Source of the DNA: Sphaerodactylus townsendi
Taxonomy: Eukaryota
Length of the DNA: 64,000 nucleotides
Assembly (NCBI RefSeq): GCF_021028975.2
Contig: NC_059432.1
Span: 50,344,001 to 50,408,000, forward strand
Reading direction: 5' to 3'
Below the pieces are notes generated by a model. That model saw nothing but the letters and a program-made list of their open reading frames with translations. It made no database searches and had not been told where the DNA came from. Positions 1 to 64,000 of the stretch are shown here, one piece after another. Position 1 is the first letter of the stretch. Every line of letters begins with the position of its first letter. The position numbers were made by a program, and so were the translations under genes.

Positions 1-146
1 TTTAAAAACATCTCTCTGACTGGAACTCAGTGGCGTAGTGCTAACGGAATGGGTGTGTGTGTGTGTGCGCGACGCCCTGGCTGCTGCTGTAGCAGTGCCG
101 TGGCCATGCTGCGATGGGGGTGTGGCGGGGCATTCTGTGGTGGGGC

Positions 147-1077
147 CACTGGCGTAATGCCCATTGGGCAAGGTGGGCAGCTGCCCAGGGCATCACCTTG
201 TGGGGGGCATCAAAATGCTGGGTTGGTTTTTGGGTATTTTAGTGGTTTTCCATTTTTGGCCTGCAGGGGGCGCAGTTTTCAGGCTAGCGGCACCAAAATT
301 TCAGTGTTTCATCAGGAGACTGTCCTTATGCTACCCCCCAGGTTTGGTGTGGTTTGGTTCAGGGAGTCCAAAGTTATGAACTCCCAAAGGAGGCGCCCCT
401 ATCCCCCATTGTTTACAATGGGAGCTAATAGGAGATGGGGCTACAGTTTTGAGGGTCCATAACTTTGGCCCCCCTGAACCAAACTGCACCAAACTTGGGG
501 GGTATCATTAGGGCAGTCTCCTGATGAGACCCTGAAAGTTTTGAGACTGTGCCTTCAGAAATGTGCCCCCCCAGCCTGCAACCCCCATTGACAGCAATGC
601 AGAACAAAGATTCTTGGGCAAATTTCTAGGATGTTCCTGCAGGGGGTGCATTTTTGGATGTATCGGCACCAAGGTTTCAGGGTATCATCTGGAGATGATG
701 GCACCCCCCAAGTTTGGTGCAGTTTGGTTCAGGGGGTCCAAAGTTATGGACCCTCAAAACTAAAGCCCTCATCTCCTATTAGCTCCCATTGGAAACAATG
801 GGGGATGGGGCACCCCCTTTGGGAGTCCATAACTTTGAATTCCTTGAACCAAACCGCACCACACTTGGGGAGTAGCATAAGGACAGTCTCCTGATGATAT
901 GCTGAAATTTTGGTGCTGATATGTCTACAAATGCACCCCCTGCAGGCACCAATGTCCTGGTGCAAAAAGAAATTTGGTTGTGGTGGAGTGGCCGCCCATG
1001 GTGGGGTGGGGGGGGGCATCCAACTCAGGTTTTGCCCAGGGCTACAGTTTGCCCAGGGCTGCCTCGTTACGCCCCTG
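147..1077. mobile_element. Non-autonomous hAT (Tip100-like) element with large internal palindromes, nested in a related element (about 28-1160)
   Basis: TIRs CACTGGCGTAA / TTACGCCCCTG; exact 8-bp TSD GGTGGGGC at 139-146 and 1078-1085. The outer element starts CAGTGGCGTAG at 28. Confidence 0.85.
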
Positions 1078-1649
1078 GGTGGGGCGGGGGTGGATGGCAC
1101 TGCGGCAGGGGCACAGGGTGCACTTGTGCCTCAGGCGCAGTTTCCCCTTGTTGCGACTTGAGGTGAATTACACAGAATGAATCAATCCAATTAACAGAGT
1201 TGGACATTCAGAAGACAATGCACTAGAATTTAACTTGTACAGATCTAAACATAACCAGAGAATAAGCATAGCATAAGAATGGACACGACCCATCAGACAA
1301 AAGAAAAAAAATTAAGTAGTAAGGAGTCTACTCACAGAAAAGATAATATCATCTATGGTATTATCTACAGCCCCATGCCTTTACCCAAGCTTCTTTCTGA
1401 AACATATCGTTACAGAGCAGTGCTATTTCCTGTGCAAAAAGCCCTCCAAAGTAATTCAACTTATTTTAGCTTGCAGACAATCAGGAGAGCGCAGCGTTTC
1501 TGACTTTATCAGGCAGACCATTACACAAGGTGGGGTTGCAACAGACAATCGCATGTACAGGCAGTTGTTGATTTAACTCATTTGCAGGGTGACACCTTTA
1601 AAAGACCTTGTTCAGATGAGCAAAGATTTTGTGGTGGACCACAGACGGA

Positions 1650-2030
1650 GTGACTTCCCCACAGATAGAAGTGACCTAGGCCACAGAGAGCTTTGTATGT
1701 GATAGCCAGCACCTGAAATTGAGTGCACTAGTTGATAGACAGTCAATGGGACTACAGAATGGGGGGTGGGGGGAAATGCTCCATCTGGCTTCCAGTAATA
1801 ACAGAGCTGCACCATTTTGTATCATCTACTGTCTCCGGACTAACTTGAGGGGAGGCTTATGTAGGATGCATTACAGTAGTCTAGCCAGGGTGTTACAATG
1901 GCGTGGATCCAAGTTGCCACACTGTCCGTATCAAGGTGCGGGGCCATATTCCGGACTGGGCTGAGTTGCAAGAGAGGGTTGTTTTGTTTGCATTGAATCA
2001 GCGTAATTAACCTTTCCACAAAAAGCGACC
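1650..2030 (-). mobile_element. Decayed L2-type LINE fragment
   Basis: Minus-strand VATWIHAIVTPWLDYCNASYISLP resembles the L2 ORF2 motif IHALVTSRLDYCN. Boundaries approximate. Confidence 0.65.
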
Positions 2031-2369
2031 ACAATAGTTACTCTTCTGGGTCTTTCATGAACGGTGTTACTTTTGCTAACGTAGCGATTAGCTAAATTAT
2101 TTCGAGCCACGCGAGAACTAGGGGAACTGAAATTTTGTCTTTAATGCTGCTTTAATATACTGGAAAAATACTTTATATATCGCCTGCAGTTCTTTCTCGG
2201 CAATTTGGCAAAAAAAAAAAAAACCAACCCCGTAAACAAAAAGGTTAACTAAAACTAGGAATATATATTGCAAACTGTGACTGGGCCTTTATTTAGGGGA
2301 CAAACTCCTCTCAAGGGGCGTGCATTCTGTCGTTCAAAAACGGGCAGCCCGGAGCGATGCTATTGCACG

Positions 2370-2446
2370 GCCCGCCCTCTCCACGTGCAGAGCTCCGGCA
2401 GAGCTTCCACTTCCTTTACTCGGCGGTCCCAGGAGCTGAAGATGGC
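2370..2446 (+). promoter_or_regulatory. PRDX3 CpG-rich core promoter / 5' UTR
   Basis: GC box-like CCCGCCC, E-box CACGTG (2382), ETS-like CACTTCC, YY1-type AAGATGGC overlapping the start codon. Confidence 0.55.
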
Positions 2447-5400
2447 TGCCGCAGCTGCACTGGGAAGGTTACTGAAACCCTGGGTAAGTGCGGCCCAGCG
2501 ATTTGCAGGTCTCTTGGTCGCTCGTTGATATGCGTAGACCGAGAGAGAAAGATTTGCTGAGCAGAGGCTGTTGGTCCGGTTATGCTTCCAGTCACCCCAA
2601 CAACTTTGCCTGCTCTTTTTCTTCACGCAGGAGCCATTTCGGCAACCTGTTCGACCTGCCTTCTCTGCAACTGTACAGGTTTGCAGCCTATCCCGTTTGG
2701 GACCCTCGCGACTATTAACGTTGTTCTCAAAAAAAGGCATGCCGAGGGAATCAAGCCTAATTTTATTTTGTGCTCTCCTTCCCATTGCAAGCTGTTCGTT
2801 CTTCCAGCCCTCGGGCCTTTCCCGCCTGCAAAGTTGCTCTGCGCCTTTCGGACCCTTCTTTGGGGACGGCAATGAACTGATCGTAGTACTTTTGGGGTTT
2901 TGCAGGCGGACAGCCTCGTTAATGGGTTGCTGGGTGCAACTGGGGCCCGCCTCGACTAGCTTGCAGGCTACGGACTTGTGCACCCTTTCTGCATAACCTC
3001 CCCAGCCGCTAGCTTTGACTGGAGATCCGTGTAATGCACCCGGGTTGCCCCATCCATTTTTCTGTCGTCTTTTCCCTTACAGCTCGGCCGGCCAGTTTCC
3101 TATCCCTGGAGGGCGTGCTCAGCTGCCGGAAAGCCCCTTCGAGTCGCCACAGCAGCAGCCTGGAGCAAGTGTGAAACCCACGTGACGCCTCCTTTTTCTC
3201 GGGTGCAATTCAGTACAAGTGAGTGCGCTTTGTGGCAACTAATACTGGTTCTCGTTTTACTGGCTTTTGCGTGATTGCTTTGTCAGTTCCTAAAAGAGAT
3301 GTCAGATGGGCCACTCTCTGCAACTTATAGCTTTTTCCTTCTACGGTATAGAGCAGGGGTCCCCAAACTACGGCCCGGGGGCCAAATGTGGCCCCCTGAA
3401 GGCATTTATCCGGCCCTCCAGGCATGGTGGTGATGGCTCCATTCATGTGCAGTGGGGGCTCGAGGGAGAGGAGGAACCAGCCCCAACGGCTGTTGATTCC
3501 AGTTACATGATGGCACCCCCAAATCTCCATGAATTTTCTGACCCAGAGTTGGAAACCTTACATGTGGCAACGCCTACTCCACTCTTCCCTCTCAGCTACT
3601 CCATGTGTTGCTCTCAGGCTTTCTGTTCCGCCTCACTCCCGTTGGCATCAGCCAGGCTGGCGAATCACTCGCTGGCTGCTAGGGAGGAAAGAATCCAGGA
3701 AGATACTTGATCCTGGGTTAGATGGAATGTTTCATTGGGAAAGTTCTGCTTTTTTTTTTTTACAGGGGAAGGTATTCCACAGCCTCCCCAACAATATTTG
3801 GAGCCCACCCTGTACTTGACATACTTTGATCACTGTTCTAAAAATAGACCATGACAGAAAGGCTGAAAGGTGAAATCCAACATTTTACAATCATTTGTGC
3901 ATAGGAATTTGTTCATAGTTTTTTTTAGTCCGGCCCTCCAACAGTCTGAGGGACAGTGAACTGGCCCCCTGTTTAAAAAGTTTGGGGACCCCTGGTATAG
4001 AGTATGGCCCCTTCCGCACATGCCGAATAATGTACTTTCAATCCACTTCCAGTCCACTTTGCAGCTGGATTTTACTGTGCGGAATAGCAAAATCCACTTT
4101 CAAACAATTGTTTGAAATATGCAGACCTATAAGATGTACCATTAAATGGAAGGTGTGTGTGTGTGCGCATGTACAATCATTGGATTCAGTAACTGGACAA
4201 TTATAATAATATACATAAATATATTTATTGAATATATTGATCCTCCGTCTTCATTGTGTGACGCGCTGTCTTGTTCCTCTCTCTTAACTATTACTTGAAC
4301 CAAAAGGAAATGTGGGATATAAATGTTTTAATAAATAAATGTGTAACTCTGTAGAGTGGGTAAGCATGTGTGTCCAGATTGCCTAAATGGTTCTGTCATG
4401 GGAAGGGGTGAAGATAAAAATACAGCTGTTCTGGCCAGTGGTAAGACATTACCCTATTTGCATAGCAGCATCAAAAACACAGATGCAACTTAGGTTTGAC
4501 GTTCTGTTGAAACTCCTGTTTGGATTTCTTCCTGCCTGACTATAGTGATGTGTGCAGTATAATATAAACAAGTTTTTCTGATTTTCTGTGGTAATTGTTT
4601 AAGTTATTTCTTTCAGGGACTGTGTTTTTGAATAAAGGTGTAATAGAGTGGGAAGTCCTGGACCTGTCCAGGGAGTCCTACATCCCAGGAACTCAGTTGT
4701 TTTAATGTGAGAAGGTGATAGGTGTACATAACTGCTCTGTGTGTCATTCTGTGGTAAGGCTGGTTGGTTGCATGTCATGTGTATTGTTTTTGCCTTGGGG
4801 CAGAAATGTCTCTTATGTTTTATGTACAGTTTCTTAAGGAACCACAATATCAGTATCCCCTTTTGTATTGAACTTTTCCCAGGTTCTTCAAGGTTTGTTC
4901 CTGCTGTCACCCAGCATGCTCCCTATTTTAAAGGCACAGCTGTGGTTAACGGAGAGTTCAAAGAACTCAGTTTGGATGAGTTCAAAGGGAAATATCTGGT
5001 CCTATTCTTCTATCCTTTGGATTTGTAAGTAACTACATTCATCTCTTTTAAACAGATGGGGCCTGCAAATATAATAACTCATGGCCCCTTTATCTGCAGA
5101 AAACATAACTTTTCTCTATTTTCATTGTGCCTGCCTTTGTATAGAGCAGTGGGTGTTCCTCTGTGTAGTGTGTGAGTGATAAAAATTAAACTGGAAGCAG
5201 GAGTGTTCTTGCATTACTGCCTCATTTGAACAAAGTGCATGGAGGTTGGTCGCTAAAAAAAAGAACAGTGATTTTGCTGAGGTTTGTTGAAATAAGAAGA
5301 AATAAACAGGTAGACTGTTAGTAAGCCAGATCAAGTCTGTCTCCAGTACGGCTTTATTGCTGTCCTTGAAAACATTTTAGACCAAGGTGGAATAATAACT

Positions 5401-8400
5401 CCTACCCTCATCCAGTGATTCTCACTAATGAGTTACAGTGGAACCTTGATTTTTGCCAGTAATCCGTCCGGCGATGCTTGGCTAATACTGAAACCGGTGA
5501 AAACCGAGGCTATGGCATTTGTGCATGCGCTACGCAAATGGTGTAGCAAATTTACGCAAACTGCGCAGGCGAAAACCAAGATGCTGGTGAAAACCAAAGG
5601 CAAAAAATGGCCGGGGGCGACCGGTGAAAATCGAAAACAATGATATCCAAAGGTGACGATAACCGAGGTTCCACTGTACTACATGTTCTGTTAAGATCTG
5701 AGTGCATTCGAATTCAAAAGAAGTACAATAAAACAACAAAGTACTGTAGAAACAGCAATCATGACCTACCACAGAGTACATATTTTAACACAAATGTAGT
5801 GGTAAACTGACTTTGAGAAATGTAATCGTGAGACTACTATCAATTCTTGCCTCCTAGTATAGTGTCTGGATTATCTTGATACCTATTCACTTTTGGCAGT
5901 AGCCGTTTACATTATGGGTATCTTGGTGGCAACTTGCTGTTCTTAGTTTTCATTGCCTAGCTTACCAAAATGGACAGGGTTTAGTAGTGAACTTGCATCA
6001 CCATTGTAAACAGCCTTATACTTCTACTTCAGAGCACTAGAAGGATGGAATTCTGCTTAGGACTGCACTGTAAAAATGTGTTAGAGGTGTGATTGATACC
6101 TGAGTACCATCATGACAGAGTTCACTATATCTGTATGTATGTTTCTCATATTGCAAATTGTTTACATTTGAAGCTATATCATAAATCCAGGCATGTAGTT
6201 CTCTAGCTAGCATATGGTCACATTGTGTAAAGTCCTTGTTTGGCGGGATACATGGCAATAGGTCTACCAGATCCAACACATTTCTACCCTTGAGATCCTG
6301 CTCTTGAAAAGTAACCATCTTTCACCTGTTTGTAGTTCTGTTCTGATCTGGTCTTAGCAAGGGAATCTGTTTTTTGAAGAATGGGAAGAGGTTAATTGAT
6401 GGGGGAACTGCAGGCTTCTGCTTATTTCAGACCATTGGGGGCCCCTTAGGAATAGATACATACACTGTCCAGTTGTGTATATATATCTAGATCACCATCT
6501 GCATGGAGCTAGAGAGGTAGTTCTCTTCATCGTTGTAGAACATGTTTTCTTTTCTTTGACCTTTGTACCAAATGTGTAAACTGAAAGGCTTTGAAACATT
6601 TGGGATTTTTTTAGTGTTCTCTATTGAAAACAAAGATTTTTTTACTCTCTTTTGCCAAATGAATTTGGAGTGCAAGACTATACATTCTTTAATCAGGGCT
6701 GACTGCTTATTCCTTACATTCTCTTTGTACTGTTTCTTTCCATTAGCACCTTTGTATGCCCAACAGAGATTATTGCTTTCAGTGACAAAGCTAATGAATT
6801 CCATGACGTGAATTGTGAGGTTGTTGCTGTATCGGTGGATTCTCACTTTTGTCATCTTGCCTGGATAAATACACCGCGAAAGGTACAAACTGAGCTCTTT
6901 GCTGTGCTGTCACAGGAAAGGGTGGGGCATGGTATAGCACAGTGAAGGCAAACCTTTTTGAGACTGAGTGCCCAAATTGCAACCTAAAACCCACTTATTT
7001 ATCGCAAAGTGCCAACACGGCAATTTAACCTGAATACTGAGGTTTTAGTTTATTATTATTATTTATTTATTTAATTTAATATACCGCCCTATCCTCGAGG
7101 GGCTCAGGGCGGTGCACAATATAAAACTTCATATAAAATCATACATACAGTTTAAAACAACAGGTATATCCTAAAACAGTTTAGAAAAAGTTTAGAAAAA
7201 ACGGTTGGCTCAAGAGGCGTGCGTTACTCGGGAGTAAGCTTGGTGAAGCAACCATGCGTCGCTTTGAAGGGTGACTCACGACCCTAGGAGGGTTTACTCA
7301 GAAGCAAGCCCCATTGCCAGCAACTGAACTTACTCCCAGGTAAAGGATCGTGCCCAGACCACCCTAGGGGTGTGTGTGTGTGTGTGTGTGTGATTTTACG
7401 CCCCTCAACATGGCGGACTCTGCACGCATGCCCACAAAAAGGGCTCTGAGTTCCACCTCTGGCACTTGTGCCATAGGTTCGCCACAGCTGGTATAGCATA
7501 ATAACCACTTCAACAATTCGGGCAGAACTCTTCTTTTTTGATGTTCTTCTGACTTTCTCAGCATGGTTGTCATGCCAGGGTTCTTCAAGTGACATCCAGA
7601 TTGCAACCATATAGTGTTGCAACCATATATTAGAAAAGTACAGTACAGATCAACTCCTGTTTAACTGCCTGACTGTTCCTGGTCAATGTGCTTGCTTGTT
7701 CGCCTAGGGGGAACTGGTGAGTTTGGCTGTATTTGATGAGAGGTTTCTAAGTCAGTAGCTGATTTTCTGAATGGTACAAACTTGAAGGAAATTCTGTTGG
7801 TGTTCAAAAAGATTGTAACTGAAACACTGATAGGAATCCTGATGTGGCTCATGAATAGGGTGGAAACCTGGATAAAAAATATGGCTGTAGGATAATCCAA
7901 AGCCTGCCTGCCTGCCTGCCTTCCTTTCAAACAGAACAAGAAAAAAAGAACAAGGGGATAAAAAACTTAAAATCCAACAACTAAATACAAAAATTAAAAG
8001 TATACATAAAGTACTAGCAAAATTTATCAACAGTGGTGGCAGGTCTACACATAAGTTCCTATAAAGGGTTTCCAGATATCTAAAAATAAGTCTATACATA
8101 ATTGTTGTCTGTGATCAAACTTCCAAAAATAAAAACAAAAGGGGCAGATCTTGCTAGTGATAGTTACTGGCTGTTACTGGTAGTAGAAATCTTGTTCATC
8201 TCCATCTTTGCTGTGAGTCATTTAAAATCCGGCTGATATGTTTCAAGGCTGTACACATTACGGGGGCTACAGGTTTTGGGCCCTTCCACCTCCCATGCCC
8301 GAGCTCTTGCTGTGCCTTGTGACCATCCTGCCCTGTAGCAGAGGTCAGCAGTGCAGTCAGGGACAAGGACGTGCACAGCTGGAGACTGACTGGAAGGGGG

Positions 8401-11400
8401 CCCAGATCCACGAGCTGCACATTATGAGGCAAGGAGAAGCATGCATCTCATGAGTCACAGTTTGGCCACCCCGGCCATGGAACCTAATTCCAGTAATTTC
8501 CAGGTCCTTAGGAAAAATGTTTAGGCCTGATGGCGAAGAAAATATATAGCTGTCTTATAACACCAGTATTACTATCACAATTGTCCTTTCTCTTGTTTCC
8601 TCTGAAAGTATATGGAAGGCTTGAATGAGCTGGACCCTGCTGTTTTTTTCTTACCCTTTTATGGATCTAGGGAATATTTGCTGTGTAGTAAATCAAATTC
8701 TGTTATTCGGGCTTAGTAAGAATTTCTTATAGCCATTGTTTGCACACTAGCAGCATTTCCTGAAATCTTCAAGGTATGGATCCTAACTCAGATTCCAAAT
8801 GTGTTGACAATGCAGGATAATTACTGCTTGAATGAATCAGGAATGCATCAGATTTGATGGATGGGTGCAGCTGGAAATGGTTTTACGGTGTTTATGTGTC
8901 TAACATCCTTGAAGCCAGCGTAGAGAAATTTATGCATCTGCGAAAGCACTTGCAAAATACAATACAGTGACTACCCAAGATCACCCAGCAACAGACCCTG
9001 AATAGTCCCTGAACACTGATGAAACTTGACAGCCTTGTTTCAAGGATGTGTAGTTTGTCTTCCTGGCTGAGAAATTCAATAGATGCAGTGTGCACCACTA
9101 CAATGGGAAACATATTTATGCGAGTAGCAGCATTTCATTCTTGAAATGCAAAAATATATAGTTGAAACCTTACCCATTTTGTGGGTGTTGCTGGCTTAAT
9201 GCTGCTTTTACACGCAGTGAATAATGCACTTTTAATCCACTTTAACAATGGTTTGCAAGTGAATTGTGTCATTTCACACTGCAAAATCAGTTGCATTGTG
9301 CACTGAATCTCATTTTACATCTATCTACTTATTGTAGAATGCTACAATAAAAGAACTGGACATCCAATTTTCATGTCCAAGTGTGACTTGGGGTAGGATT
9401 TTATTGGTCTCTGTTTATTGGGCGGGAATTTAGGAATAATCTGTGCAAATTTAGGTATCTTTTGTTGTTCTGTGCATTGGAAGTATGTCCTGGGTCAGGT
9501 GATTCTTTAAAGACTCTTCCAGTGTTTGGACATTGATGAAACTGAGAGGAAAAGTAAACCAGGATTTAATTTTGGTCCTTGTCCCTTCTCTCCCTGTTTT
9601 TCATTAGAGTGGTGGATTGGGCCATATGAACATCTCTCTTCTATCAGATTTAACAAAGCAAATTTCTCGAGATTATGGTGTACTTCTGGAAGCATCTGGA
9701 ATTGCATTAAGGTGAGAATGTATTTATCATTTCTTTGGGATGGTGCTAAATGTTCATGGTTTCACTGTTAAAGCTGCCAAAAGTTTGCACCTTCAGTGGA
9801 ATGGTTTACTACTTGACTGTTTTAAAGTCTGCATTAGATAAGACCATGTAATGAGAGACTTTTGCTCCTGCATCTGGGAAATCTGTTCTGAATAATTTTT
9901 AAATGGACTTGGTGTATTCAAACCATTTAGTGGTAGAGTTCTCTAGGATTTATCTGTTAAAAGACTGTTTATAAACTTCTAAATACAAACAAGTAAGGTG
10001 TGAGTGCTATTCTTTCAACTATGACCAGCAAACTGAAAACAACCAGAAACCATTATCTTTTATTAAAGAAAACAAAAACAAAAGATATTAAGAAAAACAG
10101 CATCTGCTGAGTTTTTAGAAAATGGGCATGGCCAAGTGGGGCTCTTGCCCAGCAGGGCTTCTGATTGGCTTTTAGAGATTCGATTGGCTGTGCTGATTTT
10201 TAAAACTTTGCTTTGGCAGTCTCTCCCACTACAGCACAAGGATCTTCATGGTGTGACCGAATGTAAGCTGTTGCTTTGCCTGCCATGCTGGTCAGAATTC
10301 AAAAGGTGCCCACAGGCTGAAAACATTAAATCTATGCATTCTATTTTATTTCTCTAAAGGGGGCTTTTCATCATTGATCCCAGTGGAATTATCAAGCATT
10401 TGAGCATCAATGACCTCCCAGTTGGTCGCAGTGTAGAAGAAACACTTCGTTTGGTGAAAGCGTTCCAGTACGTAGAAACGCATGGAGACGTCTGCCCAGC
10501 AAACTGGACTCCAAACTCCCCCACGGTGTGTTACTGAACCGAATATGGTGTTCTTAAATGCAAGTTTTTCAAGCATCCCATCTTCACAATGAGAGACAAG
10601 TTTCTTGTTTTGTTTTTGTTGAGTTTCTTGAAAGCATAAAAGTGTGATAAAACTTCAGGATTCTGATGATAAGCTCAGGCACTTCGAACTGCCTAAACAA
10701 AGTGGGATTAATCAACCAATAATAAAATTGGGGTGCTGTGTGGTTTCCGGGCTGTATGGCCATGTTCTAGCAGCATTCTCTCCTGACGTTTCACCTGTAT
10801 CTGTGGCTGGCATCTTCAGAGGATCTGATAGTAGGAAAGGAAAGCAAGTGGAGTATATATGCCTGTGAGTAAAGGTCAATAGGTGAGGGCATCTGAATAG
10901 GAGTGGCCTGGCAAGTGAGTAACAATGAAGTGTAGCATGTGATTAACAATGGCCTTGCTATCTCCATTGTTACTCACATGCTACACTTCATTGTTACTCA
11001 CTTGCCAGGCCACTCCTATTCAGATGGCCTCACCTATTGACCTTTACTCACAGGCATATATACTCCACTTGCTTTCCTTTCCTACTATCAGATCCTCTGA
11101 AGATGCCAGCCACAGATGCAGGTGAAACCTCAGGAGAGAATACAGCCCAGAAACCGCACAGCACTCCAGTGATTCCAGCCGTGAAAGCCTTCGACAATAC
11201 ATTGATAATGAAATTAGATATACTTGTGATATGAGGAACTTGAGTTGGATAGGATTAGATTTTGTTGGGATAGGATTAGAAAGAGAGCAGTTGTGCCTTT
11301 AAAATAATGTAGTTCATGTTATACTAGTAAAAGGTGTGTGTGGGACAGCTGTGTAAGAGCGGTTCTACTGTTCATATCCTTATGTGAGTTGTGATTGTTT

Positions 11401-11896
11401 GTGGGGAGGAGGAGATATATTAGGACAAAATATGGGAGTAGAAATAAGTTGGCATATCCATATTAACACAACAAGGTTCACCCTTGCTCTCATTAACTTC
11501 AAAAGCTGAGCATCCAGGGGCTGCAGTACAGTGAGTCCTTGCAAATGCACAGTTGCCAGCATTTTACTACATGTCAAACATCTTTCTTGGTTCTTGGGTC
11601 ACAAGAAGGTGACTTGAAATGGTGTTGAGCTAAGTCATACAACAAATTCCAAGCCATGCTGGACCCCAGAATGTTGACTGAAATATATTTTTTATTTGAA
11701 AATATTTTTAATCAAGTAAAATATTTAGACAAATATTCAAAATTTCTGTTGCTACATTTAGCTACTTTTTAAAACCCTCAAGGTATTTAGTTCCTACCTC
11801 TGCTGAAAATCATTTACCAATTGTTTGTTTTTTTATTTGCAGATCAAGCCTAGCCCTGAAGCTTCAAAGGCGTATTTTGAAAAAGTACATCAGTAA
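2442..11896 (+). CDS. PRDX3: Peroxiredoxin 3, mitochondrial thioredoxin-dependent peroxide reductase (7 exons, 259 aa)
   Basis: join(2442..2483,3083..3218,4883..5024,6747..6882,9608..9711,10360..10525,11843..11896) = 780 nt, all GT-AG, phases consistent. N-terminal Ala/Arg-rich transit peptide ([14 protein letters not shown]), FFYPLDFTFVCPTE (peroxidatic Cys), [13 protein letters not shown] (resolving Cys), C-terminal YFEKVHQ*. Confidence 0.97.
3354..3994. mobile_element. hAT-Charlie MITE, OposCharlie1/Myotis nhAT1-like termini
   Basis: TIR CAGGGGTCCCCAAACT / AGTTTGGGGACCCCTG; exact TSD GTATAGAG (3346-3353, 3995-4002). Confidence 0.88.
5436..5676. mobile_element. Tc1/mariner (Tigger-like) MITE
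   Basis: TA|CAGTGGAACCTTGAT ... AACCGAGGTTCCACTG|TA with a TA target-site duplication. Confidence 0.85.
6940..7490. mobile_element. hAT MITE with a nested LINE 3'-end fragment (about 7050-7180, minus strand)
   Basis: TIR CAGTGAAGGCAAACC / GGTTCGCCACAGCTG; exact TSD GTATAGCA (6932-6939, 7491-7498). The insert begins with a (TTA/TTTA)n tail followed by ATACCGCCC. Confidence 0.85.
10729..11201. mobile_element. Penelope-like element pLTR fragment in inverted (foldback) arrangement, with hammerhead ribozyme cores
   Basis: About 220-bp inverted arms 10729-10952 / 10964-11168 with an 11-nt spacer. CTGAAGA...GAAAC core in each arm. Flanked by ATAATAAAATT / ATAATGAAATT. Confidence 0.82.
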
Positions 11897-12988
11897 GCCA
11901 AAGGAGGTTAGGGGTTAGTGGAATATTGCAGGCTGAAACCAGAAATTGATTTTTTTAGAGCACACAGAGTCATCATACAAATAAAAACATATTTTAAAGG
12001 ATTTTCCTCCCTCCCAGGTACATTTAAGTAGCCCCAGATGCATTTGAGTGACAGTACTAAGCCTTTGGCACTTGTAACATGAAACAGCACTAAGAGAAGG
12101 AGCTCCTTTTTCAATAGTCGTCTGGTGAACTATGATGCTTATATTCTGTCTGGAACACATTGACACTTTGGGATTGTGCATCAAGAAGTGATTGGTTACC
12201 TTTACCTGCCATAGGCTATTTAGAAAAGAGGAAGCAAGTTACGCTCTAACAAATGAACTTTACCACCTTCCTGTTCTGCTGAAAGATGAAGAGCGGATTT
12301 ACACATGCCTTCAACAGATAGATTTGTGCACCTTCCAGTTCCACTATATTAAATATGTTTCAGCATGCCTGGCCTATATTTATCTGTACAGGTCTACTGC
12401 CAGCCCATGTAGATCTCAGCATTTCCTTTTATGCCCTGTGTGGATGAGGTATACTTGTATTCAGATGTATGTTTATAGATCTAAATGCCCAATAAATATT
12501 CTACCGATTGTGTATATGTGTATGAGTCCAAGACGCTTCTGCAGATCATTTTCATGTAAAACCACCTGGGCTGCTCAGTAAATTGGAGTAACAATGAAGG
12601 CTAAAACTATAGTCAGTTGTCATACGTAAGGTATTATGATTGTATTAAAATGCTTGGGGGGAGAGAAATGAAGGATTTTTTTATACAATAACTATAATGG
12701 TATGAGCTGAAACCTCACTTGCTACCACAGTGACTTTAGTTACAATTTATGCTGACTTTTGGATGCTTTGGATACCTACTCTCGACTGTGGCACCATGGC
12801 ATGCTTGTAATTATGTTGAAGATTCGTTGATGAATCTGAATTTTAAAAGCTTAGTTTCAAAATGATTTTGAATGGATGCCTTAAGCTGTGCAACCTTGAA
12901 TAAATAAGGTTTAAGAAAACCTGCCTGGGATATCCTGTAGTTCTTTTCTCTGATCTAGAAATCATTGCACATGTTTGTTCCTCTAGTT

Positions 12989-13173
12989 CAGTGGTTTTCA
13001 ACCTTCCTAATGCCGCGACCCTTTAATACAGTTCCTCATGTTGTGGTGACCCCAACCCTAACATTTATCCATTTTACAGATGGAGAACACTGATGCAGAG
13101 AGTCTTAGGCGACCCCTGTGAAAGGGTTGTTTGACCCCCAAAGGGGTCCCGACCCCCAGGTTGAGAACCACTT
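12989..13173. mobile_element. SPIN (Space Invader; URR1-like) non-autonomous hAT MITE
   Basis: CAGTGGTTTTCAACCTTCCTAATGCCGCGACCCTTTAATACAGTTCCTCATGTTGTGGTGACCCC ... CTTAGGCGACCCCTGTGAAAGGG ... CAGGTTGAGAACCACT; TSD CTCTAGTT / CTCTGGTT. Confidence 0.9.
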
Positions 13174-13837
13174 CTCTGGTTATACTAATGGGAGCTTGTT
13201 AACCTTGAAAGCTTCTGCTTCATTTCAGGGTATCCATCTAGCTCGCAAAGGGACAGTGCAATGCTCAACCCTAGCAGTTTTCTGTAGAATTGTTTGGAGT
13301 GCATACAAACATGCCTTCCTGAATGTATAATCACCTTTAAAAAAGGAAAGATGTCATGCCTGGTGTAACTATAGCAATGTAGAGGAACCACATGAAGACA
13401 TTGGTTGAGATAACTGGTGTTTCTGTGCACTTGTTTGTCAGGACATGAACATTCTATGACTCTGTATATTCCTGTGGGTTACTGATTGCATCTATCAGGC
13501 CACAATATGGGCTTTGGACCTTCTGAACCCCTTCTAAACCTGATGTTCACAAAAGCATTTTGTCCATATTGACTTTTCCATGCAATCATGACTGAATATG
13601 TTTGTACGGGTAGGGTAATGTAATGAACCAACTGATAAAAGTACAGGAATAGGGTCAGGGGGAAAAAGGATTCCTAAGCATGTTCACTCCTCAAGTCTCC
13701 CTTTATGCTCAGTTGGTCTTATAGGTAAAATGCCACGCTATTACAGATGTGTAGTGCAGTCCTTAAACATAGTTCAAAAGAAGTAACTTGCACTCTGTCC
13801 AGTGAGACTTACTCTCAGGTAGGAATAAGAGGTGCCA

Positions 13838-14316
13838 TGTGGAGTCTTAAGCAAAAGAAATTCAGAACAAGCAATGGCCCTGAACTTCCCTGGAGCTGTG
13901 TTTGTGATCGCAAGGCCAGGAGCCAGTTGAGGAAGGCTGTCTTGTAAGCTTTGAGCCCAGCAGGGACTTTGATGGGGAGAGGAGTAGAACTCCTGGCAGA
14001 CTTGGACTTCAGAGTTTCCACTCTGGTTTGCCCCTTCCCTATTTAACCAGGCTGTTGCTAGGGCTTCACCTTCATTTGGTCCTTACAACCATGTGGCAGC
14101 TTGTGCCCATGTGGAATCTGGGTTTTGCCACTCCGTAGTTTACACCAAGCAGGTGGGCTGGGTGGATGGGGTAATATCAGGCGAGTCCCCCAATGCAGGA
14201 TCTGTTCTCATGCACCACTGCTTGTGCGGTTGTGTTCAATAAAAGCTGGGGCCTATTTTACCTGAACCTGGTCTGTGTTTTTGTTCTTCCTCCTCACCCT
14301 TCCTCCCTCCCTTGCA
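13838..14316 (+). mobile_element. Possible solo LTR
   Basis: TG...CA ends, TATTTAA at about 14040, AATAAA at 14238 followed by a T/C-rich U5-like tail. No clean TSD found. Confidence 0.35.
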
Positions 14317-14322
14317 TGTGGG

Positions 14323-14557
14323 TAGGGTTGTCAACTCCAGGTTTCAGAAATATTTGGAGATTTGAGGGTGGAGACTGGGGGAGACTAGTGTTTAGGGAGC
14401 GGAGGGTATAACGCCATGCGCTCCGCTTTCCAAAGCAGCTATTTTCTCCATAATACGTGAAATAAATGTTTTAAATGAAGTAAGCAATTTGTGCAGTCTG
14501 GACATCAGTAGTAATTCTGGGAGATCTTTAGTCTCCACATTGAGGTTGGCAACCCTA
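14323..14557. mobile_element. hAT MITE with TAGGGTTGCCA-type TIRs
   Basis: TAGGGTTGTCAAC ... GTTGGCAACCCTA; same family as 16139-16489. Confidence 0.7.
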
Positions 14558-15654
14558 TTCCTGGGACTGCAAAATTTGTCTTTAGACTATGGTGTGTTAT
14601 ATTTGGATGGAGTTTACACTTTGTTGATTATTTCCAATGCTTTGGGCTACTACCTACTATTAAAATCACTTGATATCTTAGCACTCCAACACCCTTGTTA
14701 CAAAGCATTTTACAGATCTGTCTGACATACCACGTGAACTTTTCTGTTATCTTTAAGATTGAAGGGATTCAGGACTGCAGTCCTATGTATGTTCATTTAT
14801 TATTAAAAATAACCTTAAAGACCAGACTTTCCCCATCACAGTTTGCAGTAGAGAGATGTAGTGAGAGAAGCTGTGTTGGTAGTGTTTTCTGTTTCCATGT
14901 AAGTTTTATAAGCAGAAGAGTCTGTCAGTACCGCTATTTGTTTAATGCCCGTTCCGGCCTGTCCTGGAGTGTTCCAGAGGCAATGTGACTGGAAAGGATT
15001 AATAAAAGTTCTATGTTTCTGAGTTCTATTTTCCAAAAAATTGATCTGGAGTGCCTTTAATACATCCCACTGTCCATATATTGGTATTTGTTTACTTGCC
15101 CATTCCAGTCTTTTCTGGCTTTTACCCTGTCCTCTCATTAAAATGCATTATTTATGGGTGAAAGACGATCTTATCCTATAAATGTTTATCAGTACAGGGA
15201 TGTTATTCATTTTGGATTAAACTGTATGAAATATTATTTGTATAATTCTATGAAATGGCCAGAACATTTGTTTTGGGTGTCTTTTAATGACAGCATTTGT
15301 GTCTTCCTGCTACAAGACGGGAAAAAAAATAAAAATCTGCTAGTAAGGTTTCTCCATCCCTGCATCCTGGTGGTAGGGAAAGCGGCCCTGATTCTAGGTA
15401 TGCTCTTATTCCAAAAGAAGCGTCGTTACGTTTCTCAGGGCTGGGAATCATTTCAGCCCCACTTCCGCTTGTATGTGGATACGGGTTCTGCACGGTTTAT
15501 AAAATGCGTGGAAAGGCAGAAAGATATCACGGGAGTTGACTTCAACGAGCAAACACTAGTCGGGTGTAGTTTAGCATGCATTATCTTCCACTAAACTGTC
15601 ATACAGACAGCATTACCACCCATCGCTAACAAGATTCAGTCTCACAGTGACGTT

Positions 15655-15738
15655 TTGCAAAGGAAGGAAGTGGCTGCCGGAAGGTGTAGCCAGTGAGCTT
15701 CCCCAGGAGGCGCTTTCCGGCGTTTTGCACTGAGCCTC
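15655..15738 (+). promoter_or_regulatory. SFXN4 core promoter region with clustered ETS/GABP-like sites
   Basis: GGAAGGAAGTG, CCGGAAG and TTTCCGG immediately upstream of ATG 15739, in a CpG-enriched patch. Confidence 0.5.
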
Positions 15739-18700
15739 ATGGATTGGAACTTGCAGTTCTGGCAAAGCGAGGGCAAAGTAGGACATTGGCATGGGTGAAG
15801 CGCCGGGGTAGGGGGTGGGAGCAAGGCTGCAGTCCCGTGGCGAAATCTACTAGCTAAGCGAGGCTGGCGTCCTCTGCACGGCTTAAATGGAAGCCTGCAA
15901 AAAGCAGCGAGGGCTGAATGAGTTGCAAATAGGGAGCTGCACTGAAAAGTCAAACTGCTTAAAACTGTGTACTTAAAACTTTGTACATTCCTCACCAAGC
16001 CAGCCCCACTAGAAATATCTGAACAATGCTTCCGAAAAAAGTTGTAAGAATGAATGGGATACGCGCGAAATTGCACAGAGGGACGTTGCGCACCAGGGTC
16101 CCGTTATTGTGTTCTAGAAATGGTGCAGCTGCTGAAGGTGGGGTTTCCAGCTCTGGGTTAGTAAATACCTAGAGATTTTGGGGATTGAGCCTGAGGAAGG
16201 CAGGGTTTGGGGGAAAGAAAGGATTTAAGTGGGGTATAATGTCATACATTCCTCCTTCCAAAGTTGTCATTTTCCCCAGGTGAACTCATCTCTGGCTCAT
16301 TCCGCACATGCAGAATAATGCACTTTCAAACTGCTTTCAGCGCTCTTTGAAGCTGGGCGGAATGGCAAAATCCACTTGCAAACAGTTGTTTGCAAACGCA
16401 TTATTTTGCATGTGCAGATGGGGCCTCTGTTACCTGGAGATGAGTTGTAATCCCAGGGCTCCAGTCATCACTGAAAGTTGGCAACCCTAGCTGAAGGTGT
16501 TGACATTCAGCTAATCAGTGACACTGGGATGCTAAAATTTAGGCAGAAACTGCTGTAAAATAGTAATCTTCTGCAGAGCATACATGGAACAAATCTAGGT
16601 TGGTGATTGTTGACTGTGGAAAAAAGAGCTGGAGAGCTACTAAGACATCTTAAGTGCATTGCTACGCTGAGTTTCTGCAGTTTAAATTCACTGTTAATGG
16701 GCTTAGGCTGGAGGATTGCTCTGCTCGTGTAGGAACTGCTGATACATCATTCTGTGTGGTAAAAACTTACCAGTTCCGTTAACTTTTTAAAGCAAATCTC
16801 TCATTTTTCTTTAGACTTTTCCCCAAAGATTTTATCACTGGATAGATATTTTAGACCCTTTGCTCTTACTTAAACCCACGGTAAGTTGTTTACATATTTT
16901 GAGTTTTGTCCCTTGACTTGCATATGTGACTGATGTAAGATTTGGAAACATTCTGAGAAGAACCTAGATTCTGAACCTCTTCGAAGGAATTCCAAGTGAC
17001 TGTTGTTAGATTTTTGTCTGAAACAAAGTGTTTCTTCTTCCAAGAAGATCTCCATTGATGGGTTTTCCAGTGAAAAATAATCCCCTTTCTTTTTATGTTA
17101 AAGAGGGGGAGATTAGAAACAGTTCTGGAGACCTTGTACACATTTTTTTGATATTTACTTAATCCTAATGATAGGGATTCCGGTCCATGCTTATTAGGTT
17201 TCCTACTGTAACAGCGGAATTGTGTTGTAACCCGCCCTGAGCCCTACAGTGATAGGATGGGATAGAAATCGAAAAATAAATAAAATAAAAGGGGAAGTTC
17301 TGTGACAGTAGAACTATAGAAATATAGGAACGTTCTAGAGCACTGTGGCGACACATGGTGTTACTTCCAGTTAATGTGGGCATTTCTACTTGAAGTATTT
17401 ATATTATGAATCCTAAGGATACTCAATGTATGATATGATTTATATTATGATTTATATGTATGATTTATATTATGAATCCAATGTATGATTTATATTATGA
17501 ATCCTAAGGATACTCAATGTATGATATGACATAAACATGTTGAGAGAGTCCTTGCCTTTTTCTCGTATGCTACTGGGAACTTTTTCTCCTGGGGAAAGCT
17601 TCCTCATCACCAGAATAGAGTTCAAGATATAATGCAAGTTGTACAAATGTTGACATTTGCAGCCTGGTGGATTACAGGAAAGAGGGAATGGAGAAGATAT
17701 TCTTTTCCACAGGAGCCTTTGGTTTGGCCTAATGCTACTTCCAGAATGGCTAGTTAAAGACTGAAGCAGACAATCAGCATGTGTGACTTCAAGCCTGAGT
17801 AAATGATTTAGGCCTGAAGCAGTAACTGTTTGAGAGTGACTTGAGATTTTGCATTCACAAGCAAAAACAAAAAAGTTCAGCTCCAGCAGTATAATTGGGT
17901 GCAAGGTTGTCAGGGAAAACAATAATTTATCTTGCTTTTTGTAATGCTTTTTTCTTCTAAATACAGAAGGAAATCGAAAGATCCAGAGCACTTTTACTAA
18001 CTAGTGGGCCAGACATCACAGAGTCCTTACAGAACGAAGAGGTATCTAATTTTCTTTTCCCAGTGTAATAATATTTTACATACATTGCTGTTGTTGTTAA
18101 TTGTCATTTTAGTGTGCTAAGTGCTTGTAGCTACCTCTGATCGTTTCCGCACGGCCACGCTGGGGGTTGGGTCGGTGTACATGACGCCGACCCAACCCCC
18201 CTGGGACCGTTTGCACGAACGGTCCTGGAAACTACCAGGAAGACGGTGCCGTGCTGCGCCGTCGCCCGATCGACGTACCTTCCCTGCAACCGTCCAGCGC
18301 GTCGCTGAGGCCAGGGAACACGCCCCCCTGCCCTGCGCGACCGCTCCGGAGTTGCAGGGCAGGGAGGGCGTGTTCCCAGGCCTCGGCGACACGCCGGACG
18401 GTCGCAGGGAAGGTAAGTCGATTGGGAAAGGGGGGAGGGATGGCGCCTTCCAGCTGCTGCCGTTTGCATGGCAGCGGTTGGAAGCCGCTGTTCCCAAAAA
18501 CCTCACTCGGGGAGCGAGGTTGGGAAACAGCGGCTTCGCGCCGCTGGGGAGGCATGAGGGCGGTGCGGCTGCAAAGCTCCCTGGGGACGGCATTTTTGAA
18601 ACTGAAGCTGAGAGGTGGAGTCTTACTTGGCCCATTCAGTGAATGCATAACTGACTGGATTTTGAAGTCAGGTACAGTAGACTGTGTGCTTTCAAAAATG

Positions 18701-21700
18701 ACAAATGGGTAAAATGTTGTTTTTCAAGGCAACGGAAAGATTATTTTCAGTCAATGTGCCCGGGATTGTTATCTTTTTTTTTTTAAATTAACACTGCCCC
18801 GTCCCCCATAAATGTGATTTTCACATGAGACTCAGTCTTCTTAAGGAACAATACAAAACCTTACCTGATCTTTAAAAGCTGCACAGATAGGTTTAATGTC
18901 AATGCTTGGTAGAATCTCAAGAATTGGAGGTAATTGTTAGGCTTTGGTTTCAGTTGTTAGAGGAGCAGGCTTCAATGCTCTGAGTAGCTTTTTTCTCCAT
19001 GGCCATCGCTATAGTAGAGTAGAATATTTTAATTTGTGAGCTTTGGATTTTAAAGTAGTGATAACACACACCACTTGTTTCAATCTCTCAGAGACACAAC
19101 ATCAGAGACTCGCTTACTTTATGTTCACTCAAGGCTGCTTGTACGGTCACTGTGTGTTATGCCAGGGAATCTGAGAGCCAGTGCAGATGCATACTCTGCA
19201 GAGCAGCCCATCCATCCCAGGGAAATACAGCCATGGGGAGGACGCTATATCTGAGTGCCTTTAAGGAATTGCTACATGCTGTTGAGAAACCCTGTGGAGC
19301 ATCTCTTCCTTGCTCAGCCCTGATCCAACATGTGTAATCATTTGGTGTATAGCAGCATTCCTGGAAGTGCTGCCTTTTTCATGGTTTAAACATTTGAAGA
19401 AGTTGTTTCAATTATATGTGTGTGTGTGGTTTTTTAAAAAAATAGTATACCTCATCAGTTTTCCTAGTTAGGAAAGTGGTCATCAAAGTGGAAATGACAG
19501 AGAAACAATTTACATAGCATGTAGGCCTGGGGGTCTCTAAACTTTTTGAGCCTTTGGAATTCTGACACAGCATGATGGGTGTGGCCACAAAATTGATGCC
19601 ATTGGAAGCAAAGATGGCTGCAAAATGATTTCTTTAGGTCACACAATGAAGATCTTTAGCCTTGTGGGGGCAGCTGCTGCCAAAGCAACATTTTTTAAAA
19701 TATGCACAGCCAATCAGAAGCCTTGCTGGGCAGCAGTCCCACCTGGCCACACCCATTTTCTAAAAACATTGGCAGGCACCAGAAAAGTTGTTAGTGGGTG
19801 TCATGGCACCCAAGAGGTACATTGGGGATTTCTGACATAGGTAATTATATGGCTGGAACTGCAAATGGTTTAATTACCAGATAATTTTAAACAAAATTAC
19901 TGAATAACAATTACCAAATAACAATAGTTTAATTACCAAATAGCACTTTGGTAATAGTTATTAAATTAATAGTGGGAATAGTAATTACTATAAGTTACCA
20001 AAAATGTTGCACATTATCTCTAAAGGTAATTTTTCACAATTCAGAGGACATATGTACATGTCTACTAAGACTATTCCAAAAAATGGTTTCTAAAATCTCA
20101 TTTTTCTAATTGTTTAGATTAAAGCAGCTGGGAAGTTAAGTTTGGTGAGTTTACAAAAATTCTAGGAATTCTTTCTCTTTTTTAAATTTTCTGATAGTGA
20201 TTACCTGATTCATTAGGGTATTGTGTGTGTTTGTTTTTCCTTCAAGGCCTCTGTGAATCCTGTCACTGGCAATATAATTCCTACTATATTTCGACCACCA
20301 GGTCAGATTTACTAAAAATACATTACTCATTTTTTTTCTGCTTTAAAACATTTATGGCCCAATCTTGGGGGCGGGGAGGGAGTGGAAAGCAACTCCTGGA
20401 GACATTAAAGAAGCGGACGAAGGAGGAGGTATTATACTAATGAGCAAAAAAGACTATTTGTTGGAAATTGAGAAACAATTTCGTAATGAAAGATATTGTA
20501 AAAGATGGGATGAGGATCCAACAGAACATATTATGTCCATCAGAAGGATTACAGTCCAGGAGTCCAATGTTTTGGGACACACCTCAGACCAGTAGGCCGC
20601 TTTTCATATCAAACAATTTCCCAAAATTCCAGTATTCTATACTGTACCCAAGATACACAAGTCAGGATTCCCTGCTCCAGGAGGACACATCGTATCTCGG
20701 GTCGGGGTCCTCTTTAGAGCCGTTGGCTAAATATTTAGATTCATTCCTATAGCCATGGTTATTGAAAATCCAGAGCTTTCTTAAAGACATCAGGGATTTT
20801 ATTGGCAATGGAGGAACTTTACTTGTAACTTTAGATGTAGGTGCACTATACACAAATATACCCATCAAGAATTAAGATCAGTTAGTGAAAACATTCTTCG
20901 TAAGAGGGAAATTCAGGAGCCACCTATTTTTTTTTCTTCTGGAACTGCTAGATATTATATTAGAAAATAATTATTTTAGGTTCCAAACAAATGGGGTTAG
21001 TATGGGTAGTGCCATGCACCAAGTGCAACTTGTCTTTTCATGGTGCATCTTGAGGATATCTAGATTTGCAATCCACGCTACAATCCATTTTGGGAGAATA
21101 TCTTGATCTACAGGAGATTCATTGATTATATATTCCAAGTTCTAGCTAAAGAAGAGTAGTTACCAGCATTCCTTGAACGGATTAATAATTTACATAACGT
21201 AACATTTACATAACATAACATAAATGCATAGCCTCCTATTCTACTAGGGAGGTAATTTTTTTAGATACCCAGGTGTTTAAAAAGGAAGTATAAGCTGACA
21301 GTAAGAACTTACAAAAAGCCAACTGATATGTCCATGGAGTTACATTATAAATCTTTTCATCCCAAACACCTTGGGGATAGCTTACCTTTCAGTCAGTTAT
21401 TATGTTTAAAACATAACTCTAGTGAAGAGAAAGACTTTATAAAGGATGGTAAAGGTCTGTTGAATATTTATTGTTCTAGAGGATGCCCAATAGGAGGGCA
21501 TAATAAAACCCGGAGCAGAGTCAAAGGGGTAGAAATATCAGCATTATTCAAATCTAAAAGTGTTAAGCAAAAAAACCAGACTAACTTTTGCTCTAAACCA
21601 TACCCCATTAGCTGGATCCATCTCAGCTATAATAGGCAGACACCGGCATTTAATAAGTAATATCCCAAGATGTGAACAATTGTCCAGAATAGGAATGAGG

Positions 21701-24700
21701 AATAAAGAAAATTTCAAGCAGCTTCTCATAAGATCAGATATGATGCCAATTCCAGAGGTGAGACTTACCACACAGAAACATTTCTCCTGTGGTCACTGCG
21801 CAGCCTGTCCCTTTTCTTTGTTCATCAAAGAGTTTAGACACCCAACTAATAATTTTGTCTGGAAATTTGAACCTTTTTTCACCTTCCAGACAAAAAAATG
21901 GCGTTCATGCCATTTTATGCCCTTGTTCAAAAATTTATGTAGAAACGTGCCAAAGATCTGTCAAAACGTGAATTTTGGAACACAGATCCAAGATTAAAAA
22001 TAAATAATTGGATGTACCCTTGGTGGTTCATTTTATTCAAAATATCATACAGAGAATGATAATACACTCTGCATTTTGCACAAATATGAAATACATTTAT
22101 ATACAAAAATAGACATTAAAAGCGCCTTTTTCAGACAGAAACTAGAGGGATTTTTTTAGGTTAAATACAGTTCAGCCAGCAGGAGTAAGTGGGAATATGG
22201 AGTGTCATAGCTTTTTATAATCCAGTATGGAGAATTTATATATAAGTTATGTCAGGATCTAGAAATAAAACTAGAAAAGTGTAATTGGGTATTTTTCTAT
22301 ATGTGCAGCAACACCCAGGTGATTCTTTAGTGCCAGACTAATTGCATCCGCACAGCTAACCTTAAGACAAGACAAAAATGCACTTTTTGGCTTTTATACT
22401 CATATAAGAAGTTTTCACAAGAGGTTTATTTATGGACCTTTTTTAGATCAATGTATAATGTTTAAAATGCAATATTTATTACCTATTTATATAATCGGTA
22501 TTTATAATATTTTATTGGATTTGTGTACAAATATTCATACATTTATAAGATAGCCAATTACTTATCTGATGTACATTTGCCTGTAATACTATTTCTCACA
22601 GTTCTTAGTGACTGAGGCAACAGCAGAGTAACAGCTACAAGCCTGAAAGCTGAAGAAGGGGCTTGTTTCTCTGCAAAATGGGATTTATTATACTGGTTGT
22701 CTCAGTCTGGCTATTTATAATCATACAGAAAGTGACTGAAGGAGCTAGTTTGACTTTTTGTATTCCTTAGGGGTCTAGCTCACATTGACTTTCTTTATTG
22801 TCTGTTTCACCAAATATTGTCTGTAAGATTTTGACTGAGAAAGCTGGATTGATTGTACATACCCTTTCTAGTACCAGCTTACCTCATAAATTGCTATAGG
22901 AGCTTTTATCCTATGTTTGTAAGATTATGTTTCAATCTGTATTGTTTACTAGTGCACTCACAGCCCATGGCTTTTGTTTCAATATAATTGGCATTGCATT
23001 CATTTCCAGTGAGTTTTGTAACTTTGCATATTAGCCAGGGCACACTAAATCATGATTGAATACGTGTCTTGCCTGGTACTTTGTTTTTGTACTCTCTTGA
23101 AAATTAATACTTGTATTCTGTGGAATTTTGCTGCTATAGAAAAAAAATGCTCTGTTTAATCAACAATTTTTGTGTACCAGATGACCAACTTTTGCATTTA
23201 CAGACCACATAAAACATTCCCATTTTCTTATACTGAGTTCTGTCCAGCCATCCACTCTTATTTAGATACTTGTTTGGATTTGCTCCTTGTGGTTAAAGTA
23301 TGGTTGTGCTTGTGACACACAGAGGCAATGGAACTCACGGAGCCTAGTGCAAACACAAGCATGCTTTTCATGAAGTTTTTTTTCTCTCTTCATTTACCTG
23401 AGCTAACCCTTTGCTTCCTTTCATCACAAACCACATTGCCTCAGAGTTTTCCCAGAAGGTCAGCTCAGTGGTTCTCAATTAGCATTCTTGGGATGGATGG
23501 ATGCAAAGGGTCATGTTGGACTTGGAGCAGAACTGGACATCAACCTCAGCTTGAGGTGCAAGATCTAGAGTCAAGGCTTCTTTTGAAATGCTGTTGTATA
23601 TTGTTGGTTTGCTTTTCCTGTTAGGCCACCAAGAAAGCCTTCACAACAGCTGATTTCACTAAATAACCGTTATTTGTTTTTCTTCTTCAAAGCTTTCCTG
23701 CCAGTTACTGCTCCATTGGTGAGTAATGATGGAAGTTTCCAGCATGTCAGCTCACTATGTTTCCTGAACTTTACAGGACTTGCACGAAGAATTCAAGTGG
23801 GATGAAAAGATTGTTTCCCTTCCCTAAAAGGCAGTGCCATTTACTCAATAGGTCCTTTCCACACGCTGTCTAACAGTTTATGCTGTCAAGTTCATATTAC
23901 TGTTTGCCACAAACAGAGTTGTTTTCAAGGACAGACCCATGTGGAACATGTCTCAGAAGTCAAGTCTCAAGGTTATTGTAGCGTGAATAATTGTAGTCAG
24001 ATCAGCTGGCTCCAGAAGAGAGTGCCACCTCTGCACCAAATGCAGGTGATGAAAGGTGTTTTTTGATCCCGTACCCTTTTTTCCATCAACAGGACAGGGT
24101 CTAACAAACCTACCACTGAATCAGCCAGTGAGTACGTCATCTCATTCAATGTTAGCAAAACAGTCCCTTCCAGAACATCACCCATACTAACCAGTTTCAC
24201 CTCCTTCATTATGTTTCACTTTACTCATTACCAGAAGTGGTATAGCACCTTTATGATGTGTAATGCTGGCCTTGGGCAAGCGTTCCCAATCTTTTAAAGC
24301 CTGCAGGCACCTTTGGAATTCTGACATGGCATGGTGGGCACAACTGCCAAATATTGCCACAGCTCACCTTCAGTCAGACATTTGAAGATCCATGTGCTGG
24401 TGCAGCAGCTACTGCCCAAGCAGTGTTTTTTAAAAATTTGCACAGTCAAATCTCCAGTGGTCAGTCAGAAGCCTTGCTGGGCAAAAGTTTCACCTGGCCC
24501 CACCCACTTGTGAAAAACACTTGATAGGCACCAGGAAAGGTGGTGAAAGGCACCATGGTAGGGTCCCATGGCCTAGCGTGTGTTTTGCTGGCATGAAAAA
24601 TAAGCATGTTGTCAGACTGGTCACATGGCTCACTTACTTTAGTTGTTAGTGTAGGAACGGTCATTCCGCAGTGGCTTCTCTCACTACTGCTGGTAAGGTA

Positions 24701-27700
24701 CGGAATTGACCTGAGAGATGCATTGGTGTGTGTGTTGCTTCTGGGTCAGTGGACACCTGTCTCTTCTAAATGCTACAACGAAGCATATAAACAAAATGAC
24801 ATGAAAATATTTTTAAATTAAAAAAAATATTTCAAAATATTTTTTAAATTAAGAGAAACAAAAACTAAGGCTTGCAATTGAAACCTTATTTCTGCTTATG
24901 CAGTGCCATTTGCGGCTATATACATTCCTCCTGTACTAGGTAATTTCTCTCTTGCAGGACCAGTATCATTCAATGGGGCAAAAAGTGCCTAGTGCTAGAG
25001 AAATGGGCTAAGAAGTGCATAAACAGAAACTAGGTGTAGGATCCTATGTTTCTGGTGCTGCTGTGTTTTCCCTTTGATACCATGTTCTCTTTCCTTACGA
25101 GATTTTCTTCACAGGCCTTTAGTATTATATTATCGCACAAAGGAGCGAAGCAAGCATTTTGTTGTCAGGTACTGAACCAATTCAGTGTGTTTCAAACTGT
25201 TTCACTTTGCTATGAGGCAACTCAACTTACATGTTACATGTTCGTAATTTCCAAACTTTCAGGCCCTTTTCCACGCGTGTACAGGCGGATTCAACTTGGC
25301 AAATGGGAGTCTTACAGAAGACACAAAAGTAGGTGTTAATTTGGAAAGGATACTATGAATGAATTGCCAATGTTGTCATAGATAGTGGAAGAATACAATT
25401 TTATTTGTTTTGTTTTTTTGTAGGAATTTCCAGTCAAGCAGATGCTTCTCAGCACAGGGGCAGTTCTGTATTGTGCATTCGTGGGAGTATGTCTTTCCAA
25501 ATCTTTCTGATATTTTTTTCCGATTTTTGTATTTTATATCAGTGTTGATAATTTGCAGCATAGAAGGTGGTAGCTCTTTCGGGCTGTATTGCTGTCTGAC
25601 TCAGAAAAATAAGTTTTGGGAGGCAGGGATATAGATGTACAGATGGTGTTAATACATCAGAACTAGGATTGGGGAGACCCATGTTCACATTTTCACTCCA
25701 CCGTGAAGCTCTTTGGCTACCCTTGGGCCACTCAGTACCTCTGAGCTTAATTATGTTGCAGGGCTGTTTTAAGGACAATCTGAGAGAAAGTAGAGAACAA
25801 CTCACTTTGAGTTTCATGGAAAAACTCAATAAATAAAATCTCACACTTGAAATTTCACCCAGGCCCCACTTAAGAAAACAATTTAGCCTTTTTTGACTTA
25901 TATCCCCATCCAAAGGGGGAGGGGGGGAAGGGTTTCAGGGAGCGATGAGGCCTTGCATTGGTGCATTTGCCCTCCCTAGGGTGCTTACCCCGCAGAGGGG
26001 GCAGATGCACTGGTGGCTGCCCATTCTGCATCCTCACTGCCACAAAATCTGGAAGTCTGGGTGGCGGTAGGTCTGCACTGGAGTCCTGCTTAGACACCAG
26101 AGTGTGTGGAGGGTGGGAAAAGCCAAGGCATTCCTGGGGGCGGAGCCAATGTTTGTCTGCTCCCACCTGGAATTGAGGACTGTGAGCACAGGTCTTTATG
26201 GTGGTGGTGGGGGGGGGAGGGGTTTCAGGGGTTTTCCTGCCCTCTTGGAGATAGCAAGGTGACGGGCGCCATGGCCCACCACCTCTGGGTTTGGAAGGGG
26301 CTGCCTGAGAGGCTAGATAAGATTCCCAAAACCTTGTGACTATTTCAAACCTAGTTGACTTCACCATCTCTGGTGTTAAAAAATTATGGCCAGGTGATTC
26401 TTCCCACATGGATTTACTTGATAAAGCACTCCTGTAGCTTTTCTCTTTGAACAGGGGAACCAGTGCAAATGGTCATGTATGTCACACTGTTGGGCAGCCC
26501 TTGTACATTCTGATTTTTCTTTTCTGAATGCTTCTAGGCTTTACCTCATTACATCATGACTCGCTATAAAGTGCAGAATCCTTCTATGCAACTGTTCCTC
26601 AAGAAAATCTTACCTGGTCCATTAACAGGTGAGTGAGCAGAAGCATCTGAGGTGGAATTTTTTTTCCCACCATGCTGGTGTTAGGACAATATTTCATCCC
26701 CAACAAGGTGTTCTACAGTCACTATAAGAAGAAACTTCTTTTTTGGCATTCTGAAGTAATAAACTGTTCCAAATGTTGGAAGAGGGAGAAGGAACTTCTG
26801 TTCCTGCAGTCTCCTTCATACTTTTTCTTCTCTTCCACAAGTCCTTGCCAAAATATTTCAGGTGTGAAAATGTGACACCCAAAGAAACTGGTTTTCTTCA
26901 ATGCAGATACGTTCTCTTCATGCATAGTAGTGTCTTAATGTGGAAGCTGCTAGTAATTCTTCAGGGGTTCTTGCTGCTTTGGTTGCTTTGCACTCCTGGG
27001 TCCAGGCCTTAGAGATGGTGTATTGTACAATGTGTGTTCAATGGGATTCATTTGATGGTCAAGCGAATGGCTGATTCTTGCCACATGTGCTCAAGTATTT
27101 TCCTTCCAAGCCTCTTTCTCTTTTTATAGCCATTTTGTGTGCATTTAACGTGCTGGTAATCAGAGGAAGAGAGTCTGAGAATGGGATAGAAATTATGGAT
27201 AGCAAAGGCAGCATTGTTGGAGTGTCACAGAATGCAGGAGAAAAGGTAAGCTTTTTTCACTCCAACAACTCTGAATTAAATTGAAGCAACTACTTCTAAC
27301 AGCACAATCCCCAACGCGAGGCAGCCAGGGATAATGCCGCTGCCATCCTACCGCCTCCAGGGGGCTTTCCAGCGGTGTGGGGAGGGAGCAAATACAGAAA
27401 AAAATACAGAAAAGCCCTTCATAGTGCTCAATGGACTTATGCTGCCCAAAATGGTAGCATAACTAGCATAGCTGTTTGCAGACCTGAGGAGGAAGCCAAC
27501 TAACATCGGCTCCATCCTTAGGACCACCTCTTGCATGTCTCCACTGTGCCTACTGGGCAGGCAGTGGTGTGTGTATGTGTATGTGAGGATTTGCTTTGTC
27601 AAAGGAATCCTAGTGATATCTTTGACAACTGGAAACCATTCTGTTTCTCCACATTCTGTCTTAATAGTAGCCTCCTGTCCAGAGTATTTTCTTGTGAAAT

Positions 27701-30700
27701 TCTCTCATGCTCCAGTTCCCAACATAAATTTGCAATATGAACTCTAGTGCCCCTTCCTTTTCTGAATCTAGCTTGACTATCTGGTGTTTCTTGTTTTATA
27801 TATAGTAACAGTCTTGGTTGTAAGATTTTGAGCATCACTTTGCTTGTATAAGAAATTAATATGATGATGATCTTATAGTTGCTGCAGTCTTTGACATCTC
27901 ATTTTTTGGAACTGGATTGTAGATTGAATGGTTCCAATCTGTGGAAAGTCAGAAAAACAATGTAAAAACATAATAGAAATGATTCAAGAAGACTGTATCA
28001 CAGTGATTCACTTTTGTTGGACTTGGATGTTTTCTATCAGGCTACTTGTGGCTATTTTGACCACTTTATGAACAAACCTAGCTTCATAAACTTTTACTGA
28101 AGCTGATACATTTTGGATCATAGCAGGTATTACTGCCAATGTGGAGCGTTATTTTTCCTTCTTTTTCTTCCCAGGCAGTGAGAGAAACAGCATTATCAAG
28201 AGCACTACTTTTTGGGACAGCAGTATGTATTCCAGACGTTGTTCTGGACTATGTAAAACGGTAAGAGTGTAGCAGTTTTTACTGCTACTTGTGTATGCTG
28301 TGTAGTTCATATATGTATGTTTTATGCATCTATTGGAATCTATTGATTTACTTTGTTTGTCAGCATCGCTAACTGCTTTCTGTAATTTAAAACTTGCTGA
28401 CATCTTCTGCACTGGTATGCCACTTCTGGATACATTTCTAGAGCTACTGATCATTACTTTCAGATTGTACCCTAAAATTATGTGGTGATGTCATCAACAT
28501 CACACCCCCATGACCCCCATAAGGGTGCAATTGTGCCTATTAACAGCTGTGATTTTCCTGTGGCTAAAGGGATTATATGTAAAAGGGTTTTTGCATTGGA
28601 TATGAGTTGAATTCTTATTTAGTATTAGAATTTTTCCTTAGTTAAAGTGTAAGGTTTTTTTTCTCTGCAAAGAAAACTCCAAGGACAAAGGATCTGTATG
28701 AATGTCACCCCTTTGAGCTACAAAATAACCCCTACCATCTTGTCATTGCAGTGGCATGTGTTGGGTGTCCTGGATGGTGGACCTTCCTCCTCCCACTGCT
28801 TTCAGCCTTCCCTTTCCCCCAGTCACCATCACGGGAAGGTTACAGCCTGCCAAATTTCCTCAAGTGACTCACTGCAAAATTACAAACTGTACCCAAACAG
28901 ATGATTTGTTCATTATCAATATCCATTCCAAGAAAATTTCAGTATCTCAGATCAATGTTCCATGTATAGCATACATATAGATAAATGCAAGCTTTTAAAC
29001 CTTATGTCTGTTCATTATTTGGTATCAAATCATCTCTTTATATACAATTCGTTTGTCCTTTACTCTTGTATGAGCATTGCAGAACCATACCATTGAAAGT
29101 CTGTTATATCATACTTGCGGAAGTCAGGATTTTTAATGAAGGAGCCTCAAAACAAGCAATAAACAAGAGTTTGTCAAAGAACAATAAAAGATTAATGATT
29201 CAAACATTAAGAACAAACGTTAAGAACAGGAGAATCTGATCTCGAAGTGACTATGCAATAAGTTATTTATCTCCATATTTCTGTTTGGAGACAACATTAT
29301 GAACTTGTGAGAACAAGGCAGTTGAACTGTATATAAGTTACTGTAAACCTTAAAGAGACAATTGGACACCAAATAATGAACAGGCATATTGTCTAAAAAA
29401 GCTTATTTATATGTATTTAGTACATGGAACATTGATCTCTGAGACTGAAATTTTCTTTGCATAGATATTGATAATGAACATATGATCCATTTGTTTAGAT
29501 ACAGATTGTGACTTTGCAATGAGTGACCTGTTCTGTATATATAGAGAGAGAACTCCTGTATATATGTGTATAAGGAAGTGTGAGAGAGATTTAAACACTT
29601 CTTCAAGTGGCTGTGGCTCAGTTGACCACTAGGGGCTCCTAGACGGCCCCAGCTCCAAAATGCAAACAGAGGGCAAATTAGGGGGAGGGCATAGCCAGGG
29701 AGAGTGGCTGGGGGATTTAGGGCATTGTAGGCCCTGGCTGAGGAGGATGTGTTTGGGACTGCTCCTCTTCTGCCTGTCCAGGCAAAGAGAGAGCCAATGG
29801 CTTCTGGAGCAGTCTAATTGGAGGAGGGGGGAACAGAGGCTAGGTGATTTGAACCCACTTTCCCTCATATCTGCAGCCAAAGCAGGGACAGACAGTCTGA
29901 TTTCCTTCAAGTGACTTCCATTTCTCCATCTCAGATCCCACCAGCTAGTTGCAAGCTCCCTCCTACAGGGTGCATTTATATTCAAAAGTGGATGTTCCAT
30001 GTCTGATTCTGTAAGCAGCTTTGGTGAACTACTTCAGGGAGTACCTAGAAGACACCACTCAGTACCTTGTGGCCTAATGGCTTCCTTGAACCAGAATCAT
30101 TGTAGGGAAACAATTTGAAGGAGAGTAGGGTAAGCAGCAGTAATTTAGTGGCGTCTCCTCAGTGTCTATCCTTTGCTTTCAAACCCAACTTGAGTCCTGA
30201 GACTATTTTCTCATAAATAATTTGTCCTATTGTCTCTAACAGCACAAATGTTTTACGCCGAAATCTATTTGTTTTGGGTCCACTGAGAGCTGTTATGATG
30301 ATTTCAATCCTTGGACTGATGATACCTGTTTCATTTAGTTGGATCCCACAATTAGGAACGGTAAATCTTACTTTCTTTTCCTAACATTTTAGGGATTTTA
30401 TTTTCCTTGCAGCAGCTGCCAATATTGCATTGTAGTCTTCCTTCAGTTCCTCTTTAAAATGGGGATAATAGAGGCAGCCATGATTTCCAAATGTTGTCAG
30501 TATCAAAGGTGCCAATACTGTATATGTAGTACTGGCAGGACTGAATACTGGTTCATTTGATGACTGATTTTCCTGAAAGACAGAGAAGTCATTCTTTAAA
30601 ATCTTGAAAAGAGTATGTTTCTCTCACATGCCATAGGTGTCCTTAAGGCTGAATTTACATGAATGAGATCAAATTATCACCGAGATATCATGTCTAACCA

Positions 30701-31070
30701 AATGAGAGTCCATTCCCAAATAATTTCCTGCTGTTGATTTTAGAGAACTTGACATATTCTGGAGCCCAGGTGTCTCTTACGTTGAGTAAAGATATTGGCC
30801 TTGCTGCTGCTTCTTCACATTTACCGTTTCAAGGCATATACTAGCTTAGTGGCAATACTTCAACTTTCAGTGACCCTAGAAAACCTTTTTTTTGTGGTAA
30901 ATGCATTTGCACATTATTTTCATACACAAAACTGAACTGAAATAAGGAAGCTAGTAATGGTTTGAAATGTTAATGGTGTGTTTGTGTTTCAGATACAACG
31001 AAGTTTAATTGAGCCACAAATAATCTCATCCACTGAAGAAACAGAATTCTTTTACAGCAGAGGAATTTAA
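15739..31070 (+). CDS. SFXN4: Sideroflexin 4 (14 exons, 319 aa)
   Basis: join(15739..15777,16815..16880,17967..18041,20118..20144,20247..20301,23693..23718,25115..25168,25263..25328,25424..25486,26538..26628,27130..27245,28175..28260,30243..30360,30993..31070) = 960 nt open frame, all GT-AG. Motifs NLQFW..QRFYHWIDILDP, IPTIFRPPAFLP, NGIEIMDSKGSIVGVS, AVRETALSRALLFGT, STEETEFFYSRGI*. Lies between PRDX3 and DENND10 as in other amniotes. Confidence 0.93.
16139..16489. mobile_element. hAT MITE with a nested Harbinger-like palindromic MITE (16294-16425)
   Basis: Outer TSD GCTGAAGG (16131-16138, 16490-16497). Inner TIR GGCTCATTCCGCACATGCAGAATAATGC / GCATTATTTTGCATGTGCAGATGGGGCC with 3-bp TSD TCT. 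A related fragment lies at about 4006-4128. Confidence 0.82.
18139..18600. mobile_element. GC/CpG-rich Harbinger-like MITE containing a 162-bp spacerless palindrome (18265-18426)
   Basis: Begins GATCGTTTCCGCACGG. Near-perfect inverted repeat centred on TCCGGA (18345-18350). Right boundary approximate. Confidence 0.7.
19526..19834. mobile_element. Decayed hAT-type MITE (second copy at about 24278-24573)
   Basis: Two dispersed copies share CTTTGGAATTCTGACA...TCAGAAGCCTTGCTGGGCA...GGCACCAG. Confidence 0.6.
20365..22160 (+). mobile_element. Decayed Penelope-like retroelement (Neptune-type) RT + GIY-YIG ORF in SFXN4 intron 5
   Basis: Frameshifted remnants IKEADEGGGIILM, DEDPTE, SSLEPLAKYLDSFL, TLDVGALYTNIP, NNYFRF..GVSMGS, SFHPKHLGDSLPFSQLL, CGHCAACP, CPCSKIYVETCQRS. 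A probable AT-rich pLTR continues to about 23050. Confidence 0.88.
27592..27945 (-). mobile_element. RTE/BovB LINE RT fragment
   Basis: MLKILQPRLLLYIKQETPDSQARFRKGRGTRVHIANLCW resembles BovB MLKILQARLQQYVNRELPDVQAGFRKGRGTRDQIANIRW. Confidence 0.85.
28864..29528. repeat. Diverged AT-rich inverted repeat (arms about 28864-29080 and 29300-29528)
   Basis: TGTTCATTATCAATATC..AAGAAAATTTCAGT..AGATCAATGTTCCATGTA..CTGTTCATTATTTGGT recurs as its reverse complement. Confidence 0.8.
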
Positions 31071-33098
31071 TAACTTGTAGGATGTTTTGTGATACATTCA
31101 TTTGAAGGTTTTGTTTCTAAGTTTGAAGAAGTATCTTGGTTATATGTGATAAGCTTGAATCAGTATTCTATACATTGTCACAGAACTTACATCATGTGTG
31201 GAAACTTCACCACCCCAACTGGGAGAAAGGAACATAAAATCACGAATGTCTTTTCCAAAGACAGAGGATTTAATTTTGTGATTACTGTATGTAATTATTA
31301 AAGCCAATAGTGAACAACTAAGGGACCACTGTATATTTTTTCTTCTGCCATTTTATGGCAGCTAAGTGGAATAATTGTAGTGAACTTTCCAGTAGAAATT
31401 GTGTCCTCTTCTTGCATTGTCATCATCTTGCTGCCTAGGGTAAGCTGTCCAAAGTCTCAGAGGGAGGAATTTCCTGGTTAAATGGTTGGATTTGTACTGA
31501 AAGCACACAGGTATGAATCTCTAAGTCTTTAAGATATCTTGGAAGCCTTTAGCAAGTCATAAGAATGTAAGAGGTGCCTTGCTGAATTTGACCACCTGCC
31601 CACATCTTGTTTCCCAAAGGGAGGGGGAACAAATAGAACATAGAGGGGAAGGCCTTTCTCTTATGTTGCCTCCTAATATTGCTATTCAAATAGATATATC
31701 CTCCACATGTAGTTCTCATCCCCTTTTAAAGCTATCAACACTAGTAGCCACCACCAAATCTATTGGCAGGCGGATTCTGCACGAGCCGTAAACAGCACCC
31801 CTGGCAAAAACACCATCCCTGGGGCACTGTTCACACGACTGCCACCTCCTGAGCAAGGCAGCGCTGCACTTTTCTTCCCGAGAAGCTGTTTTTGAGAACA
31901 GCGGCATCCACCTGGTGCCAACAGAATGGCACCGGGTGGAAGACGCTATTTTCTGGTGCACTTCTCCTCGGCTTCATCTTTATACCTCCTCTTCCCTGCA
32001 TAGCTCCATGGGGACATAGGGACGAGGGGACATGCCTCCTGGCCCAACCCCTGAGGCGGCGCCATGGCTACGGTGGCATGTTCCCTCGTCTCTGCAGAGC
32101 TATGCAGGGAAGAGGAGGTAAGTACAAAAAAGAAGCGGCGACTCTCCATCTGGAGGTGCCTCCACAGGCTGCAGCGGTTCTGGGGCCACACACAGAAAAG
32201 CATGCAAATGGTCCTGGGGGTGCATCAGCATCAAGTATGCCAGTGCACTGCTGCTCTTAAGGCCCGTACAGAGTGGGTTGCAGTGAATTCCACAGTTTAA
32301 TAACTTGCTGTGAAAAGTAATACATCTTTTTATCTATGCAGAATCTAATCCCCAACTTTTTTCTTCAGGGTTGTTGTGATGATAAAACAAAGTGCAACAT
32401 ATGCTCCCTGAGATTAAAAAATAATACAGAGTCAAGTAGAGTTCTTTGTATAGTCTAATATTGATTTTGATGCTGTTGGGAGTGCAACTTCTGGCCTGCC
32501 TCCTTTTGCATTTTATTTATTAAGTACCCTTTCCCACGAAAGCTGATACTCTATTAAAGAGCAGTGTTCTTTGACCACTGGCCTCACATCTCATGCCAAG
32601 ATGATTACTCTGCAACAAGGGACAGTTAGTGAAAATAAATTCAGCATGGTTGAATGTTAATGGGAACAGGAAAATAAAATCACACCTGTATAAGTATAAG
32701 GTGGGTAAAATGACCAGGACCAAGCACCTCTGGACAAAAATGCTGTTTTAGCATATAGTTAACAAGAAGGACGGGGTAGGCTAAAGAAGCTAGTCCTGAA
32801 AACTGTTAACTCTTCCACTGGGAAAATAGCCTAGAAAGAATAATTGTCAGTATCAAAGCCTCATTTATCTCAATATTGGCTTCATGTCTTAAGAACTCAG
32901 TCATCTAGTGAAAGCAGCAAGATGGGCAACGGATAATCTTTCCCTCACATTTTTTTTTTAGGGGCATTGGCCTCAAGTCTTAGGAGAGATAGTAGACTAG
33001 GTTGCTTGACCAATCCCCGCCCCCCTCTTCCAGGTGCTATAAGGAAGATGGAAAAAACTCTTTCAAAACTTCATCTGAACGAGGCAATGTTCTGTAAA

Positions 33099-33352
33099 AG
33101 GAGGAGTTTGGATTTATACCCCACCTTTTTCTCCTGTAAGGAGACTCAAGGTGGCTTACAAACTCCTTTCCCTTCCTCTCTCTACAACATACACCTCGTG
33201 AGGTAGGTGGGGCTGTGAAAGTTCCGAAGAACTGTGACTAGCCCAAGCTCACCCAGCAGGAAACACCAGATAAACCTCTGCCACTCAGGTGGAGGAGTGG
33301 GGAACCTGGTTCTCCAGATTAGAATCCATCGGCTCTTAACCATGCTGGCTCC
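33099..33352 (-). mobile_element. tRNA-derived SINE (same family as 46273-46568)
   Basis: Reverse complement of GGTTAAGAGC...AATCTGGAG...GGGCTAGTCACAG...CCTCAC...TTTGTAAGCC...TTGAGTCTCC...ATAAATCCAAACTCCTCC. Confidence 0.8.
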
Positions 33353-34999
33353 ACGCCCCACCAAAGGCTGAATCAAGAGGCTGAACTGCAGGTGGCAAGC
33401 CTCTACTGGAACTCTTAACAGATTGCCTTACTCTTGCTGTCTCACATTCCTGTCATACTGATGACCCATGCACACATTAGGGGTGAGTGACTAGACTTAA
33501 AATAGATGGTATCAACAAGGCACAGCATGCAAACCAGCTTTTTGTATATACCTAGCCTTAAAATTGACAGTCAGACCTGAGATTTGCCTTTTAAAAAACA
33601 AACAAACATGAATTTGTGATGTGCGAGGGGATGAAGATGGGAAGACTATCCACACTGAAGTGCCAGGTTTACAAGGTTAAGTCTACAGCTGAAGTACAAA
33701 AGTTAAATAAGACAACTGTAAGAAATTGGCTTTTTGAGATACACATGTTTAGATCTCCACTGAAACATTTCTGAACAAAGATGGAACAAACACCCCTGAA
33801 AATAGGGGAGCAGTGCGCATGCTTACAGCCTTCTTAGCATTCATTAGATATTTGTACAAAGTTATTGATTTCTCCTTTTTTACCTTCCATCTTCTAAACA
33901 CAACACAGATTCCTTAAACATGGTATAAAAAGGATTCTCAAATTAATATGGCTAGTACACAGCAATGTCTGTTAAATTGAATAGTTATTTCCGAAGTGTG
34001 AGTTGTAGAAATTACTGATTTTTTTTAAAAAAATCTAGTATACAGGGATTCTTGTGTGCTGCAGCGTATCCTTAGGAACACTAAGGGGGAATAAATGTAC
34101 TTTTTTTTAATAAAGCAAAGTGCTTAGTGCAGAGCCTCCAACAGCAGTTTTGGAGTTCCTGCAAAATCCTTGGTTTACAATATGTATTCTCTGAATCAAA
34201 GAATTTATGAGCCATAATACATAGTGCATACCAACATGTGTCTACAGTTCTTAAAAAGCTGTTTCAACAGAACAGCAGTCTTAAGAATGCTACTTTTCAA
34301 CAGAAAAATAGCTTGGTGCATGGACAGATACCTCAATTAAATATCCCAGGCATTTTTTGTCCAAGGGGATATACATGAAAATTAAACCCATAGGATGTTG
34401 CTTCAGAAAAGCAATCATTGGGATAATTAAGCTCTCCCTCCCATGCATTTTTCTGCCAGATGTTGCTCATTTTCCTTAGAAGCAGCAGCCATTGAGTTTT
34501 AATACATATACACACACATAAAATTGACCTTGCCCTTATCTCTTTCTTGAAAATTGTGACCAGAGCTTCAGAGCTGAATGTAAACAATTACCAATAGATA
34601 AATAACTTTTATCTTAATCATTGTAACAGCTTTCAAATTCTGTGTCACTTTTGAAGCACGGTTTGTTATACTATGATTTCAGTATACTACCAAATATTTT
34701 TCCCTCTTAAATCACAATGACCATTTTCAGCTCAAAACAATCATGCTGTTACTTTTTCAGTCCTGGGTAAATAGGGCTTTTTTTTCTTTTAAAAAAATCT
34801 GCCCCATTTCATATAAAATCATAAGTTGGGGGGAGGAAATCTAGGACCTACACCCATTGAGTTCCAATGAGTTCCCGCTGAAACATCCAAAGAAGATATT
34901 TTTCCTCTGCTGATCATACAGACGTATAGAATATTCAGATTATGAAAGAAGAATTTCCTTTTGAAACTTAATACTTAGATACTTCTTTTTTTAAAAAAA

Positions 35000-37900
35000 T
35001 CATATCTTCAGCATTTGTTCAGCAGCTGCCAGATGATAGAGAAAATTTTCAGTTGCTGGTGGAAATCGCTTCTTTTTCAGTGCTTCATAGTTCAGTGATG
35101 GTTTCTCATTCTCATGTAAGACTTCTGTAAGCGAGGCCAGGTTTGTCAAGATCTCTTTTGTCTTCAGAGAAATATCCTTAGAAGAAGAACCAGTTAAAAT
35201 ATGAATATAGGATAGCAAAATAAGTTTATGACAAATAATACAACAAGAGGTCGGGCTCACAGATTTTAGAAGTAGTGTTAACCTTTTCCCCTCTTTATTT
35301 GTATCTGACCAGCAACGGTGCAGATTTATTTTTATAGAGAGCTGCTTAACCAAAATATCAAAAGATTCTAAAAGACAGTGTAGCAGTTTCATCTCTTAAG
35401 CACTCTGTACCACCAGCGGATGGAGAAGCTAGTGTCACTTCTATTGTATAGTCTGTGTCCATGTGGACAGGCAATCCAGAAATATGGTCTTTGCTTGACT
35501 GAAGAGCTGAAGGGCCTGTAGAGCTCTCCCTCCACTACCTTGAATTTCAGCTCTTCGATCCATTCCAGCCTTCAGCTCACAATCATTACACCATTCAGCC
35601 TTCGTCTTCGTCTAGTATCATGGAAGTGGGGGAGAGTTATGTCTGTTCCTCTGTGCTACAGCTGAAGGTGCAAATATTGTCTACAAAAAGCCCATCAGAA
35701 TAGCAAACAACTTTACGATAACGGAATAAGCCCTGCCATTTCAAAGCCTTAATTTATATTCTGTGTAATGTGCCACAATGAGATGACTCAAAATACTGTG
35801 TAGCATAACTTGGAAGTTTCAGAACATGATGCTCAATTGAATCACTTTCGACTTCGAGGCAATACAACCAGATGCTCTGTCAGCCTTGACTTCTCACCAC
35901 TGCAATGGGAAACATCTTCACAGAGAAATTAAATAGGCAAGGACTACAGAAGCATCAACAGCCTAATCTTAGACATGTTCAGTGAGAAATCCATTAATTT
36001 CTGTGGGAGTTACTTCACATAAATATTCTTAGGAATGCATCAGAACAGTGCTGCATAAATTATAGTCCAAGTCTAATTCTGACCCACTTATGTGAATAGT
36101 GGAAAAGCCAGAAGATCAGGAAGTTGCAGGCCTAAATACTCTATCTCACTTTAAAAGTGAGCCTGTGAATGAATGATGTAATGGCATATTACATTGTACA
36201 ATTGCTTTTCCCTTCATTTGTCTTCTTGCAATATAATAGTTTTTCACAAACGTGGTTCTCCAGTCTCAAAGACAAGGTCAAGCCACAGTACTTGCTCTTT
36301 GAAAAGACCAAAACAACAATACCATGATAAAGATTGATGCAGTACAGGCATAAGAAACTTAACCTTTACAACTTGAATATTTGATCTGTCTGGGTCTTCT
36401 GCAGACTGAACGATGAGCTGACCAATTTCTTTGTGCAGTTTTCCCATTGTCATTGCCTCTGGGGAGATAAGAGAGCTGTTGTCATTCATTTTACCCCATT
36501 ATCAAGCTCAGTGAATAGAAATGAAAAAAATCATTTATATTTTTGTATTTATATGTGGTCTGTCAGAAGTGTGTCACCTCCTTTGATCACCACACTTGTG
36601 ACTTCCAACTATATCTATACTACAGCTATCGTATCATATATCTGCCGCATCTAGTCATTATCACACACAGATGGGCTAGCAGAATTCTTCTCACTACATC
36701 ATTTTAGCATTTGATGTTTTATACATTTCCTTCATAATCTAGATTCTAGGTACTTCAGTGGTTCACAGGTCTTTAAGAGTAACCAGATGATTGTCTGTGC
36801 TGTGCATTTCATTTCCTTTAGAGCACACTTCCAGTAAGGAAGCCCTCACCCCTGGGTGGGCACATCGCACAATATTCATCAGTTATAAAGTAGGGATGAG
36901 ACTGGACACTTTCCTCCTCCCCATCAATCCATCAGCCTCTGAATGCCAGCATCTCAGGATTCTACTGGGCTCCAGTAGATATTGCCAGGTTTAGTGAAAC
37001 TTCTTTCATTGTTGATGAAAATGGAAAGAGCATTTCACCAAATGGCTTCAACAAGGTGCTGCCCATTGTGGAAGAAAATGGACCACTGGAGAATTCCCCC
37101 TTGTCACTGACCCAAATCTCCTGTTCAAGACTAGTAAAAGCTTTTAGGGGCTGCAGCAGGCCAGTTTCGTTGTCACCCTCTTTTCCCACCTCTTTGACTC
37201 ACAACATTCTAAAGTCAATGAGTATACCCAGTCCTTAGCAAGACTAAGGGTGCATGTAAGTTAACAAAATAATGTATTTGTGCATGCCTGGAGAGTTCCC
37301 TGACTGTATCCACTTTGGTAGGGTGAACTCCATTTGTTGTTTCTGTGACAGAAAATTTACAGTTGGCTGTCTATTACTGGCTTTAAAAATACTGAGTAGG
37401 TATATACTGGCCAGATAGCAGCTCAAAATGCAACGAAGAAACAAAATGAAGCTGGAAGTCTGAGCAAATATCCGTGTCTTCCTTTCTTGGCCACACACAC
37501 ATATGCCTGTTGTATATTACAATGTAAATGTAATAGGAGCCAATTCAACAGAAGAACAAGCTACAGATGCAATAGATGAATTAGAAATCTGAGTCACTGC
37601 CCAACTTTGATCCTGTTCTCTGCATCCTGAATTAAGCTCTGCGTTAGTACTTAAAACCATAATTCTTTATGGCCTTTTCTGTATATTTCCTTTGGCAGGC
37701 CTTGATAACAAGGTTAGTTTTTGGCAACAAAGGCAGGTGTAATAGTTGAGTTCAGAAGAAAAGGATACAATTAATCACAATCATGGAGTCAAGATTGTGG
37801 GACATTTCTCAAAATCAGAAAATTGTACCAAACTCATGGGGAATCCGCTTCCAGGAAAATACTAACGAACAGAATAGAAGCAACAAACCTTTTGCTTTTT

Positions 37901-40900
37901 GCGAAATGGTGATTTCACTTTCGGCCAGATTCACATACACATCATAGAGATCTAGCCTGTTGCTGACTTCCGAGTCTATAAATCCAGCAATGTAACCTGA
38001 TCAGCAAAGATTAATAATGATCACTAAGCAAGAAAATTCTAATAGGGTGATTTAATTAGATGCATGTTTGCATTATAGTTATCTTAAAGCAGGATACTAA
38101 CTTCCTGCTGACTTAATTGATATTTACTGTCAAAAGGCATTCACAGAACATCATCTGAAGCATATGATGTACACCACAAATGGTATAGAACACCCATTAA
38201 GATACTTAATTTCAAAATAAAATACAGGCTTATGGTACATTTTGAGTTTTTCTTCAGTTCTTGAAAGGGAAAAATGACTTTTTAAAAATGGGAAAGGTAA
38301 TGTTATACAGTGCAATAATGTTATATGTTGGGCAGAGATTAAGGGGTAAGCCTGAACAGAATCAGCTCCCTACTTGACATGAAACAATCTTGCTGTGTGA
38401 TCCTGGCCCAGTTGCTCTCTCTAAACTTAACCTGTGATCTTTTGTGAGAATAAAGCAAGCTTCTTCGAGGAATGGAAAGATAAATAATGTAATACAGCAA
38501 ACAGGAATTTTCAGATGCTGAACTGGGATCAATCAAAAGACTACAGAACTACAGTGAGACAGATGTTGCCTCAAGCAGGCTATAAGAGGAGAGCACAGAA
38601 ACAGTCTAAATCAGGGGTAGGGAACCTGCGGCTCTCCAGATGTTCAGGAACTACAATTCCCATCAGCCCCTTTCAGCATGGCCAATTGGCCATGCTGAAA
38701 GGGGCTGATGGGAATTGTAGTTCCTGAACATCTGGAGAGCCGCAGGTTCCCTACCCCTGGTCTAAATGAATAATGCAGCATCAAGGGAAAGAAGGAACAA
38801 GGAAAATCCTTTGAGCAATGAATATTTGTGGGATTAAAAATTTGGAATCTAGCAAACTAGAAGAACTCCTGGCACAAGGATTCAGAGGTTCTTACCCAGT
38901 TCCACAGGGTCTGAAAAACAGAGATGCTCCACCGAGCCTTTGTTTGAGGAAGCTGTGCTTCTATTCTATCTTGCTGGCCTCCCCACCTACCCCTCCTCTT
39001 GTCCCCCTCCTATCTGCTCAATTTGTTTGGTGGGCAGGTGAGAAATTTTTAGGCTGTTTTCCAGACCTGAAATTGGATCCTGAAAGGTTTATTTTTGCTG
39101 TCACCATCTTTAGAAGTATAATATTATGGGGGATGAAAATTTTAATATTTAAAATTGCTGGCTATATTTTATGGAATTCATACTGTATTATTATAATGTA
39201 TGTTAACTGCCCTAAGCCCGGCTTTGGCTGGAAAAGGGCAGGATAGCAAGCCCAATAAAATAAACATAAGAAGATCTCTGCTGAATCAGACCATCTAATC
39301 CAGCATCCTGTCTCATATAGTGACCCACCAATTCCCCTGAAGGTCCAACAACAGGGCACCAAAGCTGAGACCTTCCTTTGAGTTTGTCTCCTGGCACTAG
39401 GATTTAGAGGTTTACTGCCTCTGAACCTGGATGTTCCTTTTAATCCCCATAGCTAGGACAGACCTACCCTCCGTGAATCTCTCTCTAATCCTCTTTTAAA
39501 GCCATCTATGCCTGTGGCCATCACTACATCCTCTGGCAGAAAATTTCACATTTACACTGAATCCTCTGGCACTTGTACAAAGTTGGATTTCCTTTTGTCC
39601 ATCTCTACTGCCTAACAGCTTCACGGGATACTCTCAAGTTCTAGTATTTTGGAGGAGGGACAAAAAGTTATCTTTGTCAACTTTCTCTGCCTCTTACATA
39701 ATTTTATTATCTTTGTCAACTTTCTCTGCCTCTTACATAATTTTAACACCTTCCTCATGCTCCCTCCCCACCTTTTCTCATGCAAGTCATCCCTTTTCTA
39801 AACTGAACAGTCCCAGACTCTTCAGCCTTTCCTTATAGGGAAGGTGCTCCAACTCTCTGATCATCTTGGCTGCCCTCTTTTATATTTTTTTCCAGCTCTG
39901 CAATATCCTTTTTGAGATACAGTGACCGGAACTGCACACAGTATGTGAAATAAGGCTGCACCATAAATCTATACAGAGGCATTATGATATTGGCCATTTT
40001 ATTTTCAACCCCCTTCTTAATAAATCTTCATCTTGGTGTTTGCTTTTTTTCCTCCGGTGCCATGCTGCATTGACATTTTAAACTGAGCGATCTACTGTGA
40101 CCACAAGAACTTTTTCCCTCTCAGCCTCAGTAAGTTCAGATTCCATTAGCACAGGAGTGTGCAACCTGCGGCTCTCCAGATGTTCATGAACTACAAATCC
40201 CATCAGCCCCTACCAGCATGGCCAATTGGCCATGCTGGCAGGGGCTGATGGGATTTATAGTCCATGAACATCTGGAGAGCTGCAGGTTGCAGACGCCTGC
40301 ATTAGCATATACTTGAAGCTGGGATTTTTGGTCCAACTATATTTGAAAAGAACAACTGAGAGGTCAATATAACAAAAATGCACATCTGTTTATGTTTTGG
40401 GACTCGGTGATGCCATTAAACCAAAAAGAATACAGCAACTGAGTCCTACGGATGACAAAAATTATTCCCTAGTACCTGGACACATCTTCAGTGCTTCCAG
40501 CTCATCATCATTTAGGTGTACATATGAATGAAGGACAGACCAGTCTTGTCGATGCCATACTAACGCAGGTAACGTCCTAAAAGGAAAAGAAGTGAAAGTA
40601 GAGACAGTGCTTTGATTACTGTTCTGAAGTACTGAATGACACTAAAAGGATTGGATTGCAACTCATGAAAAGAACATACTATATGCACAACTCACAGACA
40701 TAGTCAGCAGGCTTTCAAAAGAAAACAAACACATCTGAGTCTTTATTTTATTTGCTACTGTACCTTGTAAATTCCTGAATAGCTTCTATTCGCGGGTGAT
40801 ATACAACAATTCTTTTCTTTAACATGAGTGCAGTATAGAGGATGACTGTTTCCATTCCAAACTGAGATATTATATCTAGAACCAACAAAAGAGAAGGTAA

Positions 40901-43900
40901 TTTTAGTAAAACGTGACAGCCAAGTGCTATGTAAAAACCAGTAAGAACATAACACTTTTTAATTAACTGTAAAATAACTCAAATGACCACAAGAATGAAT
41001 AATCAACACACAGTCACAAGGAAACGTATTCTGGAGGCAAAAAGGCTACAATTTATCTTGGCTACCATTCACATTACAGCATGTATTTATCCTGGATTGT
41101 ATCCTGTTCTGTGAGCCACTCAAGTGAGATTTCTGTAGATTCTTCTCTCCCACTATACAACCACAGCAGGACTTCAATGAGAATGGCAGGCTGAAGGGGA
41201 AGGTGAGAAAATTCTGTTTTACAAGCACCAAGCTCAGGATCCAGTCCATTATCTTTTTAGACTATAAAAATGTTCTGTGTTTCTTTATCAGATTCAACCT
41301 GTTAATAATCCACATTAGCTAAATAATTACTTTTCTTATATTAAGTTTCATGTCTTGCCCATATGTGTAACTTAGCTGAACTGTCATTACAGAGACTCCC
41401 CAAGTTCTAAGCGTGGCTGTATGGCTGATGCATCCTAATCTATCAGTTGAAAAAACTAATTTGAAACACAGCTACAGTTTCAGTGATACCTTACTAAATA
41501 GTCCTAGAGAACAATGGTATTAAGAACTGTGAAATGTCTGCCTCTGCCAGCTGATTGTCAGAGAGTGGCATGGTTCAAAAATCAAATGGGTTCTACAGCA
41601 AAAGATTTGCTAACAGACGCTTGATTATCCAGAATACAGAGAGTAAATGGCATTATCCAGAAAGCAAGATCCATTGCCTCTGTGTCTTTGGGAATGCATA
41701 CTCTGATCCCATCTCTGCAGCTGGCCAGTCTGATGCCTCCAGCCATTGCTGGGCTTCTGGCAGGCAGTGCAGGATTCTGACATCAACCTGGGCCAGCATG
41801 GGGATATTGCCAAGGCATTCCTAATGGGGTGGGGGTTTGTTGCTGTGGATTTCTCAGGGTAGGGGGCAAGGCAGAGCCACGACTTTGAGTATCTGACCTT
41901 AATCCAGCATTCTGCACAAATACTGGATAGCAACATTTTTACTACACTTGAGAACACATAGTATGCGTTGAGGTGGTTTTGGAGAGAGGTCTTTAGACCA
42001 AGGCAAACAGCTTCAAATGCTTATGGTTCACAAGCTGATCACTCAAATACTGAATATTCAGAAAGAGTTACAGTGGTGCATGTAATGTGTCACGTCCACA
42101 ATGTCAATACAATTGGCATTTCTGCTGCAATATTTACTTGAAAATATATTGTACTGAAATAAATGGAACTTATTTTCAAGAAAAAATGCTTAGACCAGAT
42201 GGGTTAAATTGCAATGATAATTTCAGAAGAATGTTACCCCACCTTTAACTGAGCCTGCGAGATAAGCTTTTCTGACATCAAAATCTTTGCTTAGGAAAGA
42301 GCCATTTTCTTCACTCTGGCAGATTCCCTTTGTAAGAACAGAAATATAACTCTCCATCATTTTTACAGGACTTCCATATTTCAGGTATATTCTGTAAAAT
42401 AAAACAAGTCTCCACCTTTTTAACTGTGCACAAACCCTGCCCTCCAAAAGGATAAAAAAGTTACTGCAAGGACAACTGATACAACATATACTATGTTATG
42501 CCTAAATCAAAGAATTTGAAGATTTGCGTGCAAGCATATATCAGTCTGCACTTGACTCATGATTATGATTAAACTTCCTGTTTTGCAAGTCAGTTACAAC
42601 TATGAAGTCTAAAGATAAACTGTAGGACTGCAGGCTTTCTAGAAAGCTCTCCAGTCCAAAAATGCACATTACATTTGGATTCATCACTCTGCTGTTTATT
42701 TCTGATTCTTTTTCAAGTTCTGACCATAGAACTAATTTGAATATGCCACTTAAAAAGAGATGAAAGGGAACAGATACTTCCTACATCCCATCCACAGATA
42801 GATACCGTTGGTTTTAGCCTAGATCTGATATGGTAAATCTGTGTGAGCTGTACCACTTGAGAATGCATATGACTGAATTCCAAATCAATCTAAGATTCAC
42901 TTCATAAAGGAAGACAACATGTTAATTTGTTTACTGTATTCGGGAATAAGGCTGCCAACCCAGTCTAATTCCTGGAATGCACAGGGGATTTTTGTTTTGA
43001 ACACTGCAGCACTCAGTCACTAAAGTGCTGAGCAGAATTGCAGACTCAGCTGTACCTTTTCAACTTCCAGCATTCCTTAAGACTCTTTTCAGGAACAGAA
43101 CATTATAATTTATCCATACCCCCGTATTTACTTTATAATAGGGACTCAGTCCAGGTGCATGAGTTTACTTCACTTGAATGTGGAACAGTCTGACAAAACT
43201 CAATAGAATTTTGCCTGTTTTTACCCATTCTGTGCAAATGCATAAAAGTCTACACTTCTTATGTATTCTTGTTAATTATCCCTCCCAGAAACTTCTCACA
43301 GACCCCCTAGTTGTAATTTATTTCACAATCAAAAGGTTAAAATTGATATGTTAACTAAACACTGCCATGTTAGTATGAAATAAAGCTGTTAGACATACCT
43401 ACAGAGGATCCTAGTGAAGGCTGCATATTTTTCTGGATTGAAGTCTTTCGTAGTCAAGACAATGGAAAAATGTGTTACCTATCCAATACATAGTAAAAAA
43501 AAGAGCTGTCTTTACTAAACAATACTTCAGTGTAACACTAGATGGCATTAATGCCCTCTTACTACATCAGATACAGAACAGTAGAGACAAAATTGAATTT
43601 GGTCGTGATCAAAATCAGAAAGTTCAATGTTTTTATGATCTACTACACACAAGAGTCATTTTCCAGACAATCAGGAAAAGGATAATTCAAAAATTTATTG
43701 AAGTTTTCAAAAATGACTACACAAAAAGTCTTCTTTTTCCAAGTACAAAACAAGATGAAAGACTGTAGTTCTACACATACAAAGAAAATACAGTTTAAAT
43801 CAATTTTCCATATAACTTGCTTTTATAAAGGGAAGTTTTAATAATTAAAACTGTATTTCAGCAACATTAATCACATATTCAAATACATGAACAATGTAGA

Positions 43901-45170
43901 TTCTTTGTGGTAAAAACTAGGGTTTTTTTAAAAATGCAAACATCACAGGATATAAACGTGACCTCATTACTCACTCATATTAAAAAGATTATTACCAGTG
44001 TCCAGTGATGGCATACCAAAATAATTTCTTGGGATTTCATTCCTACCTTTTTCAAGGCTGAAGAATCTGGAACTTCCATGGTTGTAACGTAAAACCATGC
44101 CAGTCTGTACTGACCAAATACAAAAGTGTGAAGTTGTTTGCTTTCATCTGTAAGGCAGCATTTCCTCAACAACAGATCCCTTAACTCAGTTGTTGTAGAA
44201 GGGTAGCACCAGACCCACAGAGCATCTCCATTGGTATCTTTTTCTATGGTGGAAAGATGTTCACTGTGAGAATGCCAACAGCAGCAAGGAAGTAAATTGA
44301 TTGGTTAATCAGATCTCTTTAACAAGCTTACTTCACACACACTGTCAACTCATGTTAGCTTCTACACATACTTGTTAAGTCATTTTCTCTCATATTGTAT
44401 ACATACATATATTTGCCCACATATACAGATGTGTGAGTTGTTTACATAAAAGTCTGTATAATGCATTACTTATAATGCTCAGGCCAGACATACTGGAGAA
44501 GAATTTTTAAAAGTTCCAGATTACCATCCTTATTGTAAGAAACACTATCAGACAAATAGGGATTAAAGGGAAACTATACACCACGATTTTGATATTCAGA
44601 AGCCAGAGAGGATATCAGTACAGATAAAGCAACATATTTATAATATTGGGTTTTTCTATCAAAATGACCAGGCTAGAGGTAGAACTGCACCCCCATTTTA
44701 GGGCTTTTTATAGCTGGGCAGGGGTCCACGAGCAGTGTAAGACGATGGATGGTGGGTTTAGGCATAGTCCATGTAAAAGAACCGTTACACCCTGTATTCA
44801 GTAGCTGCCTTTCCACAACCTTTGCTATACCCTTCATCCATAACTACAGACTGAGCTACCCATTTGTTTGCATTGCCAGCAATCCCAAAAGCAAAGCATT
44901 TAGGGCAGCCTAGCCAGACAAAAAGGAAGGCATTCCTCGTCCTAAACGAAAGAATAGGGAACAGGAAACTACCCCCTCTCCCAGTTGCTACATCTACACA
45001 CCGTCTATGACCCATTATCTTGCAACGGGCTATTGAGGGGCAAGGGAAGGAAGGTGCAAGTCCGCCTCCTCCTGTCCACTCGCCTGCAAAGTAAAGCAGA
45101 GGACAGAGACGTGCTTCTTCTTACCAATCAGCCCCACACCCAAGAGCAGCTGAGCCTCGCTCTCTGCCAT
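35000..45170 (-). CDS. DENND10: DENN domain-containing protein 10 (FAM45A) (9 exons, 354 aa)
   Basis: complement(join(35000..35176,36364..36458,37889..37996,40476..40576,40764..40875,42243..42391,43399..43478,44047..44243,45125..45170)) = 1065 nt, [35 protein letters not shown] ... [17 protein letters not shown] ... [22 protein letters not shown]. Confidence 0.96.
38612..38759. mobile_element. Perfect 148-bp palindromic hAT MITE
   Basis: 74+74 nt perfect inverted repeat centred on CCAATTGG; exact TSD GTCTAAAT (38604-38611, 38760-38767). Confidence 0.92.
39265..40340 (-). mobile_element. CR1 LINE 3' fragment, interrupted by a palindromic MITE
   Basis: Minus-strand CR1 3' ORF2/UTR (YCVQFRSL-like, [14 protein letters not shown]-like) ending in a TTCTTATG tail. 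Contains an exact 39-bp tandem duplication at about 39668-39745. Confidence 0.8.
40152..40299. mobile_element. Palindromic hAT MITE (same family as 38612-38759)
   Basis: Exact TSD CATTAGCA (40144-40151, 40300-40307); centre GGCCAATTGGCC. Confidence 0.9.
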
Positions 45171-46272
45171 CTTTCTCCTCCCAGCCAGAGCCCGGCCCTC
45201 TGCTTAGACCCGCCCGCTTCCTCCAGGCCTGCCTGGCCCCGTAGATAGAAAGGCGGCAGCCACAGTCGCCCTCTGTCTTCCGGCGGGATTTGGGTGTTGC
45301 AAATTGTACTGTTCAGTATGATAAACACGCATGTAGAGCGCCGGGCTTGTCTTAAGACGTGGCAGTTTCTAATTAGCTTTACGTTTGCTGCAGCCCGAGG
45401 TATTTGGTATGATGCGTGTTGCGAGGCCAAGTAGATGCATACAAAATGAATGCATTTGCAATATCCGTACAACCTGCGAATTTGTTCTGTGTGCTTGAGT
45501 GACGTGCGTATTGGGTAGTGGAGACCCATGCCTTTAATATTCTCTTCTATCAACAAAGAATATGCAGGTTTTGAAGAGCTTAATAGTTGCTTTATGTTCC
45601 ACTTTAATAACACTCTTGCCTGATAATACAGAATGGTTGTACATATGGCTTCAGTATACTGCAGTAAGAGAATAACACTCAACACGGTTATTGTAGACCT
45701 CCATTTTTAACACTAATCAGATGTTTAGTCCATAAATAGAAAAAAGTTGCTGGTAACCACTAAATGCAAAGCAAAACTGAATAACAAAAACCATGTACTA
45801 GCTTTTATTAAGAGCAGCTAAAATAACAAAACATAGTACACATAGTTATAGTAGTTCCATAACGTTTCATCACACGTGATGTAAAACAAGTTGACTAAAA
45901 CTTAGAGCAAAATGATTTCAAGCCATGATCTCAAATGATTGCAAAGGGCAAAATAAAATAAAAGGCATCGTAAGATTAACAACATTTAAGACATCTTAAG
46001 ACTAACAACATTTATTTCAATATGAGTTTACATGTCACCGCTAACTTTTTCAGATATGATCTTAAAGACTTCGCAAGCAGCCTGCGTGAACAGAGAAAAT
46101 AGTGTGGGATGGGGAGGTAGTGTCAGGTTGCACCTTTGGTCTTATGTGAAGAAGCAACAATTTTGCTCACAAAAGACTGAAGAATTCTGGAGTATTTTAA
46201 AGCCTGTCTAGTTTCTGTTTCTGGTGTTGAATAAAAGGCATTAGCTTACAAGGATGATCAAAAATCACACCA

Positions 46273-46568
46273 CAGCAGTGGTGTAGTGGTTAAGAGCAGG
46301 CATACTCTAATCTGGAGGAACTGGTTTTGATTCCTTGCTCTGCCGCTTGAGTTTTGGAGGCTTGTCTGGGGAATTCAGATTAGCCTGTACACTCCAACAC
46401 ATGCCAGCTGGGTGACCTTGGGCTAGTCATAGTTCTTCTGAGCTCTCTCAGCCCCACTTACCTCACAGGGTGTTTGTTGTGAGGGGGGAAGGGAAATGAT
46501 TTGTAAGCCCCTTTGAGTCTCCTTGCAGGAGAGAAAGGGGGAATATAAATCCAACTCTTCTTCTTCTA
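46273..46568 (+). mobile_element. Full-length tRNA-derived SINE
   Basis: A box TGGTGTAGTGG, B box-like GGTTTTGATTCC, core GGTGACCTTGGGCTAGTCA, 3' end ATAAATCCAAC plus (TTC)n tail. Confidence 0.85.
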
Positions 46569-47419
46569 CTTCACTTGCTGTTAATTATTATAAATGATAA
46601 ATTAACAAAAGGAGGGAAAAACTTTCATGAGGCTGACCTGATGAGGGCTGAAAATGATCCAGTTTCAGTTAAAGGAACAGAAGACACGGGCTGCTGAAGT
46701 TACAGAGATTACAAAATGCTGGATGAAGAAATTTTGGGAGCAGTAGTGAGAATTTCCAAATTGTTCACTCCTTCCATAATCCCTAGAAAGCAGAAGAGTC
46801 CCATTTTCCAATTCAAAATGTTTTTCCCCTATGCACAGAAATATATCTATAGTGCACTTACAGGGGTTCCCATCCTTTTTCAGCTTGCAGGCATTTTGCA
46901 ATTTTGAGACTAGCGGGTCTGTGGCATCATTTTCCAAACTATGGGGAGGTTCTGCACCCTGCATGGTCACTGGAAGAAATTTCCCAGCACAGAAAATTGG
47001 TGTCTATGTCTGTAGCCATGCTATGGGTGCATAACTGTGGTATGCCTATCTGGCATTGAGCTCAGTGCTTTGTTAGTCAACTCAGAGCTTTCTGTTTTGT
47101 TTTTATCTGCTTCATTAAAGATTATTGGAATTTTATCTCCAAAATTCAAGAAGCAAATTAATACCAGAAAACACTTTGGTCAAGGTTGATACTGAAGAAT
47201 CCTGGGGAGAATTGTTTGGTGAGTGTTGAAATTTTTGTTGGAATCACGTGATTAGATTAGATGCCCCATGATGAAGTAACCTTATTACATCTAAATTAGC
47301 CTGTCTCATCAGTTCTGGGTTGGGAGACGTCCTGCCTAAATTGCATTTAAGCCCAAGCTAGACAAAAGTCGTATTATAAATGTATTCAGTAGTCTCATGC
47401 ACATATATTTTTTTTTTAC

Positions 47420-47555
47420 CCCAAGTTACAGATGACTTATGGTAACTCATAGGATTTTCAAGGCAAGTGACCTTTGGAGATGGTTTGCCACTGTCTGCCT
47501 CCAAATCCACCCCTAGTATTCTTTGGACATCTTCCATCCAAATACTTGTCAGGGT
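47420..47555 (-). mobile_element. 5S/Sauria-type SINE fragment
   Basis: Reverse complement of AGTATTTGGATGGAAGA (5S C-box-like) followed by GGCAAACCATCTCC...CTTGCCTTGAAAATCCTATG. Confidence 0.55.
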
Positions 47556-48218
47556 CAGAGTTGAGTGTGTGTGACCGGTACAAGGTGAAGCAGCAATTAT
47601 CCCTTTGAGTGGAGGATTTATTCCTGCCTCCTCTGATTGGTCAGTGGAAAACACCCAGATGTCATCTTCTGCTCAAAGGAGAAGGACCCTTCATGGGTAA
47701 GTACCAGTGATCGGTTTCCATTGCATGAGCAGAAACAATCTAACACCATGCTGGTTCTCAATGTTTCTAGGAACGGTACATTACTTAAACCAATAGCAGG
47801 CTGTACTACAAGGAATTCTGTCAACGTTTACACTTGCATAACATATAACATATGAAAACAAAAGGTTATTTTCCAGTGTTATGTGCAAAGATGGTTGGAG
47901 TGGGGGGTAAGTTAAAACACACACATCAAGACCACAAGTTCTATGTTGCTTAAAGACATTTAAAGTGTAATTTCAATACAATTCATACTTTACATAATAA
48001 CAGGACTCATTACTTCGTCGTAGTTACTTAATGAGAAAACTAATATTTTAAAAATATTCTGATCTCCAAACCCACAGAAAACCTCAATAAACAAAACAAA
48101 GGATAAATTAATAACTTCCACGACAATATTACTTCAGGAGCAATAGCGGGCTCGAACTCAAACAACGCGAATTATTACAGGAAGGTCAAAGAGCAACATC
48201 GAACGGGTGGGGGAGTCC

Positions 48219-48330
48219 GCGCATGCGCCCTTCCAAGCGACGAGGCGAACCGGGGAAAACCGCCTCGCTTCCGCATACGTTTATGCGTAAGGACCACGTG
48301 ACCTCCTCCCTTTCCGGCCTCGCTGCTGCC
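48219..48330 (+). promoter_or_regulatory. EIF3A core promoter: NRF1 site, E-box and 5'-terminal oligopyrimidine (TOP) start
   Basis: GCGCATGCGC 48219-48228, CACGTG 48295-48300, CCTCCTCCCTTTCC 48302-48315, in a CpG island upstream of ATG 48385. Confidence 0.7.
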
Positions 48331-48384
48331 TGGCTGGGCGCTCCTTGGGGTCTGGCTGCCGCGTGAGGAGTAGCTGCCGCCATC

Positions 48385-51300
48385 ATGCCGGTCTATTTCC
48401 AGCGGCCCGAGAACGCCCTGAAGCGGGCGAACGGTGAGTGCGGGTCTCTGTCGACCGCCGGCATCCTGGCGAAGGCCGCCTCGAAGTCCCGCCCGCCTGA
48501 GCCTTAGGATGAGTTAATGGAGGCCGAGGCCTAGGCTCGCTTGTTCCTTCCGCGCGCCCATGAGTGCAACGCCTCCCCTTCTGCCCCAGTTCTTCTTGGC
48601 GGAGAGGGGAAAACAGGTCTGACGGGGTAAACCGCCAGTCGGCCACTGGCAAGTCCTGAATAGGAGGCAAGGCTTGCCTTTGCCCGTGTTCAGTTGGAAA
48701 TTGCACGCCAGGATGGATGTGAAATATCCAACTCAACACGGGCAACAGGCAGGCCTTGCCTCCTATTCAGGACCTGCCGGCGGCCGACTGGCGCTGGAAG
48801 TCGGTGAACAGCACAACCGTACTTCGCCTGTAGACATCTGCCACAATTTAAAAAAAAGTCTGCAGCGTTAGTCTTCGATGCGTCTTGTTACTGTTGTACG
48901 TTTCCTGTCGAAAAGTCTACTTTTTCCCGACCCCAAGTTTTTTAAGTTATTTGCACCCCCCCCCTTTTAGATTTCTGATCACACAGCTTTTTCTTTTTGC
49001 TGTTGAACCCATTACATCCTTCACTTAAGTAATATTTTTTAAACTGCTAGGTGTCAGTCAAGTAGTAGGCAGCATTGAGTGGGATTGGATGTGTTTTCCA
49101 TGAGGGATACAAAACAGTAGATGAGAATGGGGAAGAAGAAAATTATGAATTGTTTGTACTTTCTATAGTATAGTTTAGTAAACAGTTATTGTTTGGCAAC
49201 TGCCTGTGATACATTTTAAAGGGGCAGTCGTTTAGACTTATCAGCTTATCAAAGGATATCTTATCGAACATCGAAGCTTATCAGAGGATGTCACTTTCCT
49301 CCTGCAATTGGGAAGTTAAGCTGTATTTCCTTAAGAACTTTAGTCGAATTTAGCGGTGATAGCCTAGTATTTAGTAAGCTCCCAGCTGTTAGACCTGACT
49401 CATTTTCCTTACTTCAATTTAAGATCCTGTTTTACTATGTGCAGCAAAATACCAGCAACATAAGATGCATGCATTAAAGCTAGTTCGGTGAAACCTAATT
49501 GCTGGTAGGAACAAGCTTTAAATATGTATCTTAAATACTTTCCCACCAAATATATGTACACAGTGTAGTTTAAAGTAGGCTATAATCATACAGTTAATAT
49601 ATAATTTTGTACTGGTGGAAGTCATAAGCAGAAGAAATTAAAGACATTTTCTGTGGGAATAATTCATCTAGAATCTGGTTCTGGTGGGTTTTCTGGGCTG
49701 TGTGGCCATGGTCTGGTGAATCTTGTTCCTAACGTTTCGCCTGCATCTGTGGCTGGCATCTTCAGAGGTGTATCACAGAGGGAACTGAGAAAAATTTTGT
49801 AAGTCTCCAAGGTGACCCTGGACTTAGTCTACTAATGGGTTAACATGACAATCTGCTCAAAACAATTAAAAATAACAAATGTTAGGTACCTAGGACCTTG
49901 ATCTTAAAGTTGATTTGGAATCTAATTTCAGTACTTCGTTAGTCAGCTTTTACCCAGGCTTTCAAGCCAAGAACGCTGACCTAGGGGCCTTGAACTTTTG
50001 GGTGGCATAACCCCGTTGAGCCCTATGGAGGACTTTCCAGGTGGCAGGGTTTTTTTTTCACCTTTTGCTTACTCCTTATGCTGCCCTGAAAGCCCTCTAC
50101 TGGAAGCAGCATAGCAAGAGATACCTTTCCCAGCAGCAAGAATTACCAACTGGAGGATATGTCTGTGAAGACCACTGGCACATGTTCCATCTTGCACTTC
50201 CAAAGGCATGGAAAATAGCAGCAACAAACATTGTGATTTAGGAATCCTTTAAAAAGCTCTGGACAGGGCTTGGGTCTGCTTATATTTTGCTACTGCAGTG
50301 TGAATTTTTATCATAGTTCCATGTAAGGGCCTCACATTGCAGTTTCTAAACATCGCCAGCCTTTTATTTCATGAAAATTGGGGCACTACTAGCATGGTTA
50401 GGTGGTTATGGACCCCTTCACTTGAACTGGAGTTTTTCGTATTGCTACTGAATTGCAGTGGCACCTCTCTGTTACTGTGGTAATATAAAAAACGGAGTAG
50501 AGGGAAAAGGTTGCAGTCAATATTTGGAATTTCCCCCGGCCCACAGAAACCTAAAAAAAAGCTTACTATTAAGTTATAAGTTGTACATTGTGTATTAATA
50601 CTTCCAGAAAGTTTAGAAATACACTTAACAAAATAAGTAATAGTAATGAAAGTAAAGTGAAGTGTGTAAGAAGAGTGGATATGGAAGTCTTAGGGGTAGG
50701 GAACCTGCGGCTCTCCAGATGTTCAGGAACTACAATTCCCATCAGCCCCTACCAGCATGGCCAATTGGCCATGCTGACAGAGGCTGATGGGAATTGTAGT
50801 TCCTGAACATCTGGAGAGCCNNNNNNNNNNNNNNNNNNNNNNNNNNNNNNNNNNNNNNNNNNNNNNNNNNNNNNNNNNNNNNNNNNNNNNNNNNNNNNNN
50901 NNNNNNNNNNNNNNNNNNNNNNNNNNNNNNNNNNNNNNNNNNNNNNNNNNNNNNNNNNNNNNNNNNNNNNNNNNNNNNNNNNNNNNNNNNNNNNNNNNNN
51001 NNNNNNNNNNNNNNNNNNNNNNNNNNNNNNNNNNNNNNNNNNNNNNNNNNNNNNNNNNNNNNNNNNNNNNNNNNNNNNNNNNNNNNNNNNNNNNNNNNNN
51101 NNNNNNNNNNNNNNNNNNNNNNNNNNNNNNNNNNNNNNNNNNNNNNNNNNNNNNNNNNNNNNNNNNNNNNNNNNNNNNNNNNNNNNNNNNNNNNNNNNNN
51201 NNNNNNNNNNNNNNNNNNNNNNNNNNNNNNNNNNNNNNNNCTCCAGATGTTCAGGAACTACAATTCCCATCAGCCTCTGTCAGCATGGCCAATTGGCCAT

Positions 51301-54300
51301 GCTGACAGAGGCTGATGGGAATTGTAGTTCCTGAACATCTGGAGAGCCGCAGGTTCCCTACCCCTGTCTTAGACGGTGTATAAATTGTTGATAGTGCTGT
51401 ACTTTCACATTTTTGACAGTTTTCTTTTATATGAAATAACTAATGTTTTATAAATGACTCCTAAATATTACTGTCTTTTGTACAAAATCCCAAATGCAGG
51501 GAAAACTTACATTTGAATCAGTAAGATGTGTGTTTTAATTTCCTTCCAAGTAAAGTTGCTATACAAGTTAAGAAAGACTAGCAGGTTTTTCAAGAACAAG
51601 AAGACATAGCTAGAGTCAGAGACTGTATTTAAGTCTAGATCTCTGAATCTTCTTGGGCACTGAAATTAACAGCGCAAGATGTTGAGAGAAGACATATACC
51701 CTTTGTTCTTTCTGCCTGTTCTGTTTTATAAGATGCAAATTAAATTATATGGATTGTTTCTGAGGGGCACTTGGAGATTCCATTGGCTGCTGAGCTACTG
51801 AATGTAACACTGGCTTTGACAGTGAGCATATGTTCACACGAGACGGAAATAATCTGTAGCACTTCAGTGATTTTAAAAAACCCTGCTAAGACAGCAAGAA
51901 ATAAATTTCCTTGCTCAGGATGCATCAGCCGTATTGCAAATTTGGCCAAATCTTCCTAAAAACTTAACACTTTCACAATAGTTGCTTTATGTTTCTTTGA
52001 TTGTAACTCTTAGTTTCTTTAAGCTCCGCCAGACTAAGAAAATTCTATTCCTCAGTTTTTAATTCAATCGTGTTCTGTCTAGCAGTTTGAAATGTATAGA
52101 AATGATGATGTTTCTAATGTTTGAAATGATTAGTCTGAAATGAGGCTTCAAATGATGGTTTACCACAAAAATGGGTATTGTGGAAAGAAAGACATCTCAG
52201 TGTGGCTGACTGCACCCCCCCCCCCCCCCCCAAAGGATGACTTTCTTAATAGGGAATACGTAGTTCTGAAGAATCATTCTCTTACAGAATGGCTTCCCAA
52301 CTGTCCATATATTCACATGCTTCAGGTTTGAAATAATCCTCCAGATGGCTTGGATGCCGACTGGAGTTTCCATACATGCAAGAATTTCTACCCAGTGGAG
52401 TGTCAATTTTCCTGCCTTCTCCCACCCAAACATCAAACGCCCCACAAAATCCTGTTCATGGGGAAAATCGTACCCTCCTGGTAGCTAAATGTTAAACTAT
52501 ATTCAATGTTAGTCTGTTTAACCCTCATTTATGCTTTGAGGTTGCAAAGCAGGACACAGTGTAGCTCAGAACACAACTCCAGTAGAAGGAGCACCTATGA
52601 GCAGGAGCTAAAAGGAGTGGGAGAAGGGTCACTGGACCAGGGAATGGTTGTTTGTCCACGTCATAGAGAATTTGGAATGCTATGGTGTTTTTTTGCAGCC
52701 TTGCGAGTTTTTGTGCAAGTTTGAAAAAGTTTGTGACCTACTAATATCCTTCAAAGAATAAATTGTAGTTTAGAAAAGTTTTCTCATCTGGCTATCTGAA
52801 GGTGTCTCTTGCTTTCCACTTACAACTAGGTGAGTGGCCTCAATTTGATCATAGCACCCCTCCCAATTATAATGCATTTTCAGTTTAAAGTAGATACTTG
52901 TTCTAATCTATGTCATAGAGGGGAAGAATGTTATATGGCATTCTTGGTCCTAATTAGAGTGGGGCATAAATTAAGTAAATGAATAATAATTAAAATATTT
53001 AGAACTCTCTTTAATCAGTTTTTTTCTCCTCCAGAATTTCTTGAGGTTGGGAAGAAGCAACCTGCCCTTGATGTTCTCTATGATGTTATGAAAAGTAAAA
53101 AACACCGAACATGGCAAAAGATCCACGAGCCGATTATGCTGAAGTACCTAGAACTCTGTGTGGACCTCCGCAAGAGCCATCTGGCAAAAGAAGGGTTATA
53201 TCAGTACAAGAATATCTGCCAACAGGTAGAGGACTTCAAAAGTTCTGTTAACAACAGGAGGTTAATAAGATCAATATTTGTAGAAGCAGTAGAAAAATGT
53301 TCATGATGGTCCTTAACTGTATATGAGATTTGTCTGTAAAACGCCTCAGGTTGATCAGACATGTTCAGCAATTGATTTTTAATATCAATTGGTTTCTTAG
53401 TATATCTGAATTATAGAAACAGTGATGTATTTGTGTTCAGATCTATCACTACTTTTTACTACTACATTTTGAGTTTCCCAGTTAAAATACTGACTCTCAT
53501 GTCTAGGCAAACCCACCTACCTCACAGGGTGTTTGTTGTGAGGGGGGAAGGGAAAGGAGTTTGTAAGCCCTTTTGAGTCTCCTATAGGAGAGAAAGGGGG
53601 GATATAAATCCAACTCCTCTTATAAGCCCCTTTGAGTCTCCTATAGGAGAGAAAGGGGGGATATAAATCCAACTCCTCCTATAAATCCAACTCCTCCTCC
53701 TCCTTCTTAATTGTTCCAATTCTGTTATAGGTGAACATCAAATCCTTGGAAGATGTAGTTCGAGCCTATTTAAAACTAGCAGAAGAAAAAACTGAAGCTG
53801 CCAAAGAAGAATCTCAGCAGATGGTGCTGGATATAGAAGATTTAGATAATATTCAGACTCCAGAGAGGTAGGAATCTGTGTTTTTTGGTATGGGGATTAT
53901 TTTTAACTTTAAGAAATAATGTGCTTGTTCGGGAAGAAGGTTGGCTAGCTGAGTTGTATGCTGAGGTTCCACAAAATGAAAACATTAACCAGAACCAATT
54001 CCAACATTCTAAATCTATACCATTTGCTGTGAAGTCCATAACAGGCCTACCTGAAGCTATTGTTATATCTCCATAACTCTGAAAGAAACTTTCAAAATAT
54101 GCTGTCTGTATAAATGAATTTATTTAGGGTTGTGCCAAAGGCAGTAACAACAAGCACCGTACGGCAGCAGATAACAAACAACATGCAGCATAGCATAAAG
54201 TTCGATGGAATAATAATACAACGACAGTATAGATTGTAACAATACTCAAAACCTGTTGGATATCAAATAAAGCACTAAAATAATAAACCATGAACTGAAC

Positions 54301-57300
54301 ATGACTAAAATCTCATCTGAGATAGGTTATCCTAAAAGTTCTCTAAAATGTTTAAGTAACAAATTTCTTATAGCAAGAGATAAAAAGGCAAAAATAGCAA
54401 CTTTAAAAGTAATTGAAGGAGTAGCATCTACCAGAAGAAACTGAATTCGATCCTCATCAGTACCATGAAAATTTGCCACATCTGGAAACAATCTCACATA
54501 TATTGTCATACATCAGGCAGCATATGATATAATGAATAATGTCTTTGATCTTTTAGAACATCATGGGCAAAACCTCAGTTCCATAGGTACTTTTTAAATC
54601 TCCCCTGTAGAAATGCAGAGGGCATTGTTTGAAATCTTATACTTGTAAAGGCTTTCCTTAGAGCAGCATTTATGAGGTTTGTTAAATAACAGGAGAACAT
54701 TTATTTTAAGTTGTGTTTACCACATTGAGAAATTTGATGCATCCTTCTCAGCCATTTACAAATATTTTTGGAATCCCATTTTTTTAACAATTCAGTAGAA
54801 GGTAATGATATGTTTGGAATATGGGTATCAGCAAGTGAACCTATTGGTTCCTTTCCCCATAAAACCAAAATCCATACTTGACTAAGTGAGTATCCAAAAT
54901 ATTTTCCACTGAATACAATATTTTGATAGTCTTAGATACGCCCTCATACAGATTGATGGTAAACCTACTTCTGTTCTTCAGTGGATGGCAGGTATTTCAT
55001 GTGGGAGATCAAGAATTTTCCTTCTAAAGATATTTTAAATTATATCCAGCTTATCCAGGATCATCCTCTTCCATCCCCAAACCTCCTCACCATACAGGAG
55101 CTGAGGGATAATTTTGCCCTGGAATGCTTTGAAAGCTGGGGCTATAAATTGTTCCCCTTTAGTATGGAAAAATTTCAATAAGGCTCCCATCGTATGGTGT
55201 GCTGTTGTGAGGCTGGCTTTCAGATGGCCATGAAATGTCATACCAAGAAATTTAAAGGATGTTAGGGTGATCTAGCTGCAACTTCTGTCACCCCATTGAT
55301 CACCAGGATTGATTTGGTTGATCTGGCTGGCTAGGCAGGTGTCCCCCACCTCCCTCACCGCTCCATGTGTGTCTCTCGTAAAGCTGCTCGCTTGGTGGAA
55401 GAGGACGACCATCCCAGATAGAAGGAGTGTACTGTTCTTCGATCTGGGATATACAATAGCAATATGATGTAGTGTACTGCGTTGTGGTACTTTATGCACA
55501 TATTTGGAAGCAAAAACAATTGATTTTATGGCTTAAGATATTCTTTTTATTCCTTAACTAGTGTTCTCCTAAGTGCTGTAAGTGGGGAAGACACTCAAGA
55601 TCGTACTGATCGGCTACTTCTGACACCTTGGGTTAAATTTCTATGGGAGTCATACAGGCAATGCCTGGATCTTCTTAGAAACAATTCTAGAGTGGAGCGC
55701 CTCTACCATGATATTGCACAGCAAGGTAAAATTGGAATTACTGTGAAACTTATGCAGCCTTTTTAAAAGTGGGGGTTTAAAAGATTTGGCTCTTGGAACT
55801 ATTGCTTAATTATTTTATACACAGACACATATATAAAAGTAATTGATCAGGTGATGGGTGAACCAAAACTTTAAAAAAATCAAAACCTTATTATTTTAGG
55901 AATTTTTCAAAATTAAAATTTAATTCTAATTTTTAAATTATAATAATGCATGCCTTTTCTCTACTATTTCAAAAATAGTGCAAGTTTTTTTAAAAACAAG
56001 ATGTTTTGAGAAATGATACTTGCTTTTTTCAGTATGTCATACTATTGTTTCAGCTGTTAAAGTATTTAATATTTGGAATAATTAATTCTTGCAGCTTTCA
56101 AGTTCTGTTTGCAGTATACTCGTAAGGCTGAATTTCGCAAACTCTGTGACAATCTGAGAATGCATTTGGGTCAGATTCAGCGACATCACAATCAAAGTAC
56201 AGCCATCAATCTCAATAATCCTGAAAGTCAGTCAATGCACTTGGAAACCAGGCTTGTACAGCTGGACAGTGCTATCAGCATGGAACTGTGGCAGGTGTGT
56301 GTTTTTGGCAATGACATATATTTCCTTGTGTCTTGTTAACTGTAAAGTCTGTTTTCATGCTTTATAAGACCCAGTAACTAAGAGAACTTTGCAAGTGAGT
56401 TCATTTTATAGCATAACCCTAAACACAGTTTAATATAAGATTATTTATAGGAATTTACAAATAAGCATGCTTAGATGTTAGTAAACTTGCATCATGTCAT
56501 TTTTTGCCTTCTCCAACCACCACTCCAACTGTCAAGCAATTTCCCCCCCTTTCAGGAAGCCTTCAAAGCAGTGGAGGATATACATGGACTCTTCTCCTTG
56601 TCCAAAAAACCTCCCAAGCCGCAACTGATGGCAAATTATTACCACAAAGTTTCTACTGTATTCTGGAAATCAGGAAATGCACTTTTTCATGCTTCCACAC
56701 TTCATCGTCTTTACCATCTCTCAAGGGAAATGCGAAAGAATCTTACGCAGGAGGAAATGCAGAGGTGGGCAAATGTTTGTGTGTGGGGTTGTTATTTATA
56801 ATAGTACCCATGTTATAGTATGAACAGCCCAAATATCCCAGTTTGGCTAAGTAAGCTTGGTCATGGTCAGTACTTTGATGGGAGATCAACAACAAAGACT
56901 CTGGTTGCTATGCAGAAGAAGGCAATGGGAAACCATCTCTGCTCACCTTGTGCCTTGAACACCCCATGATTGGGGTCACTGTGAATCTGCTGTGACTGGA
57001 CAGCATGTTCTGATGTTACTGTATATTGAAATCATTCTAAATTTCTAAACATCTTTTTAAGTTTGGCATCTCGAATGATGAGGAGGCTTGCAGGTCAATC
57101 CTAAAAGCAATTGCGTAGATCCAATAGGCAGACACACTATTTTAGATCTACTTCTCACCAGTAATGATGACCTGATTAGTGGAGTGGAAGTGGTAGGATC
57201 CTTAGGTGGGAGTGATCATGCTGTCCTGGAGTTTGTTATACAATGAAAAGGGGATACTAAGTGTAGTCAGACCTACATCCTAGAGTTTAAGAAAGCAGAC

Positions 57301-60300
57301 TTCAGTAAGCTTAGGAAACCACTGGGTGTGAACCAGTAGTTCAAAATACTAAGACAGAAGGGAGTGCATGATTGATGAATTTCTTAAAAGTGAGATCTTG
57401 AAGGCACAATTTGAAACTATTCCAGTGAGGTGGAAAAATAGGAGGTGTTCTAAGGAAACCAGGACGGATGTCTAAAGAACTTTCAGCTGAGCTAAGATTT
57501 AAAAAGGACATGTATAAGAAATGGAAAAGGGGAGAAATCACCAAAGAGTAATTCAAACAAATAGTGAGGACATGTAGGGAGAAAGTCAGAAAAGCTAAAG
57601 TTCACAGTGAGCTCAGGCTTGCCAGAGAGGTTGAAAACAACAAAAAATACTTTTTTGGGTATGTCTGTAGAAAAAGGGTAAGAAAAGGTAGGATAGAGTC
57701 ACTGAATGGAGAAAATGGCAAAATGCTAACGGGATGGAGAAAAGACAGAACCTACTTAACATCTTCTTTGCCTCGGTTTTTCTCAAAAATAAAACAGTTC
57801 TCATCCAGGGGAAAATGGAACAGAAGATTCTGTAGGGGAAATTCAGCACAGAATAAATAAAGAGGTAGTGCAGGAATATCTGGATACCTTAAATTATTTC
57901 AAATCTCCAGGCCCTGATAAGCTACATCCCAGGGTATTAAAAGAATGGGCAGAAGTATTCTTTGAGAACTCCTGGAGAACAGGAGATGTCCCAGTGGGCT
58001 GGGGAGGGCTAATGTTATTCACATCTTCAAAAAGTGGAAAAAAGAGGACCCAAACAATGTCTGTCCAGTCAGCCTGATATCAGTACCAGGAAAGATTCTG
58101 GAGCAGATAATCAGACAGTATTAAGCACTTAGAAGGGAACAGTATGATCACTAAAAGTTAACAAGGGTTTCTCAAAACCAAATCATGCTGGAGTAATCTC
58201 ATCTCTTTTTTGATAAAGTGACACACTTGGTAGACAAAGGGAATGCTGTTGATATAGTATACCTAGATTTTAGTAAAGCCTTTGATAAGGTGACCCGTGA
58301 CATTCTTGCAAGTAAGCTAGTAAAATGTGGACTGGACAGTGCCACTGCTAGATGGATTTGCAATTAGTTGACTGACCGAACCCAAAGGTGCTCATCAATG
58401 GCTCATCTTCATCCTGGAGAGAAGTGACTAGTGGGGTGCCACAGGGTTCTGTCCTGGGCCCAGTGCTATTCAATATTTTTTATCAGTGACTTGGATGATG
58501 AAATGGAGGGCATGCTAATCATATTTGCAGATGACACCAAATTAGGAGGAGTAGCTAATACCCCAGAGGACAGAGACAGGAATCAAAATGACCTGGACAG
58601 GTTAGAGAGATGGGCCAAAGCTAACAAAATGAACTTCAACAGAGATAAATGTAAGATATTCCACTCAGACAGAAAATTTTAAATGCACAGATATAGGATG
58701 GGTGACACCTGATTTGACAACAGTGCATGTGAAAGGAATCTGAGAGTCTTAGTAGACCACACGAGTCAGCAGTATGATGCAGCTGCCAAGAAAGCCTATT
58801 CATCAGTAGGAGTATAGTGTCTAGATCAAGGGACGTAATAGTACCTCTCTATTCTGCATTGGTCAGACCTCACCTCGAATATTGTGTTCAGTTCTGGACA
58901 CCGCAATTCAAGAAGGATATTGACAAACTGGATTGGGTCCAGAGGAGGGCGACCAAAATGGTAAAAGTTCTGGAATCCATGCCCTATGAGGAGAGACTTA
59001 GGGAGCTGGTTATGTTTAGTTTGGTTAAGAGAAGGTTAAGGGGTGACATGATAGCCATGTTTAAATATTTGAAGGGATGTCACATCGAAGAGGGAGCAAG
59101 CTTGTTTTCTGTTGCTCCAGATATTAGGACAAGGAATCATGGGTTCAAGTTGCAGGAAAAAAGATTCCATCTAAACATTAGAAGGAACTTCTTAACAGGG
59201 CTATACTTCCTCTGAGTGTAGTGGAGGTTTTTAAACAGAGTCTGGATGGCCATCTGTCAGGGGTGCTTTGATTGTGTGTTCCTGCATTGCAGGGGGTTGG
59301 ATTTGATGGCCCTTGTGGTCCCTTCCAACTCTATGATTCTATGACCTATTTGGGATTGTATGGGTGATGATGTGAAAGTGATGTGAAAGAGGAAAAGTCG
59401 ATCATAAATGAAGCAATGCTATACTTACTTTGTTTCTCCAATCTTTTATTGGCAGGATGTCAACAAGAGTCCTCTTGGCCACTCTGTCAATCCCAATAAC
59501 TCCAGAGCGAACTGACATTGCTCGTCTTTTGGACATGGATGGCATAATTGTTGAAAAGCAAAGGCGGTTAGCAACGCTCCTGGGACTTCAGGCTCCTCCT
59601 ACACGAATCTCTCTCATTAATGACATGGTAGTAATATTTAGAAAGTAACTTTTAGATCATTTATGTCCTTGATCAAAAGTTGCATGAATGACACTTGGAA
59701 GTACTGAATAATATTCTGATAACTACCAAATATTAGTAAAAGCTATTGGTTTCTTTAGTTCTCTCTGCTTCTACTTTGTCTTTGTAATTGCAGTCTCTAA
59801 GGGATGCTTTGCTAGTTAGAACTAGAGCTATTCATGTCCAAGGGGACATAAGTTATGACTTGCATTGCTTCCGCAAGCAATCTAACAAAGGTGACATTCT
59901 GCACATTGTTGCAGCTGAAGAAGCATGGCCCCATCATGATGCTTGCAAAACTATTCCTTAAATATTAATTGGCTAAATTATTTGCTTAAAACAAAACTTG
60001 GTGATATCAGCATTGCAGTAATGCTGTCTAGCAGTCTTCTTGAACTTAACAAAATAACAACTTCCATAATATTTCTTCATAGGTGAGATTCAATGTTGTA
60101 CAGTATGTTGTCCCGGATGTGAAAGAACTTTATAACTGGCTGGAAGTAGATTTTCACCCACTGAAGTTATGTGGTCGTGTTTGTAAGGTAAATGGAGGAC
60201 TTCCATTTCACTTGTATGTAGTCCTTTTTGAAATTGTTGGTTGGGACACTGTGCTTTTCCATAATCATTTTTTTTTCTCTGAGGTTGTTCTTTAAAAGAG

Positions 60301-62282
60301 GTTTTACTGGGGTGGGGGTGGGGTTGGTGGTGGTGGTGGTCAGCAATTTAAGGTAGTAGACTAGATGGGGGAAGGGGGACAACACTTTTCCCCCCCACAG
60401 CAAAGCACCCCTGTTTCCAACTGTTTTATCCTCTTTTGGGGAAACGTGTATCCTTACACATTTTCCTCAGCAGATGTAAAAGCAACTTGGAGATAATGAT
60501 TTTTTAATTTGGCAAAGTTATATTTGTGGGCAAAGATTAAGGATTTAAAGAGTTCCCTCTAACTTCTGTCCCATTAAATTGCTGCTTCTGAAGCTGCAAC
60601 AGGGAGAGGGAGAATCTGTGTCACACTTGGGCCCTTTCCACATGGGCCATTTTTAAATTGCCCTGGGAATGCCCCAGACCATTTGCATGTGAGGCTGCAG
60701 CAGGTTGCTCTTGCGACTCTGCATGGAGTTGCAGCTGCCGCCTGCACCCCGGGGACCCTCCCCCCACCCACAGTCTGGCGTTGCTGTGGTGACCAGCTGG
60801 CCACCCGTGCCTGCGTAGCCACGTTAGGGGGGGAGGGGATGGTGCAGCTGCTGTCAACCCCGCCTCCCTGCCGGGACCATTCGCTCAGCCCCAGAGCCAA
60901 GGCAGGATATGTTAACAGTGTACAGAATTGATTTTAGAAGGCTGTATAAAAAACATTCCAGTTTTTAAAAACCCAATAATTTCTAACAAGATAAAGCAAT
61001 AAATCTTAGATGCCACGGTGCTTACAAATTTCATCATGGCACCTGGTATTTTTATCAGTTATTTATTGTAAGTGTCTCGTGTCTCAGTTGAAATACAATA
61101 CTTAGGTGAGGAGTAGCAGTTAGCTTTTTGTTATAATAATACTCCACTGTATACACTACAACACTTTTGTTATAATTTTAAAAATATGACAAGCAACTGT
61201 AAACAGTTTAGGAATAGGTTTTTTAATAGTAATAATTCAGAAGTATAATTACCATTAACATATAAAACCTTAAAGGCTGCAAATAAGTTCATCTCCTAAC
61301 ACTTTGGCATGCTTCCTAAAATGAAGGAAATTTGTCCTGTATTATGGATTAATTTGAAGTCATGTACACACTACAAAATAAAAAACTACTTGTCATACAG
61401 ATTAAAAAATAGCGTTTCAGAGACTTCTTCATTGAACTACGAAAAATGGTACTGATAGCAAGAAGAATTTCAAACCTGTGTAAAAGTGGCTTGTGGTATT
61501 AGCCAGAAAAGTGAATAGTTGCCTATTAGTGAACATAAGAAAGAGCCTGCTGGATCAGATATGTGTTCAGTAGATATGTGTTCAGAGAGTTGTTTTGAAT
61601 TGTATGGGTTAAAACATATTTCATTGGCTTGTTTTTAGAATGTTGAAGAACAAATAAATTTCTGATAATCCTAGATAATAAAAGTGTACTAGCAGTGTGC
61701 AAATGTTAGTCATCACCGAACTTGATGTACACATTCGAACAAAATTGAACTTGATGTTCACATTATGAAACATCAAAAAGACACACTAGTGTTTGAACTG
61801 ATTATATTTAAAGTGGAAGGCTAAGTTTGGTCTTGAGGGTAATTTTCTGGAAAAGTTTAAAGGATTCTTTAGATTCACTTGTTTGAGCTCTTCCCACATT
61901 CCAAAGTGAACTTTCATGAGTAGTAAAAGTGTGCAAATTAGAAGCAACCAGGTCTGTCAAAATTCTTATAATCCCAGCAGAACAGAAGCGTGTTGCAGTG
62001 TTGCTAAAGTTTCATTAGCCAAGATTTGTGAGTTTGTCACTTGAATGTTAAAATGGTTCCTGAAAGTGACCATTTGGAAAGAACTGGGTATGGATGTGAA
62101 TGAGGGTGTTCAGTACTTTCAGAATGTTATGTTGCCTGAACTAGCCCGGGTGTCTTATAAGCCTCTGAATGATTCTGTTTTAGGTTCTAAACTGGGTAAG
62201 AGACCAATCTGAAAAGGAACCAGAACTGCAGTTGTATATCCCTCATCTGCAAAACAATACTATCCTCAGACTTCTTCAGCAG
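48385..62282 (+). CDS. EIF3A: Eukaryotic translation initiation factor 3 subunit A, exons 1-9 (gene continues beyond the window)
   Basis: join(48385..48433,53035..53225,53731..53867,55562..55725,56095..56294,56556..56764,59456..59627,60083..60187,62184..62282), GT-AG, in phase. [51 protein letters not shown] ... [11 protein letters not shown]. Confidence 0.97.
49676..49783 (-). mobile_element. Penelope-like pLTR fragment with hammerhead core (49728-49768)
   Basis: Reverse complement reads CCTCTGAAGATGCCAGCCACAGATGCAGGCGAAACGTTAGG; homologous to 10729-11201. Confidence 0.75.
50691..51366. mobile_element. Palindromic hAT MITE sequence on both sides of a 420-N assembly gap (50821-51240)
   Basis: Same family as 38612-38759; GTCTTAG occurs at both outer edges. 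Confidence 0.8.
53512..53708 (+). mobile_element. SINE 3' half with tandemly reiterated 3' end, adjacent to the EIF3A exon 3 acceptor
   Basis: TAAGCCC(C/T)TTTGAGTCTCCTATAGGAGAGAAAGGGGGGATATAAATCCAACTCCTC twice, then ATAAATCCAACTCCTCC a third time. Confidence 0.8.
54111..55256 (-). mobile_element. 5'-truncated, decayed RTEX-like LINE (RT C-terminus, CCHC region, 3' UTR)
   Basis: Minus-strand remnants [63 protein letters not shown]; ends in AAATAAATTCATTTA. Clade assignment is from memory. Confidence 0.75.
55257..55460 (+). pseudogene. 7SK (RN7SK) retrocopy, complete 5' end, 3'-truncated at about nt 200
   Basis: GGATGTTAGGGTGATCTAGCTGCAACTTCTGTCACCCCATTGATCACCAGG...GATCTGGCTGGCTAGGCAGGTGTCCCC...CCTCCCTCACCGCTCCATGTG...GAAGAGGACGACCATCCC matches vertebrate 7SK from nt 1. 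It shows CpG-decay substitutions and lacks the 3' hairpin, oligo-T terminator and an upstream Pol III promoter. Confidence 0.93.
56835..57006 (+). mobile_element. 5S/Sauria-type SINE (decayed)
   Basis: GGTCAGTACTTTGATGGGAGATC (5S-like) followed by GGCAATGGGAAACCATCTCTG...GCCTTGAACACCCCATG. Confidence 0.6.
57110..59344 (+). mobile_element. 5'-truncated CR1 LINE in EIF3A intron 6
   Basis: Frameshifted ORF2: [59 protein letters not shown]; 3' tail CTCTATGATTCTATGA. Confidence 0.93.
61606..61744 (+). ncRNA. Divergent SNORA19-like H/ACA snoRNA paralog in EIF3A intron 8
   Basis: 61614-61666 aligns without gaps to 63767-63819 (32/53 identical). The guide pocket TTCATT...ATTTCT is kept and the upper stem shows compensatory changes. 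H box AGATAA 61673-61678, GTGTAC/GTACAC stem, ACA 61739-61741. Confidence 0.6.
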
Positions 62283-63766
62283 GTATGACTATAAACCAAG
62301 TTTTTAAAAGTAGTGAATGGTTGAGGTAACTTTTTTCTAACATCTGGAGGGGGAGACAAAAAGGCTTGAGAGAGTGGGGACAACATCTGGAGGGGGGACA
62401 AAAAGACTTGCATCAGCACGTTTGCCCTCCCCAGGCCACTTATTCTGGCTGAGAAGGCAGATGCGCTGATGGCCGCCTGCCTCTTAGCCCCCTGCAGAAC
62501 CTGATCAGACACCAGTGGGAAGCAGGGAGAGGTAGGAGCGTTCCACCTAGAGTTTAGGGCCAGGAGCATGGCACCCCAACCCTCGGACTTATGCCGCTCT
62601 GTAACCTCTTTCCACCGGGGAGGGTGGGGTGTTGTCATATTGTGCTCCCTGCACTGCTAGAAAGCCCTCTTGGAGGCAGCAGTGCCGCATCAGCACCTCA
62701 TCCTGCTGATGAGGGCTTTGGTTGGGGATGTAAATTTCTTTGCACCTCAAAATCCATCAAATGCGGAAGTGTAGTTCTGTTCTGTTGATTCAAATCTTTG
62801 AAAGAGAGTCTTATTTTAATTGCACCTGTAACTAGGATGTAACTAGGTTGTTGTTGTTTGGTGTGATTGACAGTTGTCTATGATGTTCAGTTTCTACATT
62901 AAATGAACAACATGGTTGTTGCAGTTTGTCATGATTCTGTGCAGAGTAAACTCTGCAACATCTGTCCAGGAGGTTGGAGCAGTAATCTTTGCTTTTCGAG
63001 GAGATGTGTTACTAGTGTGGTACTTATCAGTGTGATATGCCCTGTCATGCAAGGAAGCCGTGTTAACATTAGAAAGCAATATGGAACTGTAATTCAGCAG
63101 TAGCTCTGTTTCTTTGGTTATGAGGCCTTGGATTTTTGCCTTAACAGTAAAATCCTGAACTGTTAAAAATAGTTTGCAACTGTTCCTCTGTGCTCTGAAT
63201 TGTCTGTAAGCAGCACCAAAGTGCTCACTGCTTGAAACTCATATTTTAAAAAAGGATCATTGCCTAAGTTTTTCACATGAAAGAGCCAGCATCAAAATAG
63301 TCAAAGTTCTCCCATTGGCTCATGTCAGACCTCTACCACTCAACATAAAAAGTGCACGAGGAAGGCAATAACCTATTTGTCAGCATCCTATCAATTCTTT
63401 TTAATAATTTTAGTATGAGATATTTTACCCATTTGTTTATGCAATTTGCTGAATCATTCATACATTCCATGTATGTGGCATTTTAAAATTCAGAATTTTT
63501 CGATTGGATCTGTGCAGCACTAACAAAAGGCATCAGTGATCTTTCCTGCTTTCCCCATTCCCTAGCAGCTTCTTGTGCATGCCTAAAAGAATACTAGATG
63601 TTGGTGGACAAATACAGATAAATCATAGGAGACCAGCAGTGAGGTGGGGAAGAAGTGGGAAGTCTTGTTTACTGCATCAGTAGAACCTCTTGCAACACAA
63701 GGCATCTCCTTGACCAGCAGAAGGACGCATAAAGATACTGGCCTTTAACATCTTGGTTTTTCAAAC

Positions 63767-63897
63767 GCACATTTCATTGACCTGCTTTCTTTGCATTGGT
63801 AAGCAGTGTTATTTCTGATGTGCTAAAGTAACAATTTGAAAGCTAATTAGCACTGTTACTGTAAATAGTGACACCTGCCAGTCTCTTTCATACATAT
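63767..63897 (+). ncRNA. SNORA19: H/ACA box snoRNA SNORA19 in EIF3A intron 9
   Basis: GCACATTTCATTGACCTGCTTTC...GTGTTATTTCTGATGTGC 5' hairpin, H box AAAGTA, 3' hairpin TGAAAG...CTTTCA, ACA at 63892-63894 plus 3 nt. Closely matches recalled human SNORA19, whose known host gene is EIF3A. Confidence 0.92.
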
Positions 63898-64000
63898 TAG
63901 CCTGTTGATAGAATTATCAGGCTCGTTTAAATACATTCTGAAACCATACATTTTACTTAAATGTTGACCAATAATTATTGTTAATATTTTAAAGCTAAAG

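Follow-up and report, generated by a model that had tools for sequence, protein, structure and literature searches.

The 64,000-nucleotide window analysed here, a stretch of Sphaerodactylus townsendi contig NC_059432.1, carries exons of EIF3A on its plus strand, and one EIF3A intron holds an insertion composed of a LINE fragment and a fragment of 7SK RNA. Peptide landmarks in the plus-strand frames locate an exon encoding VNIKSLED...NIQTPE at 53731..53868 and the next exon, ending in ...YHDIAQQ, at 55561..55727; the host intron between them spans 53869-55560. We infer that the upstream exon is exon 3. Exon 1 was not located in the window, which includes a run of 420 N at 50821-51240. The insertion is arranged as one copy of a target-site duplication (TSD), the 3' part of a LINE in antisense, nt 1-202 of 7SK in sense, and the second copy of the TSD, with the 3' splice site of the next exon lying about 85 nt past its end. 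The LINE and 7SK segments are in opposite orientation with their 5' ends facing each other, the geometry expected of twin-priming-type products. It is an old, decayed and inert intronic insertion, and it has quintupled the length of an intron that previously measured roughly 326 bp.

Structure of the 7SK and LINE segments

A cmscan search with the 7SK covariance model (RF00100; gathering score, 35 bits) returned a plus-strand match of 161.2 bits over 55257-55539. The match starts at model nt 1, in agreement with the preliminary description, which had set the first nucleotide of 7SK at position 55257 directly against the LINE. When 55257-55460 was scanned alone it scored 156.1 bits against model positions 1-202, and 55461-55620 scanned alone yielded no 7SK match even at E<=10. 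Thus, the copy (55257..55460, plus strand) is truncated at nt 202 and is missing the 3' 129 nt. The 3' part of the longer alignment is forced: it extends into the polypyrimidine tract at the 3' splice site of the next exon. Were 7SK complete and only internally deleted, the right TSD copy would lie inside it; this reading was rejected, as nt 1-202 account for 156 of the 161 bits. By hand count, some 34 substitutions and 3 indels over the 202 nt separate the copy from the Rfam consensus (approximately 83% identity). The copy has no A-tail, and LINE coding sequence rather than a Pol III promoter abuts nt 1. Starting at the transcript's first nucleotide, without an upstream promoter and with an incomplete 3' end, the segment is derived from RNA and is not a copy of the gene. 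In the Rfam structure the truncation point, nt 202, falls at the 3' edge of an unpaired linker (172-200).

The adjoining segment, at 54111..55256 on the minus strand, was identified by translation, phmmer and tblastn as a decayed, 5'-truncated APE-type LINE outside the L1 clade. It contains the C-terminal part of ORF2 from the (F/Y)KYLG motif onward, a CCHC-like region, the 3'UTR and the 3' terminus. Its break point coincides with the (F/Y)KYLG motif that closes the reverse transcriptase (RT) domain, and three stops interrupt the first 125 codons. In phmmer searches a 73-aa piece matched squamate proteins combining Exo_endo_phos with RVT_1, the match beginning at the end of the RVT_1 domain (residues 768-845 of protein P0002); both this match and the translation bear out the earlier reading that the RT motif runs to 55256. 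By tblastn (E = 1e-23 to 1e-25), LINE homology is confined to the minus strand, where it reaches from 55262 to 54578. It had also been claimed that the LINE does not resume beyond the 7SK segment, and tblastn detected no LINE homology on the minus strand past 55460; a LINE continuing after 7SK was thereby rejected. An RT fragment on the plus strand at 57984-58748, beyond the next exon, belongs to a different and more distant element.

The two segments meet without a spacer, ACCAAGAAATTTAAA being followed immediately by GGATGTTAGGG, and comparison with relatives leaves at most 2 nt (TC) that could be assigned to either part. Neither the LINE nor the 7SK segment has a second copy in the window, and a repeated composite family was rejected on these grounds. 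Target-specific insertion of the LINE into a 7SK gene was also rejected: it is the variable, truncated 5' end of the LINE that meets 7SK, and the precise 3' end abuts unrelated intron sequence.

The 3' end of the LINE was set independently of its flanks, by alignment to the 3' ends of two relatives, L001 and L002. The conserved terminus (54111..54150, minus strand) forms a short hairpin, TGCC-TTT-GGCA here versus GGCC-NNN-GGCC in the relatives, followed by AAATAAATT; in the relatives a (TAC)n tail comes next. This tail is known from the relatives alone, which are 44-49% identical in protein and belong to other families. What LINEs of the stringent type recognise is not poly(A) but the structured 3' end of the element itself, together with its microsatellite tail.

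Homology to ORF2 proteins with an endonuclease and an RT assigns the element to the APE-type LINEs, the copy itself retaining only the part downstream of the RT, and the relatives' (TAC)n termini, in place of poly(A), set it apart from L1. Compared with human ORF2p, P0002 matched in the RT region alone (1e-31), the EN reaching only 6e-4. On these sequence grounds we classify the element as an APE-type LINE outside L1. Its nearest full-length relative has an ORF1 in addition to ORF2. We had considered the two-ORF structure of L001 as an argument against an 'RTE-like' assignment, and dropped it because RTEX elements, unlike BovB/RTE, encode sizeable ORF1 proteins (PMC3905857); the 468-aa ORF1 of L001, in which a search for an esterase domain was negative, fits RTEX without being diagnostic of it. 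RTEX, to which the preliminary description likened the element, is a candidate clade. Pfam and ESM Atlas searches with the LINE pieces and P0002 provided no clade information, and a word-index protein search with P0002 gave no informative names, the named matches reading only 'reverse transcriptase'.

A single duplication flanks the pair

The flanking repeats reported in the preliminary description are both present in the sequence. The left TSD copy, AATATGCTGTCTGTA, occupies 54096..54110, and the GTA at its end overlaps with the LINE tail's first TAC unit; the right copy, AATATGATGTAGTGTA, occupies 55461..55476, directly after the 7SK end. The two copies are identical at 13 of 16 positions, which fits the roughly 15% decay of the 7SK segment. 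In an unanchored local alignment of 45-nt windows this repeat is unremarkable (p about 0.08-0.09). Anchored to the 3' ends of the LINE and of 7SK, the repeat has a score of 9 (null mean, 3.7-3.9), which was reached by 1 of 400 random placements (+-3 nt) and by 3 of 500 when the left side was allowed +-6 nt (p = 0.0025-0.006). The same test applied to single parts gave null-level scores, 3 for the LINE alone and 4 for 7SK alone. The pair is therefore enclosed by one TSD and neither part has its own, a pattern characteristic of twin-priming-type insertions. A search around the relative L001 found no TSD.

The right copy finishes in ATGTAGTGTA, one edit from (GTA)3, which is the complement of the relatives' (TAC)n tail; the left copy, beside the LINE tail itself, is (GTA)n-like in its last 3 nt only. 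Since only 24 of 127,102 positions in the window lie within one edit of (GTA)3, the right copy appears to mark the duplicated LINE priming site, despite its distance of 1.36 kb from the LINE tail.

Origin of the insertion

The insertion is real, and its LINE and inverted 7SK segments were probably made in one event. We consider it likely that the locus records a single ancient retrotransposition by a non-L1, microsatellite-tailed LINE, in which twin priming operated in trans on 7SK RNA. The LINE endonuclease would have nicked the plus strand after ...GATGTAGTGTA, and the 3' end at GATGTAGTGTA would have annealed to the (UAC)n tail that ends the LINE RNA. First-strand cDNA synthesis from this primer would have halted within ORF2, where the RT domain ends. 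A second nick in the minus strand, 15-16 nt to the left, would have freed a 3'-OH that the reverse transcriptase could then extend on 7SK from nt 202 to the 5' end of the RNA. The ends of the two cDNAs would have been joined with 0-2 nt of microhomology, and fill-in of the overhangs would have yielded the TSD.

A 5'-to-5' join in one event had been put forward previously, and this part of the preliminary description gains partial support. The anchored TSD statistics and the lack of separate TSDs for either part argue for it, as do the absence of LINE sequence past 7SK and the (GTA)n-like TSD end beside 7SK. The ages of the two parts agree only crudely, with three stops in 125 LINE codons on one side and, on the other, a 7SK segment that diverges by approximately 17% from a consensus taken across species. 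Priming on 7SK near nt 200 had been proposed as well; the position holds, at nt 202, and annealing there is putative. For a second primer ending in ...CATATT-3' at the 7SK truncation, no duplication-free register is evident in the sequence of the locus.

The order of segments could also have arisen from two insertions, in which a 3'-truncated 7SK retropseudogene with its own 15-16-nt TSD was followed by a (TAC)n-tailed LINE without a TSD, the LINE nicking exactly between the left TSD copy (ending in GTAGTGTA, a good match to the tail) and nt 1 of 7SK. Small-RNA pseudogenes of this 3'-truncated kind, flanked by TSDs, are common (in lizards, 25 of the 41 U6 copies analysed; PMC4476161), a (GTA)n-like site would attract a LINE with a (TAC)n tail, and TSDs are often short or absent in non-L1 LINEs, as in the platypus L2 chimeras with 1-9 bp (PMC4476161). 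This sequence of events nevertheless demands a nick at one exact phosphodiester bond together with blunt integration, as the repeat would occur a third time, between LINE and 7SK, had the second nick been staggered, and no copy is present there. It further demands that the TSD of an unrelated 7SK insertion mimic the complement of the LINE tail by chance, which is expected at about 2 in 10,000 positions, and the head-to-head geometry recurs at independent human loci that have been read as single events on the basis of multi-species alignments (PMC13174262). We regard two insertions as quite unlikely.

A single event without priming from the second nick would explain the topology and the TSD equally well. 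Here, end joining would have taken up a free piece of 7SK cDNA or RNA, with its end near nt 202, as filler at the 5' junction, or else an antisense 7SK cDNA would already have existed and the RT would have jumped to its 3' end from the LINE RNA. Processed RNA fragments such as tRNA halves and 5S fragments have been raised as substrates for antisense chimeras (PMC13174262), and the putative status of primer complementarity at nt 202 also leaves room for such a route. It requires, however, an extra, unanchored cDNA species, and the 3' end of 7SK meets the TSD without filler, as expected if a target 3'-OH served as primer; twin priming is moreover the model adopted for this geometry in both PMC13174262 and PMC4476161. 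We hold this route to be unlikely. An assembly artefact, or chance juxtaposition of segments without shared history, is very improbable: nothing specific speaks for it, the window's single 420-N gap being about 3 kb away, and the sequence is unbroken over all junctions, which coincide with 7SK nt 1, the 3' terminus of the LINE and the TSD, all of them biologically meaningful boundaries.

Relation to known chimeras and implications

Twin priming in trans, our preferred reading, differs from twin priming in cis as described for L1 by Ostertag and Kazazian (2001; as cited in PMC13174262 and PMC4476161) in that the second template is another RNA and not an internal part of the LINE RNA. As presented in those citations, the two otherwise share two RT reactions from the ends of a staggered break, inverted segments joined at the cDNA 3' ends, and one TSD. 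In the preliminary description, the capture of cellular RNA in inverted form was regarded as not yet established, which the literature contradicts. Doucet et al. (2015; PMC4476161) had already put twin priming forward to explain U1/U2/U5/U6-L1 chimeras (one of them U6) in which the snRNA is inverted and 3'-truncated. As at the present locus, the small RNA in those cases is opposite to a 5'-truncated LINE, is itself 3'-truncated in a single-stranded region (here the linker 172-200), a truncation ascribed to internal initiation, and shares one TSD with the LINE. Those cases, unlike this one, involve human L1 and spliceosomal snRNAs, and they exhibited complementarity between snRNA and insertion site; here such pairing is putative.

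The closest published counterparts are human 7SK/L1 loci (PMC13174262, Cell Genomics 2026), where 7SK is antisense to the LINE at 3 of 4 loci in Table S3, an antisense bias that the authors ascribe to twin priming. In these, 7SK nt 10-15 (RepeatMasker) lies at the truncated 5' end of L1, the RNA is 3'-truncated at nt 235-238 and has no A-tail, and a TSD of 7-9 bp surrounds the pair. The head-to-head arrangement, the truncated 7SK without an A-tail and the TSD flanking the pair all recur in the EIF3A intron. By contrast, the LINE here is a non-L1 element in a squamate host with relatives that end in (TAC)n rather than poly(A), the truncation is at nt 202, the TSD measures 15-16 nt, and the putative nick site, GTA/C, departs from the L1 motif TTTT/AA. 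Among squamates, sense-oriented U6/LINE chimeras with L1, L2 and RTEX-2 elements have been described in Anolis (PMC4476161). These likewise represent co-mobilisation of a small nuclear RNA by non-L1 squamate LINEs in one event; they are, however, same-orientation template-switch products, and the present insertion is inverted and involves 7SK.

Neither the architecture nor the mechanism is thus new in kind, both having been published for human LINE-1 (PMC4476161, PMC13174262). The novelty lies in the squamate host and in the LINE, a non-L1 element tailed by a microsatellite, to which the locus extends a class of antisense small-RNA/LINE insertions that was recently catalogued for human L1 and attributed to twin priming. 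We suggest, tentatively and at somewhat less than even odds, that squamate non-L1 LINEs may routinely reverse-transcribe abundant nuclear small RNAs, 7SK in this case, from the second nick. If so, twin priming in trans would belong to LINE integration in general instead of being peculiar to L1, and LINE activity in reptiles could be traced with these chimeras as markers of single events. Recurrence of these insertions would imply that second-strand priming on foreign RNAs is independent of L1-specific features such as poly(A)/T-rich priming, and would bear on second-strand synthesis in LINE integration generally.

Composition of the insertion

The insertion lies within an EIF3A intron of 1,692 nt (53869-55560) whose borders were set by the peptides of the flanking exons, VNIKSLED...NIQTPE upstream (53731-53868, plus strand) and (S)...YHDIAQQ downstream (55561-55727, plus strand). 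It accounts for 1,365 nt of this intron, which measures approximately 326 nt once the unit and one copy of its flanking repeat are removed. On the plus strand, the Rfam 7SK model (RF00100) is matched by cmscan from 55257, corresponding to model nucleotide 1, with 161.2 bits against a gathering score of 35. The 3' portion of this longer alignment is forced and was rejected; it extends into T-rich sequence belonging to the next 3' splice site. Scored alone, 55257-55460 yields 156.1 bits over model positions 1-202, and the 160 nt after 55460 give no 7SK match in cmscan even at E<=10; the copy therefore ends at nucleotide 202. The Rfam structure line leaves positions 172-200 unpaired and begins a helix at 201-202, so that the truncation falls where a single-stranded linker ends on its 3' side. 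A hand count on the Rfam alignment gives approximately 34 differing positions and three indels relative to the cross-species consensus (~83% identity); the copy is old. It possesses no A-tail and, since LINE coding sequence adjoins nucleotide 1, no promoter; it is RNA-derived.

The LINE segment (54111-55256, minus strand) is likewise decayed, with three stops within the first 125 codons of the translated frame from 55256. The first piece, of 73 amino acids, retrieved 30 proteins at E<=0.001 (phmmer, full library; best 7.6e-13). The long matches carry Exo_endo_phos and RVT_1 domains, and the named ones come from Podarcis muralis and Anolis carolinensis. In these relatives the match begins at the end of RVT_1 (in P0002, a related squamate protein, RVT_1 spans 522-776 and the match about 769-845), and thus the LINE is truncated at the (F/Y)KYLG motif. 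On the minus strand, tblastn searches with six relatives followed the LINE between 55262 and 54578 and found no homology past 55460. The junction reads ...ACCAAGAAATTTAAA|GGATGTTAGGG on the plus strand, with no filler and an ambiguity of at most 2 nt (TC), as judged against the DNA of two relatives, L001 and L002, at the same codons. The preliminary description, which had read the LINE as breaking at a reverse transcriptase motif directly against nucleotide 1 of an oppositely oriented 7SK and as not resuming beyond it, is borne out on each of these points.

The sequence relationships of the LINE place it outside the L1 clade. Its nearest full-length relative lies on an ENA contig (L001, 5,680 bp) and has an ORF1 of 468 and an ORF2 of 1,098 amino acids. 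In a comparison with solved structures, P0002 matches human L1 ORF2p in the RT region only (1e-31), the endonuclease reaching only 6e-4. Neither Pfam, Atlas nor a word-index protein search supplied a clade name. An RTEX-like affinity, as initially proposed, is possible; RTEX elements encode sizeable ORF1 proteins, unlike BovB/RTE (PMC3905857), and RTEX-2 is known in Anolis (PMC4476161). A further relative, P0003 (UniRef A0A670KKD3, Podarcis muralis), matches the present family over its N-terminal two thirds and ends in an L1-like motif, CWRGC...H..WW.CP, that is missing from the other relatives; as annotated, it has the appearance of a fused gene model.

Boundaries and the flanking repeat

When L001, L002 and the window copy are aligned at their 3' termini (window 54111-54150, minus strand; L001 5530-5573; L002 1915-1947), a short hairpin proves common to all three. 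Its stem is of 4-5 bp; the relatives have GGCC-NNN-GGCC, and the window copy has TGCC-TTT-GGCA, in which both sides have changed and pairing is kept. Next comes AAATAAATT, and the relatives then continue with a (TAC)3-4 tail, beyond which their flanks diverge. Such a terminus, with hairpin and (TAC)n tail, is typical of LINEs in which the reverse transcriptase recognises structure at the 3' end. The alignment sets the 3' end of the window copy at approximately 54111-54108, independently of any flanking repeat.

The proposed target-site duplication, AATATGCTGTCTGTA (54096-54110) and AATATGATGTAGTGTA (55461-55476), agrees at 13 positions, with a single gap and two mismatches. Local alignment of 45-nt windows with no anchor imposed is unremarkable (p ~0.08-0.09). 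When the copies are anchored, the left one finishing at the LINE 3' end and the right one beginning at the 7SK end, few random placements equal the score of 9: 1 of 400 at a tolerance of +-3 nt, and 3 of 500 with +-6 nt allowed on the left. The bracketing of the whole unit asserted earlier is upheld. Under the same anchoring, the LINE by itself scores 3 and the 7SK copy by itself 4, the null mean. Given the ~15% decay of the 7SK part, identity at 13 of 16 positions is what would be expected. The last letters of the right copy, ATGTAGTGTA, differ by one edit from (GTA)3, which is complementary to the (TAC)n tail of the relatives; counting both strands of the window, only 24 of 127,102 positions come as close. 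Although 1.36 kb separates it from the LINE tail, the stretch that immediately follows the truncated 7SK end looks like a site on which such a LINE would prime. This is a sign, independent of the repeat test, that the right-hand copy represents the target of the LINE itself. The left copy retains only the terminal GTA of this (GTA)n-like end. This asymmetry is a weakness, yet at such an age three changes in 16 nt are no more than would be expected.

Route of insertion

Read in the orientation of the LINE, the order is duplication, inverted segment with its RNA-3' end at the duplication, junction, direct LINE 3' segment, tail and duplication. This architecture, its boundaries and the repeat are what the sequence shows. 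We infer that the LINE RNA was the primary template at the first nick, because the nick site is (GTA)n-like; the 3'-OH of a second nick, 15-16 nt away, would then have primed copying of 7SK from nucleotide 202 to nucleotide 1, and the two cDNA ends would have been joined at 0-2 nt of microhomology. There is good support for an inverted chimera made in a single event, which probably arose by twin priming in trans. The ages of the two parts agree only crudely (LINE divergence roughly 4-56%, from three stops in 125 codons, against at most 17% for 7SK).

The same topology would follow if a free 7SK cDNA had been captured, or if the reverse transcriptase had switched template onto one, but this requires an extra intermediate and the 7SK 3' end adjoins the duplication directly; we regard it as unlikely. 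Two successive insertions, in which a 7SK pseudogene with its own duplication was later invaded by the LINE exactly at the duplication/7SK boundary, are likewise unlikely. The LINE would have had to nick one exact bond and integrate bluntly, since staggered cutting would leave a third copy of the repeat between LINE and 7SK, where there is none; an unrelated duplication would also have to resemble the LINE tail by chance. Artefact or chance is very improbable.

Genomic setting and published parallels

The 7SK fragment runs in the sense of EIF3A, placing a decayed 7SK 5' hairpin region in every pre-mRNA; many paired positions are broken in the Rfam alignment, and function is not suggested. A separate LINE RT fragment in a downstream EIF3A intron (57984-58748, plus strand) spans the N-terminal part of RVT_1 with 22-27% identity to the same relatives; it is unrelated, more divergent and outside the chimera. 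A peptide-landmark search of the window located no EIF3A exon 1, which may lie in or near a run of 420 N (50821-51240, masked or gap). Two near-perfect palindromic hairpins of ~94 nt stand on either side of this run (50718-50811 and 51246-51339). With either strand, several microRNA families (mir-5408, mir-5444 and others) score 42-56 bits, below their gathering scores of 70-96; the hairpins resemble copies of a foldback repeat of MITE-like type.

The preliminary description had presented inverted capture of a cellular RNA as not yet established, but published precedents exist. Within the limited literature searched, no such architecture was found in a squamate or with a non-L1, microsatellite-tailed LINE. 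Sense-oriented U6 chimeras with L1, L2 and RTEX-2 LINEs are known in Anolis (PMC4476161). Doucet et al. (2015; PMC4476161) described 3'-truncated copies of U5, U1, U2 and, in one case, U6, lying in opposite orientation to a 5'-truncated L1 within one duplication; they invoked twin priming and placed the truncations in a loop that is single-stranded. A 2026 catalogue (PMC13174262) covers antisense chimeras of L1 with 5S, U5 and tRNA, and newly adds four between 7SK and L1. Three of these four have exactly the present geometry: antisense, with 7SK nucleotides 10-15 at the L1 5' end, truncation at nucleotides 235-238 and duplications of 7-9 bp. The mechanism, and even the RNA partner, is thus already on record in the literature.
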